Assembly: GCA_036505055.1 (NCBI GenBank)
Contig: DASXUE010000049.1
Span: 11,732-75,731 of the forward strand
Direction of reading: 5' to 3'
DNA from: Gemmatimonadales bacterium
Lineage (GTDB): Bacteria > Gemmatimonadota > Gemmatimonadetes > Gemmatimonadales > GWC2-71-9
DNA length: 64,000 nt
The position numbers and the translations under genes are program-made. Under the pieces are notes generated by a model. It was not told the origin of the DNA. It searched no databases and saw only the letters and a program-made list of their open reading frames with translations. Numbering within the stretch: the stretch's first letter is position 1; each line of letters begins with the position of its first letter. Of the stretch, positions 1 to 64,000 are shown in pieces.

Positions 1-1
1 G

Positions 2-256
2 CGCGCGGAGACGGGCGCTGAGTTCCCCGAAAAAGTGACGGCGTTCCGGGACGGGATGGCGGTGCACGGCCGCTACAAGCAGCCCTGCCCCGTGTGCGGC
101 TCGCCCGTACAGCGGATCCGCTACGCCGAGAACGAGGCCAATTACTGCGCGACCTGCCAGACCCGCGGGCGCGTGCTCGCCGACCGCGCCTTGTCGCGGC
201 TCCTCAAGGACGACTGGCCGCGGTCGCTTGAGGAGTGGGAAGCGAGGATGGGGTGA
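2..256 (+). CDS. Fpg/Nei-family DNA glycosylase, C-terminal fragment (5' end lies left of the window)
   Basis: The reading frame is open to the window edge. It ends with the CX2C-X16-CX2C zinc finger ([25 protein letters not shown]) typical of Fpg/Nei. Confidence 0.75.
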
Positions 257-273
257 GGAGCGCGATCCGAGTC

Positions 274-295
274 GCCGGCCCGAACGAGAGCCGGC
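274..295 (+). terminator. Weak hairpin downstream of the glycosylase gene
   Basis: GCCGGC-N10-GCCGGC followed by CCTTTA, 18 nt after the stop. The stem is short and there is no clear U-tract. Confidence 0.3.
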
Positions 296-478
296 CCTTT
301 AAGGCACGGTTCAAACGAGAAACTCCGACCAGGTTGATTTGGGTTGGTCGGGTTGGTTGATCCGTGGGCTGAAGCCCCGGCTCGGCCACGGCACGCGCCC
401 TGAAGGGCGGGTGCCAAGGGAGCCCCCAAGGAGTAAACTTCCCCGATCTGCCTCGTCACCGTTCTCAGGAGCTCTCTC

Positions 479-2110
479 GTGCACCGTAATCCCTTCGCCA
501 CCCTGCTCGCCGCCGTCACCCTGACCACGCATGCCGCTGCCCAAGGATTCGGTCAGCAGCCTTCGGGATTCATCGTCGAGAACCCCGCGCTTCGGCGCAT
601 GTGGGCCATCGGGATGGACAGCTCCCAGCTTCCGCGCCTCGCCCAGGTGCTGTTCGACTCGCTCGGGCCGCGGCTCACCGCGTCTCCCGGCATGGAGGCC
701 GCGCAGAACTGGCTCGTCGCGACGTACACGACGTGGGGCATTCCGGCGCGGAAAGAGCAGTACGGCACCTGGCGCGGCTGGCAGCGCGGCAAGACGCACC
801 TCGACTTGGTCGCGCCCCGCGTACGCTCGCTCGAGGCGACGATGCTGGCGTGGAGTCCCGGCACACCCAAGGGGCGGCCGGTACGTGCACCGGTCGTGAT
901 CCTGCCCGACATCGCCGACAGCGCCGCGCTGGTCGCCTGGTTGCCGCAAGCGAAGGGCAAGTTCGTGCTCATCTCCTTTCCCCAACCTACGTGCCGGCCC
1001 GACGATAGCTGGGAGAAGTGGGGAGTTCAGGCGAACGTCGACACGATGAAAGCCCGTCGCACCGCCGCCCAGCAGGCGTGGCAGCAACGCGTGCAGCGCA
1101 CCGGGTACGCCGGCCGCTACACGCTGCACCGCCGACTCGAGGTCGGGGGCGTCGCAGGCGTCATCGGCAGTAACTGGTCGCAGGGATGGGGCGTCGACAA
1201 GATCTTCGACGCCTACACCGATCGGGCGCCGGTGGTGGATGTGGCGTGCGAGGACTACGGCCTGCTGTTCCGCCTCGCGGAGAACAAGCAGGGACCGGTC
1301 GTGGAGCTGACCGCGGAGTCGCAGGCGCGCGGCGAGGTCCCGGTGTTCAACGTCGTCGCCGAGATCAAGGGCCGCGAGCTGCCCAACGAGTACGTGATGC
1401 TGTCGGCGCACTTCGATTCGTGGGACGGCGGCTCGGGCGCCACCGACAACGGGACGGGCACGCTCACGATGCTCGAAGCGATGCGGATCCTGAAGCTCGT
1501 CTACCCGACCCCGCGGCGGACCATTCTCGTGGGCCACTGGAGCGGCGAGGAGCAGGGCCTGAACGGCTCCGCCGGCTTCGTGGCAGACCATGCCGACGTC
1601 GTCGCCGGGCTGCAGGCGCTCTTCAACCAGGACAACGGCACCGGCCGCGTCGAGACCATGAGTGCATCGGGGTTCACCAACGCGTCGGCGAGCCTGGCGC
1701 GATACCTGTCCCGCGTCCCCGTCGATATCACACGCAACATCAAGTTCAGTTTCCCCGGCGCGCCCGGCGGCGGCGGCACCGACCACGCGTCGTTCGTCAC
1801 CTGCGGAGCGCCGGGATTCGGCCTCGGCTCGGGCGACTGGGACTACGGCCGCTACACGTGGCACACGAACCGGGACACCTACGACAAGCTCACTTTCGAC
1901 GACGTGAAGAACAACGCCACGCTCGCGGCGATGCTCGTCTATCTCGCGTCCGAGGACTCGGTGCGGACGCCGCGCGAGCGCCGCGACGTGTTCCCGGCGC
2001 GGCCCAACGGCCAGCCCGGAGCGTGGCCCGACTGCCGCCAGCCGCAGCGGTCCACGCCGCCGCCCGTCCCCCTCCCACCGGCGCCCGTCGCGGCGCCCGC
2101 ACGCCCGTGA
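479..2110 (+). CDS. Secreted M28-family metallo-aminopeptidase
   Basis: GTG start preceded by AGGAG. Signal peptide ends ...TTHAAAQ. M28 metal-ligand motifs SAHFDSWDGGSGATDNGTG and HWSGEEQGLNGS are present. Confidence 0.85.
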   Translation: MHRNPFATLLAAVTLTTHAAAQGFGQQPSGFIVENPALRRMWAIGMDSSQLPRLAQVLFDSLGPRLTASPGMEAAQNWLVATYTTWGIPARKEQYGTWRGWQRGKTHLDLVAPRVRSLEATMLAWSPGTPKGRPVRAPVVILPDIADSAALVAWLPQAKGKFVLISFPQPTCRPDDSWEKWGVQANVDTMKARRTAAQQAWQQRVQRTGYAGRYTLHRRLEVGGVAGVIGSNWSQGWGVDKIFDAYTDRAPVVDVACEDYGLLFRLAENKQGPVVELTAESQARGEVPVFNVVAEIKGRELPNEYVMLSAHFDSWDGGSGATDNGTGTLTMLEAMRILKLVYPTPRRTILVGHWSGEEQGLNGSAGFVADHADVVAGLQALFNQDNGTGRVETMSASGFTNASASLARYLSRVPVDITRNIKFSFPGAPGGGGTDHASFVTCGAPGFGLGSGDWDYGRYTWHTNRDTYDKLTFDDVKNNATLAAMLVYLASEDSVRTPRERRDVFPARPNGQPGAWPDCRQPQRSTPPPVPLPPAPVAAPARP

Positions 2111-2853
2111 GTTTCGCGGATCATTTTTCTGGTGTTTCCGCCGCGTATGCCGCGTTCCGGCCGCGTTACCCCGATGCCCTGTTCGATCTGCTCGCCGGCG
2201 TGGCCCCGGGCCGTGATGCGGCCTGGGACTGCGCCACCGGCTCGGGGCAAGCGGCGTTGGGGTTGGCCCGGCACTTTGCCCGGGTGATCGCGACGGACGC
2301 GAGCGACGCCCAGATCGCCCACGCGACCCCGCACCCCCGGGTGACCTACCGGGTGGCCCCCGCCGAGCAGAGCGGGCTGGACGACGAGTCCGTCGACCTC
2401 GTCACGGCGGCGCAGGCCGTCCATTGGTTCGACCGGCCGCGCTTCTGGGCCGAGGCGCGCCGCGTGCTGCGCCCCCGGGGCGGGGTGATCGCCGTGTGGA
2501 CGTACTGGTCGTTTTCCATCGCCCCGGAACTCGACGCCGTCGTGCGGCGGTTTTACAAGGACACCGTCGGGTCGTTCTGGCCTCCCGAGCGGAAGCTCAC
2601 GGAGGACCGCTACCGGACGCTCGACTTTCCATTCGCTGAGTTCACCGTGCCAGGCTTCATGATCGAGCAGCAGATGACGCTGGACGACGTGGCAGGATAC
2701 ATTCGGACCTGGTCGGCCACGCGGGCGTACGTCGAGCATGAGGGCCGCGATCCGGTGGACGACCTCGTTGCCGAGCTGCGGCCGGTGTGGGGTGACCCCA
2801 CCGTGGCGCGGCTCGCCCGCTGGCCGCTCGCGGTGCGTGCCGGGAGGACATGA
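2107..2853 (+). CDS. Class I SAM-dependent methyltransferase
   Basis: GTG at 2107 overlaps the upstream stop (GTGA). SAM motif I is WDCATGSGQAA and post-I is VIATDAS. Only the C-terminal 248 aa of the 1186..2853 track ORF look protein-like. Confidence 0.8.
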   Translation: MSFADHFSGVSAAYAAFRPRYPDALFDLLAGVAPGRDAAWDCATGSGQAALGLARHFARVIATDASDAQIAHATPHPRVTYRVAPAEQSGLDDESVDLVTAAQAVHWFDRPRFWAEARRVLRPRGGVIAVWTYWSFSIAPELDAVVRRFYKDTVGSFWPPERKLTEDRYRTLDFPFAEFTVPGFMIEQQMTLDDVAGYIRTWSATRAYVEHEGRDPVDDLVAELRPVWGDPTVARLARWPLAVRAGRT

Positions 2854-3338
2854 TGAGAGACTGGATCCAGACAGTGATGACTCGCGAACTAAAGGCGTTG
2901 CGCCGCGAGGTCGAGTCGTACCCCAGCGATGCCGAGCTGTGGGAAAGCGCCCCGGGCATCACGAACCCCGGCGGCAACCTGGTGCTGCACCTCGCGGGTA
3001 ACATCCAGTACTTCCTCGGCGCCGTGCTCGGCGGCACCGGGTACACGCGCTACCGCGACGCCGAGTTCGACAGCCGCGATGTCCCCCGCGCGGACCTGCT
3101 GCGGGAGATCGACGGGGCGCTCGCCGCCGTCGAAACGGGCCTCGCCCGCGTCAACGACGCCGACCTGAAGAAGCCCTTCCCCGAGGCGGTTGGCGGCGTC
3201 ACGCCCACGACCGGCGCGTTCCTCGCGCACCTCGCCGTGCACCTCGGCTATCACCTCGGCCAGGTGGACTACCACCGCCGCATCATCACCGGCGAGGGAA
3301 AGACGGTGGGCGCGTTGCCCGTCGGGGAGCTGCGGTGA
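2850..3338 (+). CDS. DinB-superfamily protein
   Basis: ATGA overlap with the upstream gene. His-containing DinB helices are present (NLVLHLAGN, HLAVHLGYHLGQVDYH). Confidence 0.7.
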   Translation: MMRDWIQTVMTRELKALRREVESYPSDAELWESAPGITNPGGNLVLHLAGNIQYFLGAVLGGTGYTRYRDAEFDSRDVPRADLLREIDGALAAVETGLARVNDADLKKPFPEAVGGVTPTTGAFLAHLAVHLGYHLGQVDYHRRIITGEGKTVGALPVGELR

Positions 3339-3859
3339 TGAACATCGGGCGTCCCCAAGCGGACGAAGTCCCCGCCCATCTCGTGGGCTACGTCGGCAAC
3401 ATCCCCGAGAGCGATCCCGTGACGGTGCTCGCCACCCAGATCGATGTCACGGCCGAGCTGCTGCGCGGGCTGTCAGAGACCGACGCCCTGAAGCGGTACG
3501 CCCCGGGGAAGTGGAGCATCAAGGAAGTCGTGGGGCATATGGCGGATACGGAGCGGATCATGGCGTACCGTGCCCTGCGGATCGCGCGCGGCGATCAAAC
3601 GCCGCTCCCCGGATTCGACGAGAACGCGTACGTTCCGCCCGCCAAGTTCGACGCCCATCCCCTCGCCGAATTGATCTCTGATCTGCGGGTCACCCGGGGC
3701 GCTACCCTGGCGCTGTTCCGCAGCTTCGACGCCGACGCCTGGACGCGTCGCGGCACGGCCAGCGGCAAGGCCGTCAGCGTACGCGCGCTCGGCTACGTGA
3801 TCCCGGGGCACGAGCGCCATCACGTGGAGATCCTGAAGACGCGGTACGGCCTTCAGTAG
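3335..3859 (+). CDS. DinB-family (DinB_2-like) metal-dependent protein
   Basis: Start overlaps the upstream stop. Motifs WSIKEVVGHMADTERIMAYRAL and GHERHHVEILKTRY are present. Confidence 0.75.
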   Translation: MMNIGRPQADEVPAHLVGYVGNIPESDPVTVLATQIDVTAELLRGLSETDALKRYAPGKWSIKEVVGHMADTERIMAYRALRIARGDQTPLPGFDENAYVPPAKFDAHPLAELISDLRVTRGATLALFRSFDADAWTRRGTASGKAVSVRALGYVIPGHERHHVEILKTRYGLQ

Positions 3860-3895
3860 GGTATATTCCCCGGACCACGGGGAGGGACTTCGCAT

Positions 3896-4489
3896 ATGCG
3901 ATCGTTGTATTTCGCCGCCGGGCTCGCCGCCACCGTCGTTGCAACGGCAGCCGCCCAGCAACCGGCTACTCCACCTGCGCCCGCCGGCCCGCCGCCTCTC
4001 GAAGTCGGCACGGTCGCGCCGGACTTCACCCTCCCGGGCGCGACGCGATTCGGCGCGCTGCGCGCACCCATCCGGCTGAGCGACTTCAAGGGGAAGACGG
4101 TGGTACTCGCCTTCTTCTTCAAGGCGCGAACGCGTGGCTGAACGATCCAAATGAACGCGTACCGTGATCAGTACGCGCAGCTGTTCAAGGATGGCCGCAA
4201 CGTGGTGTTGATTGGCATCAGCGCCGACGCCGACACCGCGCAGGCCTCGTGGGCGCGGGACTCCGAATTCCCGTTCCTGTTCGCGAGTGATTCAGGGTCC
4301 GTCGTCGGCAAGATGTACGGCGCCTTCAGCGTCCGCGGAAACCTCGACAACCGCAATCTGTTTGTGGTGGGACCCGACGGGAAAATCGCGTACCGCGCAA
4401 CCCCGTTCCGGGAGATCGATCCGACCGCCTACACGGAGTTGGGGGCGGCGATCGCGAAACTGGTTCCTGCAGACTCGACGGTGAAGTGA
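3896..4489 (+). CDS. Secreted AhpC/TSA (Bcp-type) peroxiredoxin with in-frame UGA at the peroxidatic-Cys position. It is a candidate selenoprotein, or alternatively a TGC->TGA pseudogene.
   Basis: Track ORFs 3896..4141 and 4151..4489 are in the same frame and separated only by TGA (4139-4141) plus 3 sense codons. The joined sequence VVLAFFFKARTRG[TGA]TIQMNAYRD lines up with E. coli Bcp [23 protein letters not shown]. A signal peptide is present (MRSLYFAAGLAATVVATAAAQQ). There is no SD before the 4151 ATG. A hairpin lies 15 nt downstream of the TGA. Confidence 0.6.
4145..4192 (+). promoter_or_regulatory. Candidate bacterial SECIS-like stem-loop
   Basis: Perfect 7-bp stem CGCGUAC (4156-4162) / GUACGCG (4171-4177) with 8-nt loop CGUGAUCA, which contains GU. 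A possible lower stem is UGAA (4152-4155)/UUCA (4184-4187) plus AUCC (4145-4148)/GGAU (4189-4192). The structure starts 4-15 nt after the UGA. Confidence 0.45.
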
Positions 4490-4494
4490 GAGAA

Positions 4495-4583
4495 GGACGG
4501 TCTAAGACGGCCTAAGACGGTCCAGGGCGGTCAAGGACGATCGTTGACCGTCTTGGACCGTCCTGGACCGCCTTGGACCGCCC
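4495..4583. terminator. Long imperfect palindrome built from ~10-nt tandem units; likely a bidirectional terminator between convergent genes
   Basis: Left arm is GACGGTCTAA GACGGCCTAA GACGGTCCAG GGCGGTCAAG. Centre is GACGATCG. Right arm is TTGACCGTC TTGGACCGTC CTGGACCGCC TTGGACCGCC. About 31 of 39 arm positions are complementary. The right arm also encodes the last ~17 aa of the minus-strand TlpA-like gene. Confidence 0.5.
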
Positions 4584-5064
4584 TCGCAAGAGCCGCTTCG
4601 ATATCCTGGTCCGCCCCGACACCCGTATAGACCACCTTTCCTCGGGCGTCGAGCACCGCCACATCCGATGTCGTGGGCGCCTGGAAGGCGCGGGTGGCGC
4701 TGCCGTTCGCGTCCCACAGGAAGGTGAACGGCATCGGATGCCGCGCGAGGTGCCGGCGCACGGTGTTGGGGCTCTGATTCACGGCGACGGCGACGACGAG
4801 GAATTCCGCGCGGTCCCCGTACTTCTTCCGCGCCGCCTCCATCCGCGGCAGCAGCTCGGCGCAGATGGGGCACCACGTCGCCCAGAACTCAACGATCACC
4901 GGCTTCTTCCCCACCCAGCGCGCCAGCTCGACTGCGTTGCCGTCGAGGTCCTGGACCGTGACCGCGGGTGGCGTCTGGCCGACGGGAATGCCGACGACGT
5001 CGTCCTGCGCGGCGGCGAGGCTCGGCACGAGGAGTGCAACGAGGAGCGCCAGCCGCCTCACCAT
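4531..5064 (-). CDS. TlpA-like periplasmic thiol:disulfide oxidoreductase (thioredoxin fold)
   Basis: The internal ATG at 5064 gives signal peptide MVRRLALLVALLVPSLAAAQ. CxxC motif is WATWCPIC. The start overlaps the ccdA stop (ATGGTGA). The upstream 108 aa of the track ORF are Arg/Gly-rich and overlap ccdA. Confidence 0.85.
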   Translation of the reverse strand: MVRRLALLVALLVPSLAAAQDDVVGIPVGQTPPAVTVQDLDGNAVELARWVGKKPVIVEFWATWCPICAELLPRMEAARKKYGDRAEFLVVAVAVNQSPNTVRRHLARHPMPFTFLWDANGSATRAFQAPTTSDVAVLDARGKVVYTGVGADQDIEAALARAVQGGPGRSKTVNDRP

Positions 5065-5777
5065 ACCTGCCCCGCTTTGATGAAGTAGTATTGAGCCATC
5101 AGCAGTAGAACCACGCCCGCCGTCCTTTTGATCCATACCATCCAGGCGCCCGCACGCGGCAGCGCCGTCAGCGTTCCGGAGAACAGCCCGACCACGACCA
5201 GCAACGCGGTCATACCGAGCGAAAATGCGAACAGATAGACGAATCCGAGCACGGCGCTTTGGGTGCTCGCCACCCACGTCAGCACGGCGGCGAACGCCGG
5301 CGCGCCGCAGGGAGCCGCGACGATGCCCGAGGTCGCGCCGAGCAGAAAGACGGCTGGATAGGATCCCCCGCCCAGTCCCCCCGCCCACGCGGCGAGCCGG
5401 GCGGGCACGCGGATCGGGATCACATCGAGCATCGCGAGGGCGAACACGAGGAGCAGGTTACCGATCGCGAGGCGCGCCCACGGACTCGAGCCGATGGTGC
5501 CGAACAGCGAGCCCGTGAGCCCGGCGACGAGGCCCAGTATCGCGTAGAACAGCGCGAGGCCGGTCGCGTAGGTGAGTGTGAGCCCGACGGTGCGGCGCCG
5601 CGAGCGCCCGTCGGCGTCCACGCCGGCCAGCGCGCCCGCCGTGATGGGAATCATCGGATAGATGCAGGGGTTCAGGCTCGTCACGAGCCCGGCCGCGAAC
5701 AAGAGCGGCACCGCCACGAGGGGGCGGTGCTGCAGGGCATCGGAGATGCCGGAGAGGACGACGGCCAACGTGGCCAC
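5058..5777 (-). CDS. ccdA: CcdA/DsbD-family transmembrane thiol-disulfide electron transporter
   Basis: Polytopic membrane protein with the conserved LNPC and PCG motifs (SLNPCIYPMIP, AAPCGAPAF). GTG start. Confidence 0.85.
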   Translation of the reverse strand: MATLAVVLSGISDALQHRPLVAVPLLFAAGLVTSLNPCIYPMIPITAGALAGVDADGRSRRRTVGLTLTYATGLALFYAILGLVAGLTGSLFGTIGSSPWARLAIGNLLLVFALAMLDVIPIRVPARLAAWAGGLGGGSYPAVFLLGATSGIVAAPCGAPAFAAVLTWVASTQSAVLGFVYLFAFSLGMTALLVVVGLFSGTLTALPRAGAWMVWIKRTAGVVLLLMAQYYFIKAGQVW

Positions 5778-5804
5778 GGACGGGATAATAACGAATTATC
5801 TTTC

Positions 5805-5865
5805 CCGCAGGCGATGGAGTTCGCCTTCAACCGCCCATCCCAAGGGCTGATGACTCCTACCCGCA
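5805..5865 (+). promoter_or_regulatory. Fluoride riboswitch (crcB RNA motif)
   Basis: GGCGAUGGAGUUCGCC-UUC-AACCGCCC-AUCCCAA-GGGCUGAUGACUCCUAC closely matches the crcB motif (compare T. petrophila GGCGAUGAGGCCCGCCCAAACUGCCCUGAAAAGGGCUGAUGGCCUCUAC). It lies directly upstream of crcB, and an AT-rich putative promoter lies just 5' of it. Confidence 0.9.
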
Positions 5866-5889
5866 CCGACCGACGGGAGGAGTTTCTTC

Positions 5890-6246
5890 TTGAGAATCCT
5901 GTACATCGCACTCGCCGGCGTCGCCGGAACGCTCGCCCGCTATGGACTCGACGGCTGGGTCCAGGGGCGCGGCGGCACGCTCACGGTGAATCTGACCGGC
6001 TCCCTGGCCCTCGGTTTCATCATTCGCTACGCCACAGGCTCGATCGTCGTCTCGCCCGACGTGCGCGCCGCTCTCACGATAGGCTTCTGCGGCGCCTACA
6101 CGACGATGAGCACGTTCAGCTACGAAACCATGGCGCTGCTCTGGGATGGCGAGTATTGGCGGGCGGGACTCTACATGGGGGTCACCATTGCCGGATGCCT
6201 GATGGCGGTCGCGTTGGGAGCGGCGCTGGCCAACAAACTACTGTGA
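5890..6246 (+). CDS. crcB: Fluoride ion channel CrcB/FluC
   Basis: TTG start 9 nt after GGGAGG. Four TM helices. Signature GFCGAYTTMSTFSYE. Confidence 0.9.
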   Translation: MRILYIALAGVAGTLARYGLDGWVQGRGGTLTVNLTGSLALGFIIRYATGSIVVSPDVRAALTIGFCGAYTTMSTFSYETMALLWDGEYWRAGLYMGVTIAGCLMAVALGAALANKLL

Positions 6247-6253
6247 GCGACAT

Positions 6254-6592
6254 ATGACCGAACGATTTCGCGGTGAGCGCACGCTGATGCGCGTTTTCAT
6301 CGGCGAGAGCGACAAGTACGAAGGCAAGCCGCTGTATGAGGCCTTGCTGGAACGGTTCCGCAAGAGGGGCCTCGCCGGCGCCACCGTGCTGCGCGGCATC
6401 GCGGGGTTCGGCGCGAGCAGCAAGGTGCACACCGACAAGGTGCTACGCTTGTCACTCGACTTGCCGCTGATCATCGAGGTCGTCGAAGCCGAGGAGACGA
6501 TTCAGCAAGTTCTCCCCGATCTCGATGAGATGATCGGGGGTGGACTGATCACACTGGAGCGGGCGAATGTGATCCTGTATCGGCCCGCCTAA
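6254..6592 (+). CDS. DUF190 (PII-like) protein, commonly co-transcribed with crcB
   Basis: Sequence LMRVFIGESDKYEGKPLYEALLERFRKRGLAGATVLRGIAGFG... matches the DUF190 pattern. It lies 7 nt after crcB. Confidence 0.8.
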   Translation: MTERFRGERTLMRVFIGESDKYEGKPLYEALLERFRKRGLAGATVLRGIAGFGASSKVHTDKVLRLSLDLPLIIEVVEAEETIQQVLPDLDEMIGGGLITLERANVILYRPA

Positions 6593-6596
6593 CCGT

Positions 6597-7415
6597 CTAC
6601 CAACGCCGCACCGTCATCGGTCCGTTGGTCGTCACCACGCGCACCGGCGCGCCGCCCGAGCCGAGCGTGGTCGAGATCCGGTCCGTGATCCGGCCGCTCA
6701 GCGTGACGGTCAGCGGGAAGCCGACGTGCATCGGGCCGTTCACGGTCCCGAATTCGATCCTCGCGTTGTACCCCTCGGGGATGCGCAGGTCGGCCGGCCC
6801 GTTCATGGTCGCGGCGTCGAGCCCGGCACCGTCCCACCGCGTCCCCTCCAGGCCCACCGTCAGCGGCCCGTTCTGCGCCCGCGCATGCACGTCGCCCGCC
6901 ACACCGTTGAGCGCCAGGGGGCCGTTCAGCGTAGACAGCTCCATATGGCCGCTCACATCGCTCACCGACAGCGGTCCGTTTTCGGTCCCGATCGAGAGGT
7001 CGATCTTGTGCGGGACGGATACGATGAAGCTCACCGACCACGATTGGTGGCGCCCCAGGGGGTCGGGGCCCGTGGCGTGCACGGTCCCGCCCGCCGCCTC
7101 GATTTTGATCTCGCGCGCAATCGCCTCCGCCTCATCGTCGGTCCGCGCGCTGGTCTGAATCCGCGCGGTGACCGCGATGCTGTCGCGGTCCCACCCGATG
7201 ATCTCGACGCCGCCGTTCATCCCCGGATCGACCGTCAATACCCCCGTTGACCGCTTGAGACCCGTTTCGCGGATCTCGCAATGCTTGACGCGGCTTTCGC
7301 GCCAGGATTCGTCCTCGCAGCTGTTCAGCCAGGCCTGGTCGCTGCGCTGTGCCTGGAGTGGGGACGCGGTGAGGGCCACGGAGGTGAGAGCGAAGAAGGC
7401 GGCGGCACGCAACAT
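6597..7415 (-). CDS. Secreted DUF4097-like beta-strand-repeat protein (putative adhesin fold)
   Basis: Signal peptide ...ASPLQAQ. Repeated NGP(L/M)xV strands run through the C-terminal two thirds. Confidence 0.65.
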   Translation of the reverse strand: MLRAAAFFALTSVALTASPLQAQRSDQAWLNSCEDESWRESRVKHCEIRETGLKRSTGVLTVDPGMNGGVEIIGWDRDSIAVTARIQTSARTDDEAEAIAREIKIEAAGGTVHATGPDPLGRHQSWSVSFIVSVPHKIDLSIGTENGPLSVSDVSGHMELSTLNGPLALNGVAGDVHARAQNGPLTVGLEGTRWDGAGLDAATMNGPADLRIPEGYNARIEFGTVNGPMHVGFPLTVTLSGRITDRISTTLGSGGAPVRVVTTNGPMTVRRW

Positions 7416-7525
7416 AGGAGGCTCCGGGTTGAGAGACGGGCTTTACGGTTTGACACTCCCTACGCTGGAAGGGTTGCGGGGATTCGGAGTAGCTTACCGT
7501 CCATGCCCCTTTCCGAGGAACCCCG

Positions 7526-8827
7526 ATGCGCCTGGCCTTGCTGCTGTTTGCTGTCGCTGCGTCGCCGGTCGTCGCCCAATCCAGCCGCCTCGACGCCGAG
7601 GTCGACCGGCGGGCGGCCCTCGTAGACGGGAAGGTGGTGGCGTGGCGGCGCGACATTCACGCCCACCCGGAGCTGTCGAACCGGGAGGTGCGCACGGCTC
7701 AGGTCGTCGCCGACCATCTCCGCGCCCTGGGGCTCGAGGTACGGACGGGCGTAGCCCACACGGGCGTGGTCGGCGTGCTGCGCGGCGGGCGGCCGGCGGG
7801 AGGGGGGGGACCTGTTGTCGCGTTGCGTGCCGACATGGACGCGCTGCCCGTGACCGAGGAAGTCGACCTCCCGTTTGCCTCGAAGGTCCGCACGACGTAC
7901 AACGGCCAGGAGGTCGGCGTCATGCACGCCTGCGGGCACGACGCCCACGTGGCGATGCTCATGGGCGTGGCCGAGGTGCTGGCGGGGATGCGCCGCGACC
8001 TCCCGGGGACGGTGAAGTTCATTTTCCAGCCTGCCGAGGAGGGCGCCCCGGCCGGTGAGAGCGGCGGCGCGGAGATGATGATCGCGGAAGGCGCGCTCGA
8101 GGACCCGAAGCCGGGCGCCATCTTCGGGTTGCACGTGTTTCCCTACCCGGCCGGGCAAGTCCGCTATCGGGCGGGCGGCATCATGGCGGCCGCGGACGGC
8201 CTGCGGATCGTCGTGCACGGCCGTCAGACGCATGGCGCGCTGCCGTGGGCGGGGGTGGATCCCATCGTCGTGGCGGCGCAGATCGTCGTCGGGCTGCAGA
8301 CCATCGCGAGCCGGCAGGTGGACATCGCGGTGGCACCGGCGATCGTGACGATCGGCGCGATCCAGGGCGGCGTGCGCAACAACATCATCCCGGACAGCGT
8401 GGTGATGATCGGGACGATCCGCACGTTCGATCCCGCGGTGCAGCGCGACATTCACGATCGCGTGCGGCGGACCGCCGAATCGATCGCGCAGAGCGCGGGC
8501 GCGACCGCGCAGGTGACGATCGAGCCCGGGTACCCCGTCACGTTCAACGACCCGGCGCTCACGGAGCGGATGGTGCCGACGCTGCGACGCGTCGCCGGTG
8601 CGTCGAGCGTGTCGACAGCCGTGCCGCAGACGACTGCCGAGGATTTCTCCCGCTACGAGCAGAAGATTCCCGGGATGTTCTTCTTCCTCGGCATCACGCC
8701 ACCGGGCGCCGACCCGAAGACGGTGGCCCCGAATCACTCTCCTCGCTTTTTCGTGGATGAAGCGGCGCTCGGCGTGGGCGTCCGGGCCATGGCGCACTTG
8801 GCCGTCGACTACCTGAGCGGTCAGTGA
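7526..8827 (+). CDS. Secreted M20/M25/M40-family amidohydrolase (N-acyl-amino-acid / hippurate hydrolase type)
   Basis: Signal peptide. Motifs IHAHPELSNRE, ALRADMDALP, MHACGHDAHVAMLMG, FQPAEEG. Confidence 0.9.
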   Translation: MRLALLLFAVAASPVVAQSSRLDAEVDRRAALVDGKVVAWRRDIHAHPELSNREVRTAQVVADHLRALGLEVRTGVAHTGVVGVLRGGRPAGGGGPVVALRADMDALPVTEEVDLPFASKVRTTYNGQEVGVMHACGHDAHVAMLMGVAEVLAGMRRDLPGTVKFIFQPAEEGAPAGESGGAEMMIAEGALEDPKPGAIFGLHVFPYPAGQVRYRAGGIMAAADGLRIVVHGRQTHGALPWAGVDPIVVAAQIVVGLQTIASRQVDIAVAPAIVTIGAIQGGVRNNIIPDSVVMIGTIRTFDPAVQRDIHDRVRRTAESIAQSAGATAQVTIEPGYPVTFNDPALTERMVPTLRRVAGASSVSTAVPQTTAEDFSRYEQKIPGMFFFLGITPPGADPKTVAPNHSPRFFVDEAALGVGVRAMAHLAVDYLSGQ

Positions 8828-9201
8828 GCGCCGTTCGCCTCGACCGCTGGCTGTGGGCGGCCCGTTTTTTCAAGACGCGGGCGCTCGCGGCCGCGGCGGC
8901 CGCGGGTGGGAGAGTACAGGTGAACGGCGTGCGGGCGAAGCCCGCCAAGCCGCTGCACCTGGGTGATGCGGTGCGCGTGCGGGTCCCCCCCTACGAGTGG
9001 CTCGTCACCGTGCGTGCCGTCTCGGAGCGGCGCGGCCCGCCCAAGGTCGCGGTGACGTTGTACGAAGAAGCACCGGAAGGGCGCGCGGCCCGCGAACGAC
9101 TCGCCGAGCAGCTGAAAATGGCACCGGCCCCCGCCTACTCGGGCAGGGGCCGGCCCACCAAGAAGGAGCGCCGCGAGATCGAGCGGCTGGAGGAGTCCTA
9201 G
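8824..9201 (+). CDS. hslR: S4-domain RNA-binding heat-shock protein 15 (ribosome-associated)
   Basis: GTGA overlap with the upstream gene. S4 motif is RLDRWLWAARFFKTRALA...V.VNG. Basic C-terminal tail. Confidence 0.8.
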   Translation: MSAVRLDRWLWAARFFKTRALAAAAAAGGRVQVNGVRAKPAKPLHLGDAVRVRVPPYEWLVTVRAVSERRGPPKVAVTLYEEAPEGRAARERLAEQLKMAPAPAYSGRGRPTKKERREIERLEES

Positions 9202-10271
9202 CTCTTCACCAGGTGCACGTTCCCCGACCCCGTCTCGATCGACAGCCGCCCCCGCCCATCGCCGATCGTTCCCTCGACGTGGTCGCGCTGGATCCGCTGC
9301 ACCTGCAAGGTCAACCCGCCCAGATCGATGTCTCCGCTTCCCGTATCGAGCTCCACCTCGGCGCCGATCGTCGGCGGCACTTTGAGGGTCACATCCCCCG
9401 AGCCCGTCTCGATGGTCACGGTCCGGAACGTGGCGACGAGCGCCACGTCCACGTTGCCGCTCCCCGTCTCGAAGGAGAGGTTGTCACCTTGCGCGTCGGT
9501 GACCTCGACGTCGCCCGAGCCCGTCTGGATCGCCATCTCGGGGGCCGCGGCGCCCGTCACCGTGATGTTGCCCGATCCCGTCTCGACCTTGAGGCGCGCG
9601 CCGCGGACGTTAGCGGCGGTGATGTCGCCGGAGCCCGACTCGAGACTCACGTCGCCCGTGGCGTCACGCAGGTCGACGTTCCCCGACCCCGTCTCGATCT
9701 TCAGGACGCCCCGCGTGCGGTCGGCCGCGACGTCCGCCGACGCCACGTCGACCCAGATCTGCCCGTCGACGTTCGTCACAAATGCCTTTCCGACCCCCAA
9801 GTGCAGGGCGACCCGCTTGCCGGCGGGCACGAGGACGCGGAGGTCGGCGTAGGCTTCGAGGCCCTCGCCACGGCCGGTAATCCGTACGGTGCGTCCCCCC
9901 CCCTCGCCGCGCCACCCGCGGTGGTCGCCGCCATCGCCGAACGTGCCGTCGTCTCGCACGCGCATGGTTGTGTTCGAGCCGCGGCCCCAGGTGGGCACCG
10001 AGATCACGTCGGCGGGATAGATGACGCGCAGCGTCTCGCGGCCGCGCAGCACGCCGGTCTGGACCTCGAGCTGTTTGGCATCGGCCCCGCCAAGGCGGAG
10101 CTCGACGGCGACGTCGCCGCCCGAGCCTGCTTCGACCCGCAGCTCGCCGACCAGGTTGTAGACGGCGACGGAGTCGCCCTTCAGGACGTAGCGGGTCGCT
10201 TGTGCGGTTTGAGCGGATGCGTCGGCGGCGAGCGCAGCGCCGAGGTACAGGGGCAGCCAGCGTGTCGTCAT
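9198..10271 (-). CDS. Secreted DUF4097-family beta-helical repeat protein
   Basis: The internal ATG at 10271 gives signal peptide MTTRWLPLYLGAALAADASAQ. About 10 ETGSG(D/N)(I/V) repeats. Its stop overlaps the hslR stop in a shared CTAG. Confidence 0.7.
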   Translation of the reverse strand: MTTRWLPLYLGAALAADASAQTAQATRYVLKGDSVAVYNLVGELRVEAGSGGDVAVELRLGGADAKQLEVQTGVLRGRETLRVIYPADVISVPTWGRGSNTTMRVRDDGTFGDGGDHRGWRGEGGGRTVRITGRGEGLEAYADLRVLVPAGKRVALHLGVGKAFVTNVDGQIWVDVASADVAADRTRGVLKIETGSGNVDLRDATGDVSLESGSGDITAANVRGARLKVETGSGNITVTGAAAPEMAIQTGSGDVEVTDAQGDNLSFETGSGNVDVALVATFRTVTIETGSGDVTLKVPPTIGAEVELDTGSGDIDLGGLTLQVQRIQRDHVEGTIGDGRGRLSIETGSGNVHLVKS

Positions 10272-10353
10272 ACGAGTCTCCGAGAGGGCGTAGAGGCGAT
10301 ATGGCACCCTTGGTTGGATAGCGCAACGCGCGCCGGGGTTGCACCTTTGACCC

Positions 10354-10797
10354 ATGGAAGACTGGCTGCTCTGGTTCGTCGGCGCCGTCGTGCTGCTCGT
10401 CGCCGAGATGCTCGCCCCCGGCTTCTGGCTGGCCTGCCTGGCGGTTGGATGCGTGGCGGCCGGCCTGGTGGGCTTGCTGCCGTTCGCCGGGCTCGCGGTG
10501 CAAACCATTGCGTTCGCGGCCACCAGCCTGGGGAGCATGATCGGGCTACGGCCCCTCATGCTGCGGCACTTTCAGCTCGGCCCGGGCGGCGGCGTGCGGA
10601 CGGGGGTCGACGCACTGCTGGGGAAGCGCGGCGTGGTCCTGGAGCGGATCGACCCCGTGTCGCGGCAAGGCCGGGTCAAGGTCGAAGGGGAAGACTGGCG
10701 TGGGGCCTCGGTCGACGACTCCCCGATCGAGGTGGGCGCGCGGGTGACGGTGATTCAAGTCGACGGCACCACCCTGGTGGTCGAAAAGGAGAGTTGA
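10354..10797 (+). CDS. NfeD-family membrane protein
   Basis: Two N-terminal TM helices plus a C-terminal NfeD OB-fold (GKRGVVLERIDPVSRQGRVKVEGEDWRG...VTVIQVDGTTLVVE). It lies upstream of an SPFH gene. Confidence 0.85.
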   Translation: MEDWLLWFVGAVVLLVAEMLAPGFWLACLAVGCVAAGLVGLLPFAGLAVQTIAFAATSLGSMIGLRPLMLRHFQLGPGGGVRTGVDALLGKRGVVLERIDPVSRQGRVKVEGEDWRGASVDDSPIEVGARVTVIQVDGTTLVVEKES

Positions 10798-10800
10798 ACG

Positions 10801-11802
10801 ATGGGTCCCGGTCTCGTGTTGGTCGGAGCGATCGCGCTGCTCGTCGTGGTCACGATTGCCAAGGGCATTCGCATCGTGCAGCAAGCCCAAACGATGATCA
10901 TCGAGCGATTCGGGAGGTATCACAAAACCCTGTCGTCCGGGATCAACCTCATCATGCCGTGGATCGACCAGCCGCGCTCCATCGACTGGCACCAGACGCT
11001 CGTCACGCCGGCGGGTGACAGCTACTCGCGGCGCTTCCGAACCGAGAAGATCGACCTGCGCGAGACGGTGTACGTCTTCCCGCGCCAGAACGTGATCACG
11101 AAGGACAACGTGGTGGTCGAGATCGACGCGCTGATCTATTCCCAGATCACGGACCCGGTGCGCGCGACCTACGAGATCGCGAACCTCCCCGACGCCATCG
11201 AGAAGCTGACGCAGACGACATTGCGGAATGTGATCGGCGAGATGGAGCTCGACCACGTGCTCTCGTCGCGCGACACGATCAACGCGAAGCTGCGCGCGAT
11301 TCTGGATGAAGCCACGCACAAGTGGGGCTCCAAGGTCAGCCGCGTGGAGCTGAAGGACATCAACCCGCCGCGCGACATCCGCGACGCGATGGAAAAACAG
11401 ATGCGTGCCGAGCGGGAGCGCCGCGCGACGATCATCACCGCCGATGCCGAGCGACAGTCGCGCATTCTGGCAGCCGAGGGCATCCGGCAATCGGAGATCA
11501 ATACCGCCGAGGGCGACAAGCAGGCGAAGATCCTGCACGCGGAGGCCGAAGCCGCGGCCCGGCTCAAGGTCGCCGAGGCGGAGGCGCAGGCGATCGAGCG
11601 CATCACCGCGGCGATCAAGGGCACGGGCGGGGATCCCGCACAGTACCTGATCGCGATCCGCTACATCGAGACGCTGAAGGAGATGGTCTCGGGCCAGAAC
11701 AACAAAGTCATCTACATGCCCTACGAGGCGACCGGCGTGCTCGGGTCGCTCGGCGGCATTCGCGAGATGCTGACGCTGGGCCCGTCCGACAAGAAGGCGT
11801 GA
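10801..11802 (+). CDS. SPFH/Band 7 (stomatin-like) protein
   Basis: N-terminal TM helix, SPFH core and a long EA-rich coiled coil (AEAEAAARLKVAEAEAQAIERI). Confidence 0.9.
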   Translation: MGPGLVLVGAIALLVVVTIAKGIRIVQQAQTMIIERFGRYHKTLSSGINLIMPWIDQPRSIDWHQTLVTPAGDSYSRRFRTEKIDLRETVYVFPRQNVITKDNVVVEIDALIYSQITDPVRATYEIANLPDAIEKLTQTTLRNVIGEMELDHVLSSRDTINAKLRAILDEATHKWGSKVSRVELKDINPPRDIRDAMEKQMRAERERRATIITADAERQSRILAAEGIRQSEINTAEGDKQAKILHAEAEAAARLKVAEAEAQAIERITAAIKGTGGDPAQYLIAIRYIETLKEMVSGQNNKVIYMPYEATGVLGSLGGIREMLTLGPSDKKA

Positions 11803-12947
11803 ACCCCCTCACGCGACTCTCCGAAGAAGAGCAGATGTTTCAGGGCGCGGTCCGTGACTTCGCGGACCAGGAGGTGCGCCCCCGCGTACACGCCATGGAG
11901 CAGGCGGCACAGCTCGATCCCCAGCTGATTCCCAAGTTCTTCGAGCTCGGCCTCATGGGGATCGAGATCCCCGAGGCCTCGGGCGGCGCCGGCGGCAGCC
12001 TCTTCATGACCGTGCTCGCGGTCGAGGAGCTCTCCGCCGTCGACGCGTCCGCCGCGATCTTCGTCGACGTCCAAAACACCCTGGTCAACGCACTCATCCT
12101 CAAGTGGGCGACCGACGAGCTCAAGGGACGGTACCTGCCGCGCCTCGCCACCGACCTCGTCGGCGCGTACGCCCTGTCCGAGGCGGGCTCGGGCTCGGAC
12201 GCCTTCGGACTCGAGACCCGCGCCACGAAACACGGCGATCACTGGACGCTCGAGGGCCGCAAGTTGTGGATCACGAACGGCGCCGAGGCTCACCTCTTTC
12301 TTGTGTTTGCTAATGCAGAGCCAAGTAAGGGTTATAAAGGAATCACGGCGTTTGCCGTGGAGCGCGGCTTCAAGGGCTTCAGCGTCGGGAAGAAAGAAGA
12401 CAAGCTCGGCATCCGCGCCTCCTCGACGACCGAGCTCATTCTCGACCGTGTGGACGTGCCGGCCGCCAACGTGATTGGCGAGGTGGGCCAGGGCTATAAG
12501 GTGGCGATCGAGACGCTCAACACGGGGCGCATCGGGATCGGGGCGCAGATGATCGGCGTGGCGCGCGGGGCACTCGACGCGGCGCTCAAGTATGCCACCG
12601 AACGCCAGCAGTTCGGCAAGCCGATCGCGGATTTTCAGGCGGTACAGTTCCAGCTCGCCCAGGCCGCCACGGATCTCGAGGCGGCGCGGCTCCTGGTGTA
12701 CAACGCCGCCCGCCTCGAGGACGCCCACGAGTCGTACACGAAGGAGGCGGCGATGGCGAAGCTGTTCGCCTCCCAGGTGGCCGACCGCGTGACGTCGCTG
12801 TGCGTCGAGCTGTTCGGGGGGTACGGCTTCACGAAGGAGTATCCGGTGGAGAAGTTCTACCGCGACGCCAAGATCGGAACGATTTACGAGGGCACGAGTA
12901 ACATGCAGCTGAATACGATTGCCAAACTGCTCCTGAAACCTCGCTGA
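11799..12947 (+). CDS. Acyl-CoA dehydrogenase (short/branched-chain type)
   Basis: GTG overlaps the upstream stop. Motifs YALSEAGSGSDAFGLETRA, WITNG, KGITAF, YEGTSNMQLNTIAK. Confidence 0.9.
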   Translation: MNPLTRLSEEEQMFQGAVRDFADQEVRPRVHAMEQAAQLDPQLIPKFFELGLMGIEIPEASGGAGGSLFMTVLAVEELSAVDASAAIFVDVQNTLVNALILKWATDELKGRYLPRLATDLVGAYALSEAGSGSDAFGLETRATKHGDHWTLEGRKLWITNGAEAHLFLVFANAEPSKGYKGITAFAVERGFKGFSVGKKEDKLGIRASSTTELILDRVDVPAANVIGEVGQGYKVAIETLNTGRIGIGAQMIGVARGALDAALKYATERQQFGKPIADFQAVQFQLAQAATDLEAARLLVYNAARLEDAHESYTKEAAMAKLFASQVADRVTSLCVELFGGYGFTKEYPVEKFYRDAKIGTIYEGTSNMQLNTIAKLLLKPR

Positions 12948-12960
12948 AAGAGGAACCTAT

Positions 12961-13299
12961 ATGACACCGCGTTGGCGCTTGCTCGTCGCCGTGCTGGTGC
13001 TTGTTGTTCCGTCGCTGCTCTCCGCCCAAGGGAAGGGACCGAAGCGCGAGTTCGTCGTGGCCCCCGACCGCGCGATTACCGTCACGCGCGACGTGCTGGG
13101 CCGGCAGGGATTCGAGGTGGTGCGGATCGAGGTGGTCGGGAACGACCGCGTGATCTACTACCGCCGCGGCAACATGGGCCGGGGCAAGGGCAAGGGCCCG
13201 ATCGTCAAGATGATCGTGCGGCGTGTCGAGAACCGGATCGTGTTCCTCGATACCCCCGACGCGATCCTGGTGGATATCAACGTGCGGCTACGGTTGTAG
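12961..13299 (+). CDS. Small secreted hypothetical protein
   Basis: Signal peptide MTPRWRLLVAVLVLVVPSLLSAQ. No motif recognised. Confidence 0.5.
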   Translation: MTPRWRLLVAVLVLVVPSLLSAQGKGPKREFVVAPDRAITVTRDVLGRQGFEVVRIEVVGNDRVIYYRRGNMGRGKGKGPIVKMIVRRVENRIVFLDTPDAILVDINVRLRL

Positions 13300-13313
13300 C
13301 GCGCCACACCTGG

Positions 13314-16300
13314 CTACGGCGTGAAGTACTTCAACACCGTCAGCGCAGAGGCGTGCGGCACGTAGACCTTGCCCGTCTCCGGGTTGACGGTCGCACTCTG
13401 GGGGAAGTCGCTGAACGCGCCGACGATCACCGTCCGATAGGCGTTCGATGCCCCATCGATCTCGTGGACGATGTTGTTGCTCGCGTTCGCGACATACACC
13501 TTGTTCCGCTTCTCGTTGACGCTCATGCCCTGAGCCGAATTCGCGCCGATGAACACGTTCGTGAACACCGTATCCACGCCCGGCGTCGCATCGATCACCT
13601 TGACCTCACCACCGCTGCCCACGTACACGAGATTTGTCTGCGTGTTCACAGCGACGCCGCTCAGCGCAAACCCCACGTCGCCGAACGCGGCCTTGATCGT
13701 GAGGCCCGCGACATCGACGAACGCTAGAGTATCGGTCCGCAGCACGACGAAGGCGCGCTCCGTGAGCGGATTGAACGCCACCGCGCCCGGGGCCGATGCG
13801 CCACCACCGCTGAAGCGCACCGTATCGGTCTGCATGAGCGTGTTCGTCGCGCCGTCGATCGTCGAGAGGAACGGCAGGTCGCCCTCGGCCACGCGCAGCA
13901 GCGAGCCGACGTAGACGCGATTCCGCACGGTATCCACCGCAATCCCGCCGGTGTTCAGGCCGACCGAAATCGTCTGGACGATGCCGATCGGATCTCGCGT
14001 GCCGTCGAGCACCGTGACGGATCCGGCGGCGCTGTTGGACACGTAGATCATGCCGGTGACCGGGTTGACCGCCACGCTCGCCGGCGAAGAGCCGACGTCG
14101 ATGGTCTGGATCAGTTTGTCCGTGTCGCCGTCGAAGACCGACAGGTTATTGCTCGAGGTGTTGACGACGTACACGCGATTCCGCACGGGGTCGAGGGCCG
14201 AGCCCTGGGGGAACGCGCCGAGACCCGTCTCGTTCACGATGATCGGATTGTAGATGACGCCCGCGCCGAGTATAGTGTCGCCCTGCGCAGTCAGCGTGTA
14301 TGCCGTGATGACCGCCGCATCCCGCGGGTAGCTCGGATACGTGCTGTCGAGCCGGACCCGAATCGAGCTCGCGCTCGGATAATCGATGATCGTCAGGTAC
14401 TGACCGGCGGGCGCATCCTGACGCCAGCCGACGGCGCCGGGCATCGGCGTGCCGCCCTGATCGGTCGCGGACGCGGTGAACGTCACCGTGTCGCCGAGCC
14501 CCGCGCTCACGGTGTCCGGCGTGACGGCGATATTGGCGATCACCTGGTTCACCGTGATGGCCAGGGTGCCGCGGTCCGGCACCAACGGGGACCCGGACGT
14601 CTGCTGCGTCACGAGCGACGCCGTGCCGTTCGCATGCGCGGTCACCTCGACAAACTCACCCATCATGCCGCTTTGCGCATCGATGGTGACCGTTGTGTCC
14701 CCCGCCACCTCATTCGTCCAGTTGAAGTGATAGACGTCATTCGGGGGCAGGGGGCTCCCCGCAGAGTCGACGAGCTGCGCCTGGAACGTGCGCCGGCACA
14801 GGATGTTGTACGGCCCGACCGAGGGACAGAGCGAGCCGTACAGCGCGGTGTCCTGGGTAATGCGCACCCCCACCGGTGCGACGTTCATGTTGATCACGAT
14901 CGAGTCGACGAACGTGCCGCCCTCATACTCGGCCCGAATTTGCATGGTCGCGGGCAATGCGGCCGTCACCGTGAAGAACACCGAGTCGGCCTTCACGGAG
15001 TCGATGCTGCCGTAGAAGGGCGAGAACCAGCCCACGTTGTGGCACACGCCGCTGTTCGGCACGTCGGTGAAGCAGAAATCGGGGAAGCCGCTCGGGTGCG
15101 TCACGTTGCCGAGCGTATCACGCGCGTGCGTCACGAGCACACCGCGGCGCCCGCTGGACGTGAACGTGACCGAGTTGCTGTCCGCCGCCACCTGGCCCTG
15201 CGTTAGCGTATCCCCGAGTGGCCCTTCGAAGACGAGCTGGAAGTCGACCGCGCTCGTCGGGTCCGGTTGCAGGAACGCCGCCCACGTGACAGGCGAGCCG
15301 ATCAGGCCCGGCACCGTCGCCTGCACGAATTGCAGATTCGCCGCCGTTGACGTGAGCCACACGCCCCCAGCGCGTCCGCCGATGTCGCTGGGCACGCCGG
15401 GATCCTGGAACGCCCCGCTCGACACACCCCACTGGATCGTCGTCCCGGCCACGCCGCGTCCCTCGGCATCCAGCACGCGGACGCGAATCGAGTCGGGATC
15501 GCCCACGATGGCGTTGATCGCCGCCGTCAGGGCGGTGTCGGTCGCCGGCGTGAGCTGTGCCGCCGGGCCCACCGAGAAGTGCGGACCCGCGATCACATCG
15601 AAGCGGACCGGGCTGGCATCGAGCGCGGCACGGCCCAGGGAATCGTTGCCTTCAAACCCGGCGTACAGCGCCGCGGCGTCACCCCACCAGTTGCCGGTCG
15701 CGTCGAGCGAGTCGGACCCTCCGGTCGCGGTCTGGATGATCTGGCCGTTGTAGTGGTACAGGTCCGAGCCGTGAATCATGAGCGACAGCGGCGACGGGCT
15801 CCGGATCATCGGTGACAGCGCGTTCTGGTAGAACTGGCTGTTCTGGACCGTCAACGGGCTTCCCACCACCGAATCCACATCCAACGCCACGAGCGGCGAC
15901 GCCCGCACGGTGACGGCATCCAGGATCAAGCCGCTCGCCGACACGTTCGAGTACCGGATGGCGGCGAACAGAATCGGCAGGCAGTCGCCGCCGCAGGGGA
16001 TGGCCGATCCCGCCCGCTCGACGATGAGGTGCGAGACCCCGCCGGCCCCTGAGAGATTCGCGAACTCGAGGCCGCCCCAGAACAACCCGGTTGGCCCGGT
16101 GAACACAATGGGCGACCCGCTGGTCCCAACGGCATTCAGCGCCGAGGGGACGTCGCCGCCGATCTTGAGCCGTACGTTGAAGTCGAAGGTCACCGTGTCA
16201 CCGGGCAGCACGGACAGCACCGCGCCCGAGTCCACGGTGACGTTCTGCGTCACGCGCCACCGCGAGCCGAGCTGCGGCAGGGTATCGGAGACGGCGAGCG

Positions 16301-19300
16301 TCCCGCCGTGCAGCAGGAGCGTGTCCTTGTTGTTCCCCGTCAGGCTGTTCGTCAACAACCCGGGCAGCACGTCGGCCGGGATGTCGAGCGCGTACAGGTT
16401 CCCCGTGAGCGTGTTGCCGCTGATCTGGTCGGCCGGGTTGAAGCGGCGCACGCGTGCCACCAGGCCGACGCCGGCCGACTGGCGAATGAGGTTGTCCCGC
16501 ACCTGGAAGCCGAGCGGAGGCCCGCGCTTCACGACGATGCCGTGGAAGGCGCTCGAATCGCTCACGACCGAGTCGATCGCGAACGGCGCGGAGCCGATCG
16601 GCGCGTCGACCCACAGGTTCGCGTTCAGCGGCTCGAAGAACCCGATGACGATGACTTCCCGCCCCCCGCCGAACGAGGCCTGGTAGCCGCCGTGTACCAG
16701 CCGCAGGTGTCGCACGACGGGCGTGCCGCTCTGCGCGCCGAGGTAGAGGCCGCCCCAGCCGGGCCGACCCAGCCGGTTCCGCAGCACCACCGGGCTGGCG
16801 GCGGTGCCGAGCGATACGAGGTTCGCGCTCACGCCGCTCGAGTTCCCGGCCGAGTCCGCGAAGTCGCCGAGGCTCATGGAGGCGGCCGTATCGAAGGCCA
16901 TGACGACGCCGCTATCGAGCGTGAGGTTCACGCCCGTCGGTGACCAGACGTTCAGGTTCCCCGTGAAGAGGTACGGCGCGGCTTGGCGGAAGATCGTGAA
17001 GTTCGGCACGCCGAATCCCACGGTGCCCGAATCGACGACGATCGTGTCACCGAAGCCGCCCGCGCCGAATCCATTGCCCGCGATGGAGTCCTGGAGCCCG
17101 AATCCAGAGAGCTGACTGCCGAAGATGTGGACCCCGGCGACCGCGTTCCCGACGAAGCGGTTCCCCGTGGCGCCGACCAGATTCACGAAGCCGTTGCCGA
17201 TGAACAGGCCTTCCTGTCCGGAGCCGCGGATCGTCGTCGAGTCGAGGCGCAGGACGGGCGCGCCGGTCACGTACTCGGCGTGGATCCCCGAACCCGTGAC
17301 CGAGTCGATCTGGCTGCGGTGCATGTGCAGGCTGCCGGCGAAGTGATGCACGCCGGCGTGCACGCACTGCCGAATGTGCACGCTGTCGAGATCGACCCCC
17401 CCCGCCGGATCGACGAGCAGGATGCATGCTTCGTTGAACGGATTCGCGCGCGCGCCACCCGCGTACTCGATGTCGACGTTGCGCCAGATCTGCGGGCCGA
17501 TCGCCTTCTGCACTTCGAGCCCCTGCCAGAAGCCGGGGCCCGGAGTGGGGCTGTTCGCGGTGAGGTGAATGCTTCCCGGCGTGCCCAGCATCACGAGATC
17601 GCCGGCTTGGCCGAGCGTCGAGTCGCCCACCTGAAGGCCGGCGGCGGAGTCGAACTTGACCGTGGCGCCATCCGCGATCGTCAGGGTCGCCCCATTGAGG
17701 ATCCGGACGTAGGACGAGACGACGTGCGTCCCGGCGGCCGACCACGTTTCGTCGGCGGTGATGTCCGCGGCGTGGACCAAGAGGGGCGCAACCACGACGA
17801 GCTGCAGGCCGTTGGCCGTGACGACGGTGTCGAGCGCCAGCCCGCCGCCGACGAGCGGCAGGTTGAGAGCACCGAAGCCGCCGCTCCGCGACGCGAACGT
17901 CATCACTGTGAACGTGTCGCCCAGGGCCGGCGTGAAGCCGTTGATCAGCGAGACCTGCAGGGCTCCGCCCAGCGCGGCGCTGCCGCTGACGGCCAGCCGG
18001 TCGTACTGCGCACCCGGAGTCGTGCCGCCCAGCTCGATGTGGAGCGACTCGGTCGGGGACGCCGGATAGTTCCCGGTGATGCTCAGGATGCCGGGCCCGC
18101 CCAGGCCCGGACGCACGCTGCCGAAGTTGCTGAAGGCGACGGCATTGACGTTGAAGATGCCCAGGCCTTCGATCGTGCCGGTCGTGTCGTTCGCGAAGCT
18201 CGAACTGCCACCCGCGACGGTGAGGGTGCCGCTCGCCAGCGTGAGCGTGCCCGCGTTGCGGTGCGACGCCGACGTCTTGCTGAGCGTCAGGGCCTGTGCC
18301 GGCGCGACGGCCACGACCAGCGCGCCCCCCGCCTGGTTGTCGATCATCGCGTCGAGCTGTCGGCCGCCCGCGAAGCCCGTGTCGGCGAGGATCGTGGCAC
18401 CCGCCGCGTTCACCAAGACGCCCGTGGTGACGTCGAGGCCGGCGCCGTAGGCGGCGGTCGTGTCGGTCAGCACGATCGTACCGTTGTTCGTGAAGCCCGA
18501 GGCGGCGGTGAGGCGCGAGAAGCCCGTGATGCCGTTGCCGCGGACCCGAATGAGCGACGCCGGGAGCGTGGTGAACGATCCGCCCACGGCCGACGACCCT
18601 TCGACGAACAGGCTGCCGCCGTTCGTGAACGGCGCGTTGATCGTGGACGCCCGCATGAGGAGCGAGCTGCCGGTGTCGTTCGTCACGGCGCCCGGCCCGT
18701 TCACGGTCGCGTTGATCAGCGTCAGGCCGAGGGTGTCGTTCGTGAAGCTCGGCGTGAACGTGGCCACCACGCTGCTCTGCAGCGCCAGGTTGCCGCGCCC
18801 ACCGATCGTGCCGCTCGCGTAGTTGAACGTGCCGCCGCTCAACGCCAGCGTCTGGCCGGCGGCGATTGAGATCGTGCCCGTGGTGCTGAACGCGCCACCC
18901 GCCTGCGACAGCGTGAACCCGCCGCCCGACAGCGTCAGCGTGCCGGTGTGCACGAGGCTCGACACGCCCGACTGGTTGATGTTGAGCGCGCCGCTCGCCA
19001 CGACGATCGTCCCGGTGTTCGAGTCGGCGGCGGCGGCGTGCGCCACGGTCAGCGACTGTCCCGGAGCCACGTCGACCGTGATGGTGCCGCGGTTGTAGAA
19101 CTGCGCGTTGAGCTGGCGCGGCCCCGCGGCACCCTGCGACGCGTCGATCCCGGCACCCACGGCGTTGATGAGGACGCCGCTCGTCACGTCGAGCCCCGCG
19201 CCGTAGGCGGCGGTCGAGTCGGTCAGCTGGATCTGGCCGTTGTTCGTGAATCCGTTCGCGACGGTCAGCCGCGAGAGGCCGGTCGTGCCGTTCCCCTGAA

Positions 19301-22300
19301 TCCGGATCGACGACGTGGTGGCCGTCGTGAAGCTGCCGCCCAGCGCGCTGTTCCCATCCACCTGGAGGGTGCCGTTGTTCACGAACGGCGCGTTGATCGT
19401 GCTCGCGCGCATCGCCAGCGTGTGCCCGACGAGGTTCGTGATCGTCCCGGGGCCGTTGACGGTCGCATTGACGAGCACGAGCGAGGTCACGCTGTCCGCG
19501 AACGACGGGGTGAAGTTCGCCGTTACGCCGCCGATCAGGGCGAGCGCCCCGGCGCCACCGATCGTCGCCCCGGCGTTGTAGTTGAATGTCCCGCTCGACA
19601 CCTTGAACGTGTCCGCCGCGCCGACGGTGACGCCGCCGGTGAGCGTGAACGTGCCGGTGCCGCCCTGATTCAGCGTGAAATTCCCGCCCGAGAAGTCGAG
19701 GGTGCCGCTCGACACGAGGCTCGGGTTGACCCCCGACTGGGTGATCGTGAGGTCGCCACTCGCGACGGTGATCGTACCGGTATTCGAGTCCACCGCGCTC
19801 GCGTGGGCCATCGTGAGGCCCTGGTTCGCCGCGGTGGCGACCGTTAGCGACCCCTGGTTCGAGAACTGGGCGTTGAGCTGCCGGGGACCGGCCGAGCCGG
19901 TCGGGGCGATGATGCTGGCGCCTGCCGCGTTGACGAGCGTTCCGGTCGTGACGTCGAGCCCGGCGCCGTAGGCCGCCGTCGAGTCCGTCAGCACGATTTG
20001 GCCGTTGTTCGTGAACCCGGAGGCCACCGTGAGCTGGGAGAAGCCGGTGGTACCATTCCCCTGGATCCGGATCGACGAGGTACCGCCCGTCGTCACGGCG
20101 CCGCCCAGGACGCTGCTCCCATCGACGAACAGCGAACCGTTGTTGACGAACGGCGCGTTGATCGTGCTCGCGCGCATCGACAATGACCGGCCGGCAGCGT
20201 TCGTGATTGTGCCGGGCCCGTTGAGCGTCGCGCTCTGCAGCACCAGACCCATCGAGTCGGTGGCGAAGCTCGGCGTGAAGTTCGCGGTCACGCCGCCCTT
20301 CAAGTGGATCGTTCCCAGGCCGCCGATCTGCGCGCCGGAGTTGTAATTGAACGTGCCGGCGTTGACCGCGAACGAGTCGGTCGCGCCGACAGTGAGCGAT
20401 CCGGTGAGTGTCACGGTGCCAGCGGCGGGCTGGCTGATGGACATCTTCCCGCCGCTCGCGCTGATCGATCCGCTGCTCGTGAAGACGAAGCTCGGCCCCG
20501 CCTGCGTGATGTTGAGCGCACCGCTCGAGATGACGATCGCGCCGGTGTTCGCGTGCCCCGCATCGCCGACCGGCGCCGCCAACGTGACCGCCTGTCCCGC
20601 CGCCGGCGCGACCGTGAACGTCCCCTGGTTGTCCAGCGAGGCGTTGATCTGCCGCGGTCCACCGGAGCCCTGGTTCGCGACGAGCAGCGCGCCCGCCGCG
20701 TTCACCAACGGGCCGCCCGCGACGTTGAGCCCCGCTCCATAGGCAGAGGTCGAGTCGGTCAGCGTGATCGTGCCGTTGTTCGTGAAGCCCGATCCGACGC
20801 TGAGCTGCGAGAAGCCCGTTGTGCCGTTGCCCTGCACCCGAATGAGCGAGGTGGCGGTCGTCGTGAGCCCGCTGCTCAGCGTGGTGCCGCCTTCGACGTA
20901 GAGCGTGCCGGCGTTCGCAAACGGCTTGGCGACGATGGTGCCGCGCAACTTGACAGTCCCAGCGTTCGTCAGCGTCCCGAGGCCGCTCAGCTGGCCCGGA
21001 TTGCGGACATCGAGCACGCCTCCGGCATTCACGTCTAGCGCACCACCGACGCCGAGTGCCTGGCTGCCGACGAGCAGCGTCTGCGTTCCGGAGGCACCAC
21101 CGATCTTCAGGCCGCCGATCGTATCGGCCACGTCGAAGGTGACGGTGTACGTCCCGGAGAGGTTGATGACCGCCGTGTCGCCCAGCGCGGGCACCGCACC
21201 GCCACTCCAGTTGGCCGGATTGCTCCAGTTACCGCCCGAGGCGTTGGCCCAGAACACGACGCTGGCCGGCGGGGCGACGTCGAACGCGGCACTCGTGTCC
21301 GGCGCGAGCCCGGTCCCCGTCGCCATCAGCGTGTAACCGGTCCCTGGCTGGTCGATGCGCAGGTCCGCGAACGAGGCGACGCCCGCGCTCGCTCCAACCG
21401 TGAGCGTGCCCGACAGCACGCCGCTCGACGGGTTGGTGCCGAGCGCCACGGTGATGCTGTCGCTGGCTGCGGACACGATGTTGCCGGCCGCGTCCGTGAC
21501 CGCGACCTGCACCGCCGGCGCGATCGCCGTCCCCGCGGCGGCTGCGCTCGGCTGCACCGTGAACGCGAGCGCGACCGGCGCACCCGGCGTGATCGCGAAA
21601 GCGACGCTGGTGTCGGGCACGAGGCCCGCCGACGTCGCGATCAGCCGGTAGCCGCTCGCCGCCTTGCCGAGCGAGAGCCCCGAGAAGGTGGCGACGCCGT
21701 TCACGGCGCTGACCGTCTTCGTGCCGGACAGCGTATCGCCGCCCGGATTCACGCCGAGGCTCAGCGTGATGCTGTTCGTCGCCGTCGGGAGCGGGTTGCC
21801 GCTTCCGTCGAGAACGGTGACCTGGATCGCCGGCGTGATCGCGCTGCCGGACGTGGCGCTCGAGGGCTCGACGGTGAACGCGATCCGCGCGGGCGCCGGT
21901 GCGATCGCCGTCGCCACGAACGTCGCGGTCGCGGTCGTGCCCACCAGCGTGGCGCGCACGGTATCGATCCCGGGCACCGCGCCGAGCTGGTAGGTGACCG
22001 ACGTCTGGCCGTTGGCGAGCGTCGTGGTCGTGTCGGCGCTGGGCGTGCCGTTGCCGAGGACGACGCTCCAGGCGACGCGCGCTCCGCTTACGACGTTGTT
22101 GAACGTGTCGCGCACCACGACGACGAAGGGCGCCGCCAGCACCTTGCCGATCGTGTCGGTCTGGCCGCTGCCCGACACGAGGGCGATGGTCTTGGCCGTC
22201 GCCGCCGTCGCGGTCGCGCCGAAGGTGACGGCGGGAATGGCGGGGAACGCCGGCACCGTCACCTGGAAGCTCTGGGCGCCGATCGCCGATCCCAGCGTGC

Positions 22301-23201
22301 CCGTCACCTGGGCCCGGCCGGCGCCATTGCTCGTGACGGTAGTGTCCGCCGGCGCGCCGCCTGCGGCGAGCGCGCGGAACCGCACACCCACGCCGCCCAC
22401 CGGGAGGTTGTCGCCCGCGCGGACTTCAACCTGGAGCGGCACTGAGAGCGCCCCACCGGCGGCGCCACTCTGCCCGTCGCCCGCGACCTTCACGACCTGC
22501 GTCGGCAGCGGCACGAACGTGGCGATGACGGAGTCGCTCGCGCCGCTGGGTGTGCGGGCGCGCACCGCGACCGAGGTGCGCGACGCCGGCGCGCGCAGCA
22601 CCCCGAAGCCGTTCACCCTGGCGATGGAGGAATCGCTCGTGCTCCAGGCGACGTAGAACTGCGTCACGGGAGCCCCGCCGCTGTCGAACGCCTGCACCTG
22701 GAAGCGGAGCGAATCGCTCCAATAGATGAAAGGCGCGGCCGGCACGATGTCGATGCTGTCCACTCCCGCCCCCGGACCGACATAGGTGTCGATGGGGATT
22801 TCCGTGGGAGTCGGGGTGTCGCCGCCGGTCGTGACCTCGATGAGGTCCGTGCCCTGGAAGAGCGGCTGTGTGCCGGAGAGCGCGATGACGGAGACGCTGA
22901 GCGTCTCTGGAGAGGAAAGGAGGGCGACGTGAATGTCGAGGTCCAAGGCCTCGGAATCGGGCGGCAGGGCGAGCGTCGTGTCGGCCAGGGTGTCAGGCGG
23001 TGGCCCCGGACGGACCACGACGATGCGGACCTGATCGATGGCCAGGCCGAAGCTCGCGAGCGCCGCCTCGGACGGCAGGACGGGCGCGAACACGACGCGT
23101 CCCTGCCCGGCGCCGGTGCCATGGGGCCCGAGCGCATCGCGGCAGGTCGCGACAGCGAGCCCGAGCCCTAGGGCGGCGAGCGCGCGAATGCGAGGCGACA
23201 C
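13314..23201 (-). CDS. Giant (3295 aa) lipoprotein-like surface protein. Order of domains: Ig-like domains, then 4 tandem ~255-aa beta-strand repeats, then parallel beta-helix region, then further Ig-like region, then C-terminal YVTN-type beta-propeller.
   Basis: GTG start. N-terminus MSPRIRALAALGLGLAVATC is lipobox-like. Big_2-like and Ig-like segments span aa ~145-645 (nt ~21267-22769). A PATR-like WANASGGNWSNPANW follows. Repeats span aa ~746-1700. Beta-helix-like segments span aa ~1810-2500 (nt ~15702-17774). YVTN repeats (RVYVVNTSSNNLSVFD, MIYVSNSAAGSVTVLD, KVYVANASNNIVHEID) span aa ~2990-3295 (nt 13317-14234). Confidence 0.85.
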   Translation of the reverse strand: MSPRIRALAALGLGLAVATCRDALGPHGTGAGQGRVVFAPVLPSEAALASFGLAIDQVRIVVVRPGPPPDTLADTTLALPPDSEALDLDIHVALLSSPETLSVSVIALSGTQPLFQGTDLIEVTTGGDTPTPTEIPIDTYVGPGAGVDSIDIVPAAPFIYWSDSLRFQVQAFDSGGAPVTQFYVAWSTSDSSIARVNGFGVLRAPASRTSVAVRARTPSGASDSVIATFVPLPTQVVKVAGDGQSGAAGGALSVPLQVEVRAGDNLPVGGVGVRFRALAAGGAPADTTVTSNGAGRAQVTGTLGSAIGAQSFQVTVPAFPAIPAVTFGATATAATAKTIALVSGSGQTDTIGKVLAAPFVVVVRDTFNNVVSGARVAWSVVLGNGTPSADTTTTLANGQTSVTYQLGAVPGIDTVRATLVGTTATATFVATAIAPAPARIAFTVEPSSATSGSAITPAIQVTVLDGSGNPLPTATNSITLSLGVNPGGDTLSGTKTVSAVNGVATFSGLSLGKAASGYRLIATSAGLVPDTSVAFAITPGAPVALAFTVQPSAAAAGTAIAPAVQVAVTDAAGNIVSAASDSITVALGTNPSSGVLSGTLTVGASAGVASFADLRIDQPGTGYTLMATGTGLAPDTSAAFDVAPPASVVFWANASGGNWSNPANWSGGAVPALGDTAVINLSGTYTVTFDVADTIGGLKIGGASGTQTLLVGSQALGVGGALDVNAGGVLDVRNPGQLSGLGTLTNAGTVKLRGTIVAKPFANAGTLYVEGGTTLSSGLTTTATSLIRVQGNGTTGFSQLSVGSGFTNNGTITLTDSTSAYGAGLNVAGGPLVNAAGALLVANQGSGGPRQINASLDNQGTFTVAPAAGQAVTLAAPVGDAGHANTGAIVISSGALNITQAGPSFVFTSSGSISASGGKMSISQPAAGTVTLTGSLTVGATDSFAVNAGTFNYNSGAQIGGLGTIHLKGGVTANFTPSFATDSMGLVLQSATLNGPGTITNAAGRSLSMRASTINAPFVNNGSLFVDGSSVLGGAVTTGGTSSIRIQGNGTTGFSQLTVASGFTNNGQIVLTDSTAAYGAGLDVTTGTLVNAAGASIIAPTGSAGPRQLNAQFSNQGSLTVATAANQGLTMAHASAVDSNTGTITVASGDLTITQSGVNPSLVSSGTLDFSGGNFTLNQGGTGTFTLTGGVTVGAADTFKVSSGTFNYNAGATIGGAGALALIGGVTANFTPSFADSVTSLVLVNATVNGPGTITNLVGHTLAMRASTINAPFVNNGTLQVDGNSALGGSFTTATTSSIRIQGNGTTGLSRLTVANGFTNNGQIQLTDSTAAYGAGLDVTSGVLINAVGAGIDASQGAAGPRQLNAQFYNRGTITVDVAPGQSLTVAHAAAADSNTGTIVVASGALNINQSGVSSLVHTGTLTLSGGGFTLSQAGGAFSTTGTISIAAGQTLALSGGTFNYASGTIGGRGNLALQSSVVATFTPSFTNDTLGLTLINATVNGPGAVTNDTGSSLLMRASTINAPFTNGGSLFVEGSSAVGGSFTTLPASLIRVRGNGITGFSRLTAASGFTNNGTIVLTDTTAAYGAGLDVTTGVLVNAAGATILADTGFAGGRQLDAMIDNQAGGALVVAVAPAQALTLSKTSASHRNAGTLTLASGTLTVAGGSSSFANDTTGTIEGLGIFNVNAVAFSNFGSVRPGLGGPGILSITGNYPASPTESLHIELGGTTPGAQYDRLAVSGSAALGGALQVSLINGFTPALGDTFTVMTFASRSGGFGALNLPLVGGGLALDTVVTANGLQLVVVAPLLVHAADITADETWSAAGTHVVSSYVRILNGATLTIADGATVKFDSAAGLQVGDSTLGQAGDLVMLGTPGSIHLTANSPTPGPGFWQGLEVQKAIGPQIWRNVDIEYAGGARANPFNEACILLVDPAGGVDLDSVHIRQCVHAGVHHFAGSLHMHRSQIDSVTGSGIHAEYVTGAPVLRLDSTTIRGSGQEGLFIGNGFVNLVGATGNRFVGNAVAGVHIFGSQLSGFGLQDSIAGNGFGAGGFGDTIVVDSGTVGFGVPNFTIFRQAAPYLFTGNLNVWSPTGVNLTLDSGVVMAFDTAASMSLGDFADSAGNSSGVSANLVSLGTAASPVVLRNRLGRPGWGGLYLGAQSGTPVVRHLRLVHGGYQASFGGGREVIVIGFFEPLNANLWVDAPIGSAPFAIDSVVSDSSAFHGIVVKRGPPLGFQVRDNLIRQSAGVGLVARVRRFNPADQISGNTLTGNLYALDIPADVLPGLLTNSLTGNNKDTLLLHGGTLAVSDTLPQLGSRWRVTQNVTVDSGAVLSVLPGDTVTFDFNVRLKIGGDVPSALNAVGTSGSPIVFTGPTGLFWGGLEFANLSGAGGVSHLIVERAGSAIPCGGDCLPILFAAIRYSNVSASGLILDAVTVRASPLVALDVDSVVGSPLTVQNSQFYQNALSPMIRSPSPLSLMIHGSDLYHYNGQIIQTATGGSDSLDATGNWWGDAAALYAGFEGNDSLGRAALDASPVRFDVIAGPHFSVGPAAQLTPATDTALTAAINAIVGDPDSIRVRVLDAEGRGVAGTTIQWGVSSGAFQDPGVPSDIGGRAGGVWLTSTAANLQFVQATVPGLIGSPVTWAAFLQPDPTSAVDFQLVFEGPLGDTLTQGQVAADSNSVTFTSSGRRGVLVTHARDTLGNVTHPSGFPDFCFTDVPNSGVCHNVGWFSPFYGSIDSVKADSVFFTVTAALPATMQIRAEYEGGTFVDSIVINMNVAPVGVRITQDTALYGSLCPSVGPYNILCRRTFQAQLVDSAGSPLPPNDVYHFNWTNEVAGDTTVTIDAQSGMMGEFVEVTAHANGTASLVTQQTSGSPLVPDRGTLAITVNQVIANIAVTPDTVSAGLGDTVTFTASATDQGGTPMPGAVGWRQDAPAGQYLTIIDYPSASSIRVRLDSTYPSYPRDAAVITAYTLTAQGDTILGAGVIYNPIIVNETGLGAFPQGSALDPVRNRVYVVNTSSNNLSVFDGDTDKLIQTIDVGSSPASVAVNPVTGMIYVSNSAAGSVTVLDGTRDPIGIVQTISVGLNTGGIAVDTVRNRVYVGSLLRVAEGDLPFLSTIDGATNTLMQTDTVRFSGGGASAPGAVAFNPLTERAFVVLRTDTLAFVDVAGLTIKAAFGDVGFALSGVAVNTQTNLVYVGSGGEVKVIDATPGVDTVFTNVFIGANSAQGMSVNEKRNKVYVANASNNIVHEIDGASNAYRTVIVGAFSDFPQSATVNPETGKVYVPHASALTVLKYFTP
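18102..20966 (-). repeat. Four tandem ~756-771-nt coding repeats inside the giant gene
   Basis: The landmark I(R)(V/I)(Q/R)GNG(T/I)TG(F/L)S(Q/R)L recurs at aa 787, 1044, 1299 and 1551 (nt ~20843, 20072, 19307, 18551). Copies 2 and 3 appear to be around 80% identical at protein level by eye over the stretches compared. Confidence 0.85.
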
Positions 23202-23274
23202 CTAGGGTTGGCTCACGGCGAAATCACGTTCCAGGGCGCAAGGGGCCAGCGAATTTACGCTATCTTTATCCGGC

Positions 23275-24426
23275 ATGCGTACTGCCCGCCGCACGCACGG
23301 CTTCACGGAATCGGTGATCCGGGGGATGACGCGCCTGGCGAACGAGCACGGCGCCATCAACCTGGCCCAGGGGTTCCCGAACTTCCCCGCCCCCGACGTC
23401 CTAAAGGAGGCGGCGGCCCGCGCCATCCGGGATGACGTCAACCAGTACGCCATCACCTGGGGCGCGAACCGCCTAAGGAACGCCCTCGCTGCGAAGTACC
23501 AAGATTGGTACCGCCTGGCCATCGATCCAATGACGCAGGTCACAGTCACTTGCGGGGCGACGGAAGCGATGGCCTCAGCGCTACTTGCCGTCGTCAACCC
23601 CGGTGACGAAGTCATCGTTTTTGAGCCTTTCTACGAGAACTACGGGCCCGACGCCATCCTGTGCGACGCCCGCCCCGTGTTCGTGCCGATGACCCCCGGG
23701 CAGCCGCTCGACCTGGACCGGCTGGCGGCGGCGTTCGGGCCCCGCACGCGGGCCATCATCGTCTGCACGCCCAATAACCCCACCGGGCGCGTGCTCAGCC
23801 GGGCGGAGCTCGAGAGCATCGCCGAGCTGTGCCGGCGCCACGACGCCTACGCCGTCACCGACGAGATCTACGAGCACATCTACTACGAGGGGGAGCACAT
23901 CCCCCTGGCCACGCTCCCCGAGATGGCCGAGCGGACGATCACGATCAGCGGTGCGTCGAAGACGTTCAGCGTGACGGGGTGGCGTATCGGCACGATCGTG
24001 GCGCCGCCCGACGTGACGGACGCGATCCGCAAGGTCCACGACTTTCTCACGGTGGGCGCGCCGGCGCCGCTGCAGGAAGGCGTGGCGGTCGCGCTCGAGA
24101 CGCTGGGCCGGGACTACTACGACGGGCTGGCGCGCGACTACCGAAGACGACGAGATATCCTTTGCGATGGGCTCGCGAGGACAGGTTTTAGGTGTCAGGC
24201 GCCGGAGGGAGCGTACTACGTGATCGCCGACTTCTCGGACCTTTCCGACCTGCCCGACGACAAGTTCGCCGAGTGGCTGACGGTGGAGCACGGCGTCGCG
24301 ACGGTGCCGGGAGGGAGCTTCTGCTCGCGTCCCGAGCTGGGCCGCACGTGGATTCGCTTCGCGTTCTGCAAAACCGACGCGATGCTGAAGGACGCCGTCG
24401 AGCGGCTCGGCCGCGTGAGGGACTAG
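23275..24426 (+). CDS. Class I/II PLP-dependent aminotransferase (YbdL / kynurenine-methionine aminotransferase-like)
   Basis: Motifs INLAQGFPNF, NQY, TPNNPTG and the Lys motif SGASKTFSVTGWRIG. Confidence 0.9.
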   Translation: MRTARRTHGFTESVIRGMTRLANEHGAINLAQGFPNFPAPDVLKEAAARAIRDDVNQYAITWGANRLRNALAAKYQDWYRLAIDPMTQVTVTCGATEAMASALLAVVNPGDEVIVFEPFYENYGPDAILCDARPVFVPMTPGQPLDLDRLAAAFGPRTRAIIVCTPNNPTGRVLSRAELESIAELCRRHDAYAVTDEIYEHIYYEGEHIPLATLPEMAERTITISGASKTFSVTGWRIGTIVAPPDVTDAIRKVHDFLTVGAPAPLQEGVAVALETLGRDYYDGLARDYRRRRDILCDGLARTGFRCQAPEGAYYVIADFSDLSDLPDDKFAEWLTVEHGVATVPGGSFCSRPELGRTWIRFAFCKTDAMLKDAVERLGRVRD

Positions 24427-26228
24427 GTCAGCGCGTCGTCCGCCTCACGCCGCCCCTCGAGTAACGCATCCACCTGAACGCCGATCTCGCGCGCGGCGCT
24501 CAAGTCGGCCGTCAGTCCGTCCACGCTTCCCACACCGCTGCGCAGCCGCAGCAGATCGAACCGGATCGTTTCGAGCGCACCGAGCGCCTCTCCCAGTCGT
24601 CCCTCCTGACCGTTGCCGCGGAGGCGTCGCACCCGCTCCTCGAGGTCGCGCACGACGGCGGGCAGGTCGCCCAAGCGGCTGCGGACGTCCTTAGGAAGTG
24701 CCTCGAACAGGTCGATCGCGGCGATCCCGAGGGCGACTTCGGTCGGACGGTCGGCAGCGGGGAGCGCCCCGGGGGTTCGCCTCAGACCGATACCCGCCAG
24801 TTTGAAGAGCCAACGTCCGATACGCCCGTTCCAGAACTTGAGCCGACGCTCGTCAGGATCCGCCAGTCGGCCGCGGCTGGCGGCGAGTGCCGCGATCCCA
24901 GTGGCGACCGCCGTCGCGCTCGAGAGTCCAAACAAGGCGAACACCGCGAGCACGGCGGGATAAGGCACCACAAAGGCGGCGGCGCCCGTAAGCGCCACGA
25001 GGCCGAGGGAGGCGTACATCTTGGAGCGCATGAGGCGCTCCATGCGGTTCGGACCCTCGCCGCTCGCGAACGCCTGCTCCTCGCGCCGTCGCGCGACCTC
25101 GAGCCCGAGGCCACGCACGAGATCATCGTGGCGGTACCCGGCCTGGAGCAGCCGGCGCAGGCTGCGCAGACCGAGCACGGCTGGTGAGGCCAGGGCCGCG
25201 GCGAACAGGACACCCCCGATGGCGATGACGCCCGCGCGGAATACCGCGGGAGGAGTCCCAGTGAACACCGCGGCGAGGAGCCGCTGCAACATGATGGGCA
25301 CGAGGAGCGCGGCGCCGATGAACGGCGCCACATACTGCGATCGGGACTGCAGGCGGCCCTCCGTGAGAAAGGCCCGGATCGGCACCGGCAGGTCGCGCCG
25401 CGCCTCGAGCGGCGCTCCGAGCGCCGCGGCCAGCTCCTCGCCGCTTTGGAAGCGTTGCGCCGGGTCTTTCTCGAGGCAGCGCTCGAGCGCGGCGAGGAGG
25501 GAGCCGGGCGCCCCCGGGACGACGAGCGGCGGCGGCTCCTTCCCGACCTGCTGGGCGAGCAGCCCCGCGACCGTCGGACTCGTGAACGGCAGACGCCCCG
25601 ACACCACGTAGTACCCGACCACGCCGAGCGAGTAGATATCGCTGCGCCCGTCCGTGGCTTCCCCCGTCGCTTGCTCGGGACTCATGTACTCGGGGGTGCC
25701 GACGAGCTCGTGCTCGCCCGACAGAGACGGCGTCTCGACCGACCGGGCGATGCCGAAATCGGCGACGAGGGCGCGGCCGGCTTCTCGCTCCAGCAGGATG
25801 TTGTCGGGCTTCACGTCGCGGTGCACCACGCCCTGCCCGTGGGCGTAGGCGAGGGCCCAGGCCACCTCGCGGAGGATGCGCGCCGCGTCGTGCGGCTTGA
25901 GGGCGCCCTCTCGCCTGACGCGCGCGCCCAGCGTTTCGCCCTCCACAAACGACATCACGAAGAACACGAAGGCGCCGATTTCCTCAACCGCGTGGATCGG
26001 CACGATGTTCGGGTGGGAGAGGCGGGCCGCCGTGCGCGCCTCCCGCTGGAAGCGCTCGCGCAACGCCGCCAGGTCGCGGTCAGGGGGCAGGAGCTTGATC
26101 GCGACGACGCGCTCGAGTCGCAGGTCGCGCGCCAGGTACACGATCCCCATGCCCCCGTGTCCCAGCTCGCGCTCGAGCGAGTAGCGGCCCGCGACGGCCG
26201 CCTGAAACTCGAGATCGACCGGCGTCAC
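24423..26228 (-). CDS. Membrane Ser/Thr protein kinase, paralog 1 (kinase + 4 TM + helical C-terminal domain)
   Basis: GTG at 26228 overlaps the stop of paralog 2 (GTGA). Kinase motifs GHGGMGIVY, VAIK, HRDVKPDNILL, ADFGIA, TPEYMSPE. The upstream part of the track ORF is Arg-rich and overlaps paralog 2. Confidence 0.85.
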   Translation of the reverse strand: MTPVDLEFQAAVAGRYSLERELGHGGMGIVYLARDLRLERVVAIKLLPPDRDLAALRERFQREARTAARLSHPNIVPIHAVEEIGAFVFFVMSFVEGETLGARVRREGALKPHDAARILREVAWALAYAHGQGVVHRDVKPDNILLEREAGRALVADFGIARSVETPSLSGEHELVGTPEYMSPEQATGEATDGRSDIYSLGVVGYYVVSGRLPFTSPTVAGLLAQQVGKEPPPLVVPGAPGSLLAALERCLEKDPAQRFQSGEELAAALGAPLEARRDLPVPIRAFLTEGRLQSRSQYVAPFIGAALLVPIMLQRLLAAVFTGTPPAVFRAGVIAIGGVLFAAALASPAVLGLRSLRRLLQAGYRHDDLVRGLGLEVARRREEQAFASGEGPNRMERLMRSKMYASLGLVALTGAAAFVVPYPAVLAVFALFGLSSATAVATGIAALAASRGRLADPDERRLKFWNGRIGRWLFKLAGIGLRRTPGALPAADRPTEVALGIAAIDLFEALPKDVRSRLGDLPAVVRDLEERVRRLRGNGQEGRLGEALGALETIRFDLLRLRSGVGSVDGLTADLSAAREIGVQVDALLEGRREADDALT

Positions 26229-28096
26229 GACCGGAGCTCCCGCTCCACTTCGAGTTGCCCCTCGAGCAACAGGTCGATGCCCTTGGCGACCTCGCGCGCC
26301 AGCCCTAGGTCCGTCGTCAGGCTGTGCACGCTGCCCGTGCCGGCATGCAGCCGCAGCAGATTCATGCGGATCGTTTCGAGCGCGGCGACGGCGTCGGCGA
26401 GCCGCTGCTGCACCAGCTCGCGCTCGGCGGTCAGCTCGGCGAGGATGCGGTCGTGGCGGGCGCTGATGGTCGGATCGGTACTGCTGGCTTTGGCGCCGCC
26501 CAGTACGTCTTGCAGCTCCTCGAGCCGGCGGCGCGTGCGTTGCGCGTCGTCCTCGAGCCGGTGCACGACGTCGGGAAGGTCGCGCAGCTGTCGCCGTGTC
26601 TCTTTGGGCAGTCCCTCGTACAGCTGCTCCGCCGCCATGCCGATCGACAGCTCGGTCGGCCGGTGGGTGAGGGGCGCGGGAATCGCCTTCGACCCCGCGA
26701 AGGCCCGCGCGATGCCGAAGAGCCAACGACCCAGGCGACCAGTCCACAGCCTGCCCCAGAACTCGGAGTCGACGTCGCGCCGCCGCTGCAGCATGACGAG
26801 CATCCCGAATCCCGAAGCGACGGCGATGGTGCCGAGGACGGCGGCAGGCAACGGGCTGCCCACGACCACCGCGCTCACGAACAGCCCGCCGAACGATGCG
26901 ACCGAGCTCCACTTGAGAATCCGCTCGAACAGCGACGGCCCATGGCCGACGCCGAACGCACGCTCCTCACGGCCGCGCTCGATCTCGGCCTTGAAAGCGA
27001 CGCTCAAGTCGCTGTGGCCGAAGCCGGACGTGAGGAGGCGCCGCGCCCGGTTCACGAGGACGGCGAGGGGGACCACGGTGTAGCCGCCGATGAGCGCGGC
27101 GAACCCGACCCCGACGGAGCCCGTCCACAAGCCCACGAGGGGCGCGACGAAGAGCATGGCGAACGGGTAGAGCAGCACGCCGCTGCCGTCGAGCCGGGCG
27201 TCGTGTTTGACGAACGCGCGCAGCGCCACCGGGAGCTCCCGGCGCTGTTCGAGGGCGTGGCTCAGCAGCTCGGCAAACGCCTCGGTCCCTGCCGGGCGCT
27301 CGGCGGGATCCTTGGCGAGACAGCGGTCGATCGCCTGCGCGAGGCGGCGCGGCACACCGGGACTCACGGCCGCGAGGGGCGGCGCGGGCTCGGTCACCTG
27401 CTTCGCCAGGACTTCGGTCGCCTTCGCCGCGTCGAACGGCAGGGTCGCCGAGAACGCGAAGTAGCCCACCACGCCGAGGGAGTAGAGGTCGCTGCGGGCA
27501 TCGACGGCCTCGCCCAGCGCCTGCTCCGGGCTCATGAATTCGGGCGTGCCGACGACCTCGCCGGCGACGAGGCCGCCGGCCCCTGCGACCACGCTGGCGA
27601 TCCCGAAGTCGGCGACCAGCACGCGTCCCGTCGCCTGCTCGAGCAGGATGTTGTCGGGCTTCACGTCGCGGTGGATCACGCCCTGCCCGTGCGCGTACGC
27701 GAGCGCCCAGGCGACGTCGCGCAACACGCGGGCGGCGTCGGACGGGGCCATCGGGCCGCGACGCCGCACGCGCTCGGTGAGCGTCTCTCCGTCCACGTAC
27801 GCCATGGCGAAAAACACGAATTCCCCGATCTCTTCGACCGCGTGGATGGGGATGATGTTGGGGTGGGAAAGCTTCGCGGCGGTGCGCGCCTCCCGCAGGA
27901 ACCGCTCGCGCAGCTTGGGGTCGGCGGTCTTGGAGGGAGGGAGGAGCTTGATCGCCACCGGGCGGTCGAGCCGCACCTCGCGAGCCAGGTAGACCACCCC
28001 CATCCCCCCGCGCCCCAGCTCGCGCTCCAGGGAATAGCGGCCGGCGAGGGCTGCCTGGAAATCAAGGAAGAGGGAATCGGGGCCAGGGTGCGCCAT
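26225..28096 (-). CDS. Membrane Ser/Thr protein kinase, paralog 2 (kinase + 4 TM + helical C-terminal domain)
   Basis: ATG at 28096 lies 5 nt after the paralog 3 stop. Kinase motifs GRGGMGVVY, VAIK, HRDVKPDNILL, ADFGIA, TPEFMSPE. Confidence 0.85.
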   Translation of the reverse strand: MAHPGPDSLFLDFQAALAGRYSLERELGRGGMGVVYLAREVRLDRPVAIKLLPPSKTADPKLRERFLREARTAAKLSHPNIIPIHAVEEIGEFVFFAMAYVDGETLTERVRRRGPMAPSDAARVLRDVAWALAYAHGQGVIHRDVKPDNILLEQATGRVLVADFGIASVVAGAGGLVAGEVVGTPEFMSPEQALGEAVDARSDLYSLGVVGYFAFSATLPFDAAKATEVLAKQVTEPAPPLAAVSPGVPRRLAQAIDRCLAKDPAERPAGTEAFAELLSHALEQRRELPVALRAFVKHDARLDGSGVLLYPFAMLFVAPLVGLWTGSVGVGFAALIGGYTVVPLAVLVNRARRLLTSGFGHSDLSVAFKAEIERGREERAFGVGHGPSLFERILKWSSVASFGGLFVSAVVVGSPLPAAVLGTIAVASGFGMLVMLQRRRDVDSEFWGRLWTGRLGRWLFGIARAFAGSKAIPAPLTHRPTELSIGMAAEQLYEGLPKETRRQLRDLPDVVHRLEDDAQRTRRRLEELQDVLGGAKASSTDPTISARHDRILAELTAERELVQQRLADAVAALETIRMNLLRLHAGTGSVHSLTTDLGLAREVAKGIDLLLEGQLEVERELRS

Positions 28097-28101
28097 GCCC
28101 C

Positions 28102-29577
28102 TTATTCTAACGCTCGATGAGCCCCCGCAAGGCGGAACAGCCAGCGTCCCGCCGCGCCGCGCCAGAAACGCAGCCGCCGCGCGCCGCGCGGATCGGTGCG
28201 CTGCTCCGTGCGGGCACGGGCCGCGGCCGCCGTCAGGAGGGCAAACGCCGCGGCGGCCGCCGCCGTTTGCCATTGGAGAGGAATGCGGCCTTCGGGCGAG
28301 AGCACCGCAACGGCCGCGGTGGCCAGGGCCAATCGCGACAGCCACGCCAGCACGCGCTCGAACGCCGGCGGGACGGCTCCGTAGACGAACGCGAGCTCTT
28401 CGAGCCGCCGCGCCCGCGCAGCATCGAGGGCCGATACCAGCTCCTCGCGCCGGTGACCGGCGTCGAGCAGCCACCGCACGCGGCGCACCGCGAACCAGCA
28501 CGGCAGCAGCGCCGCCAGCACGAGCGCCCCCCCCCCCAGGGCGCCCACCCGCCACGGGATGTCGGCGGCGTACAGCCAGGCGTAGAGCACCGCGGGCACG
28601 AGCCCCACGCCCACGAGCGTGACGTACCAGAAGGCGAGTGGGGCGAGGTGCTTGCCCCGCATCAGAAACGCCCGCACCGCGAGCGGGGGCGGAGGCGGCT
28701 CGACGGCATCGATGACGGCGCGCACCAGCGCGGCCGCGTCCGCGAACCGCGCCCACGGGTCTTTGGCGAGACAGCGATCGACGACTCGCGCGAGACGCGT
28801 GGGCACGCTCGGGGCCAGGCTAAGGAGCGGCGGCGCCGGGTCCGCGATGTGGAGCGCGAGCAGCGCCGCGTCGCTCGGCGCCTCGAACGGTAGCCGTCCC
28901 GCCAGCGCGTAGTACGCGACCACGCCCAGCGAATAGATGTCGCTCCGCTGATCCACCGGATCCCCGCGGGCCTGCTCCGGGCTCATGAACGCAGCGGTGC
29001 CGATCACGGCCGACCTGCCGGCGCGGGCGCCCCCCGTCCCGCCCCTCCCCCCCCGCCCCACCTGGGCAATGCCGAAGTCCGAAAGGAGGGTACGTCCGGT
29101 GGCGGCGTCGATGAGGATGTTGTCCGGCTTCACGTCTCGATGCACCACGCCGCGGCCATGCGCGTAGGCCAGCGCCTCGCCGATCTCCCGCAGAAGGCGC
29201 CCCGCGTCCCGCGGCGGGAGCGGACCCAGCCGCGCCACGCGCGCGGCCAGCGTCTCGCCGGCGACGTGGGCCATGGCGAAGATGACGAACTCCCCGCCCC
29301 CGGGCTCGTCCACTGCGAAGACGGGCACGATGTGGGGATGGCTGAGCCCCGCGGCCGTGCGCGCCTCGTGCAGGAAGCGTTGGCGGCACGCGGCGTCCAC
29401 GCTCAGGTCCGGGGTCAGCACCTTGATGGCGACGGCGCGGTCGAGCGCCCGCTCGCGCGCCAGGTAGACGACGCCCATCCCGCCGCGGCCGATCGGCTGT
29501 TGCAGATCGTAGCGGTCGGCGAGGGCTCGGCGCAGCGCGGGGAAGGCGGGGTCGGTGGAGTGGCGCGCGAACGTCAT
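28102..29577 (-). CDS. Membrane Ser/Thr protein kinase, paralog 3 (kinase + 4 TM, lacks the C-terminal helical domain)
   Basis: ATG at 29577 (MTFARHSTDP...). Kinase motifs GRGGMGVVY, VAIK, HRDVKPDNILI, SDFGIA, TAAFMSPE. A Gly/Arg-rich insert sits in the activation segment. The protein ends right after the conserved FWRGAAGRWLFRLAG motif. Confidence 0.8.
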   Translation of the reverse strand: MTFARHSTDPAFPALRRALADRYDLQQPIGRGGMGVVYLARERALDRAVAIKVLTPDLSVDAACRQRFLHEARTAAGLSHPHIVPVFAVDEPGGGEFVIFAMAHVAGETLAARVARLGPLPPRDAGRLLREIGEALAYAHGRGVVHRDVKPDNILIDAATGRTLLSDFGIAQVGRGGRGGTGGARAGRSAVIGTAAFMSPEQARGDPVDQRSDIYSLGVVAYYALAGRLPFEAPSDAALLALHIADPAPPLLSLAPSVPTRLARVVDRCLAKDPWARFADAAALVRAVIDAVEPPPPPLAVRAFLMRGKHLAPLAFWYVTLVGVGLVPAVLYAWLYAADIPWRVGALGGGALVLAALLPCWFAVRRVRWLLDAGHRREELVSALDAARARRLEELAFVYGAVPPAFERVLAWLSRLALATAAVAVLSPEGRIPLQWQTAAAAAAFALLTAAAARARTEQRTDPRGARRLRFWRGAAGRWLFRLAGAHRALE

Positions 29578-29659
29578 CGGCGCACGTGCATACCCCGCGC
29601 CTGATGCGCAAGTTCGCGGCGCGACTGGACAGGGTCCCGAGTCGAGTCCAAGATAGCGC

Positions 29660-31837
29660 ATGACCGACCATCAGCCGTACGTACCCGCGTCGCAATCGCC
29701 TGCCGAACTCACGCCTCGCGCGCTGATGCTCGGCGTCGCTCTCGGGCTGATCTTCGGGGCCTCCAACGTCTACCTCGCGCTGAAAATCGGCCTCACGGTG
29801 AGCGCGTCGATTCCGATCGCGGTGTTGTCGATCACGATCTTCCGCGCCCTCGGCCGCGCCACGATCCTGGAGAACAACATCGTCCAGACCACGGGGTCGG
29901 CGGCCGATTCGGTGTCGGCCGGCGTCGTGTTCACGATCCCCGCGATTCTCCTGATGGGCTACGACCTGGACATCTCCCGGGTCGCGATCCTGGCCGTGGC
30001 CGGCGGGTTGATGGGCGTGTTGATGATGATCCCGCTGCGCCGCGCGCTGATCGTGAAGGAGCACGGGAACCTCCCCTACCCCGAGGGCACGGCCTGCGCC
30101 GAGGTGCTGATCGCGGGAGAGCGCGGCGGCGTGCACGCCAGGACGGTGTTCCAGGCGTTCGGGATCGCGTTTCTCTACAAGTTCCTGATGACGGCGCTGA
30201 AGCTGTGGCAGGAGTACCCGGGCCGCGTGCTCCGTTCGTACCAGAGCGCCGAAGTGCGCGTGGAAGCGAGCCCCGAGCTGCTGGGCGTCGGGTACATCAT
30301 CGGGCCGCGCATCGCGGGCTACCTGTTCGCCGGCGGGTGCCTCGCGTACGTCGTGTTGATGCCGGCGATCAAGTTGTTCGGCAGCGCGATGACGGAGCCG
30401 ATGTTCGGCACCACCAAGCTGATTCGCGACATGAACGCCGGCGAGATCCGGGCCGCCTTCGTCTTCTACATCGGCGCGGGCGCGGTGGCGACCGCGGGGA
30501 TCATCGCGCTGGCACGTTCTCTCCCGACGATCGTCTCGGCCTTCCGCGCCGGCTTCGCCGATATGAAGGCGAGCCCCGTGGGCCAGGCATTGGCGGCGCG
30601 CCTCCGCACCGACGACGACCTGCCGGTCGGCATCACCGTGTTCGGCTCGGTCGGGCTCGCGATCGTGCTCGCGTTCCTGCCCCAGATCGGCGTGAACCTG
30701 CTCGGCGCCGTGCTCATCATCATCTTCGGGTTCTTTTTCACGACCGTTTCGTCGCGGATCTGCGGGCAGGTCGGCAGCTCGGCCAACCCCATCTCCGGCA
30801 TGACGATCGCCGCCCTGATCGCGATCTCCTTTATCTTCTTGCTGCTCGGCTGGACGCAGATCGACGACCGCGTGCGGGCGATCTCGGTCGCCTGCGTGAT
30901 CGCGGTCGCGGTCGCGAACGGCGGCAACACGTCGCAAGACCTGAAGACCGGATTCCTCGTAGGGGCGACGCCGCGACGCCAGCAAATCGCGATTCTCGTC
31001 GGGGCGATCGGATCGGCGCTGGCGGTCGGCTGGACGCTGACCTTCCTGAACAACGCGTATCGATATCAGGTCCCCGAGACCCGGCCGGGATTCGTGGCCC
31101 CGGCGAGCGGCAGCACCCCGGACGGCAACGTCGTCGTGCTCGACGAAACGATGTCGCACTTCGGCGTCGGCGGCACAGACTCGATCGATACGAACACCTA
31201 CCAGGTCGTGCGCGTGTACCTGCCGACGCAGGGCGTACCTCCCGGGAAATACCTCGTCGATCCGGCCTCGCACGAGATCCGCTACGTCGTGGATCCGGGC
31301 ATCGGCGGACGGTTCCGCGAGTACGCCGGGCACGAGCTCAAGCGGCTCGACTCCCCCAAGGCGACCCTGATGGCGCTGATCACGGATGGGATCCTCACGC
31401 ATCGCCTGCCGTGGGCGCTGGTGCTGATCGGCGTGTTCCTCACCATCGCGATCGAGCTGATGGGGGTGTCCTCCCTCCCGGTAGCCGTGGGCGTGTATCT
31501 GCCGCTCACGACGTCCGCGGGCATGTTCGCTGGCGGCATCGTGCGGTGGCTGGTCGAGCGGCGGGTCCAGTCCGACAATCGCTCGATGGCCGAGGTCGAG
31601 TCGGGGCCCGGCGTGCTGTTCGCGAGCGGCCTGATCGCCGGCGGGGCGATCTGCGGGATCGCCGTCGCGGCGATCGCCGGCTGGGGCAGCGCGCACGGCA
31701 AGGCGGCCGACTGGCTGGCCGAAGCGGCAGGCCTGTACCATGCGCTGGGCGCCGTCGCGACGTCGAGTCTCGTCGGCCTCGCGCTGTTCGCCGTCCTGGG
31801 CGTCCTGCTCTACCGGACCGGCCTGCGGAAAACCTGA
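29660..31837 (+). CDS. OPT-family oligopeptide transporter
   Basis: 725-aa polytopic protein. N-terminal ELTPRALMLGVALGLIFGASNVYLALKIGLTVSASIP is typical of the OPT superfamily. Confidence 0.85.
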   Translation: MTDHQPYVPASQSPAELTPRALMLGVALGLIFGASNVYLALKIGLTVSASIPIAVLSITIFRALGRATILENNIVQTTGSAADSVSAGVVFTIPAILLMGYDLDISRVAILAVAGGLMGVLMMIPLRRALIVKEHGNLPYPEGTACAEVLIAGERGGVHARTVFQAFGIAFLYKFLMTALKLWQEYPGRVLRSYQSAEVRVEASPELLGVGYIIGPRIAGYLFAGGCLAYVVLMPAIKLFGSAMTEPMFGTTKLIRDMNAGEIRAAFVFYIGAGAVATAGIIALARSLPTIVSAFRAGFADMKASPVGQALAARLRTDDDLPVGITVFGSVGLAIVLAFLPQIGVNLLGAVLIIIFGFFFTTVSSRICGQVGSSANPISGMTIAALIAISFIFLLLGWTQIDDRVRAISVACVIAVAVANGGNTSQDLKTGFLVGATPRRQQIAILVGAIGSALAVGWTLTFLNNAYRYQVPETRPGFVAPASGSTPDGNVVVLDETMSHFGVGGTDSIDTNTYQVVRVYLPTQGVPPGKYLVDPASHEIRYVVDPGIGGRFREYAGHELKRLDSPKATLMALITDGILTHRLPWALVLIGVFLTIAIELMGVSSLPVAVGVYLPLTTSAGMFAGGIVRWLVERRVQSDNRSMAEVESGPGVLFASGLIAGGAICGIAVAAIAGWGSAHGKAADWLAEAAGLYHALGAVATSSLVGLALFAVLGVLLYRTGLRKT

Positions 31838-31843
31838 TTCCCG

Positions 31844-32701
31844 ATGCGCGTCGTCTCGCTCCTCCCCGCTGCGACCGAGATCGTGGCGGCGATCGGAGCG
31901 GCGGATCGGCTGGTCGGCGTGTCGCACGAGTGCGACTGGCCCGAGGGCGCCGTGCGCGATCGCCCGCGGGTCACGCGGACGTGGATCGATACGAGCCTCC
32001 CCTCGCGCGCCATCGACCGGCAGGTGTCGCAGGCGGGCGGCAGTCGCCCACCGATCGAGCTGGACCTGGAGGCGCTGCGCCGGGCGAGGCCGGATATTCT
32101 GATCGGCCAGGCGGTGTGCGAGGTGTGCGCCGTGGGCGCAGGGGAAATGGCTCGAGCCCTGGGCGCGCTGGAGGCCGCGCCGCGCGTCGTCACGCTGCAC
32201 GCCCACGACCTGGCCGGCGTCTGGAACGACATCGGGCGCGTGGGCGAAGCGCTGGACCTGTCGGGGGAAGCGGAGGAGCTGGTGGCCGGGTTGCGCTACA
32301 GGCTGCGGCGCCTGCACCACCACATCCCGCATCCCGCATCACGTATCCCGCGGGTCCTGGTGGTGGAATGGCTCGAGCCGCCCTACGTCGCCGGCCACTG
32401 GGTCCCGGAACTGGTGACGGCCGCCGGCGGCGTTGACGTGGCTGCTCGGCACGGTGACCGCTCGTTGATGCGGCCGTGGGCGGAACTCCGCGACCTGTCC
32501 CCGGAGATCGTGGTGATCGCGCTGTGCGGGTTTGACGTCCCCCGCGCGCGCCGCGAGCTGGCGGCGACCACTGACCCCGACGCCCAGGCGCTGTTCGCCT
32601 CGGCCCGGGTCGTGTTTCTCGACGGGAACGCCTACACGTCGCGCCCCGGACCCCGCCTCGTGGAAGGGGCGGAGATCCTTGCGGGGTTGATCCACGGTTG
32701 A
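31844..32701 (+). CDS. BtuF/FhuD-like periplasmic-binding-protein-fold protein without signal peptide
   Basis: Motifs RVVSLLPAATEIVAAIGAADRLVGVSHECDWP and RPDILIGQ. It contains an in-frame copy of the heptamer repeat (HHHIPHPASRIPRV). Confidence 0.6.
   Translation: MRVVSLLPAATEIVAAIGAADRLVGVSHECDWPEGAVRDRPRVTRTWIDTSLPSRAIDRQVSQAGGSRPPIELDLEALRRARPDILIGQAVCEVCAVGAGEMARALGALEAAPRVVTLHAHDLAGVWNDIGRVGEALDLSGEAEELVAGLRYRLRRLHHHIPHPASRIPRVLVVEWLEPPYVAGHWVPELVTAAGGVDVAARHGDRSLMRPWAELRDLSPEIVVIALCGFDVPRARRELAATTDPDAQALFASARVVFLDGNAYTSRPGPRLVEGAEILAGLIHG
32329..32353. repeat. Half-copy of the GCATCCC-heptamer repeat family, in-frame inside a CDS
   Basis: CACATCCCGCATCCCGCATCACGTATCCCGCG encodes HIPHPASRIP. 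Confidence 0.7.
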
Positions 32702-32726
32702 TACTCATGCGGAAAGTGGAGACGAC

Positions 32727-33797
32727 ATGACGAATGCGACGTTCGGATTCCTGAAGAAACTGCTCGACACCGCGGGCCCTTCCGGCTTCGAGCACGCGCC
32801 GGCGCGGGTGTGGCGCGAGGAGGTCCGTGGCTTCGCCGACGACGTCCAGGCCGACGTGCACGGCAACTCGATCGCGGCGCTGAACCCAAAAGGGAAGCCG
32901 CGCCTCATGCTCGCCGGCCACATCGACGAGATCGGCCTGCAGGTCACGCACGTCGACGACGAAGGCTTCCTGTACTTCAGCGGGATCGGCGGGTGGGATT
33001 CGCAGGTGCTGGTCGGGCAGCGGGTGTTGCTGATCGGCCGCCACGGGCCGGTGCGCGGCGTGATCGGCAAGAAGGCGATCCATCAGCTCAAGAAGGAAGA
33101 GCTGGACAAAGTGAGCAAGGTGGCCGACCTGTGGATCGACATCGGCGCGGCGAATAAGGCAGAGGCGTCGGAGCGGGTGCGCGTGGGAGACCCCGGGGTG
33201 CTCGACACGCAGGTCCAAGAGTATCCCAACGGGCGCGTCGTGTCCCGCAGCATCGACAACCGCATCGGCGCGTACGTGGTGGCGGAGGCCGTGCGCCGGC
33301 TCGCCGCTGATCGCCCCAAGCACGCGGCGGTGTTCGCCGTGGCCACGACGCGCGAGGAGATCGCCTGGTGGGGCGGCGGGGCGCGGACCAGCGCGGCGGG
33401 CCTCGATCCGCAGGTGGCGCTCGTGGTGGACGTGACGCACGCGACCGACTACCCGGGGGCGGAAAAGAAGCAGACCGGCGACCACCGCATCGGCGGTGGG
33501 GTGGTGCTGTCACGCGGCTCGTCGGTCAGCTCGGTGGTGTTCGACCTGCTGGTCGAGTGTGCCGAGCGCGAAGCGATCGCGTACACCATCCAGGCCGCGC
33601 CTCTCGACACGGGGACGGACGCCGACGCGATCTACAACGCGCTCCGCGGGATTCCCACCGGTCTCGTGAGCGTGCCCAACCGCTACATGCACAGTCCCAA
33701 CGAGATGGTGGCGCTCGCCGATCTCGATCGGGCGGCCGCCCTGCTCGCCGCGTTCGCCCGCCGGATCGAGCCCGGCACGGACTTCGTGCCGAGCTAG
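32727..33797 (+). CDS. M42-family metallo-aminopeptidase (FrvX/CelM-like)
   Basis: Motifs FLKKLLDTAGPSGFE, MLAGHIDEIGLQVTHVDDEGFL and SVPNRYMHSPNEM. Confidence 0.85.
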   Translation: MTNATFGFLKKLLDTAGPSGFEHAPARVWREEVRGFADDVQADVHGNSIAALNPKGKPRLMLAGHIDEIGLQVTHVDDEGFLYFSGIGGWDSQVLVGQRVLLIGRHGPVRGVIGKKAIHQLKKEELDKVSKVADLWIDIGAANKAEASERVRVGDPGVLDTQVQEYPNGRVVSRSIDNRIGAYVVAEAVRRLAADRPKHAAVFAVATTREEIAWWGGGARTSAAGLDPQVALVVDVTHATDYPGAEKKQTGDHRIGGGVVLSRGSSVSSVVFDLLVECAEREAIAYTIQAAPLDTGTDADAIYNALRGIPTGLVSVPNRYMHSPNEMVALADLDRAAALLAAFARRIEPGTDFVPS

Positions 33798-33802
33798 TCC
33801 CC

Positions 33803-34423
33803 TCACTCCGCTTTGCCCGATCCGCCCGACAGGAACGCCGAGAGCGCGGCGATCGCCGGCTCGGAGAGTCCCAGGTTCGGCATCTTCTGCGTCCGCATCG
33901 CCGGGTTGGCGAGGAACTGGCGCAGATAATCGGCGCCCAGGCGCTTCTCGGTGAGATCCGGTCCGGCCGCGACCATCCCCGATCCGGGCACACTCGCGTG
34001 CACGTGGCAAGCGACGCAGCCCTTGGCGGCGAACAACCGCCGGCCGCGCTCGGCGGCAGCGAGAGCGACGGGTGCGGTGCCGCCCGGCGCGATGACCGCC
34101 ATCGGCAGCAGCGTCACGCGGCTGTTCCCGAATCCCGAGTGAATCGTGATCGTCCACTCACCCGCTTGTGGCAGGTTCAACGTTGCGGTGTAGCGGCCCG
34201 CGTCGCCGCTCCGCGCTGCCGTCGCGGCGATCGTCTCCTGCCCCCGCGCCTCCGCTTCCACCCGCGGCTCGAGGCCGTTCAGGGGCGTGAAGCCGTGCTG
34301 GCGAACGACGAAGGTCAGCGTGAGCGGCTGCCGGGCCACCGCGTAGTCCGGCAGATCGTCGAGGCTGATCGATGCCCAACCGCCGAATGCGGCGAGCAGA
34401 GAAAAGAGGAACCAGGCGGGCAT
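33803..34423 (-). CDS. Membrane-anchored c-type cytochrome with an N-terminal Ig-like (FixH/YtkA-like) domain
   Basis: N-terminal TM helix. Single heme motif CVACH followed by a distal MPNLGLS. Confidence 0.7.
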   Translation of the reverse strand: MPAWFLFSLLAAFGGWASISLDDLPDYAVARQPLTLTFVVRQHGFTPLNGLEPRVEAEARGQETIAATAARSGDAGRYTATLNLPQAGEWTITIHSGFGNSRVTLLPMAVIAPGGTAPVALAAAERGRRLFAAKGCVACHVHASVPGSGMVAAGPDLTEKRLGADYLRQFLANPAMRTQKMPNLGLSEPAIAALSAFLSGGSGKAE

Positions 34424-34465
34424 AGCCGTCTCCTTGGAAGGTCGCCTGGTTAGATGCCGCGGGGC

Positions 34466-36019
34466 TTACTTCCGTTTGAGGTCCGTCAGGGCCGCCTGGG
34501 CCGCCGCACGTACTTGCTTGTCACTGTCCGCCGAAAGGCCCTCCAGGGTCCCGATGGCGGCGGGCGTGCCGGCGAGGCGCAGCGCCTCGACGGCGGTCAG
34601 GCGTAGCGCGGCGGGCTTGCGGCCAAACAGCTTGCCGCCGGGCTGGGCGAACTTGATGAGCGCTTGCACGGCGTCGGGGCTGCCGATGCGGCCCAGCGCC
34701 AGCATCAGCTCCTTCTCGACTTCCTCGTTCTCTTCTTCTCCCATCGCGACCACGAACGGCATCGCCAGCGCGCTGGCCTTCCGTCCACCGACGCCGAGGG
34801 CCGCCTGGATCCGGACCTCGGGGGAGGGGTCCTTGAGGGCGCGCCGCACCGCCTCGGCGGCGCCCTTCGTGCCGATCTTCGCCAGCGCCAGGGCGACCGC
34901 CTTCCGCACGCGCTCGTCCTCGTGACTGAGCTGGCGGCCGAGCGCCGGCACCGCCTCCTCGAGGGCCAGCTCCCCCACCAGCTCGGCGACGTTGCGCACG
35001 ACGAACCACTGGTGGTGGCCCAGCATGTGTACCAGCTGCTCGGCCCCTTCCTTCATGCCGGCGAGCGCTTCGAACACGCCCCGGCGCTCCGTGATCGTCG
35101 GCGCGGCGACGAGGAGGTCGAGCAGCACCTCGATCCCGGCGGGGCCCGCGCGTTGCAGGGCCAACAGCGCCTCCTCCCGGTGGCCGGGCGCGCCGGCGAG
35201 GTGCGCGATCCCCTCGAGCAGCGACTTCGTGTACACGCGCTTAAGCGCGATCGAGTACTGGCGCCGCTTGCTTTCGTCCGCGATTTGCTGCTCCGCCCGC
35301 ACGATTCCGGCGACGATCGTCAAGGCCTGCTCGATGCGATTCGCCTTCATCGCGCTCTCGATCTGGCGGCCCAGGATCGCGAGCGTGTCCCCAACCTGCG
35401 GGCCCGTGGGCTTCCGCTGGAGCTCGGCGAGCAAATCCGCCGGCGCCTGCGAGGCTGCCGCGGCGGGCGCGAACTCGGGCGGAGCCGCGGGAGGAGGCGC
35501 GGGGACTTCGTGGGACACGATCGGCACGTTCGCGAGGGGCGCCGACGAGACGTCCTCGAGCTCCCCGTGCAGGATGCCGTCCGTGCCCAGATCGGCCTTC
35601 GGCGCGACCGATGCCCACGGCACGACCGGCTCCGCCGTCCCGAACAACGACTGGATGGCGACGGTGATTCGCTCCGCCCCGCTGGCGCGCAGCTGCGTCG
35701 GGACGTCGTCCTGGCCCGGCTGCGCGGCGAGCGCCCGGAGCAACTCGAATACCTGGCTGGGGGGAGGGTTCGCCGGGATCGTGATTTCGCCGATCGAGTG
35801 CAGCTCGAGCCGCTGGAGCAGAGACGCGTAGGCCGGTCCCGTGATGACCGCCCCATTCACGTGCATCGAGTCGCCGTTGGTCTTCAGGGTCACCCCCTCG
35901 CCTTCGAGGAGGGCGAGCAGCGCCCGGAACTGCACCTTCTGGCCTTCCTTCGCGTCGGGATCGCGAAACAGGTCGAGGGTACGGCCGAACAGCACGGCGA
36001 ACGTTGCAGGCACGATCAT
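34466..36019 (-). CDS. HEAT-repeat protein
   Basis: The C-terminal third consists of HEAT/PBS-lyase-type repeats (VRKAVALALAKIG, PEVRIQAALGVGG, LRLTAVEALRLAG, KQVRAAAQAAL). Confidence 0.6.
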   Translation of the reverse strand: MIVPATFAVLFGRTLDLFRDPDAKEGQKVQFRALLALLEGEGVTLKTNGDSMHVNGAVITGPAYASLLQRLELHSIGEITIPANPPPSQVFELLRALAAQPGQDDVPTQLRASGAERITVAIQSLFGTAEPVVPWASVAPKADLGTDGILHGELEDVSSAPLANVPIVSHEVPAPPPAAPPEFAPAAAASQAPADLLAELQRKPTGPQVGDTLAILGRQIESAMKANRIEQALTIVAGIVRAEQQIADESKRRQYSIALKRVYTKSLLEGIAHLAGAPGHREEALLALQRAGPAGIEVLLDLLVAAPTITERRGVFEALAGMKEGAEQLVHMLGHHQWFVVRNVAELVGELALEEAVPALGRQLSHEDERVRKAVALALAKIGTKGAAEAVRRALKDPSPEVRIQAALGVGGRKASALAMPFVVAMGEEENEEVEKELMLALGRIGSPDAVQALIKFAQPGGKLFGRKPAALRLTAVEALRLAGTPAAIGTLEGLSADSDKQVRAAAQAALTDLKRK

Positions 36020-36083
36020 GAACCGGGGAATCTAACCGCGGCGGCGCTTCCGGTCACGCCGGGCGGCCGCTAGAGTTAGCGAC

Positions 36084-37331
36084 ATGGTCGCCACTCTGCT
36101 CGTGCTCGCCGTCCGTCTCGCGCTTCCCGTGACGCAGGACACACTCTCGCCGGCGGCGCACCGCGTGCTCGCCGACGTCCGCTTCCTCGCCGACGACCGG
36201 CAGGAAGGGCGCGGCGTCGGCACGGCCGGGCTGGAGCGCGCCGGCGCGTACGTGCGCGACGCGTTCGCGCGCGCCGGGCTCCGGGCGTCGTTTCAAGACT
36301 TCACGATTCCGGCCGACGCACCGGCGGTGCTGCACACGACGCTGGGCGGCACCGCGACGCGCAACGTCGTCGCCGTGCTCCCGGGCGCGTCGCCCGCACT
36401 CCGTGGAGAAGTGGTGGTGATCGGGGCGCACTACGACCACCTCGGCCTTGGGGGCTTCGGCGCGCTCGACCCCGACTCGACGGGCCGCGTGCACAACGGC
36501 GCCGACGACAACGCCTCCGGGACCGCCGCGGTACTCGAGATCGCACGGGCGCTGGCGCGCCGCCACCCGGCGCGGACCATCGTCTTCATCGCATTCAGCG
36601 GTGAGGAGCTGGGCACGCTCGGCTCGAGCTATTTCGTGCAGCACCCCATCCCCCAGCCGGTCGACTCGATCTACGCGATGCTGAACCTCGACATGGTGGG
36701 CCGCCTCAAGAACGCGCGTCTCTCGGCGCTCGGCTCCTTGACGGCCAAGGAGCTCCCCGCCCTGCTCGACTCGCTCAACACGCCGGCCCGGTTCGACTTG
36801 CGCGCCTCGGGCGACGGCTGGGGACCGAGCGACCACGCCGTCTTTTTCGCGGCGCGCCGCCCCGTGCTGCACTTCTTCACCGACCTGCACGAGGACTATC
36901 ACCGCTCCACCGACGACTGGGACAAGATCAACGCGGCCGGCCTGGCACAGGTGGCACAGTTCGTCGCCGACCTCGCGTGGACGCTCGCTAATCGTCCGGG
37001 GCCCCTGACGTTCGTGGATGCGCCGCGGCCGCAGGCGAGCGCCGGCGGGCCCGGCGCGGGATACGGCGCGTACCTGGGCACGATCCCCGACATGACGGGC
37101 TCCCCCGGCGGCGTCCGGATCACCGGCGTGCGCGCCGGCAGCCCCGCCGAGCTGGCGGGCTTGAAGGGCGGCGACATCATCACGGCGATCGGCGCCAAAA
37201 CCGTCGCGAATCTCTTCGACATGACCGAAGCGCTGCGTAGCCATCAGGCCGGCGACACCGTCGCCATCGTCGCGAAGCGCGAGGGCGCGGAACTGCACCT
37301 CACCGCGGTGCTCGGCAAGCGCGGGTCGTGA
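36084..37331 (+). CDS. M28-family peptidase with C-terminal PDZ domain
   Basis: Motifs VIGAHYDHLGLGG, NGADDNASGTAAVLEIARAL and FSGEELGTLGS. The PDZ domain is GVRITGVRAGSPAELAGLKGGDIITAIG. Confidence 0.85.
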   Translation: MVATLLVLAVRLALPVTQDTLSPAAHRVLADVRFLADDRQEGRGVGTAGLERAGAYVRDAFARAGLRASFQDFTIPADAPAVLHTTLGGTATRNVVAVLPGASPALRGEVVVIGAHYDHLGLGGFGALDPDSTGRVHNGADDNASGTAAVLEIARALARRHPARTIVFIAFSGEELGTLGSSYFVQHPIPQPVDSIYAMLNLDMVGRLKNARLSALGSLTAKELPALLDSLNTPARFDLRASGDGWGPSDHAVFFAARRPVLHFFTDLHEDYHRSTDDWDKINAAGLAQVAQFVADLAWTLANRPGPLTFVDAPRPQASAGGPGAGYGAYLGTIPDMTGSPGGVRITGVRAGSPAELAGLKGGDIITAIGAKTVANLFDMTEALRSHQAGDTVAIVAKREGAELHLTAVLGKRGS

Positions 37332-37765
37332 CGATCGTCCGCGCGCTCCGCGCCGCGCACCTGCACGACATCGGTCGCCAGGGCATCCTCCAGATGGCGT
37401 GCGACCGGTTGCGCGGCCGCGGGGCGCCCTATACCTCGGTCTACGCCTACATGCTGCACGGCGACGAGCTGGTGCTCGAAGCGCACGCGGGGCGCGACAC
37501 GGAGCACACGCGGATCCCCGTCGGCCGCGGGGTGTGCGGGACCGCGGTCGCCACCAAGCAGGACCAGAACGTCCCCGACGTGAATGCGGTGGGGAACTAC
37601 CTCGCCTGCAACGCGTTTACCAAGTCCGAGCTGGTCGTGCTCATCCGGCGCGGCGACCACATCCTCGGCCAGCTGGACATCGACTCGGACGTGCCCGCGG
37701 GATTCGGGGAGCAGGAGCAGGCCGAGGTGAAAGAAGTCGCGGACGCGCTGGCGGTGCTGCTGTAG
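37328..37765 (+). CDS. GAF-domain protein (free methionine-R-sulfoxide reductase-like)
   Basis: GTGA overlap with the upstream gene. Motifs GRGVCGTAVATKQDQNVPDVNAVGNYLACN and ELVVLI...GQLDIDS. Confidence 0.7.
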   Translation: MTIVRALRAAHLHDIGRQGILQMACDRLRGRGAPYTSVYAYMLHGDELVLEAHAGRDTEHTRIPVGRGVCGTAVATKQDQNVPDVNAVGNYLACNAFTKSELVVLIRRGDHILGQLDIDSDVPAGFGEQEQAEVKEVADALAVLL

Positions 37766-37773
37766 AATCAGCC

Positions 37774-38595
37774 ATGCTGCTCGAAGTGGACGGGGTTCGG
37801 CTGTTCACCCGTCGCGTCGGCACCGTCGGGGGGCCCCTCGCGATCGTGCTGCACGGCGGCCCCGGCGCCCACCACGACTACCTCCTTCCACAATACGATC
37901 GCCTGGCGACGGGGCGTGAGCTCTTCTACTACGACCAGCGCGGGGGGGGACAATCCCCCGTGCCGCGCGAGACGCCGGTCGGCTGGCGCGAGCACGTCGC
38001 CGACCTCGACGCGATTCGCGCGCACCTCGGTCTCGAGCGCGTGACGCTGTGCAGCTACTCCTGGGGCGGGCTGCTCGCCCTGCTCTACCTGCTCGAGCAC
38101 CCGCAGCGGGTCGAGCGTCTCGCCCTCGTGTCGCCGGCTTCCCCCACCGTGGCCTACCGGCGGCAGTTCGAGGAGGAGTTCGCGCGCCGCATGGCGGCGC
38201 CCGAGATCCAGCGCGAGCGCGAGGCGCTGCGCGCGAGCGGCGTGCACGATCAGCGCCGCGCCTTCGAGCTGGCCGTCGCCGGCTACTTCCGCGATTTCCG
38301 CGACGCGAAGCACCTGACGTCCTTCCGCGTCACCGCCCGCACCCAGCAGGCCGTCTGGGACAGTTTGGGGGAGTACGATCTCCGTCCTCGCTTGCGGGAC
38401 CTCGCATCCCGCATCTCGCTTCCCGCATCCCGCATCCTTCATGGCACGTTCGATCCCATCCCCATCGCCGGCTCTCGCGAGCTGGCGCAGCTGCTCCACG
38501 CCGATCTCATCGAGCTGCCCACCGGGCACTGCCCCCACGTCGAGGCGACGGAGGAGTTCGTAGGCGCGCTCGACGGATTTCTCCCCCGGTCGTGA
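37774..38595 (+). CDS. Alpha/beta hydrolase (S33 proline-iminopeptidase-like)
   Basis: HGGPG oxyanion motif, YDQRGGGQS and nucleophile elbow SYSWGG. It contains an in-frame heptamer-repeat copy (LASRISLPASRILHG). Confidence 0.8.
   Translation: MLLEVDGVRLFTRRVGTVGGPLAIVLHGGPGAHHDYLLPQYDRLATGRELFYYDQRGGGQSPVPRETPVGWREHVADLDAIRAHLGLERVTLCSYSWGGLLALLYLLEHPQRVERLALVSPASPTVAYRRQFEEEFARRMAAPEIQREREALRASGVHDQRRAFELAVAGYFRDFRDAKHLTSFRVTARTQQAVWDSLGEYDLRPRLRDLASRISLPASRILHGTFDPIPIAGSRELAQLLHADLIELPTGHCPHVEATEEFVGALDGFLPRS
38394..38440. repeat. Copy of the GCATCCC-heptamer repeat family, in-frame inside a CDS
   Basis: GCGGGACCTCGCATCCCGCATCTCGCTTCCCGCATCCCGCATCC. Confidence 0.7.
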
Positions 38596-39305
38596 GGCCC
38601 ACGCCGTTCGGGCTCGCTTTCGAGCACCTGGCCCGTGAGCGCTTTGCCGCAATCGCCGACGACGCGAACCGCGACCGCTTCGTGCTCCAGGAGCCGGTGG
38701 GCCGGCTGCTGCGCGAGATCGTGCCGGAGGATGCGGACGCTGACGGGCTCGAGGCTCACGTGCGGATGCTGCATCACGCCCATCGTCATTGGGCGTCGGG
38801 CGGGTGGGTGTACCGCGTCGGTGAGGCCGCGCTGCGCCGCGCGGCGGCGGGCGGGCCGATCGGCTCGCGTCTGCCCCACCCGGCGCTCTACCTCCAACTC
38901 CCCGACCTGCGAGTGTGGGGCGCGCCGACGGCCGAGGGCGGAGGTGCGCCGGAGCCGCTCGACGGCATGTTCGTCACGGAGACGAGCGAGCCCGGCGCCA
39001 TCGCGGTGCTGGGCATCTTTGGGATGCGGGAGGGCCGGCCCGGGTTCAGCGCGGTGGGCGTGGAGGGCCGCGCGGACGCAGACGATCCGTCGGCCGGTGA
39101 GTCGCTGATCGACGCGGCGCGCGACGACGGCAGCGCGCCGTTCACCCCGACGCTGGCCGGGGGCGCGGAGGCCGGGATCCACTCGCTGGCAAACGTGGGG
39201 GAGCTGCTCCTGCTCACGTGCCGGTTGTTGGCTCAGCTGCCCGCGACTCGGGATGCGGGAGGCGAGATGCGGGATGCGACGGAGCGCATGGTCGATGTCA
39301 GCTAG
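38592..39305 (+). CDS. Hypothetical protein
   Basis: GTG overlaps the upstream stop (GTGA). Amino-acid composition is coding-like and no motif is recognised. The C-terminal ~12 aa (RDAGGEMRDA...) are encoded by the left arm of a heptamer-repeat palindrome. Confidence 0.5.
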   Translation: MRPTPFGLAFEHLARERFAAIADDANRDRFVLQEPVGRLLREIVPEDADADGLEAHVRMLHHAHRHWASGGWVYRVGEAALRRAAAGGPIGSRLPHPALYLQLPDLRVWGAPTAEGGGAPEPLDGMFVTETSEPGAIAVLGIFGMREGRPGFSAVGVEGRADADDPSAGESLIDAARDDGSAPFTPTLAGGAEAGIHSLANVGELLLLTCRLLAQLPATRDAGGEMRDATERMVDVS

Positions 39306-39344
39306 GCAGGCGCGCATCCCGCTTCCCGCATCCCGCATCCCGGA
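39248..39344. repeat. Palindromic GGGATGC/GCATCCC heptamer-repeat element (REP-like hairpin)
   Basis: Left arm CGGGATGCGGGAGGCGAGATGCGGGATGCG (39249-39278) is 27/30 complementary to right arm CGCATCCCGCTTCCCGCATCCCGCATCCCG (39313-39342). The 34-nt loop contains the TAG stop of the upstream gene. Confidence 0.8.
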
Positions 39345-39360
39345 TTACGTTCGTCGTGAC

Positions 39361-40959
39361 ATGGATAAACACGCCGTTCGGTCGCTGCTCGAGCATGTCG
39401 CGGCGTTGCTCGAGCTCAGGGGCGAGGGCCCGGAGCGCGTGCGTGCCCACCAGGTCGCGGTGGAGCGCGAGCTGCTCGCGAGCGGCCGCTCCGACACGTT
39501 GGACGAGCTGCGCGAGCAGGTCCCCCCCGGCCTCGTCGAGATGCTTCGCATCCCCGGCCTCGGCGTGGCCAAGGTGCGCCAGATCCACGACCGGCTGCAC
39601 GTCGAATCACTCGCCGAGCTGGAGGATGCGGCGGGGGACGGCCGGCTCACGGGCCTGCCGCGCTTCGGACGCAGGACGGCGGAGAAGGTGCTTCGGGGCA
39701 TCGCCGCGCTGCGCCGGGACAGCACGTTTCGCCTGCTCCACCACGCCCTGGACGAAGCCCAGAGGATCGCGGCGGCGCTCGCGGCCGAGGGGGGCGTGCG
39801 CCGCGTCGAGATCGCCGGGAGTGTGCGGCGACGCCGGGAAATCATCCGCGACCTGGACTTCGTCGTGGTCGCGGGGAGCGGCAGCCGCGAAGCGCTCGTC
39901 CGGCGCCTGGGCGAGGTCCCGGGGGTCATCGAGTTCGTCGGGAAGGAAGGCGTCGTCACGCTCCGCTTCGCCTCGGGGTCGGTGGTGGACGTCTTCCTGG
40001 CGACACCGGACGACTTCGGCGTCACCTGGATTCGCGCCACGGGAGCGGCGCAGCACGTCGCCGACATCCAGGCGCGCCTCGAGGGCGGCGGCGGGCCGTG
40101 GCCCGACGAGGAGAGCGTGTACCGCGCCGCCGGGCTGCCGTGGATCGCGCCGGAGCTGCGCGAGGGCACGGGCGAAGTCGAGGCCGCTGCCGCGGGCCGG
40201 CTCCCGCGGCTCATCCAGCAGCGCGACGTGCGGGGCTTCCTCCACTGTCATACCAACTACTCCGACGGCAGCACCACGGTCGCCGAGTGGGCGACCGCGT
40301 GCCGCGACGCCGGGTACGATTGGGTCGGCATCACCGATCACAGCGAGTCGTCAACGTACGGGGGCGGCCTGCGGGCGGCGGACATCGCGCGGCAACACGC
40401 CGAGATCGACGCCGCGAACCGCCAGTTCGACGGGTTCCGAATCCTAAAGGGCGTCGAGGCGGACATTCTCGCCGACGGATCGCTCGATTACGGGCCGGCC
40501 GTGCTCGACCGGTTCGATTTCGTCATCGGCTCGATCCACACGCGCTTCGGCATGAGCGAGGGGGAGATGACCGCGCGCGTGCTCAAAGCGATGGACGACC
40601 CCCACATGACCATCCTCGGTCACCCGACGGGGCGGCTGCTGTTGTCGCGCGATCCCTATGCGATCGATCTGGAGCGCGTGTTCGAGCGCGCCGCCGACCG
40701 CGGCGTAGCCGTGGAGCTGAACGCCGACCCGCATCGCCTCGATCTCGACTGGCGCATGGTGCGCCGGGCGCGCGAGCTCGGGGTCACCATCTCGCTCGGC
40801 GCCGACGCGCACTCGATCGCCGGCATGAGTAATGTCGCCGTGGGCCTGGGCATCGCGCGCAAGGGCTGGCTCGAGGCGAGCGACGTGCTCAACAGCCGCG
40901 ACGCCGACGGATTCCTCGCGCACGCGCGCGGACGGGGGGGGCGGGCCGCCTACGCATGA
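39361..40959 (+). CDS. polX: Family X DNA polymerase with C-terminal PHP domain (PolX)
   Basis: Start at the internal ATG (MDKHAV...). HhH motif IPGLGVAKV, nucleotidyltransferase motif GSVRRRREIIRDLDFVV, and PHP motifs HCHTNYSDG, ITDHS and GADAH. Confidence 0.85.
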   Translation: MDKHAVRSLLEHVAALLELRGEGPERVRAHQVAVERELLASGRSDTLDELREQVPPGLVEMLRIPGLGVAKVRQIHDRLHVESLAELEDAAGDGRLTGLPRFGRRTAEKVLRGIAALRRDSTFRLLHHALDEAQRIAAALAAEGGVRRVEIAGSVRRRREIIRDLDFVVVAGSGSREALVRRLGEVPGVIEFVGKEGVVTLRFASGSVVDVFLATPDDFGVTWIRATGAAQHVADIQARLEGGGGPWPDEESVYRAAGLPWIAPELREGTGEVEAAAAGRLPRLIQQRDVRGFLHCHTNYSDGSTTVAEWATACRDAGYDWVGITDHSESSTYGGGLRAADIARQHAEIDAANRQFDGFRILKGVEADILADGSLDYGPAVLDRFDFVIGSIHTRFGMSEGEMTARVLKAMDDPHMTILGHPTGRLLLSRDPYAIDLERVFERAADRGVAVELNADPHRLDLDWRMVRRARELGVTISLGADAHSIAGMSNVAVGLGIARKGWLEASDVLNSRDADGFLAHARGRGGRAAYA

Positions 40960-41600
40960 CGGTGAAGACGAAGTCTCGCCCCGACGTAAAGAAGATCATC
41001 GCGCGCTTCGAGCGCGCCTACCCCGACGCCACCTGCGCCCTACACCACACGAGTGCGCTGGAACTCGTCGTCGCCACGATCCTGTCGGCACAGTGCACCG
41101 ACGCGCGCGTGAACATGGTCACGCCCGTGCTGTTCGCGAAATACCGGACGGCCGCGGACTACGCCGCCGCGGACCCCCGCGTACTCGAGCGTGAGATCCA
41201 GTCGACGGGGTTCTTCCGCAACAAGACCAAGTCGATCATCGGGATGGCGCAGGCGCTCGTGGAGCGCCACGGGGGCGAGGTCCCCGACACGATGGACGCG
41301 CTGACCGCCCTCCCCGGCGTCGGCCGCAAGACGGCCAACGTGATCCTCGGCACGTGGTTCAAGAAGAATGAAGGGGTCGTAGTGGACACCCACGTGCACC
41401 GCCTCACACGGCTCATGAAGCTCACCAAGCAGGACGATCCCGTGAAGATCGAGCGGGATCTCATGGCGCTGCTGCCGCGCGACAAGTGGACCTGGTGGTC
41501 GCATACGCTCATCCAGCACGGCCGTCAGGTGTGCATCGCGCGGCGGCCGAAATGCGAGGAGTGTGTGGTGAATCGGCTCTGCCCGAGTTCGCGGGTGTGA
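40956..41600 (+). CDS. nth: Endonuclease III
   Basis: ATGA overlap with polX. HhH-GPD motif LPGVGRKTANVILG. Fe-S loop is C-X6-C-X2-C-X5-C (CIARRPKCEECVVNRLC). Confidence 0.95.
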   Translation: MTVKTKSRPDVKKIIARFERAYPDATCALHHTSALELVVATILSAQCTDARVNMVTPVLFAKYRTAADYAAADPRVLEREIQSTGFFRNKTKSIIGMAQALVERHGGEVPDTMDALTALPGVGRKTANVILGTWFKKNEGVVVDTHVHRLTRLMKLTKQDDPVKIERDLMALLPRDKWTWWSHTLIQHGRQVCIARRPKCEECVVNRLCPSSRV

Positions 41601-41621
41601 AGCGTTTTACGACGCTACGTC

Positions 41622-41678
41622 GCTACGTTGTACGTCGTGTCTTCCGCGGTTCGTACAACGTACCGTCGTACAACGTAC
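41622..41678 (+). promoter_or_regulatory. Three copies of an 11-nt motif (one inverted, two direct) in the AT-richer leader of the downstream operon
   Basis: TACGTTGTACG is at 41624-41634. Its reverse complement CGTACAACGTA is at 41652-41662 and 41667-41677. The last copy ends 5 nt before the ATG. Confidence 0.4.
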
Positions 41679-41682
41679 AACT

Positions 41683-42840
41683 ATGACCGCCACTCTCCCG
41701 CCAATCGACCGTCCGTCGCTCATCGCCACCCGCCGCGACCTGCACCAGCATCCCGAGCTGGGGTTCGAGGAAACGCGTACCGCCACGCTCGCGGCCGAGC
41801 GGCTGCGCGCCCTCGGCTACGACGTACGGACGGGGGTGGGAAAAACGGGCGTCGTGGCCCTCAAGGCGGGCGACAACGGTCGCTGCGTCTTGCTGCGCGC
41901 GGATATGGACGCCCTCCCCATCGACGAAGCGAACGACGTCCCGTACCGGTCGAAGCATCCAGGCAAGATGCACGCCTGCGGCCACGACGGGCACGTGGCG
42001 ATCGGTCTCGAGGTGGCGCGCCGCCTGGCGGCGGCGCCGCTCCCGGGCAGCGTGAAGTTCGCGTTCCAGCCCGCCGAGGAAGTGTCGAATGGGGCGCGGG
42101 CGATGATCGACGCCGGCGTGCTGCGCGCCCCCGACGTCCATGCGGCGTTCGGCATCCACCTCTGGAACGATCTGCCGGTGGGCACCGTGGGGATCATGCC
42201 GGGACCGATGATGGCGTCGGTCGACGAGTTCGAGATCACGATCCTCGGCCGCGGTGGCCACGCGGCCGCGCCGCACCAGACGGCGGACCCGGTGCTCGTG
42301 GCGGCGCACGTCGTCACCGGACTGCAGAGCCTCGTCTCCCGCCGCCGCAATCCGCTGGAAGAGGGCGTCGTCTCGGTCACCCAGATGCAGGCGGGTCACG
42401 CGTTCAACGTGATCCCGGGACGCGCCGACCTGCGGGGCACCGTGCGCACCTTCGGCGGAAAATTTTGGGAGCAGGCGCCGGCGCTGATCGACGAGACGGC
42501 GCAGGGCATCGCGAGCGCCTTCGGGGCTCGGGCTGAAGTGCGCTACCGGCGCCTCAGCGGACCGACGGTGAACGATCCCGCGATGGCGGCGCTGATGGCG
42601 GACGTCGCCGTCGAAACGGTGGGCCGGGACAACGTGAAGGGCGGCGTGCGCACCATGGGCGGTGAGGACATGTCGTACTTCCTGCAGCAGGTCCCGGGGT
42701 GCTTCGCCTTCGTCGGCTCGGCACCCAAGGGCGCGAAGGGGGCCCCGCACCATAGTGCGACTTTCGACATCGACGAAGAGTCGCTGGTGATCGGTTCGGA
42801 GCTCCTGGCGCGAGTGGCGGTGCGGTACCTCGGCGGGTAG
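41683..42840 (+). CDS. M20-family amidohydrolase (cytoplasmic paralog)
   Basis: Motifs LHQHPELGFEE, LLRADMDALP, MHACGHDGHVAIGL and FQPAEE. Confidence 0.9.
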   Translation: MTATLPPIDRPSLIATRRDLHQHPELGFEETRTATLAAERLRALGYDVRTGVGKTGVVALKAGDNGRCVLLRADMDALPIDEANDVPYRSKHPGKMHACGHDGHVAIGLEVARRLAAAPLPGSVKFAFQPAEEVSNGARAMIDAGVLRAPDVHAAFGIHLWNDLPVGTVGIMPGPMMASVDEFEITILGRGGHAAAPHQTADPVLVAAHVVTGLQSLVSRRRNPLEEGVVSVTQMQAGHAFNVIPGRADLRGTVRTFGGKFWEQAPALIDETAQGIASAFGARAEVRYRRLSGPTVNDPAMAALMADVAVETVGRDNVKGGVRTMGGEDMSYFLQQVPGCFAFVGSAPKGAKGAPHHSATFDIDEESLVIGSELLARVAVRYLGG

Positions 42841-42849
42841 CTTCGCCCG

Positions 42850-43554
42850 ATGCCGCCTAGTGCGACGCACGATGGGTTCGTGCTGCTCGGCACGCTCGCC
42901 GGGTTGGCCGTGTGGCTGTACGAATCCCGGCGCCGCCAGGTGCTGGACGAGCGGCTCGTGTGGATCCTCGTCGGAGCCCTGGTGTGCGGCGCGATCGGCG
43001 CGCGGCTCAGCACCGTGTGGCGCTACGTCGCCCTCGAGCCCGCACCCAGCGTGGGTGGTTTCCTCCTCACGAGCGGCCGCAGCATCCTCGGCGGGCTGGC
43101 GGGCGCTTACGCCGGCGTGCTCCTCACCAAACGGCTGGTGGGCTATCGCGAGCCCACAGGGGATGTCTTCGCGCCCGCCGTCGCCCTGGGAATGGCTATC
43201 GGGCGCTGGGGCTGCTTCTTCACGGAGCTTCCAGGCACGCCGACCCAGCTCCCCTGGGCTGTCTCCTTTTATGACGGCGTGCCGAGGCACCCCTCCTTCA
43301 TTTATGAGATCCTGTTCCAGGCCGGGGCCTTCGCGCTGCTGTGGTGGGCGCGGCCGCGGATCCCGCGGCGGGGCGATCTCTTCAAGATCTATCTCCTTCT
43401 GTATGCGGTGTTCCGTTTCGGCGTCGAGTTCGTGCGGGGCAACGACATGGTCTGGAAGGGCCTGACCCGCGCTCAGCTTTTTCTCATTCCGGCGACGCTC
43501 ACGCTCGGCGCGTACTTCGTGAGCCGGCGAGCGCTCGCGACGCAGGAGGTGTGA
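42850..43554 (+). CDS. lgt: Short Lgt-family (prolipoprotein diacylglyceryl transferase-like) membrane protein
   Basis: Lgt-like blocks: GRSILGGLAG, DVFAPAVALGMAIGRWGCFF, RHPSFIYE (E. coli has RHPSQLYE) and FRFGVEFVRG. At 234 aa it is shorter than E. coli Lgt. Confidence 0.65.
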   Translation: MPPSATHDGFVLLGTLAGLAVWLYESRRRQVLDERLVWILVGALVCGAIGARLSTVWRYVALEPAPSVGGFLLTSGRSILGGLAGAYAGVLLTKRLVGYREPTGDVFAPAVALGMAIGRWGCFFTELPGTPTQLPWAVSFYDGVPRHPSFIYEILFQAGAFALLWWARPRIPRRGDLFKIYLLLYAVFRFGVEFVRGNDMVWKGLTRAQLFLIPATLTLGAYFVSRRALATQEV

Positions 43555-43946
43555 ACGTGGATCCCCACCCGCCACCGCCACCAGACCGGTCCTTCGCGAA
43601 GAAATCCTGGGGGATCGTCGCCGGGCTCGCCGTGTTCATGCCGATCAACATGGTGGTGCTGTCCGTGTTCACCGGACGCCGCTCGCTCGCTGCCGGACTC
43701 GTGTTTGCCGCGGCGACCGTGGGGGTGACCGCCCTGCTCTATCGCCTGCGCTGGCGCTGGCCTGCCATCGGCATCTCGGTCGGGTTCGCGGTCATGACGA
43801 TCGTGACGGGCGGAGTGTGCACGCTGTTCCGGTACAAGGAGTACGGGGAGTTTGCAGGGCTCTTTTACCTGCTGATCGTCGTGCTCGCGGTCGCCGCCGC
43901 CGGCGTCGCGAGCGCCGTCGAGGCGGGCAGGAGCGGAAGGGCCTAG
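43551..43946 (+). CDS. Small hypothetical membrane protein (4 predicted TM helices)
   Basis: GTG overlaps the lgt-like stop. Hydrophobic segments alternate with short loops. Confidence 0.5.
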   Translation: MNVDPHPPPPPDRSFAKKSWGIVAGLAVFMPINMVVLSVFTGRRSLAAGLVFAAATVGVTALLYRLRWRWPAIGISVGFAVMTIVTGGVCTLFRYKEYGEFAGLFYLLIVVLAVAAAGVASAVEAGRSGRA

Positions 43947-43952
43947 CGAGCG

Positions 43953-45527
43953 ATGCCCGGCGCACCGCTCCGCGGCGACCGCATTCTCCGGTACGTGAGC
44001 GCGTTTTGCCCCGCGTGCCACGCCGAGCGGCCCGACCGCCCGCTCGCCGAGGTGGAGCGGCTGAGCGGGTACCTCGCCGAGGAAGCCGGGCATGTGTGGT
44101 TGGTCCGTGGCTGCCCGCGCCACGGCAGGATCGCGACGCTCTACGACGAGTCGCCCGAGATCCTGCGCTACCTCGAGGAGTGGACCGCGCCGACCAAGCA
44201 GCACACGCCGGACACGCCCGGAAACTACGCCGGCGTGCCGGCCGCCTACCTCGCCGGATTGGGCGAGATGCAGACGCAGCACACCTGCATCCTGCTGGAA
44301 GACATCACCGAACAGTGCAACCTGCGCTGCCCCACCTGCTTCGCGGACTCGTCCCCGTCGCACACCGGGGTCGTCGCGGTCGACGATGTGCTGGCCAACA
44401 TCGACCAGCGGTTGGCGCGCGAGCACGGGCGGATCGACGTGCTGATGCTCTCGGGGGGCGAGCCGACGGTGCACCCGCACCTCGTCGAGATCCTCACGGC
44501 GGTCATGGAGCGCAATATCGTCCGCATCCTGATCAACACGAACGGGATCCAGATCGCCAAGAGCGACATGCTGCTCGACTTCCTGGCGCGCCACAACTCG
44601 CGGATCGAGGTCTACCTCCAGTTCGACGGCTTCAGGCTCGAGACGCACCGCCACCATCGCAACGCGGACCTGCGCCGTCTCAAGCAGGCCGCGGTGGAGC
44701 GGCTCAGCGGCGCGGGCGTATTCACGACGCTCACGATGACGGCGGCGCTGGGCGTGAACGACGACGAGATCGGCGCCGTCGTCCGCCACGGTCTCGGGAC
44801 GCCGTTCGTCGGCGGGATTTCGATCCAGCCGCAGTTCGGCTCGGGGCGCTCGGCGCCGATCGATGCGCGCCGCCGCCTCACCCACACCGGCGTGCTGGCG
44901 CGGCTCGGACCGCAGACCGGCGGGCTCGTCACCTGGCGCGACCTCACCGCGCTCCCCTGCTCGCACCCGCACTGCTGCAGTGTGGGCTACCTCCTCAAGA
45001 CCGATCGCGGCGAGTGGCGTTCGCTGGTCGGCATCGTGGGGCACGACCGGTTGAAGCAGCATCTCGATCTGGTCGCGAACCGCATCGCCGACCGCGAGAT
45101 CCCGGCCGAGCTGCGGGCGCTCGTCAAGGAATCGTTTCTCGGCCTGCTGTCCGAGCAGAGCTCGCTCACGCATCCGACGATCGCGGAGCTGTTCCGCAAC
45201 ATCTGTGAGAACTGCGACCTTGGCCTGTCGACGCTGCTGCGCCTGGCCAAGGACGCGCTGCTCGGCGAGCGCGACAAGATGCGCCGCTTCTTTGCCGAGC
45301 GGATCAAGCGAATCACCGTGAAGCCGTTCATGGACGTCCACACGATGCTCGAGGAGCGCTTGCTGCAGTGCTGCGTCCACGTCGGCACCGCGAGCGACGC
45401 GCAGCACCAGTGCGCGCCGTTCTGCGCAGTGCAGGCGTGGCCCGCGCTCGCCCGCATGAAGCTCGCGGCGCGCGCCGCGCCCGCGGCAGCCGCGGCCCCC
45501 CTCGCCCTCGCCGTGCCGCCGGCTTAG
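43953..45527 (+). CDS. Radical SAM enzyme with an N-terminal rubredoxin-like Cys/His knuckle pair and a Cys-rich C-terminal domain (possible Tes/GDGT-MAS-like lipid C-C bond-forming family)
   Basis: Radical-SAM motif is CX3CX2C (EQCNLRCPTCFA). N-terminal knuckles are FCPAC...X34...CPRHG. GGEPT-type motif LSGGEPTVHP. C-terminal cysteines: PCSHPHCC, CENC, CCVH, CAPFC. Confidence 0.8.
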   Translation: MPGAPLRGDRILRYVSAFCPACHAERPDRPLAEVERLSGYLAEEAGHVWLVRGCPRHGRIATLYDESPEILRYLEEWTAPTKQHTPDTPGNYAGVPAAYLAGLGEMQTQHTCILLEDITEQCNLRCPTCFADSSPSHTGVVAVDDVLANIDQRLAREHGRIDVLMLSGGEPTVHPHLVEILTAVMERNIVRILINTNGIQIAKSDMLLDFLARHNSRIEVYLQFDGFRLETHRHHRNADLRRLKQAAVERLSGAGVFTTLTMTAALGVNDDEIGAVVRHGLGTPFVGGISIQPQFGSGRSAPIDARRRLTHTGVLARLGPQTGGLVTWRDLTALPCSHPHCCSVGYLLKTDRGEWRSLVGIVGHDRLKQHLDLVANRIADREIPAELRALVKESFLGLLSEQSSLTHPTIAELFRNICENCDLGLSTLLRLAKDALLGERDKMRRFFAERIKRITVKPFMDVHTMLEERLLQCCVHVGTASDAQHQCAPFCAVQAWPALARMKLAARAAPAAAAAPLALAVPPA

Positions 45528-45537
45528 GAGGACCCGT

Positions 45538-45798
45538 ATGGAACCGGTCCGCGCCACCGCGTACGACCCCGTGCGCTTCTGCATCTTCACCACCATCGGC
45601 CTGCTCGCGTGGGTGCTGGGCCCGCCGGTGGTCGTCGCCGCCCTGTCCGGCGTGGGGCTCTGGGCGTACGCGCGCGCGCGCCGCCAGGGCCTCGCGCGCA
45701 GCCGCTGCGTCTTGGGCGATACGCGGATCGTCATGGCCTACCTCGCCGCCGCGTGCCTCTTGGGAATCGTGGTGACCATCCGGGGGCTGATGGGATAA
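45538..45798 (+). CDS. Small hypothetical membrane protein (2-3 TM helices)
   Basis: 86 aa, hydrophobic, 10 nt downstream of the radical SAM gene. Confidence 0.5.
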   Translation: MEPVRATAYDPVRFCIFTTIGLLAWVLGPPVVVAALSGVGLWAYARARRQGLARSRCVLGDTRIVMAYLAAACLLGIVVTIRGLMG

Positions 45799-45835
45799 GC
45801 CGGGCCTTTAGCCCACGGATACATTTCCCCTAGCC

Positions 45836-47803
45836 ATGTCGAACCAGCTTGCCGCCGAATCGTCGGCCTACCTCAAGTCCGCCGCCCATCAGCCCGTGCA
45901 CTGGCTCCCCTGGGGAGAGGCGGCGTTCGCCCGGGCGCGGGCCGAGGACAAGCCGATCCTCCTCGACATCGGCGCGGTCTGGTGCCACTGGTGCCACGTG
46001 ATGGACGGCGAATCGTACGAGGACGCCGCCGTCGCGGAGGTCCTGAACCGCGAGTTCGTGTGCATCAAGGTCGATCGCGACGAGCGGCCCGATGTGGATA
46101 CGCGCTACCAGCGAGCCGTGCAGGCGCTCTCCGGCCAGGGTGGTTGGCCGCTCACCGCGTTTCTCACACCCGAGGGCGAGGTGTTCTTCGGCGGTACGTA
46201 CTTCCCACCCGAAGGGAATCACTACGGCCGCCCCGGATTCGGGAGTGTGTTGCGCGAGATCGCGCGCGCCTACCGCGAGGAGCGGGAGAAGGTCGCGGGC
46301 AACGCGCGCGCCATCCGGCAGCACGTGACGGAGTCTCTGAACGAAGCGAAAGCCGGCGAGGTGAGCGCCGCGATCGTCGCCCACGCCGCCAACCAGATGG
46401 CGCGGCTGTTCGACATCCGGTACGGCGGGTTCGGCGCCGCGCCCAAGTTCCCGCACCCCGCGGCGTGCGAGTTCCTGCTGGCGCGCTGGCACGACACCAA
46501 GCTCGACTGGCAGCGCGACGTGGTCGAGCGGACGCTCACGGCGATGGCGAAAGGCGGCATCCGCGACCACCTGGGGGGCGGCTTCCACCGCTACGCCGTG
46601 GACGAGCGCTGGATCGTGCCGCATTTCGAGAAGATGTCGTACGACAACTCCGAGCTGCTCAAGGCGTACCTCTCCGCCTACGCCGCCCTCGGCACGCCGC
46701 TGTTCCGTGAGGTGGCGAGCGGCATCGTCGACTGGGTGCTCGAGGTGCTGTCGGACGGAGCCGCATTCTCCACGTCCCAGGACGCGGACGTCGCCTTCGG
46801 CGACGACGGCGACTACTGGACGTGGACGCTGGAGGAAGCAAAGGCGGAACTAACGGCGCGAGAAGGCGCGGTGGTTGCGCGTGTCTTTGACATCGCGGAA
46901 ACCGGGGAGATGCATCACAACCCCAAGAAGAATGTGCTCTGGTGGAAGCACGACCCCTCGGGCGACGACGAATGGCCGATCCTGCGCGCGGCCGTCGCCA
47001 AGCTCAAGGCCGCGCGCGACCGCCGCACCGCGCCGTACGTCGACCGCGCGGCCTACGTGAATTGGAACGCAATGATGGCCGCGGCGTTCCTGCAGGCGGG
47101 CGCGGTGCTGGACCGGCCGGAGTGCAATGCGCTCGCGCTCAAGGTCCTGGAGCGGCTCTGGGGGACGTGGGACGGGGGACGAGGGATGGGGCACGTCATT
47201 GGCCGCGAGGAGCCCTGGGGTCTCCTCGATGACAACGTGCAGGCGGCCGCTGCTTTCCTCGACGCCTACGAAGCAACCGGCAATGCGGTATGGCTCGAGC
47301 GCGCCGAGACGGTGATGTCCTTGTGCGATCGCCTCCACTGGGACGAGGCCGGTGGGGGGTATTTCGATGTGGCTCGCGGCGACCTCGCCTACCTCGGCAC
47401 GAAGGGCAAGCCTGTCCAGGACGCCCCCACGCCGTCGCCCAACGGCGTCGCCGCGCTCGTGCTCGCACGGCTCGCCGCGCTGACCGACAAGCCGGAGTGG
47501 CGCACCCGGCTGGACCGGCAGCTCGCGGCCTTCGCGGGAGGGGCACAGGAACTGGCGCTGTACGGTGCCACGCTGCTCCGCGCCGTCGACTGGGCGGTGC
47601 ACCCCGTGACGCGAATCGAGGTCGCCGGGCCCTCGGGCGACGGTCCGGCGTGCGCGATGCACCTGCTGGCGCTGCAGACCTACCGACCGCGCAGAGCGGT
47701 CGTGCGCACCGTGGCCGAGCGGCCCCGCGCGACGGTCTGCGTGGGGACGTCGTGCTCCCTCCCGGTCGAGGCGCCCGGCGCGCTGGCGGAGCTCCTCGGG
47801 TGA
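45836..47803 (+). CDS. Thioredoxin-domain / DUF255 protein (YyaL/SSP411-like)
   Basis: N-terminal motif KPILLDIGAVWCHWCHVMDGESY. The long C-terminal (alpha/alpha)6-type region is typical of the family. Confidence 0.85.
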   Translation: MSNQLAAESSAYLKSAAHQPVHWLPWGEAAFARARAEDKPILLDIGAVWCHWCHVMDGESYEDAAVAEVLNREFVCIKVDRDERPDVDTRYQRAVQALSGQGGWPLTAFLTPEGEVFFGGTYFPPEGNHYGRPGFGSVLREIARAYREEREKVAGNARAIRQHVTESLNEAKAGEVSAAIVAHAANQMARLFDIRYGGFGAAPKFPHPAACEFLLARWHDTKLDWQRDVVERTLTAMAKGGIRDHLGGGFHRYAVDERWIVPHFEKMSYDNSELLKAYLSAYAALGTPLFREVASGIVDWVLEVLSDGAAFSTSQDADVAFGDDGDYWTWTLEEAKAELTAREGAVVARVFDIAETGEMHHNPKKNVLWWKHDPSGDDEWPILRAAVAKLKAARDRRTAPYVDRAAYVNWNAMMAAAFLQAGAVLDRPECNALALKVLERLWGTWDGGRGMGHVIGREEPWGLLDDNVQAAAAFLDAYEATGNAVWLERAETVMSLCDRLHWDEAGGGYFDVARGDLAYLGTKGKPVQDAPTPSPNGVAALVLARLAALTDKPEWRTRLDRQLAAFAGGAQELALYGATLLRAVDWAVHPVTRIEVAGPSGDGPACAMHLLALQTYRPRRAVVRTVAERPRATVCVGTSCSLPVEAPGALAELLG

Positions 47804-48771
47804 ACCGCCGCATCCTCGGCCGCACCGGCTTGCCGGTGAGCGAGATCGGGTTCGGGGGCTGGGCGATCGGCGGGAACGCGTACGGCAACTCGTACGGTCC
47901 CACGGACGACGCCGAGGCGAAGCGCGCCGTCCGGCGCGCCTACGAGCTGGGGTGCAACTTCTTCGACACCGCCGATGTGTATGGACACGGCCATTCCGAG
48001 ACGCTGATCGGGGAGGCGCTGTCCGACGTGCGCGACCAGGTGATCATCGCGACGAAGGTGGGGGGAAACTTCTACAACCGGGACGTCCATCCGCTATTCC
48101 GCGAGCGCGTGTCGCAGGCCGTGGGCCGCCCGCTCGACGAGATCGAGGCGGACGCGATCCTGCCGGTGACGCACGACGCCAACTTCACGCCGGCCTACCT
48201 GCGGTTCGCCGTGGAGCGTTCCCTCGACCGTCTGGGCACCGACTACGTGGACCTGCTGCAGCTGCATAATCCGTCCCTGACCGTGATCGCGACCATGGAG
48301 ACGTACGAGGTGTTAGAGGAGCTGAAGCGGGACGGGCGGATCCGGTTCTACGGCGTGTCCGTGCATCCGCCGGAGGAGGGCATCGCGGCGATCAATGCGA
48401 CGATGCCCGACACCGTGCAGATCGTGTATAACCTGGCCCGGCGCGAGGCGGAGGACGCGTTTTTCCCGGCGGCCCGCGCAGCCAGCGTCGGCGTGATCGC
48501 CCGAGAGCCGCTCGCCAACGGCTTCCTGGCGGGCAGGTACGCGCCCGACAGCAGCTGGGAGCGCGGGGACATCCGGGGCCGGATGCCCCGCCCCTACATC
48601 GCCCAGATCACCGCGTTGGGCCAGCGGGTCAAGGAGCTGGCCGACAAGTCGGGGCTGACGGCGGCGCAATTGGCGCTCAAGTTCGTGTTGGACCAGAGCG
48701 ACGTCGCCGTCGTGATCGTGGGCATGAAAACGGTCCAGCAGGTCGACGAGAACCTCAACACGGGGATGTAG
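47800..48771 (+). CDS. Aldo/keto reductase
   Basis: GTGA overlap with the upstream gene. Motifs LGRTGLPVSEIGFGGW, NFFDTADVYGHGHSE and YVDLLQLHNP. Confidence 0.9.
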   Translation: MNRRILGRTGLPVSEIGFGGWAIGGNAYGNSYGPTDDAEAKRAVRRAYELGCNFFDTADVYGHGHSETLIGEALSDVRDQVIIATKVGGNFYNRDVHPLFRERVSQAVGRPLDEIEADAILPVTHDANFTPAYLRFAVERSLDRLGTDYVDLLQLHNPSLTVIATMETYEVLEELKRDGRIRFYGVSVHPPEEGIAAINATMPDTVQIVYNLARREAEDAFFPAARAASVGVIAREPLANGFLAGRYAPDSSWERGDIRGRMPRPYIAQITALGQRVKELADKSGLTAAQLALKFVLDQSDVAVVIVGMKTVQQVDENLNTGM

Positions 48772-49221
48772 ATGCCCAACAAGAAAGCCGTGATCGATAC
48801 GGTGAAGGGCGCGATCGAGCTGGAGCTGTTCGCCGACGAAGCCCCGAACACCGTCGCCAACTTCGAGAAGCTCGCCAACTCCGGCTTCTACGACGGAACG
48901 AAGTTCCACCGCGTGATTCCGAACTTCATGATCCAGGGCGGCGACCCTTACTCGAAGACGGGCAAGGGCCGGGTGGGGACGGGGGGTCCGGGATATACGA
49001 TCAAGTGCGAGACGCAACGCAACACGTACAAGCACGTCGCCGGCACCCTGTCGATGGCGCACGCCGGCAAGGACACCGGCGGCAGCCAGTTCTTCATTTG
49101 CCACTCGGCCCAACCGCACTTGGACGGCGTTCACACCGTCTTCGGACAGGTCGCCAAGGGCCAGGATGTGGTGAACAAGATTGCCGCGAACGACGAAGTC
49201 ACGTCGATTAGAGTCAGCTAA
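48772..49221 (+). CDS. Cyclophilin-type peptidyl-prolyl cis-trans isomerase
   Basis: Motifs [34 protein letters not shown] and VFGQV. Confidence 0.95.
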
Positions 49222-49240
49222 CCTCCTGCGGAGTGTTGCC

Positions 49241-50389
49241 ATGCGTTCCATTGTTTCGTCTCTTGCATTTGTGCTTCTCGCCTCGCCGCTCGCCGCCCAG
49301 GAGAGCGGAGCGTTCGTCGTCCGGCTCGGCGCCGACACCCTGTCGCTCGAGCAGTACACGCGCACCGCGACGCAGCTGCGCGGCGAGTACGTGATCCGCG
49401 CCCCCCGCAGTGTGCATCGCATCTACACGGCGGACCTGAACCCTGACGGGTCGATTCGCCGCTACGAGCTCATCACGCACAACATCGGCGGCGGTCCCGG
49501 TCCGGCGGAGACGAAGGTGACGGCGGATTTCATCGGTGATACCGTGGTGCTGGTCTCGCCCCGCGGCGACAGCACGGTCACCCAAAAGGTCGCGGTCCCA
49601 CGCGGGACGTACCCGTTCACGCTGCACGTGTACGGCTTGTTCGAGCAGATCGCGCGCCAGGCGCGCGCAGCCGGAAAAGACAGCGTAGCCTTCACCGCCC
49701 TCGCGTCTTCGGATCGCACGAGCGGTGGCGTCGTGCGCAGGCGCGGCGCAGACACCCTCACGCTGATGTTCAATCAAGGGCAGCTCAACGGCCTCGGGCC
49801 GTTCACCTTCCGCCTCGATCCGCAGAGCCGGCTCGTCTGGCTCACGGGCAGGGGCAGCACGGTGCAGGTGGACGTCGAGCGCGTCGCGTCCGTGCCGATG
49901 GCGCAGGCCGGTCCGATGTTCGCGAACCGCCCGCTCGGCCAGCTGTCCCCGCGCGACACCGCCCGGGCCACGATCGGCGGCGCGAGCGTGTGGATCGACT
50001 ATAGTCGCCCATCCCGCCGGGGACGCGAGATCTTCGGCGCCCTCGAGCCGTCGAACAAGGTGTGGCGCACGGGTGCCAATGCCGCCACGCAGCTCAGCAC
50101 GCCCATCGACCTCGTGATCGGCGGCGCAACCGTCCCGGCAGGCAAGTACACGCTCTGGACGCTTCCCGCACCGGGCGGCTGGAAGGTCATCATCAATAAG
50201 CAATCGGGTCAATGGGGAACCGAGTATCAGCAGGAGCAGGATCTCGTGCGGGTGGACGCAAAGGTCGAGACCCTTGGGACACCGGTCGAGCAGTTCGTGA
50301 TCGCCTTCGAGCCGGTAGGGACAACGCCCGCGGTCATCACGTTCACGTGGGACAAGACTCGGTACACGGTCCCGGTCTCGAAGAAATAG
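49241..50389 (+). CDS. Secreted protein with a C-terminal DUF2911-like domain
   Basis: The internal ATG gives signal peptide MRSIVSSLAFVLLASPLAAQ. C-terminal sequence is WRTGANAATQLSTPIDLVIGGATVPAGKYTLW. Confidence 0.6.
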   Translation: MRSIVSSLAFVLLASPLAAQESGAFVVRLGADTLSLEQYTRTATQLRGEYVIRAPRSVHRIYTADLNPDGSIRRYELITHNIGGGPGPAETKVTADFIGDTVVLVSPRGDSTVTQKVAVPRGTYPFTLHVYGLFEQIARQARAAGKDSVAFTALASSDRTSGGVVRRRGADTLTLMFNQGQLNGLGPFTFRLDPQSRLVWLTGRGSTVQVDVERVASVPMAQAGPMFANRPLGQLSPRDTARATIGGASVWIDYSRPSRRGREIFGALEPSNKVWRTGANAATQLSTPIDLVIGGATVPAGKYTLWTLPAPGGWKVIINKQSGQWGTEYQQEQDLVRVDAKVETLGTPVEQFVIAFEPVGTTPAVITFTWDKTRYTVPVSKK

Positions 50390-50793
50390 TGCACCTCGAC
50401 TTCGCCGTCGTCGCCGATTATGCGCTGGTCGATCAATCGGGGAAGATGTCGGTCCTCGGCATCTTCCAGCACATCTGGGTGCAGCAGTTTCCTGCGATGC
50501 ACCCGCGGCTGCACCTGGTGCTCCGGCTCAAGGGCAAGCGCACCGAGATCGGTGAGCACGGCGTGCAGATCAAGTTGATGGACGACGGAGATGTGGAGCT
50601 CCTGGGCGGCTCGGGGACCGTGAACTTCGCCGAGCCGCCCGCAGGCGTCACGGAGATCGAGGCGGCGGCGGTGCTCGTGTTTGACGTGCCGTTCCCGCAC
50701 GCCGGGCAGTACCGCTTCGAAATCACGGTCGACGGCGAAGGTAAGGCGACCGTGCCGATCACGGTGACGCAGCTGCCGCCCCAGCCCGCTTAA
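50389..50793 (+). CDS. Hypothetical protein
   Basis: GTG overlaps the upstream TAG. 134 aa with beta-rich composition. No motif recognised. Confidence 0.45.
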   Translation: MHLDFAVVADYALVDQSGKMSVLGIFQHIWVQQFPAMHPRLHLVLRLKGKRTEIGEHGVQIKLMDDGDVELLGGSGTVNFAEPPAGVTEIEAAAVLVFDVPFPHAGQYRFEITVDGEGKATVPITVTQLPPQPA

Positions 50794-50794
50794 C

Positions 50795-52435
50795 GTGCCC
50801 CGGCTGTGGCTTCTGGTCCTGGCGGCCGTAGTGGCGCTCGGGTTCGCCTTAGGCCGCCCGCGCCTCCTCGATCCCGACGAAGGCCGCAACGCCGAGGTGG
50901 CGCGGGAGATGGCCGAGTCGAACGACTACCTCCTCCCCCACCTGGATGGCCTTCCTTATCTCGACAAGCCGGTCGTGTACTTCGCCGCTGCCGCGGCCGC
51001 GATGGAGATCCTCGGCCCCACCGAGACGGCCGCCCGGCTGCCGGCGTACCTGTTCACCCTGGCCACGATCGCCCTGGTGACCCTGCACGCCCGCCGGCGC
51101 TGGGGGCCGGAATCGGGATGGCTCGCGGGCCTCGCCCTCGCGACGATGCCGATGGTAATGGCCTACGCGCGGGCCACGATTTTCGACAGCGCGTTGGCGT
51201 GCTGCACGACCGCCGCCATTCTCGCGTTCTGGGACGAGCGGCCGGTGCTCGCGTGGGCGGCGATGGGACTCGGCGCGCTGACCAAGGGACCCGTCGCGAT
51301 CCTCATCCCTCTCGCCACGCTCGTCCCCTACGCCCTGTGCACCGGCCGGTCCCTGCGGGGCCTTTTTCCCTGGCGCGGGCTCGCGGCATTCGGGCTCGTC
51401 GCCCTCCCTTGGTTCATCGCCGTCTCGGTCCGCGTGCCGGAATTCCCGCACTACGTCTTCGTCCGCGAGACGCTCGAGCGCGTCACGACGGCGAAGTTCC
51501 ACCGCACGGCCCCGATCTGGTACTATCTGCCTATCGTCCCCGTCGCGGCGTTTCCCTGGATCGTGCCGGCGCTGGCCCGCGCCGCGCGCTGGCGCTGGGC
51601 GTGGCTGGCGCGGCGCGTCAACGCACACGCGCAGGAGGCGATCCTGTTCACCTGCTGGGTGCTCGGACCCCTGGCGTTCTTCACACTGAACCAGTCGAAA
51701 CTGCCGCAATACGTGCTGCCCCTGATGCCCGCTTTCGCGCTCGCGGCTGCGCGCCTGCTCGCGGGTGAGGGCATGAGAACGGGCTGGAAGGCCTATGCGG
51801 CCATCGCCGCCGCGCTCGGCCTCGGCCTCGTCTCGCTCACGCTGTGGCTCCCGGCGCCCATCGACCTCACGCCGGCCGAGCGAGCCGCGATTCCGGCGAC
51901 CGCGCTCGCGATCGGCCTCGCCCTGCTCGCCTCCGCCGTCCTGGTGAGCGTCGCCGCGCGCGTCAACCGCCCCTCCCTCGGCGCGACCGGGTACGCCCTC
52001 GTCGTCCTGGTGATCCCGATCGTTTCGGGAAGGCTGCTCGACGCCGTGGGTGAGGATCGCTCGTCGGCGACACTCGCCGGCGTGATTCAGAATACCGTCG
52101 GGGGGGGCGCCGCCGTCCTCGGCGTCGCCGCCTATCCGCCGTCCCTGCCCTTCTATCTCCGTCACCCCGTCCCGGTCGCCACCAAGACCGGGCGCGAGCT
52201 CACGAGCAACTTCATCGCCGACTACGCGGAACAGCTCCGCGCGGTCCCAGGCTCGCCCCTCAAGCCCGACGGCTACTGGCGCGAAGTGCTGGCGCGCTGT
52301 CCGCAGCCCACCGTGTTCATCGTGCGCACCGGCGACCGCGCGACGCGTGCAGCGCTGGACGGCGTCGTGCCGCTGCTCGCGGTGCAGGGTCGCTACGCCG
52401 CCTACGGCCCATGTGCGGCATCTTCGGCGCCGTAG
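50795..52435 (+). CDS. GT39/ArnT-like (PMT_2) membrane glycosyltransferase
   Basis: N-terminal loop DPDEGRNAEVAREMAESNDYLLPHLDGLPYLDKPVVYF matches the ArnT/PMT DE-motif region. About 11 TM helices. Confidence 0.8.
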   Translation: MPRLWLLVLAAVVALGFALGRPRLLDPDEGRNAEVAREMAESNDYLLPHLDGLPYLDKPVVYFAAAAAAMEILGPTETAARLPAYLFTLATIALVTLHARRRWGPESGWLAGLALATMPMVMAYARATIFDSALACCTTAAILAFWDERPVLAWAAMGLGALTKGPVAILIPLATLVPYALCTGRSLRGLFPWRGLAAFGLVALPWFIAVSVRVPEFPHYVFVRETLERVTTAKFHRTAPIWYYLPIVPVAAFPWIVPALARAARWRWAWLARRVNAHAQEAILFTCWVLGPLAFFTLNQSKLPQYVLPLMPAFALAAARLLAGEGMRTGWKAYAAIAAALGLGLVSLTLWLPAPIDLTPAERAAIPATALAIGLALLASAVLVSVAARVNRPSLGATGYALVVLVIPIVSGRLLDAVGEDRSSATLAGVIQNTVGGGAAVLGVAAYPPSLPFYLRHPVPVATKTGRELTSNFIADYAEQLRAVPGSPLKPDGYWREVLARCPQPTVFIVRTGDRATRAALDGVVPLLAVQGRYAAYGPCAASSAP

Positions 52436-54213
52436 TCATCGGCGGCGGAGCCCCGCTCCGTCACCCCGATGCCTTGGCGCGCATGGCGGACAGCCTGCGC
52501 CACCGGGGCCCCGACGGTGAACGCGTTGTCGGCGACAGCAACGCGCGAATCGGGGCGCGCCGGCTGGCCATCATGGACCTCACCACCGGCGACCAGCCGT
52601 TCCAGAGTCCCGACGAGGCGGTCTGGATGGTCTGCAACGGCGAGATCTACAACGCCCCCGACCTGCGCCGCCAAGCCACGGCGTGGGGCTACCCGTTCCG
52701 CTCCCGTGGCGACATCGAAACGATCGTGCCCTTTTACGAGCGGTTCGGCACCGACGCCATCGCCCGACTCGACGGGATGTTCGGCCTCGCGGTCTGGGAC
52801 GCGCGCCGGCGCCGCCTGCTCCTCGCACGCGATCGCGCTGGGGAAAAGCCGCTCTTCTGGACGCGCGTGGACGGCGAGCTGCGATTTGCTTCCGAGATCC
52901 AGGCGCTGCTCGTCTATCCCGATCAGCCCCGCCGCCTGAACCGGACCGCCTTGCGCCTGTATCGGGCACTCGGCTACGTGCCCACGCCGCACACGATGTT
53001 CGAGGACATTCACAAGCTGCCGCCGGGGCACCTCCTGATCGCTGAGACCGCCCAGGTGGATGTACGCGCCTACTGGAGTCCCGCCGCCGTGGCCGCCGGG
53101 CCCTCGCGCCTCGAATCGGCCGGCGAGCTGCGCGCGACGCTGCTGCGCGCCGTCGAGCGCGAGCTGATGTCGGACGTGCCGCTCGGCGTGTTCACGAGCG
53201 GGGGGCTCGATTCGTCGCTGCTCGTCGCCGCCGCGGCGCGGGTGCTGCCCGGCGAGCGGCTCCACACCTACGCGGCGCGATTCGTCGAGCCGGGATACGA
53301 CGAGAGCGGCTTCGCCGAGGCGGTGACGCACGATATCCGCACCGTGCACCACGTCGTGACCGCGGACACCGAATCCCTGACCCACGCGCTCGAGGTCGTC
53401 ACGCGCTCGCTGGCGGAGCCGTTGGGCGACCCGGCCGTCCTTCCTACCTACCTTCTGGCCGAAGCGGCCCGCGCGGACGTGAAGGTCATTCTGTCGGGCG
53501 AGGGAGCGGACGAGCTGTTTGGAGGCTACCCGACCTACCTGGGTCACCGCGCCGCAGCGGCGTGGCAGCGGCTCCCGGGCCCCGTGCGCGGGGCGCTGCG
53601 CTGGAGCGTCGAGCGCTGGCCCAGCTCGACGGGGAAAGTGACGCTCGAATTCCTCGCCAAGCAGTTCGTGGCCGCCGCCGACCGGCCGTGGCTCGAGCGC
53701 CACCTCGCCTGGTTCGGGGCGCTCGGGCCCGATGAGCACGTCGTTCCGGAGCTCGGCTGCAAGCTGCACGGGTTTCCCCACGACGATCCCCTGAACCGGA
53801 TCCTGTGGCTCGACTTCGTCACCTACTTGCCGGACGACCTCTTGGTCAAGGTCGACCGCGCGACGATGCTGGCCTCGGTCGAGGCGCGGGCGCCGTTCCT
53901 CGACCGGGAGCTGATGGAGCTGGTGCTCCCCGCCCCGTCGCGGCTCAAGGTGCGGGGCTTCACGAGCAAGGCGATATTAAAGGAAGCGGCCCGCGGGCTG
54001 GTGCCCGACAGCGTGATCGGCCGCCGGAAGCGGGGTCTGTCGGTGCCCGTGGCGCGGTGGCTCAACACGGGACTCGCGCCGCTGGCCGACCGTCTGCTCG
54101 ATACCCCGCTCCTGGCCGAGCACCGGTCGGGCAAAGCGAATCACGCGCGCAAGCTGTGGCCGCTGTTGATGCTGGCGTTGTGGGCAGAAAACTGGCATGT
54201 CGACATCCAATGA
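52411..54213 (+). CDS. asnB: Asparagine synthase (glutamine-hydrolysing) family amidotransferase
   Basis: N-terminal nucleophile MCGI. Motifs CNGEIYN and SGGLDSS (PP-loop). It overlaps the upstream gene by 25 nt. Confidence 0.9.
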   Translation: MCGIFGAVVIGGGAPLRHPDALARMADSLRHRGPDGERVVGDSNARIGARRLAIMDLTTGDQPFQSPDEAVWMVCNGEIYNAPDLRRQATAWGYPFRSRGDIETIVPFYERFGTDAIARLDGMFGLAVWDARRRRLLLARDRAGEKPLFWTRVDGELRFASEIQALLVYPDQPRRLNRTALRLYRALGYVPTPHTMFEDIHKLPPGHLLIAETAQVDVRAYWSPAAVAAGPSRLESAGELRATLLRAVERELMSDVPLGVFTSGGLDSSLLVAAAARVLPGERLHTYAARFVEPGYDESGFAEAVTHDIRTVHHVVTADTESLTHALEVVTRSLAEPLGDPAVLPTYLLAEAARADVKVILSGEGADELFGGYPTYLGHRAAAAWQRLPGPVRGALRWSVERWPSSTGKVTLEFLAKQFVAAADRPWLERHLAWFGALGPDEHVVPELGCKLHGFPHDDPLNRILWLDFVTYLPDDLLVKVDRATMLASVEARAPFLDRELMELVLPAPSRLKVRGFTSKAILKEAARGLVPDSVIGRRKRGLSVPVARWLNTGLAPLADRLLDTPLLAEHRSGKANHARKLWPLLMLALWAENWHVDIQ

Positions 54214-54794
54214 CTCGAGACGAAGCCTTGGCCCTGATGCAGGAGCATACCCAGTCCGCCTCGTTGCGCCAGCACATGCTGGCCGTCGAGGCGGCGATGC
54301 GAGCCTACGCCGCGAAGTCGGGCGAGGACGTCGAGGCCTGGGGTCTCGCGGGGCTGCTGCACGACTACGACTACGAGCGCTACCCCAACCCCGAGCACTC
54401 TCCCACCGAGGGGCACCCGGCGTGGGGGGTGCGGCAGCTGCGCGAGAAGGGGGTGGCGGAGCCGGTGTGCCGCGCGATTCTCGGGCATGGCAACTACACC
54501 GGCGTACCGCGCGACACGCTGATGGCGAGGACGCTCTTCGCCGTGGATGAGCTGTGCGGGTTCCTCGTGGCGTGCGCGCTGGTTCGGCCCTCGAAGAGCT
54601 TCGCCGATCTCGAGGTGTCGTCGGTCAAGAAGAAGCTCAAGGACAAGGCGTTCGCGCGCGGCGTGAACCGGGACGAGGTGCGGCAGGGCGCCGAGGAGCT
54701 GGGCGTGCCGCTCGACGACCACATCGCCTTCTGCGTGCAGGCGCTGCGCCCCGTGGAGGCCACGCTGGGCCTCGGTCTTGGGTTGGGGGGGTGA
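54210..54794 (+). CDS. HD-domain metal-dependent phosphohydrolase
   Basis: ATGA overlap with the upstream gene. Motifs HMLAVEAAM and AGLLHDYDYE. Confidence 0.75.
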   Translation: MTRDEALALMQEHTQSASLRQHMLAVEAAMRAYAAKSGEDVEAWGLAGLLHDYDYERYPNPEHSPTEGHPAWGVRQLREKGVAEPVCRAILGHGNYTGVPRDTLMARTLFAVDELCGFLVACALVRPSKSFADLEVSSVKKKLKDKAFARGVNRDEVRQGAEELGVPLDDHIAFCVQALRPVEATLGLGLGLGG

Positions 54795-56173
54795 CCGACC
54801 GACTCGCGCGCGCGCTCGACCGCGCGGGCGCCGCGCGTCTGATCCCCGGCAACGCCGTGCGGCACCTTCCCGACAGCGCGGCCGCGCTCGACGCCATGCT
54901 CGAGCTGATCGCAGGCGCGCGCCGCACCGTCCATTTCGAGAACTACATCATTCGCAGCGACCGCACCGGACGCCGCTTTGCCGCCGCTCTGTCGGAGAAA
55001 GCCCGTGCCGGCGTGCGCGTGCGGGTGCTGTACGACGCCCTGGGCAGCGTCGCGACGCGCTGGCGGTTTTGGCGCGACCTGCGGCGCGCCGGGGCCGACG
55101 TCCGCGCGTTCCGCCCGCTGCTCACGAGCGGACCCTTCGAGGTGCTGAGCCGCGACCACCGCAAGCTCATCGTCGTCGACGGGCGTGAGGCGATGCTCGG
55201 CGGACTGTGCATCGGCGACGAGTGGGCGGGCGATCCGGACCGCGCCCGCCAGCCGTGGCGCGATACGATGGTGGCGGTGTGTGGGCCCGCGGTCGCCGCG
55301 CTCGAGGGGTCGTTCGCGCGCGTGTGGGCGCGCGCCGGCCCGCCCCTTCCTCCTGATGCGCTCGCCCCCCCCCCCACCGCGGAGTCCTGCGGCTCCTCGG
55401 CGCTCCGGGTGATCGACGGCGTGCCCGGGCAGTCGCGCGCCTATCGCGCCGTGCAGCTCCTCGCCGCGGCCGCCGAGGAGCGCCTCTGGATCACCGATGC
55501 CTACATGGTGGCCCCCCCGCCGCTCTACGCGAGTCTCGTGGACGCGGCGAAGAGCGGCGTGGACGTCCGCCTCCTCCTTCCCGGCACGAGCGACATCCCA
55601 GTCGTCCGCACGTTCAGTCGGATCGGCTACCGCGACCTGCTGCGCGCCGGCGCGCGTATCTTCGAGTACGGCGGGCCGATGCTCCACGCCAAGACGCTGC
55701 TCGTCGACCGCGAGTGGGCCCGCGTGGGCTCGACCAACCTCAACGTCTCGAGTCTGATGGGCAACTACGAGCTCGACATCGTTGCGGAGTGCGACTCGCT
55801 CACTGAAGCGCTCGCGGCCCAATTCCGGCACGACGCGGCGTACAGCCGGGAGATCGTGTTGCTCGAACGGCGCCGGCTCCCCGCGCGGCTGGTGCGCGGC
55901 CCGAGTCCGCCGGCCCTGACGGGGCCGCATCGGCGGACACGGCGTGAACTCCAGGCGGCCGCGGCCATCGCGCTCGTGCAGGTGGCGGGCGGCGCTCGTC
56001 GAATGGTGGCGGGCGCCTTGGCGGTGACACTCGCCCTGTTGGGCGCCCTCCTCATCGTGTTCCCCACGGCCTCGAGCGTGGTGCTCGCTACGGGAGCGCT
56101 CGCCGCGGCGCTGGGACTCGCGTTCTACGCACTCGTCCGGCGCCGCCACCGCCGGCAGGCCGATGCCGCCTGA
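54791..56173 (+). CDS. Phospholipase D / cardiolipin synthase-family protein with C-terminal TM helices
   Basis: GTGA overlap with the upstream gene. Two HKD motifs: HRKLIVVDGREAMLGG and HAKTLLVDREWARVGSTN. Confidence 0.85.
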   Translation: MTDRLARALDRAGAARLIPGNAVRHLPDSAAALDAMLELIAGARRTVHFENYIIRSDRTGRRFAAALSEKARAGVRVRVLYDALGSVATRWRFWRDLRRAGADVRAFRPLLTSGPFEVLSRDHRKLIVVDGREAMLGGLCIGDEWAGDPDRARQPWRDTMVAVCGPAVAALEGSFARVWARAGPPLPPDALAPPPTAESCGSSALRVIDGVPGQSRAYRAVQLLAAAAEERLWITDAYMVAPPPLYASLVDAAKSGVDVRLLLPGTSDIPVVRTFSRIGYRDLLRAGARIFEYGGPMLHAKTLLVDREWARVGSTNLNVSSLMGNYELDIVAECDSLTEALAAQFRHDAAYSREIVLLERRRLPARLVRGPSPPALTGPHRRTRRELQAAAAIALVQVAGGARRMVAGALAVTLALLGALLIVFPTASSVVLATGALAAALGLAFYALVRRRHRRQADAA

Positions 56174-56249
56174 TCGTCCCTCGTCCCGCCCGCCCCCCCG
56201 GTCGACCGCGTCCCCTGCGGGCGACCAACCTCCACCGGGGGTCGCGCGT

Positions 56250-56795
56250 ATGGGAAGCGAGACGGAGGGGGAGCTCGTCGCGCGGACACGCGCGGGCGAC
56301 AAGGCGGCGTTTGGCGCCCTGGTGGACCGATACGCGGGGCAGGCGCGGCGCGTCGCCCGCGCGGTGCTGGACGACCCCGACGAAGCGGACGACGCCGCCC
56401 AGGACGGCTTCCTCTCGGCGCTGGTGAAGTTGGACCGCTACGATGCGCGGCGCCCGTTCGGTCCGTGGCTGATGCGCATCGTGGCCAACGCGGCAACCGA
56501 TCGCCGGCGCCGCCGCCGCGTCCGACGCGCCGAGCCGCTCGATCCCGGCCTCGTCGGCGGGGGACCGCGGCCCGACACGGAAGCGGTACGCAGCGAGCTG
56601 GGGGACCGGTTGCGGGCGGCGTTGGCGGAGCTGTCGCCGCGGCGTCGCACGGCGGTGGTGCTGTTCGACGTCGAAGGGTACTCGCACGCGGAGATCGCCG
56701 AGATCCTCGGCATTCCGGAAGGCACGGTGCGATCGGAAGTGTTCCACGCGCGCCGCCGGCTGCGGACGCTGCTGGCGGACTGGAAGGGAGCGTAA
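56250..56795 (+). CDS. ECF-type RNA polymerase sigma-70 factor
   Basis: Region 2 is FGALVDRYAGQARRVARAVLDDPDEADDAAQDGFLSA. Region 4 is VVLFDVEGYSHAEIAEILGIPEGTVRSEVFHARRRL. Start chosen at the internal ATG (MGSETEGELV...). Confidence 0.85.
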   Translation: MGSETEGELVARTRAGDKAAFGALVDRYAGQARRVARAVLDDPDEADDAAQDGFLSALVKLDRYDARRPFGPWLMRIVANAATDRRRRRRVRRAEPLDPGLVGGGPRPDTEAVRSELGDRLRAALAELSPRRRTAVVLFDVEGYSHAEIAEILGIPEGTVRSEVFHARRRLRTLLADWKGA

Positions 56796-56798
56796 CAG

Positions 56799-57176
56799 AT
56801 GACTGACGAGCGGATGTTCGATCACCGGCCCGACCCCGAGTTGGGCGCCGCCCTCCGGCAGGCGCTCGAGCCGCGGGACGGAACGCAGGCGGCCTTCGTC
56901 GACCGTGTGCTGGTGCGCTACGACGCCGCGCAGGCGGCCGCCGGCGTGCCCACCTGGGACGTGCTCGCCGCCTGGGCGCGCCCCCGGGTCGCCGCGGCCG
57001 TCGCGGTCGCCGCCCTGTGCGGCTTCCTCGTGGGCCGCGCCCTCCAGGCGCCGGACGACGCGAGCTTCGATACCGCGTTCGAGCCGACCAGCGGCCCGGG
57101 GCTCGCGGCGCTGGTGACCGCTTCCGCCCCCCCCGACGCCAGCGTCGTGTTCGCGTCGTTGGTCGAGCCACGCTGA
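56799..57176 (+). CDS. Candidate single-pass anti-sigma factor
   Basis: The call rests on its position immediately after the ECF sigma gene and one TM helix (VAAAVAVAALCGFLVG). No conserved motif recognised. Confidence 0.35.
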   Translation: MTDERMFDHRPDPELGAALRQALEPRDGTQAAFVDRVLVRYDAAQAAAGVPTWDVLAAWARPRVAAAVAVAALCGFLVGRALQAPDDASFDTAFEPTSGPGLAALVTASAPPDASVVFASLVEPR

Positions 57177-57202
57177 ACTACAGCCTGAGGAAAGAGACGA
57201 CC

Positions 57203-57601
57203 ATGTTGAACAGATCCAAGATCGCCGCGCTGGCCCTGCTCGGACTCGTGTTCGTCGCCGGTGGAGCCGCCGGCTGGGGCGTCCGCGAGGGCGCGCGCTG
57301 CGAGACCAAGAGCCGCCGCGGGCCCGACGCGATGGTGGACCGTCTGACGCGCGAGCTGACGCTGGCGCCCGCCCAGCGGGACTCCGTGCGCGCCATCTTC
57401 GAGCGCCATCATGCGGAGTTCGAGGCGCTCTGGGCGGCCGTCCGCCCGCGCTTCGACTCCCTCAAGACGATCGTTCGGGCGGAAGTCGCCGCCCAGCTTT
57501 CCCCCGATCAGCGGGCGCGCTACCAGCGACTCTTGGAGGACGCCGAGCATCGTCGTAGAGGGGATTCGACCAAGGCCAAGGCTGACGGAGGGCGGGACTG
57601 A
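57203..57601 (+). CDS. Periplasmic Spy/CpxP-like (LTXXQ-motif) protein
   Basis: Signal anchor MLNRSKIAALALLGLVFVAGG. An LTLAPAQ motif is followed by helical repeats. Confidence 0.5.
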   Translation: MLNRSKIAALALLGLVFVAGGAAGWGVREGARCETKSRRGPDAMVDRLTRELTLAPAQRDSVRAIFERHHAEFEALWAAVRPRFDSLKTIVRAEVAAQLSPDQRARYQRLLEDAEHRRRGDSTKAKADGGRD

Positions 57602-58899
57602 TGCGGTGGGTGACGGGGGTTCTGGCATTGAGCCTCGCGGTTCCGGCTGCGGCGCAGCAGGCGCCGGCGCCGCAACACCTCGAGGTCACGTTGACCGAGG
57701 CGATCCAGCGCGCGCTACTGGTGCAGCCGCTGATGGTGAGCGCGCGCGGGGAGCAGCGTAACCAAGGGGCCGCGCTGCGCTCGGCGCGCGGCGCGTTCCT
57801 GCCGACCATAACGACCAGCGCGGGGGCGTCGCGCGGCAGCAAGCCGCGTCCCGACCCCAACGTCGCCAACGCGACCCTGCCGCCGATCTACTCGTACTCC
57901 GGCTCACTGAACGCCCGTCTCGACCTCTTCGCCGGGTTTCGTCGTGTCGCCAATCTCAGGGCTGCCTCGGCGACCCTCGACGCCGCCCAAGCGGGCGTTG
58001 TGAATCAGCGGTTCCTGACGACGGTGGGCACGAAGCAGGCGTTCTACGACGCGCTCGCGACGGAGGAGCTGGTGCGCGTCGCCGAATCGCAGGTGCGCCG
58101 CGCGCAGCAGCAATTGCAAATCTCGGTCGACAAGCTCCATGCGGGGTCTGCGACCCGCTCCGATTCCCTCCGGTCCACGGTCGACTACGGCCGGGCGCGG
58201 ATCGAGCTGCTGCAGGCACAGGCAAACCTCTCCACCGCGCAGGCGACCCTCGGCAGCCAGATCGGTGTGGACCAACCCGTGCGCGCGATACCAGACAGCG
58301 TCATTCCCGCCTTGCCCGACACAGCGGCACTCCGGGCGAGCGCGCTCGACCGCGCGCCGCGCGTGGACCAGGCGGACGCGCAGGCCCGCGCTGCACGAGC
58401 GCAAGTGTGGACCGACCGCGCCGCGTACTGGCCGTCGCTCAACGTGAGCTACTCCAACACGCGAACCGACACCCTGTTTCCCACCTTGCCGCTGTTCGAC
58501 AACCTCAAGGAGTCGTTCACGTGGTCGTTTGGGTTGTCGTGGACGCTGTTCAACGGCTTCGCCCGCGAGCAACAGCAGGTGCAGTCGAGCGTGCGTCGTG
58601 ATGTAGCCGAAGCGACCGCCGCCGACACGCGCCGCCAGGTCAACGCCGAGCTCACGCAACAACTCGCCGCGCTCGCCACGACCTACCAACAGATCGACAT
58701 CGCGCGGGCGAACGTCGCGGCGGCCACCGAGGACCTGCGCGTCCAAAACGAGCGCTACCGTGTAGGCGCAGCGACGATCCTGGACCTCCTGACGTCGCAG
58801 GCCGCCTTGACGACCGCCGAGAAGGATCTGGTCCAGGCGCGCTTCGACTACCTGATTGCGCGCGCGCAGCTCGAGGCGCTGGTGGGGCACGAGCTGTGA
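57601..58899 (+). CDS. TolC-family outer-membrane efflux protein
   Basis: Signal peptide and two OEP repeats. The C-terminus ends ...[21 protein letters not shown], which is typical of the family. Confidence 0.85.
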
Positions 58900-59633
58900 C
58901 CGCCGCCCAGGCGATGGCGTTCCGGACCGGCGACACGCCGCTCCCCGATATCGTCATCCTGACGCACCACCTGACCCGCGACTACGACATGGGCGGCGAA
59001 GTCGTGCGTGCTCTCCGTGGGGTGGACGTCCAGATCCGCAAGAACGAGTACGTCGCCGTCATGGGCCCGTCGGGGTCGGGCAAGTCGACGCTCATGAACC
59101 TGGTCGGCTGTCTCGACACCCCCACCGCCGGCGAATACTGGCTCAACGGCCAGAAGGTGAGCGATCTGTCGGACGACCAGCTCGCCCGCATCCGCAACAA
59201 GGAGATCGGGTTCGTCTTCCAGACGTTCAACCTGCTCCCCCGCGCCGATGCGCTGCACAACGTGGAGCTGCCGCTCATCTACGCCGGCCTCCCGGCGAGG
59301 GAGCGGCGTGAGCGGGCGGCGGGAGCGTTACAAAAGGTCGGGCTGGGGGACCGGATGGACCACCGGCCCAACGAGCTGTCAGGTGGGCAGCGGCAGCGTG
59401 TGGCGATCGCGCGCGCGCTGGTGAACGACCCGAGCATCCTGCTGGCCGACGAGCCGACGGGGAACCTCGACTCGGCGACGGGGACCGAAATCATGGCGCT
59501 CTTCCAGCAGCTCCACGACTCGGGCCAAACGATCGTGCTGGTCACCCACGAACACGACATCGCGGTGCACGCGCGCCGCCAGATTCATTTGCTCGACGGC
59601 AAGGTCGAGCGCGACGAGAGGACGGAACGGTAG
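58896..59633 (+). CDS. MacB/LolD-type ABC transporter ATP-binding protein
   Basis: Walker [10 protein letters not shown], signature LSGGQRQR and Walker B ILLADEPT. Confidence 0.9.
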
Positions 59634-59635
59634 CT

Positions 59636-61189
59636 GTGAACACGTACACACGAGCGGCCGCCCTGCTGGCGCTGGGCGTGGCCGCGTGCGGCAAAGCAGA
59701 CCCCGCGCCGATGTACGAAGCAGTCCCCGTGGAACGCCGGACCGTGGTGGTCTCGGCGGTGGCGTCCGGCGCCATCGAGCCGGTGCTGACCGTCGACGTC
59801 AAGTCCAAGGCCTCGGGCGAGATCATCGAGATGAACGTCCAGACGGGCGACGACGTGAAGAGCGGCCAGCTGCTCGCCGCGATCGACCCGCGGATTCCAC
59901 GCAACAATCTGGCGCAGGCGGAAGCCAACCTCGCCGTGGCCCAGGCGCAGCTCGGCAACGCGAAGGCGCAGCTGGCGCGCTCCGACACCCTCTACAAGGC
60001 GCAGGCCATCACGGAAACGGAATACGAGAGCGCCAGTCTGGCGTACGCGAATGCCAACGCCGATGTGATCCGCGCCAAGACGGACCTCGAGAACGCCCGC
60101 GACCGCATGACCGACACGAGGCTCCGCGCCCCGCTCGCCGGCACGATCATCGCGAAGAACGTCGAGTTGGGCACCGTCATCTCGTCGCCCAGCACGGACG
60201 TGGGCGGCGGCACCGTGCTGTTCAGAATGGCGAACCTCGACACAGTGCAGGTCCGGACGCAGGTGGACGAAACCGACATCGGGAAGGTCCAACCCGGACT
60301 GCCGGCTACGATCACCGTGGACGCGTATCCCAACCGGCCGTTCGAGGGCAGCGTGCTGAAGATCGAGCCGCAGGCCACGGTGCAGCAGAACGTGACCATG
60401 TTTCCGGTGCTGGTGCGCATCGCGAATCCCAGCCACCTCCTGAAACCGGGGATGAACACCGAGGTCGAGATCCACGTCGGGCGGCGCGACAACGTGCTCG
60501 CGGTGCCCAACGCCGCGCTGCGGACGCAGCGCGACGTCGCCTCCGCGGCACAGGTGCTGGGCCTCGACCCGCAGCAGGTGCAGGAGCAGCTGGCGGCGGC
60601 CGCGCAGCCGCCGCGCGATTCCGGTGGCGCCGCGAGCGCATCGCTGGGCGGCCAGACGCGGCGCGACTCGGGGGCGGCTCCCGCAACGGGCGCCCCCGTG
60701 ATGATCACGCTGCCCAATGGAAGCACGATGCCGGCGCCTCCGGGCATCACGGCCGCGCAAGTCAAGCTGGCGCAGAGCAGCATGCAAAAGCGCATGCGCG
60801 GCGAAACGCCCACCGCCGAAGAGCAGGCGGCGGGGCGTGCGGTGTTCCAGGCGATTCGGGCGGCGGGCGGCGGCATGGGAGGCCCAAGCGGGCCGGGCGC
60901 CTTCCGCCGGGCCACTGGAGACGTGTCGAGCTACATCGTCTTCGTGCTCCGGAAGGGGAAGCCGATGGCGGTCAACGTGCGCACGGGACTCACCGACCTC
61001 GATTTCATCGAGGTCGTGAGCGGCCTCACCGAGCAGGACACCGTGCTCGTGCTGCCGAGTGCGTCGTTGCTCAATTCGCAGCGCGACATGCGAGACCGGA
61101 TGCGCACCATGACCGGCGGCGGCCTGCCCGGCCTACAGCAGCAGACGCCGACCACCACGCAGCGTCCGCAGGTGCAGACGAGGCCCTGA
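59636..61189 (+). CDS. Efflux periplasmic adaptor (HlyD/MacA family) lipoprotein
   Basis: Lipobox LGVAAC. Alpha-hairpin (LAQAEANLAVAQAQLGNAKAQL) and barrel-sandwich motifs. Confidence 0.85.
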   Translation: MNTYTRAAALLALGVAACGKADPAPMYEAVPVERRTVVVSAVASGAIEPVLTVDVKSKASGEIIEMNVQTGDDVKSGQLLAAIDPRIPRNNLAQAEANLAVAQAQLGNAKAQLARSDTLYKAQAITETEYESASLAYANANADVIRAKTDLENARDRMTDTRLRAPLAGTIIAKNVELGTVISSPSTDVGGGTVLFRMANLDTVQVRTQVDETDIGKVQPGLPATITVDAYPNRPFEGSVLKIEPQATVQQNVTMFPVLVRIANPSHLLKPGMNTEVEIHVGRRDNVLAVPNAALRTQRDVASAAQVLGLDPQQVQEQLAAAAQPPRDSGGAASASLGGQTRRDSGAAPATGAPVMITLPNGSTMPAPPGITAAQVKLAQSSMQKRMRGETPTAEEQAAGRAVFQAIRAAGGGMGGPSGPGAFRRATGDVSSYIVFVLRKGKPMAVNVRTGLTDLDFIEVVSGLTEQDTVLVLPSASLLNSQRDMRDRMRTMTGGGLPGLQQQTPTTTQRPQVQTRP

Positions 61190-61192
61190 CCC

Positions 61193-62407
61193 ATGCTGAT
61201 CGCTGAGATCATTCAGGTCGCGCTGCAGGCGATCCGAGCCAACAAGCTCAGGTCGTTCTTGACGATGCTGGGCATCATCATCGGCGTGGGCGCCGTGATC
61301 ACGATGGTGGCGCTCGGCAGCGGCGCCCAGAAATCGGTGCAGGCGCGCATCCAGGCCCTTGGGCCGACGCTGCTCTCGCTCTACCCCGGACAGGCGTTCC
61401 GCGGCGGCATCGCGTTCGACCAGCGCGTCAGCCTCATGGTCGATGACTATAAGGCGCTGGCGACCGATGCGCGCTACGTGAAGGCGGTGGTGCCGGAGCT
61501 GACCCGCAATCTCCAGATCAAGCGCGCCGGCCAGAACATCAATGTGAGCGTCGTCGGGACGACGCCGAACTACGTGCAGGTCAAGAACTACACGATCACG
61601 GCGGGCCGGATGTTCACAGCCGGGGAGGACGAGGCGCGCCGCGGATACGCGGTCCTCGGCTCGGCGATCCCGGAGATGTTCAACGCCAATCCCGTCGCCA
61701 TGATCGGCCAGCAAATCCAGATCCGGGGCATTCCTTTCGAGATCATCGGCGTGCTCTCGATGAAGGGATCCGGCGGCGGGTTCGGCAACCCCGACGAGCA
61801 AATCCTCATTCCCCTGCAGACGGCGCGGTACCGCATCATGGGTACCGACCGGCTGCGGTCGATCACCGTCGACGCCGCCGACCTGCAGCACATGACGCTC
61901 GCCATGATCGAGATCGAGCGGGTGCTGCGGCGCGAACATAAGATCCGGCCCGGCGCCGACAACGACTTCCAGATCCGCAACCAGGCGGACGTGCTCGCGA
62001 CCTTCCAGGAAACGACCGAGACGTTCACTTGGCTCCTGGCCGGGATCGCGGCCGTCAGCCTCCTCGTTGGCGGCATCGGGATCATGAACATCATGCTGGT
62101 GTCGGTCACCGAGCGCACCCGGGAGATCGGCGTGCGCAAGGCGCTCGGTGCCACCAAGTTCAACATCATGTTCCAGTTCCTGGTGGAAGCGCTCGTGCTG
62201 TGTCTGGTGGGCGGTCTCATCGGGATCCTGCTGGGCTCGCTGGGCGCGGTGGCGCTCTCGAAGCTCGCGCACTGGAACACGTCCATCAGCATCTTCGCCG
62301 TGCTCCTCGCCTTCGTGTTCAGCGCCGTCGTGGGGCTGTTCTTCGGCATCTGGCCGGCGCGAAGGGCCGCGTCGCTGGACCCTATAGTCGCGCTGCGCTA
62401 CGAATAG
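61193..62407 (+). CDS. MacB-type ABC transporter permease (MacB_PCD + FtsX domains)
   Basis: Motifs NKLRSFLTMLGIIIGVGAVI and GGIGIMNIMLVSVTERTREIGVRKALGA. Confidence 0.9.
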   Translation: MLIAEIIQVALQAIRANKLRSFLTMLGIIIGVGAVITMVALGSGAQKSVQARIQALGPTLLSLYPGQAFRGGIAFDQRVSLMVDDYKALATDARYVKAVVPELTRNLQIKRAGQNINVSVVGTTPNYVQVKNYTITAGRMFTAGEDEARRGYAVLGSAIPEMFNANPVAMIGQQIQIRGIPFEIIGVLSMKGSGGGFGNPDEQILIPLQTARYRIMGTDRLRSITVDAADLQHMTLAMIEIERVLRREHKIRPGADNDFQIRNQADVLATFQETTETFTWLLAGIAAVSLLVGGIGIMNIMLVSVTERTREIGVRKALGATKFNIMFQFLVEALVLCLVGGLIGILLGSLGAVALSKLAHWNTSISIFAVLLAFVFSAVVGLFFGIWPARRAASLDPIVALRYE

Positions 62408-62412
62408 AGGGT

Positions 62413-62433
62413 GCGCCGACGAAGCGTCGGCGC
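62413..62433 (+). terminator. GC-rich hairpin immediately after the efflux operon
   Basis: GCGCCGAC-GAAGC-GTCGGCGC (8-9 bp perfect stem) begins 6 nt after the stop. No U-tract. Confidence 0.5.
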
Positions 62434-62442
62434 CTGCGAGGT

Positions 62443-62514
62443 ACGGGATGCGGGATGCGAGATACGTGGCGACGAATCGCCAGCGCATCCCGCATCCCGC
62501 TTCTCGCATCCCGG
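62443..62514. repeat. Palindromic GGGATGC/GCATCCC heptamer-repeat element (second intergenic copy)
   Basis: Left arm ACGGGATGCGGGATGCGAGATACG and right arm GCGCATCCCGCATCCCGCTTCTCGCATCCCGG are separated by ~17 nt. Confidence 0.75.
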
Positions 62515-62529
62515 CCTTAGATTCCGGCC

Positions 62530-64000
62530 ATGCGAGCTGCGCTCCTCCTGATCCTGCAGACGGCGAGCGAGGCGGGTCCGGTTTACGACGGCCGTCTGAA
62601 GCAGCTCGACGTCCGCATCCCCCGGATCGAGGCCTCGATCACCGTGGACGGCGCGCTCGACGAGCCCGTGTGGCGCCAGGCCGCCCGGCTGACGGGGTTC
62701 TCGCAGTACCGGCCGGTGGACAGCCGGCCCGCCGAAGATTCGACCGAAGTGCTCGTGTGGTACGCCCCCGACGCGATGTACTTCGGGATCCGCGCCTACG
62801 AGGCGCACGGCAACGTCGTGCGGGCGACGCTCGCCGACCGCGACAACATCGGCGCCGACGACAACGTCCAGATCCTGCTCGACACCTTCAACGACCGCCG
62901 CCGCGCCCTGCTCTTCTCGGTCAACCCGTACGGCGTGCAGGAGGACGGGGTGCGCAGCGAGGGGCTCGCCGGTGCCGCCGGCGGCCAGAACGCGGGTTTT
63001 CGGTTCGACGGGGTGATCGACCTGAACCCCGATTACGTCTATCAGTCGCGGGGCCACCTGACGCCGTGGGGCTACGAGATCGAGGTGCGCATCCCGTTCA
63101 AGAGCCTCCGGTATCAGAGCGGCGCCACACAGGACTGGGGACTCCAGTTCGTCCGCACCACGCAGCACTCGGGCTATGAGGACACCTGGACGCCGGTCGT
63201 TCGCGCCAGCGCGAGCTTCTTGATTCAGTCGGGAAGCCTGAAGGAGTTGACCGGCCTGCGCCGCGGGCTCGTGATGGACCTGAGTCCGGAGTTCACCTCG
63301 CGGGTGAGCGGCTCCCCCGGGGCGACCGAGTACGGCTACGGCCACGTGGATCCCGAGATCGGGGCGAACCTGCGCTGGGGAGTCACGCAGAACCTGAGCC
63401 TCACCGGAACGGCCAACCCCGACTTCTCCCAGGTCGAGGCCGACGTCGGGCAGGTGACCGTGAACCAGCGGTTCGCGCTGTTCTTCCCCGAGAAGCGGCC
63501 ATTCTTTCTCGAGGGGCTCGAGCAATTCGACACGCCCAACGCGCTGATCTACACGCGCCGCATCAGCGCGCCCGTCGCGGGAGCGAAGCTGACCGGGAAG
63601 GTCGGTGGAACGGCCGTGGCCTACATCGGGGCCGTGGACGACGACGCCCTGTCGGCAACGGCTGACCACCCGATCGTGAATCTGCTACGGTTGCGGCGCG
63701 ACCTGGGCCGGAGCTCGACCCTCGGTCTCGCCTACACCGATCGTGTCGAAGGAGATGCCTACAACAGGGTCCTCGGTCTCGACGCTCGCGTGGTCTGGAA
63801 GAAAATCTGGTTCTCCGATGCGCAGATCGCGGGGTCGTGGACGCAGGATGCCGGCGGCGTCCAGGCGGGGAAGCTGTGGGATGTCACTCTCTACGACCTC
63901 ACCGGCCGCTCCTATGGGAACCACGCTGAGATCGTCGGGATCAGCCCCGACTTCCGGGCGTCGAGCGGGTTCGTGAATCGCGTGAACATCGTGCAGGCCC
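62530..64000 (+). CDS. DUF5916 / CBM9-like domain protein, N-terminal part (3' end lies right of the window)
   Basis: The frame is open from ATG 62530 to the window edge. It is not in the ORF track because no stop is reached. Motifs ITVDGALDEPVW, DDNVQILLDTFNDRRRA and NPDFSQVEADVGQVTVNQRFALFFPEKRPFFLEG. Confidence 0.75.
   Translation, partial: MRAALLLILQTASEAGPVYDGRLKQLDVRIPRIEASITVDGALDEPVWRQAARLTGFSQYRPVDSRPAEDSTEVLVWYAPDAMYFGIRAYEAHGNVVRATLADRDNIGADDNVQILLDTFNDRRRALLFSVNPYGVQEDGVRSEGLAGAAGGQNAGFRFDGVIDLNPDYVYQSRGHLTPWGYEIEVRIPFKSLRYQSGATQDWGLQFVRTTQHSGYEDTWTPVVRASASFLIQSGSLKELTGLRRGLVMDLSPEFTSRVSGSPGATEYGYGHVDPEIGANLRWGVTQNLSLTGTANPDFSQVEADVGQVTVNQRFALFFPEKRPFFLEGLEQFDTPNALIYTRRISAPVAGAKLTGKVGGTAVAYIGAVDDDALSATADHPIVNLLRLRRDLGRSSTLGLAYTDRVEGDAYNRVLGLDARVVWKKIWFSDAQIAGSWTQDAGGVQAGKLWDVTLYDLTGRSYGNHAEIVGISPDFRASSGFVNRVNIVQA

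Follow-up and report, generated by a model that had tools for sequence, protein, structure and literature searches.

The window, a 64,000-nucleotide stretch of Gemmatimonadales DNA, carries four plus-strand open reading frames packed one behind the other, exactly where the preliminary description had placed them (Table 1). They encode an Lgt-like protein, a small variable membrane protein (gene 2), a Tes-like radical SAM enzyme, and an 86-aa membrane protein that we call TM86. All of the motifs by which these proteins were first recognized recur in the translations: GRWGCFF, RHPSFIYE and EFVRG in the Lgt-like protein, and FCPAC...CPRHG, CX3CX2C, PCSHPHCC, CENC, CCVH and CAPFC in the radical SAM protein. 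Kyte-Doolittle analysis finds four hydrophobic spans in gene 2, two in TM86, and none in the radical SAM protein. The intergenic distances originally given (-4, 6 and 10 nt) are correct for the starts assumed, but the first probably needs revision: the AGGAGG box at 43544-43549 is spaced 7 nt from a second GTG, at 43557, but just 1 nt from 43551, making the former the more likely start of gene 2 and the gap +2 nt. AGGAGG also precedes the ATG of TM86 at 45538.

Table 1. Features of the locus, in window coordinates.
Feature	Position	Strand	Remarks
Inverted repeat	41616..41670	none	19-nt arms, 17-nt spacer, 89% complementary
M20 amidohydrolase	41683..42840	+	Pfam PF01546, TIGR01891
Lgt-like integral membrane protein	42850..43554	+	234 aa; 'GRxGC' subtype of prolipoprotein diacylglyceryl transferase family
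Small variable membrane protein (gene 2)	43557..43946	+	129 aa from GTG 43557; 131 aa if start is 43551
Tes/GDGT-MAS-like radical SAM enzyme	43953..45527	+	524 aa; soluble
86-aa membrane protein, TM86	45538..45798	+	two hydrophobic stretches, two invariant Cys
DUF255/thioredoxin-domain protein	45836..47803	+	Pfam PF03190 E 3e-69; 37 nt downstream

Chance is a poor explanation for this arrangement, which we find at more than 110 independent loci spread over several phyla. The Lgt-like gene adjoins the radical SAM gene, upstream of it and in the same orientation, in 93 of 94 family loci, and the identities of the two proteins to their window counterparts co-vary (Pearson r 0.88, n=110). A sister clade, 41-45% identical, maintains the partnership at 16 of 18 loci in a different order: radical SAM, Lgt-like, small protein(s), TM86-like. 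Even two plasmids of a distant Bacteroidota clade encode an Lgt-like protein, followed by a 32%-identical radical SAM protein and then by a 59-64-aa protein ending in GAGVC or GTGIC. Synteny with the Lgt-like gene, which the preliminary description had proposed as a check, is thus decisively upheld. By comparison, five other Tes-like genes (at four chromosomal loci and one plasmid locus) have no Lgt-like neighbor. The link between the two genes is ancient and specific, and the module—an Lgt relative, a Tes relative, and two small Cys-bearing membrane proteins—is found together across at least five bacterial phyla. We found no published description of it in the literature.

Judged by sequence and predicted fold, the radical SAM protein is a full-length homologue of MJ0619/GDGT-MAS, in keeping with its initial placement in the Tes family. 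Pfam recognizes the radical SAM domain PF04055 (E 7e-19) and the MJ0619-type N-terminal zinc ribbon PF23545 (E 1.6e-8), and PDB entry 7TOL is matched at E 5e-32 over residues 34-493. An AF2 model of moderate confidence (pLDDT 65.5, pTM 0.70) retrieves 7TOM (E 9e-21) and 7TOL (1e-20) in Foldseek, over 535-539 aligned columns and with TM 0.55-0.59; the next match stands at E 2.6e-6. In this prediction the overall four-domain fold of Tes/GDGT-MAS is shared. Nevertheless, the protein reaches only 151.7 bits against the NCBIfam Tes model (NF045702, cut-off 450 bits), where sister-clade representatives score 147-194 bits, and 197.9 bits against its best-scoring NCBIfam model, TrsS (NF045646, cut-off 490 bits). 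Because both scores lie far under cut-off, neither name transfers.

The layout of metal-binding residues is Tes-like in part. Across 81 sequences, the radical SAM cluster residues C122, C126 and C129 do not vary, nor does a putative rubredoxin-like metal site (C19, C22, C54, H57), for which the counterpart in MJ0619 is the mononuclear iron site C9X2C12X20C33X2H36 (PMC9433317). Candidate cluster ligands in the C-terminal half—M460 within FMD, C473/C474 and C491—are likewise invariant and align with the FMD...CC...C of MJ0619, such that the position of the labile Met (Met439 in MJ0619) is shared. Altogether, 16 Cys are conserved in 91-100% of the 81 sequences. Four conserved Cys (C342, C418, C421 and C487) are specific to the clade and set the window protein apart from Tes/GDGT-MAS. 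What the preliminary description did not foresee is the absence of the N-terminal [4Fe-4S] motif (GCPxDCGxCPxH; C73/C77/C80 plus His in MJ0619): a CX3CX2C is lacking from the corresponding stretch, PDTPGNYAGVPAAYLAGLGEMQTQHTC, and equally from the homologues P0121, P0122 and P0126. MJ0619 and the majority of the other homologues carry the motif. Tyr459 is also missing, since CCIHY of MJ0619 aligns with CCVHV and places Val there, but this carries low weight because Tyr459 variants reportedly retained activity. Further differences from Tes/GDGT-MAS are an identity of ~20% in structural alignment, and the occurrence of the window family in aerobic bacteria, always in company with an Lgt-like gene and with small Cys proteins, partners that the five other Tes-like loci lack.

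The higher score for TrsS than for Tes invites the thought that the enzyme performs non-lipid small-molecule or organometallic chemistry, as TrsS and a methyltransferase-linked Tes-like clade may do, with the Lgt-like protein in an unrelated membrane role. Four of the five other Tes-like genes examined sit directly upstream of a class I methyltransferase gene, which suggests superfamily functions besides tail coupling, and the first annotation given to MJ0619 itself was that of a pterin methyltransferase (Pfam name HMPTM). We consider such chemistry quite improbable for the window protein: the two scores on which the comparison turns are both far below threshold, and its clade never has a methyltransferase neighbor, but instead a member of a phospholipid-handling family and membrane proteins. 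TrsS is a radical SAM (seleno)protein of the same superfamily; no selenocysteine is involved here, and the portions of the literature available to us name no function for it. More generally, no clade of known non-lipid function claims the protein among NCBIfam and PADLOC models. Its PADLOC matches are confined to pVip and cover just the generic radical SAM core (residues 118-207, 31-42 bits), and the Lgt-like protein, gene 2 and TM86 match no PADLOC defense model.

Membership of gene 1 in the Lgt family, as first described, is supported by the Pfam LGT domain PF01790 (E 1.2e-35; residues 11-218 on profile positions 18-233 of 240). A protein from a Gemmatimonadales MAG matches it with 100% identity. 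Features shared with E. coli Lgt are R143, the E151 region, G154, Y235, R239, E243 and R246 (E. coli numbering), together with the HPS..YE block; among these, the signature residues R143 (R119 in the window protein), G154, R239 and E243, which include the arginines that bind phosphate in Lgt, recur in 70-71 of 71 family sequences and also in the sister clade and Bacteroidota. Yet the protein is not a plain Lgt. It is shorter, scores 78.4 bits against the NCBIfam lgt equivalog (TIGR00544), for which the cut-off is 118.9 bits, and lacks residues that mutagenesis of the E. coli enzyme has reportedly found essential (N146) or important (Y26, H103 and N146). The N146 position is occupied by Cys (C122 of the Lgt-like protein, nt 43213-43215), giving the signature GRxGC, in 70 of 71 family sequences and all 20 from the sister clade and Bacteroidota. 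H103 is replaced by Leu in the window protein and by L/V/M/F/I across the family, while the Y26 position is not conserved, being aligned with an invariant His in one alignment and shifted in another. Retention of R143, G154, R239 and E243 in three clades, combined with the Cys at 146, makes the protein look re-tooled rather than decayed. Its gene also differs from the housekeeping singleton Lgt in adjoining that of a radical SAM enzyme, and no canonical lgt occurs within the 64-kb window.

The two small proteins had been taken for passive membrane proteins, a view that their conserved residues argue against. Gene 2 bears an invariant Cys, Cys88 (nt 43818-43820), at the end of its third hydrophobic span, with a basic patch (RLRWRW) before it. 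A profile built from the proteins that fill this gap at other loci matches gene 2 at E 2e-10 and 4e-4, and its close relatives are 38-52% identical (tblastn). The family motif—a basic patch, ~21 hydrophobic residues, and G-x-C—occurs in 53 loci, and again in the sister clade and Bacteroidota; everything else is hypervariable, and this one constant feature resembles a lipoprotein signal. In the sister clade, where some loci have two paralogues, the motif reads G-[ASGT]-C and is close to a canonical lipobox; in the window's own clade, the Cys follows V/I/F/L, none of them canonical at that position of a lipobox. TM86 is a more constant partner, with invariant C15 (nt 45580) and C57 (nt 45706) in the motifs DPxRxC..TT..L.AW and GL..S.C.L.D.R. 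It matches no Pfam, NCBIfam or PADLOC family and lies downstream of the radical SAM gene in 85 of 96 family loci (tblastn); it was not found within 6 kb in the other 11, Mycobacterium included, nor in Bacteroidota. Homologues with both Cys are detected in the sister clade by HMM (E 1e-7 to 2e-3). Taken together, the invariant Cys of the two proteins and the lipobox-like placement seen in gene 2 point to a possible protein acceptor, and so alter the most likely mechanism.

Radical SAM genes beside small, variable, sometimes duplicated Cys-containing ORFs are also the classic pattern of RiPP loci. Accordingly, one might imagine that the enzyme modifies the small protein, for example by a thioether or other cross-link at the invariant Cys, and that the Lgt-like protein lipidates or holds the peptide. 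Matches to sactipeptide/SPASM maturases (AlbA, SkfB and PqqE) point the same way, but are weak and restricted to the generic core (residues ~112-278); across NCBIfam, maturase models reach 27-40 bits in the radical SAM core only (residues ~110-278). The sole full-length match, to GDGT-MAS, is some 15 orders of magnitude better, and no SPASM, twitch or RRE domain is detected (Pfam, E<=0.01). The positive-inside rule, furthermore, predicts the invariant Cys at the outer face of the membrane, beyond the reach of a cytoplasmic Fe-S enzyme. Peptide maturation at this locus is thus, in our view, unlikely.

From the homologies, the pattern of kept and replaced residues, and the co-inheritance of the genes, we infer a dedicated lipoprotein-type system in which the tails of a diacylglyceryl lipid undergo radical modification, and to which, with its substrate, acceptor, order of steps and product, we attach a rough probability of 0.4. 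The GRxGC-type Lgt-like protein would bind a glycerophospholipid through the arginines kept from Lgt, and move the diacylglyceryl unit onto the single invariant Cys of the small variable membrane protein. That Cys is predicted at the outer end of an inside-to-outside helix following a basic patch, which would amount to the geometry of a lipobox Cys. Before or after transfer, the soluble Tes-like enzyme would take hydrogen from the terminal carbon of an acyl chain and couple two chain ends using its retained C-terminal [4Fe-4S] cluster. This would yield a lipid, macrocyclic or spanning the membrane, that is in the end anchored to protein. TM86 would serve as a fixed subunit, probably one that docks the soluble radical SAM enzyme on the membrane.

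Several observations favor this lipoprotein-type system, among them the ancient, specific pairing of the Lgt-like and radical SAM genes and the re-tooled look of the Lgt-like protein. The radical SAM protein has, by full-length sequence and predicted fold, the architecture of a lipid enzyme, and gene 2 appears to behave like a substrate, hypervariable around an invariant G-x-Cys and sometimes duplicated. In addition, Lgt-family enzymes have no characterized acceptors other than protein Cys (PMC12462473). Other observations count against it. The absence of N146 and H103 may make a transferase role doubtful, and the residue preceding the Cys of gene 2 makes for a non-canonical lipobox in the window's clade. 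Topology raises a further difficulty: a radical SAM enzyme has to work in the cytoplasm, yet both the active site of Lgt and the position predicted for the acceptor Cys belong to the outer leaflet. Equivalents of M460, C473 and C491 are missing from the radical SAM clade of Bacteroidota, so that, if the chemistry is common to all clades, it is perhaps not Tes-type coupling by the C-terminal cluster. TM86, too, was not found within 6 kb in some family loci, nor in Bacteroidota. Finally, we know of no membrane-spanning or macrocyclic diacylglycerol lipids from the Nocardia or Mycobacterium carriers.

The carriers bear equally on the idea advanced in the preliminary description, that an aerobe-compatible bacterial analogue of Tes or Mss couples the tails of free phospholipids into membrane-spanning or macrocyclic lipids of the diabolic-acid type. 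Here the Lgt-like protein would be a lipid-binding or -presenting subunit, or would move diacylglyceryl to a non-protein acceptor, and the small proteins would be structural. Free lipids are indeed the substrates of the characterized relative, Tes/GDGT-MAS (PMC9433317, PMC8941075), and also of Mss, which is described as only remotely related to Tes (PMC13159169); the conserved fold and C-terminal cluster ligands fit, and the replaced Lgt residues could signal lost protein transferase activity. Mss of Thermotoga, proposed to catalyze sp3-sp3 tail coupling of bacterial acyl lipids (Sahonero-Canavesi et al. 2022; PMC13159169, PMC13459092), is found only in anaerobes, and the available portions of the Mss literature make no mention of an Lgt-like partner; our comparison with it is by description. 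In the Acidobacteria screened by Sahonero-Canavesi et al., no homologue of Mss was recovered, and of 14 iso-diabolic-acid producers just 3 had Tes homologues. At their thresholds (E<=1e-50, >=30% identity), the window family would probably escape detection, its match to MJ0619 being E 5e-32 with ~20% identity in the structural alignment. The family is present in Blastocatellia, Thermoanaerobaculia and other Acidobacteriota MAGs. Coupling of free lipids, however, would leave unexplained why a hypervariable, sometimes duplicated small protein keeps an invariant lipobox-like Cys in three clades, and why the Cys at position 146 of the Lgt-like protein is fixed and has not drifted. The carriers also include Nocardia, Mycobacterium, Nonomuraea and Dactylosporangium. 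To our knowledge, membrane-spanning lipids have not been reported from any of these genera. We hold this idea to be a serious alternative, if less likely than the lipoprotein-type system.

Should the lipoprotein-type system exist, it might tentatively be proposed to make a new kind of bacterial lipoprotein: small proteins S-lipidated at an internal or C-terminal lipobox-like Cys by an Lgt paralogue, their lipid cross-linked by a Tes-type enzyme. Protein-bound tail-coupled lipids would then serve as a macrocyclic or membrane-spanning anchor in aerobic soil bacteria and in some mycobacteria.

The genes flanking the module are less widely shared. Separated from the Lgt-like gene by 9 nt, the M20 amidohydrolase gene is a probable operon partner in this genome, as the preliminary description suggested; its synteny does not extend beyond close Gemmatimonadales relatives (L110, L114, L118 and L151), and the other loci lack it. 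Synteny of the DUF255 gene is confined to L110, L111, L112, L114 and L118, and both are lineage-specific neighbors outside the core module. A search of 41000-48500 found no sigma-70-like promoter. The inverted repeat falls between nth and the M20 gene, which are 82 nt apart, and might act as a terminator for nth or as an operator for the operon.

A functional link between a glycerolipid-handling transferase and a Tes-like enzyme, suggested in the preliminary description from a single locus, is strongly supported by comparative genomics. Homologues of the radical SAM protein form more than 2,600 clusters at 90% identity (E<=1e-10) and match at least 526 stretches in species-representative genomes; by these counts the module is common among bacteria, with carriers in Gemmatimonadota, Chloroflexota, Acidobacteriota, Actinomycetota and Bacteroidota. 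The best 80 genomic relatives, whose radical SAM proteins are 66-77% identical to that of the window, come from Gemmatimonadota, Chloroflexota, Acidobacteriota (Blastocatellia, Thermoanaerobaculia) and Acidimicrobiia, as well as the cultured actinomycetes Nocardia, Mycobacterium/Mycolicibacterium, Dactylosporangium, Nonomuraea and Microbispora. In 93 of the 94 family loci with enough flanking DNA the Lgt-like gene precedes the radical SAM gene on the same strand, and in 85 of 96 the gene for TM86, an 86-aa two-cysteine membrane protein, follows the radical SAM gene. The identity of a locus's radical SAM protein to the window's co-varies with that of its Lgt-like protein (Pearson r 0.88, n=110). 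A sister clade represented by the homologue P0126, with radical SAM proteins 41-45% identical to the window's, has a different order: the radical SAM gene comes first, then Lgt-like (31-39% identical), and after it one or two small membrane proteins with a zinc ribbon and a recognisable TM86 homologue with both cysteines. There 16 of 18 loci have the Lgt-like gene downstream. Taken with the family loci, a pairing this consistent that survives an altered order rules out chance adjacency. A neighbour-joining tree (no bootstrap) places the window family and the representatives P0121, P0122 and P0126 in a single clade, and de novo ORF clustering across 81 loci recovered no additional widely conserved neighbour.

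A much more distant version resides on plasmids of the Bacteroidota Chondrinema litorale and Persicobacter psychrovividus, in the order Lgt-like (GRIGC), radical SAM (32% identical) and a 59-64-aa membrane protein. Its radical SAM protein falls in a different branch (nearest representative P0202, 58%); the N-terminal cluster motif is kept and equivalents of M460, C473 and C491 are missing. An association of Lgt with loss of the N-terminal cluster can be rejected, since the Bacteroidota protein keeps GCPYDCGLCPDH yet has an Lgt-like partner. Immediately upstream of the Chondrinema Lgt-like gene is encoded a 171-aa secreted protein with IDTGSS, a motif typical for aspartic proteases of the retropepsin-like kind; upstream of the Persicobacter gene no counterpart was found. 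The canonical lipoprotein pathway employs an aspartic signal peptidase (Lsp), and for this reason the protease-like protein may merit attention. Five Tes-like genes of the mainstream bacterial clade, whose products retain the N-terminal cluster motif, have an Lgt-like neighbour in none of five loci and are directly followed by a class I SAM methyltransferase gene in four, in what looks like a different, likewise uncharacterised two-gene unit. Genes for thioredoxin, DsbD or CcdA frequently lie close to these methyltransferase loci.

The radical SAM protein (524 aa) matches PF04055 and carries an N-terminal zinc ribbon (PF23545), a domain named after MJ0619. Among proteins of known structure it has a single full-length relative, the GDGT-MAS/Tes of Methanocaldococcus jannaschii (MJ0619; 7TOL, E 5e-32 over residues 34-493), and a structure search with its AlphaFold2 model, which is of moderate confidence (pLDDT 65.5, pTM 0.70), returned 7TOM and 7TOL (E 9e-21, ~535 columns) and then SkfB (2.6e-6). 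We regard non-lipid chemistry as quite improbable. NCBIfam scores of 152 bits for Tes (NF045702, cut-off 450) and 198 bits for TrsS (NF045646, cut-off 490) put the protein outside both curated families. Among 81 orthologues, 16 cysteines show full or near-full conservation (91-100%). Assigned by sequence alignment alone, with the metal ligands of GDGT-MAS as reference (PMC9433317), the rubredoxin-like iron site (window C19, C22, C54, H57), the radical SAM cluster (C122, C126, C129) and the C-terminal cluster region (M460 in FMD, C473/C474, C491) are conserved; the N-terminal [4Fe-4S] motif GCPxDCGxCPxH (C73/C77/C80) is absent, the window reading PD..GN....P..Y..GL.EMQTQHTC, and Tyr459 is replaced by Val. 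The Tes layout suggested in the preliminary description thus stands for the full-length homology, the rubredoxin-like site and the C-terminal ligands, and fails at the N-terminal cluster motif and Tyr459; nor can the enzyme be equated with Tes, being a divergent relative that lacks the N-terminal cluster and scores below the Tes cut-off. Further conserved cysteines largely confined to the window clade (C342, C418, C421 and C487) could be ligands of a relocated cluster. The protein has no hydrophobic span and should therefore be cytoplasmic or peripheral.

The Lgt-like protein (234 aa) belongs to the LGT family (Pfam E 1e-35) and scores 78 bits against the lgt equivalog cut-off of 119. An alignment with the E. 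coli enzyme shows the HPS..YE block retained along with R143, G154, Y235, R239, E243 and R246. At the position of Asn146, 70 of 71 family members have Cys; His103 has given way to Leu in the window protein, and Tyr26 is unconserved. Common to all Tes-associated Lgt-like proteins are R143, G154, R239, E243, Cys at 146 and a hydrophobic residue at 103. The family label is accordingly apt, with the arginines of the phosphate region retained, provided that it is read as a distinct GRxGC subtype. The replaced residues N146 and H103 are reported to be required in E. coli Lgt. Because the swap at position 146 is invariant and shows no drift, the pattern argues for an active site that has been re-tooled rather than a decaying paralogue. 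Most family members have a ~23-residue periplasmic insertion with two cysteines before the HPS block, which the window protein lacks, and sister-clade proteins have an additional cysteine pair directly after the signature (GRIGCFxNxCCYG).

TM86 forms a well-conserved single-copy family with the motifs DPxRxC..TT..L.AW and GL..S.C.L.D.R and two invariant cysteines (window C15 and C57); it has no match among Pfam, NCBIfam or PADLOC families, and PADLOC gives no support to the module as a defence system. The second gene encodes an extremely variable family, members of different phyla being unconnected by BLAST, although a gap-protein profile finds such a protein in 53 loci, the window among them. 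The constant elements are a patch of basic residues, a hydrophobic stretch of about 21 residues (G.G...GW....) and G-x-C, usually with a tail of 3-20 residues. The Bacteroidota small proteins end in ...KKSKPKAAKVLFIIAGIYFVIGAGVCGSFF and ...GTGICGSLLS, and those of the sister clade, present as two paralogues at some loci, carry a zinc ribbon at the N terminus in addition to a basic stretch and a helix whose last residues are G-[A/S/G/T]-C. The positive-inside rule would put the cysteine at the outer end of a helix that runs from inside to outside, a predicted placement that corresponds to the geometry of a lipobox cysteine. PMC12462473 gives the canonical lipobox as [LVI][ASTVI][GAS]C; the sister-clade motif comes close to it, and in the window clade the residue preceding the cysteine is non-canonical. 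A protein that is hypervariable, duplicated and built around one invariant residue is expected to be a substrate rather than an enzyme subunit. We consider a RiPP-like modification of this protein unlikely. The two small cysteine-bearing proteins are integral to the module and point to a protein acceptor.

Our preferred reading, to which we assign a probability of roughly 40%, is a dedicated lipoprotein-type system; its substrate, acceptor, order of steps and product are what we infer from the observed homologies, residue patterns and co-inheritance. The GRxGC Lgt-like protein would bind a glycerophospholipid via its retained arginines and transfer the diacylglyceryl unit to the invariant cysteine of the small variable protein. 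The Tes-like enzyme would abstract hydrogen at acyl-chain termini in a SAM-dependent manner and couple them via its retained C-terminal cluster, and TM86 would be a fixed accessory subunit, possibly a membrane dock for the soluble enzyme. A conflict of topology arises because the Fe-S enzyme would be cytoplasmic whereas the Lgt site and the acceptor cysteine would face outward. Speculatively, a radical step that precedes transfer and acts on a phospholipid of the cytoplasmic leaflet would ease this conflict; the tail-coupled, membrane-spanning product would then have one head group in the outer leaflet, available for transfer. The lipoprotein-type reading is weakened by the replacement of residues reported to be required in E. 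coli Lgt, by the non-canonical residue before the cysteine in the window clade, by the missing C-terminal cluster ligands in the Bacteroidota enzyme and by the lack of TM86 at some loci. Coupling of free-lipid tails, as proposed in the preliminary description, is a tentative alternative.

If the lipoprotein-type reading is true, the module joins Lgt-type thioether protein lipidation to Tes-type radical coupling of inert tails, so far studied apart, and its modified membrane proteins or lipids would make up a new class. It is most like Tes/GDGT-MAS joined to Lgt and belongs to neither curated family. Mss is described as only remotely related to Tes and as restricted to anaerobes. Within the accessible literature we found no function for TrsS, no paper tying an Lgt-family gene (paralogue or Lgt-like) to a Tes-like radical SAM gene, and none in which diacylglyceryl transferase, radical SAM and tetraether occur together. 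Published bacterial Tes screens (Sahonero-Canavesi et al.) applied thresholds of E<=1e-50 and >=30% identity and found no tail-coupling enzyme for most Acidobacteria that produce iso-diabolic acid. The window clade would probably fall short of these thresholds, given its E of 5e-32 to MJ0619 and ~20% identity in the structural alignment, and is thus a concrete candidate bearing on the sources of brGDGT palaeoclimate biomarkers. Cultured carriers permit a direct test, for instance Nocardia salmonicida NBRC 13393, Mycolicibacterium llatzerense, Nonomuraea spiralis and Dactylosporangium spp.

Coordinates of the module, its surroundings and features at compared loci
Feature	Sequence	Position	Strand
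Lgt-like gene	window	42850-43554	+
Small variable protein gene	window	43557-43946	+
Radical SAM gene	window	43953-45527	+
TM86 gene	window	45538-45798	+
AGGAGG	window	43544-43549	
M20 gene (9-nt gap to module)	window	41683-42840	
DUF255 gene (37-nt gap to module)	window	45836-47803	
19-nt inverted repeat, 17-nt spacer	window	41616-41670	
7-nt unit array, first	window	38389-38449	
7-nt unit array, second	window	39249-39345	
30-nt inverted repeat, 34-nt loop	window	39249-39278 and 39313-39342	
Complementary copies, 816 nt apart	window	38393-38432 and 39249-39288	
Module, M. avium subsp. hominissuis plasmid pS2b (NZ_CP076860.1)	NZ_CP076860.1	3231-6551	
171-aa secreted protein, Chondrinema litorale plasmid	L166	3679-4194	
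Tes-like gene and methyltransferase	L162	5001-7246	
Tes-like gene and methyltransferase	L163	5001-7396	
Tes-like gene and methyltransferase	L164	5001-7789	
Tes-like gene and methyltransferase	L167	4001-6369	

Two mycobacterial plasmids, pS2b and M. branderi pJCM12687 (L169), carry the Lgt-like, small cysteine protein and radical SAM genes (69-70% identity for the last), with no TM86 homologue detected on either. The M. avium module is flanked by a RES/Xre toxin-antitoxin pair on one side and an IS110 transposase on the other, and that of M. branderi adjoins IS200/IS605 tnpA-tnpB; location on plasmids near IS elements suggests horizontal mobility. M20 (CpsA/DoeB-like, below cut-offs) and DUF255 flank the module only in Gemmatimonadales (L110, L114, L118, L151). 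Being syntenic only among close relatives within that order, they are rejected as core members; the pair may be a lineage-specific operon extension.

In the window, all four plus-strand frames were borne out at their exact positions, every motif quoted in the preliminary description is present in the translations, and the junctions read as it stated, save that the 4-nt overlap of the first two genes is more likely a gap of +2 nt. The AGGAGG lies 7 nt before GTG 43557 and just 1 nt before GTG 43551, and this spacing makes the former the more likely start, giving 129 aa. The G+C content is ~70%, which, with the 100% identity of the Lgt-like protein to one from a Gemmatimonadales MAG, assigns the window to Gemmatimonadota. 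No second Lgt-like ORF occurs in the window, an Rfam scan of 38000-50000 (E<=0.1) matched no RNA element or riboswitch, and across 41000-48500 no sigma-70-like promoter sites were found and terminator-like matches did not exceed shuffle expectation. Most of the 82-nt nth-M20 intergenic gap is occupied by a 19-nt inverted repeat (TACGTCGCTACGTTGTACG / CGTACAACGTACCGTCGTA), which could be the nth terminator or an operator of the M20-to-DUF255 gene string. Further upstream stand two arrays of a 7-nt unit (CGCATCC / CGCTTCC; complement GGATGCG), copies of which form a 30-nt inverted repeat with 90% complementarity. This overlaps the start of the listed PolX-like ORF (ATG 39253), whose real start may therefore lie further downstream. 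The arrays may be a REP- or MITE-like repeat.
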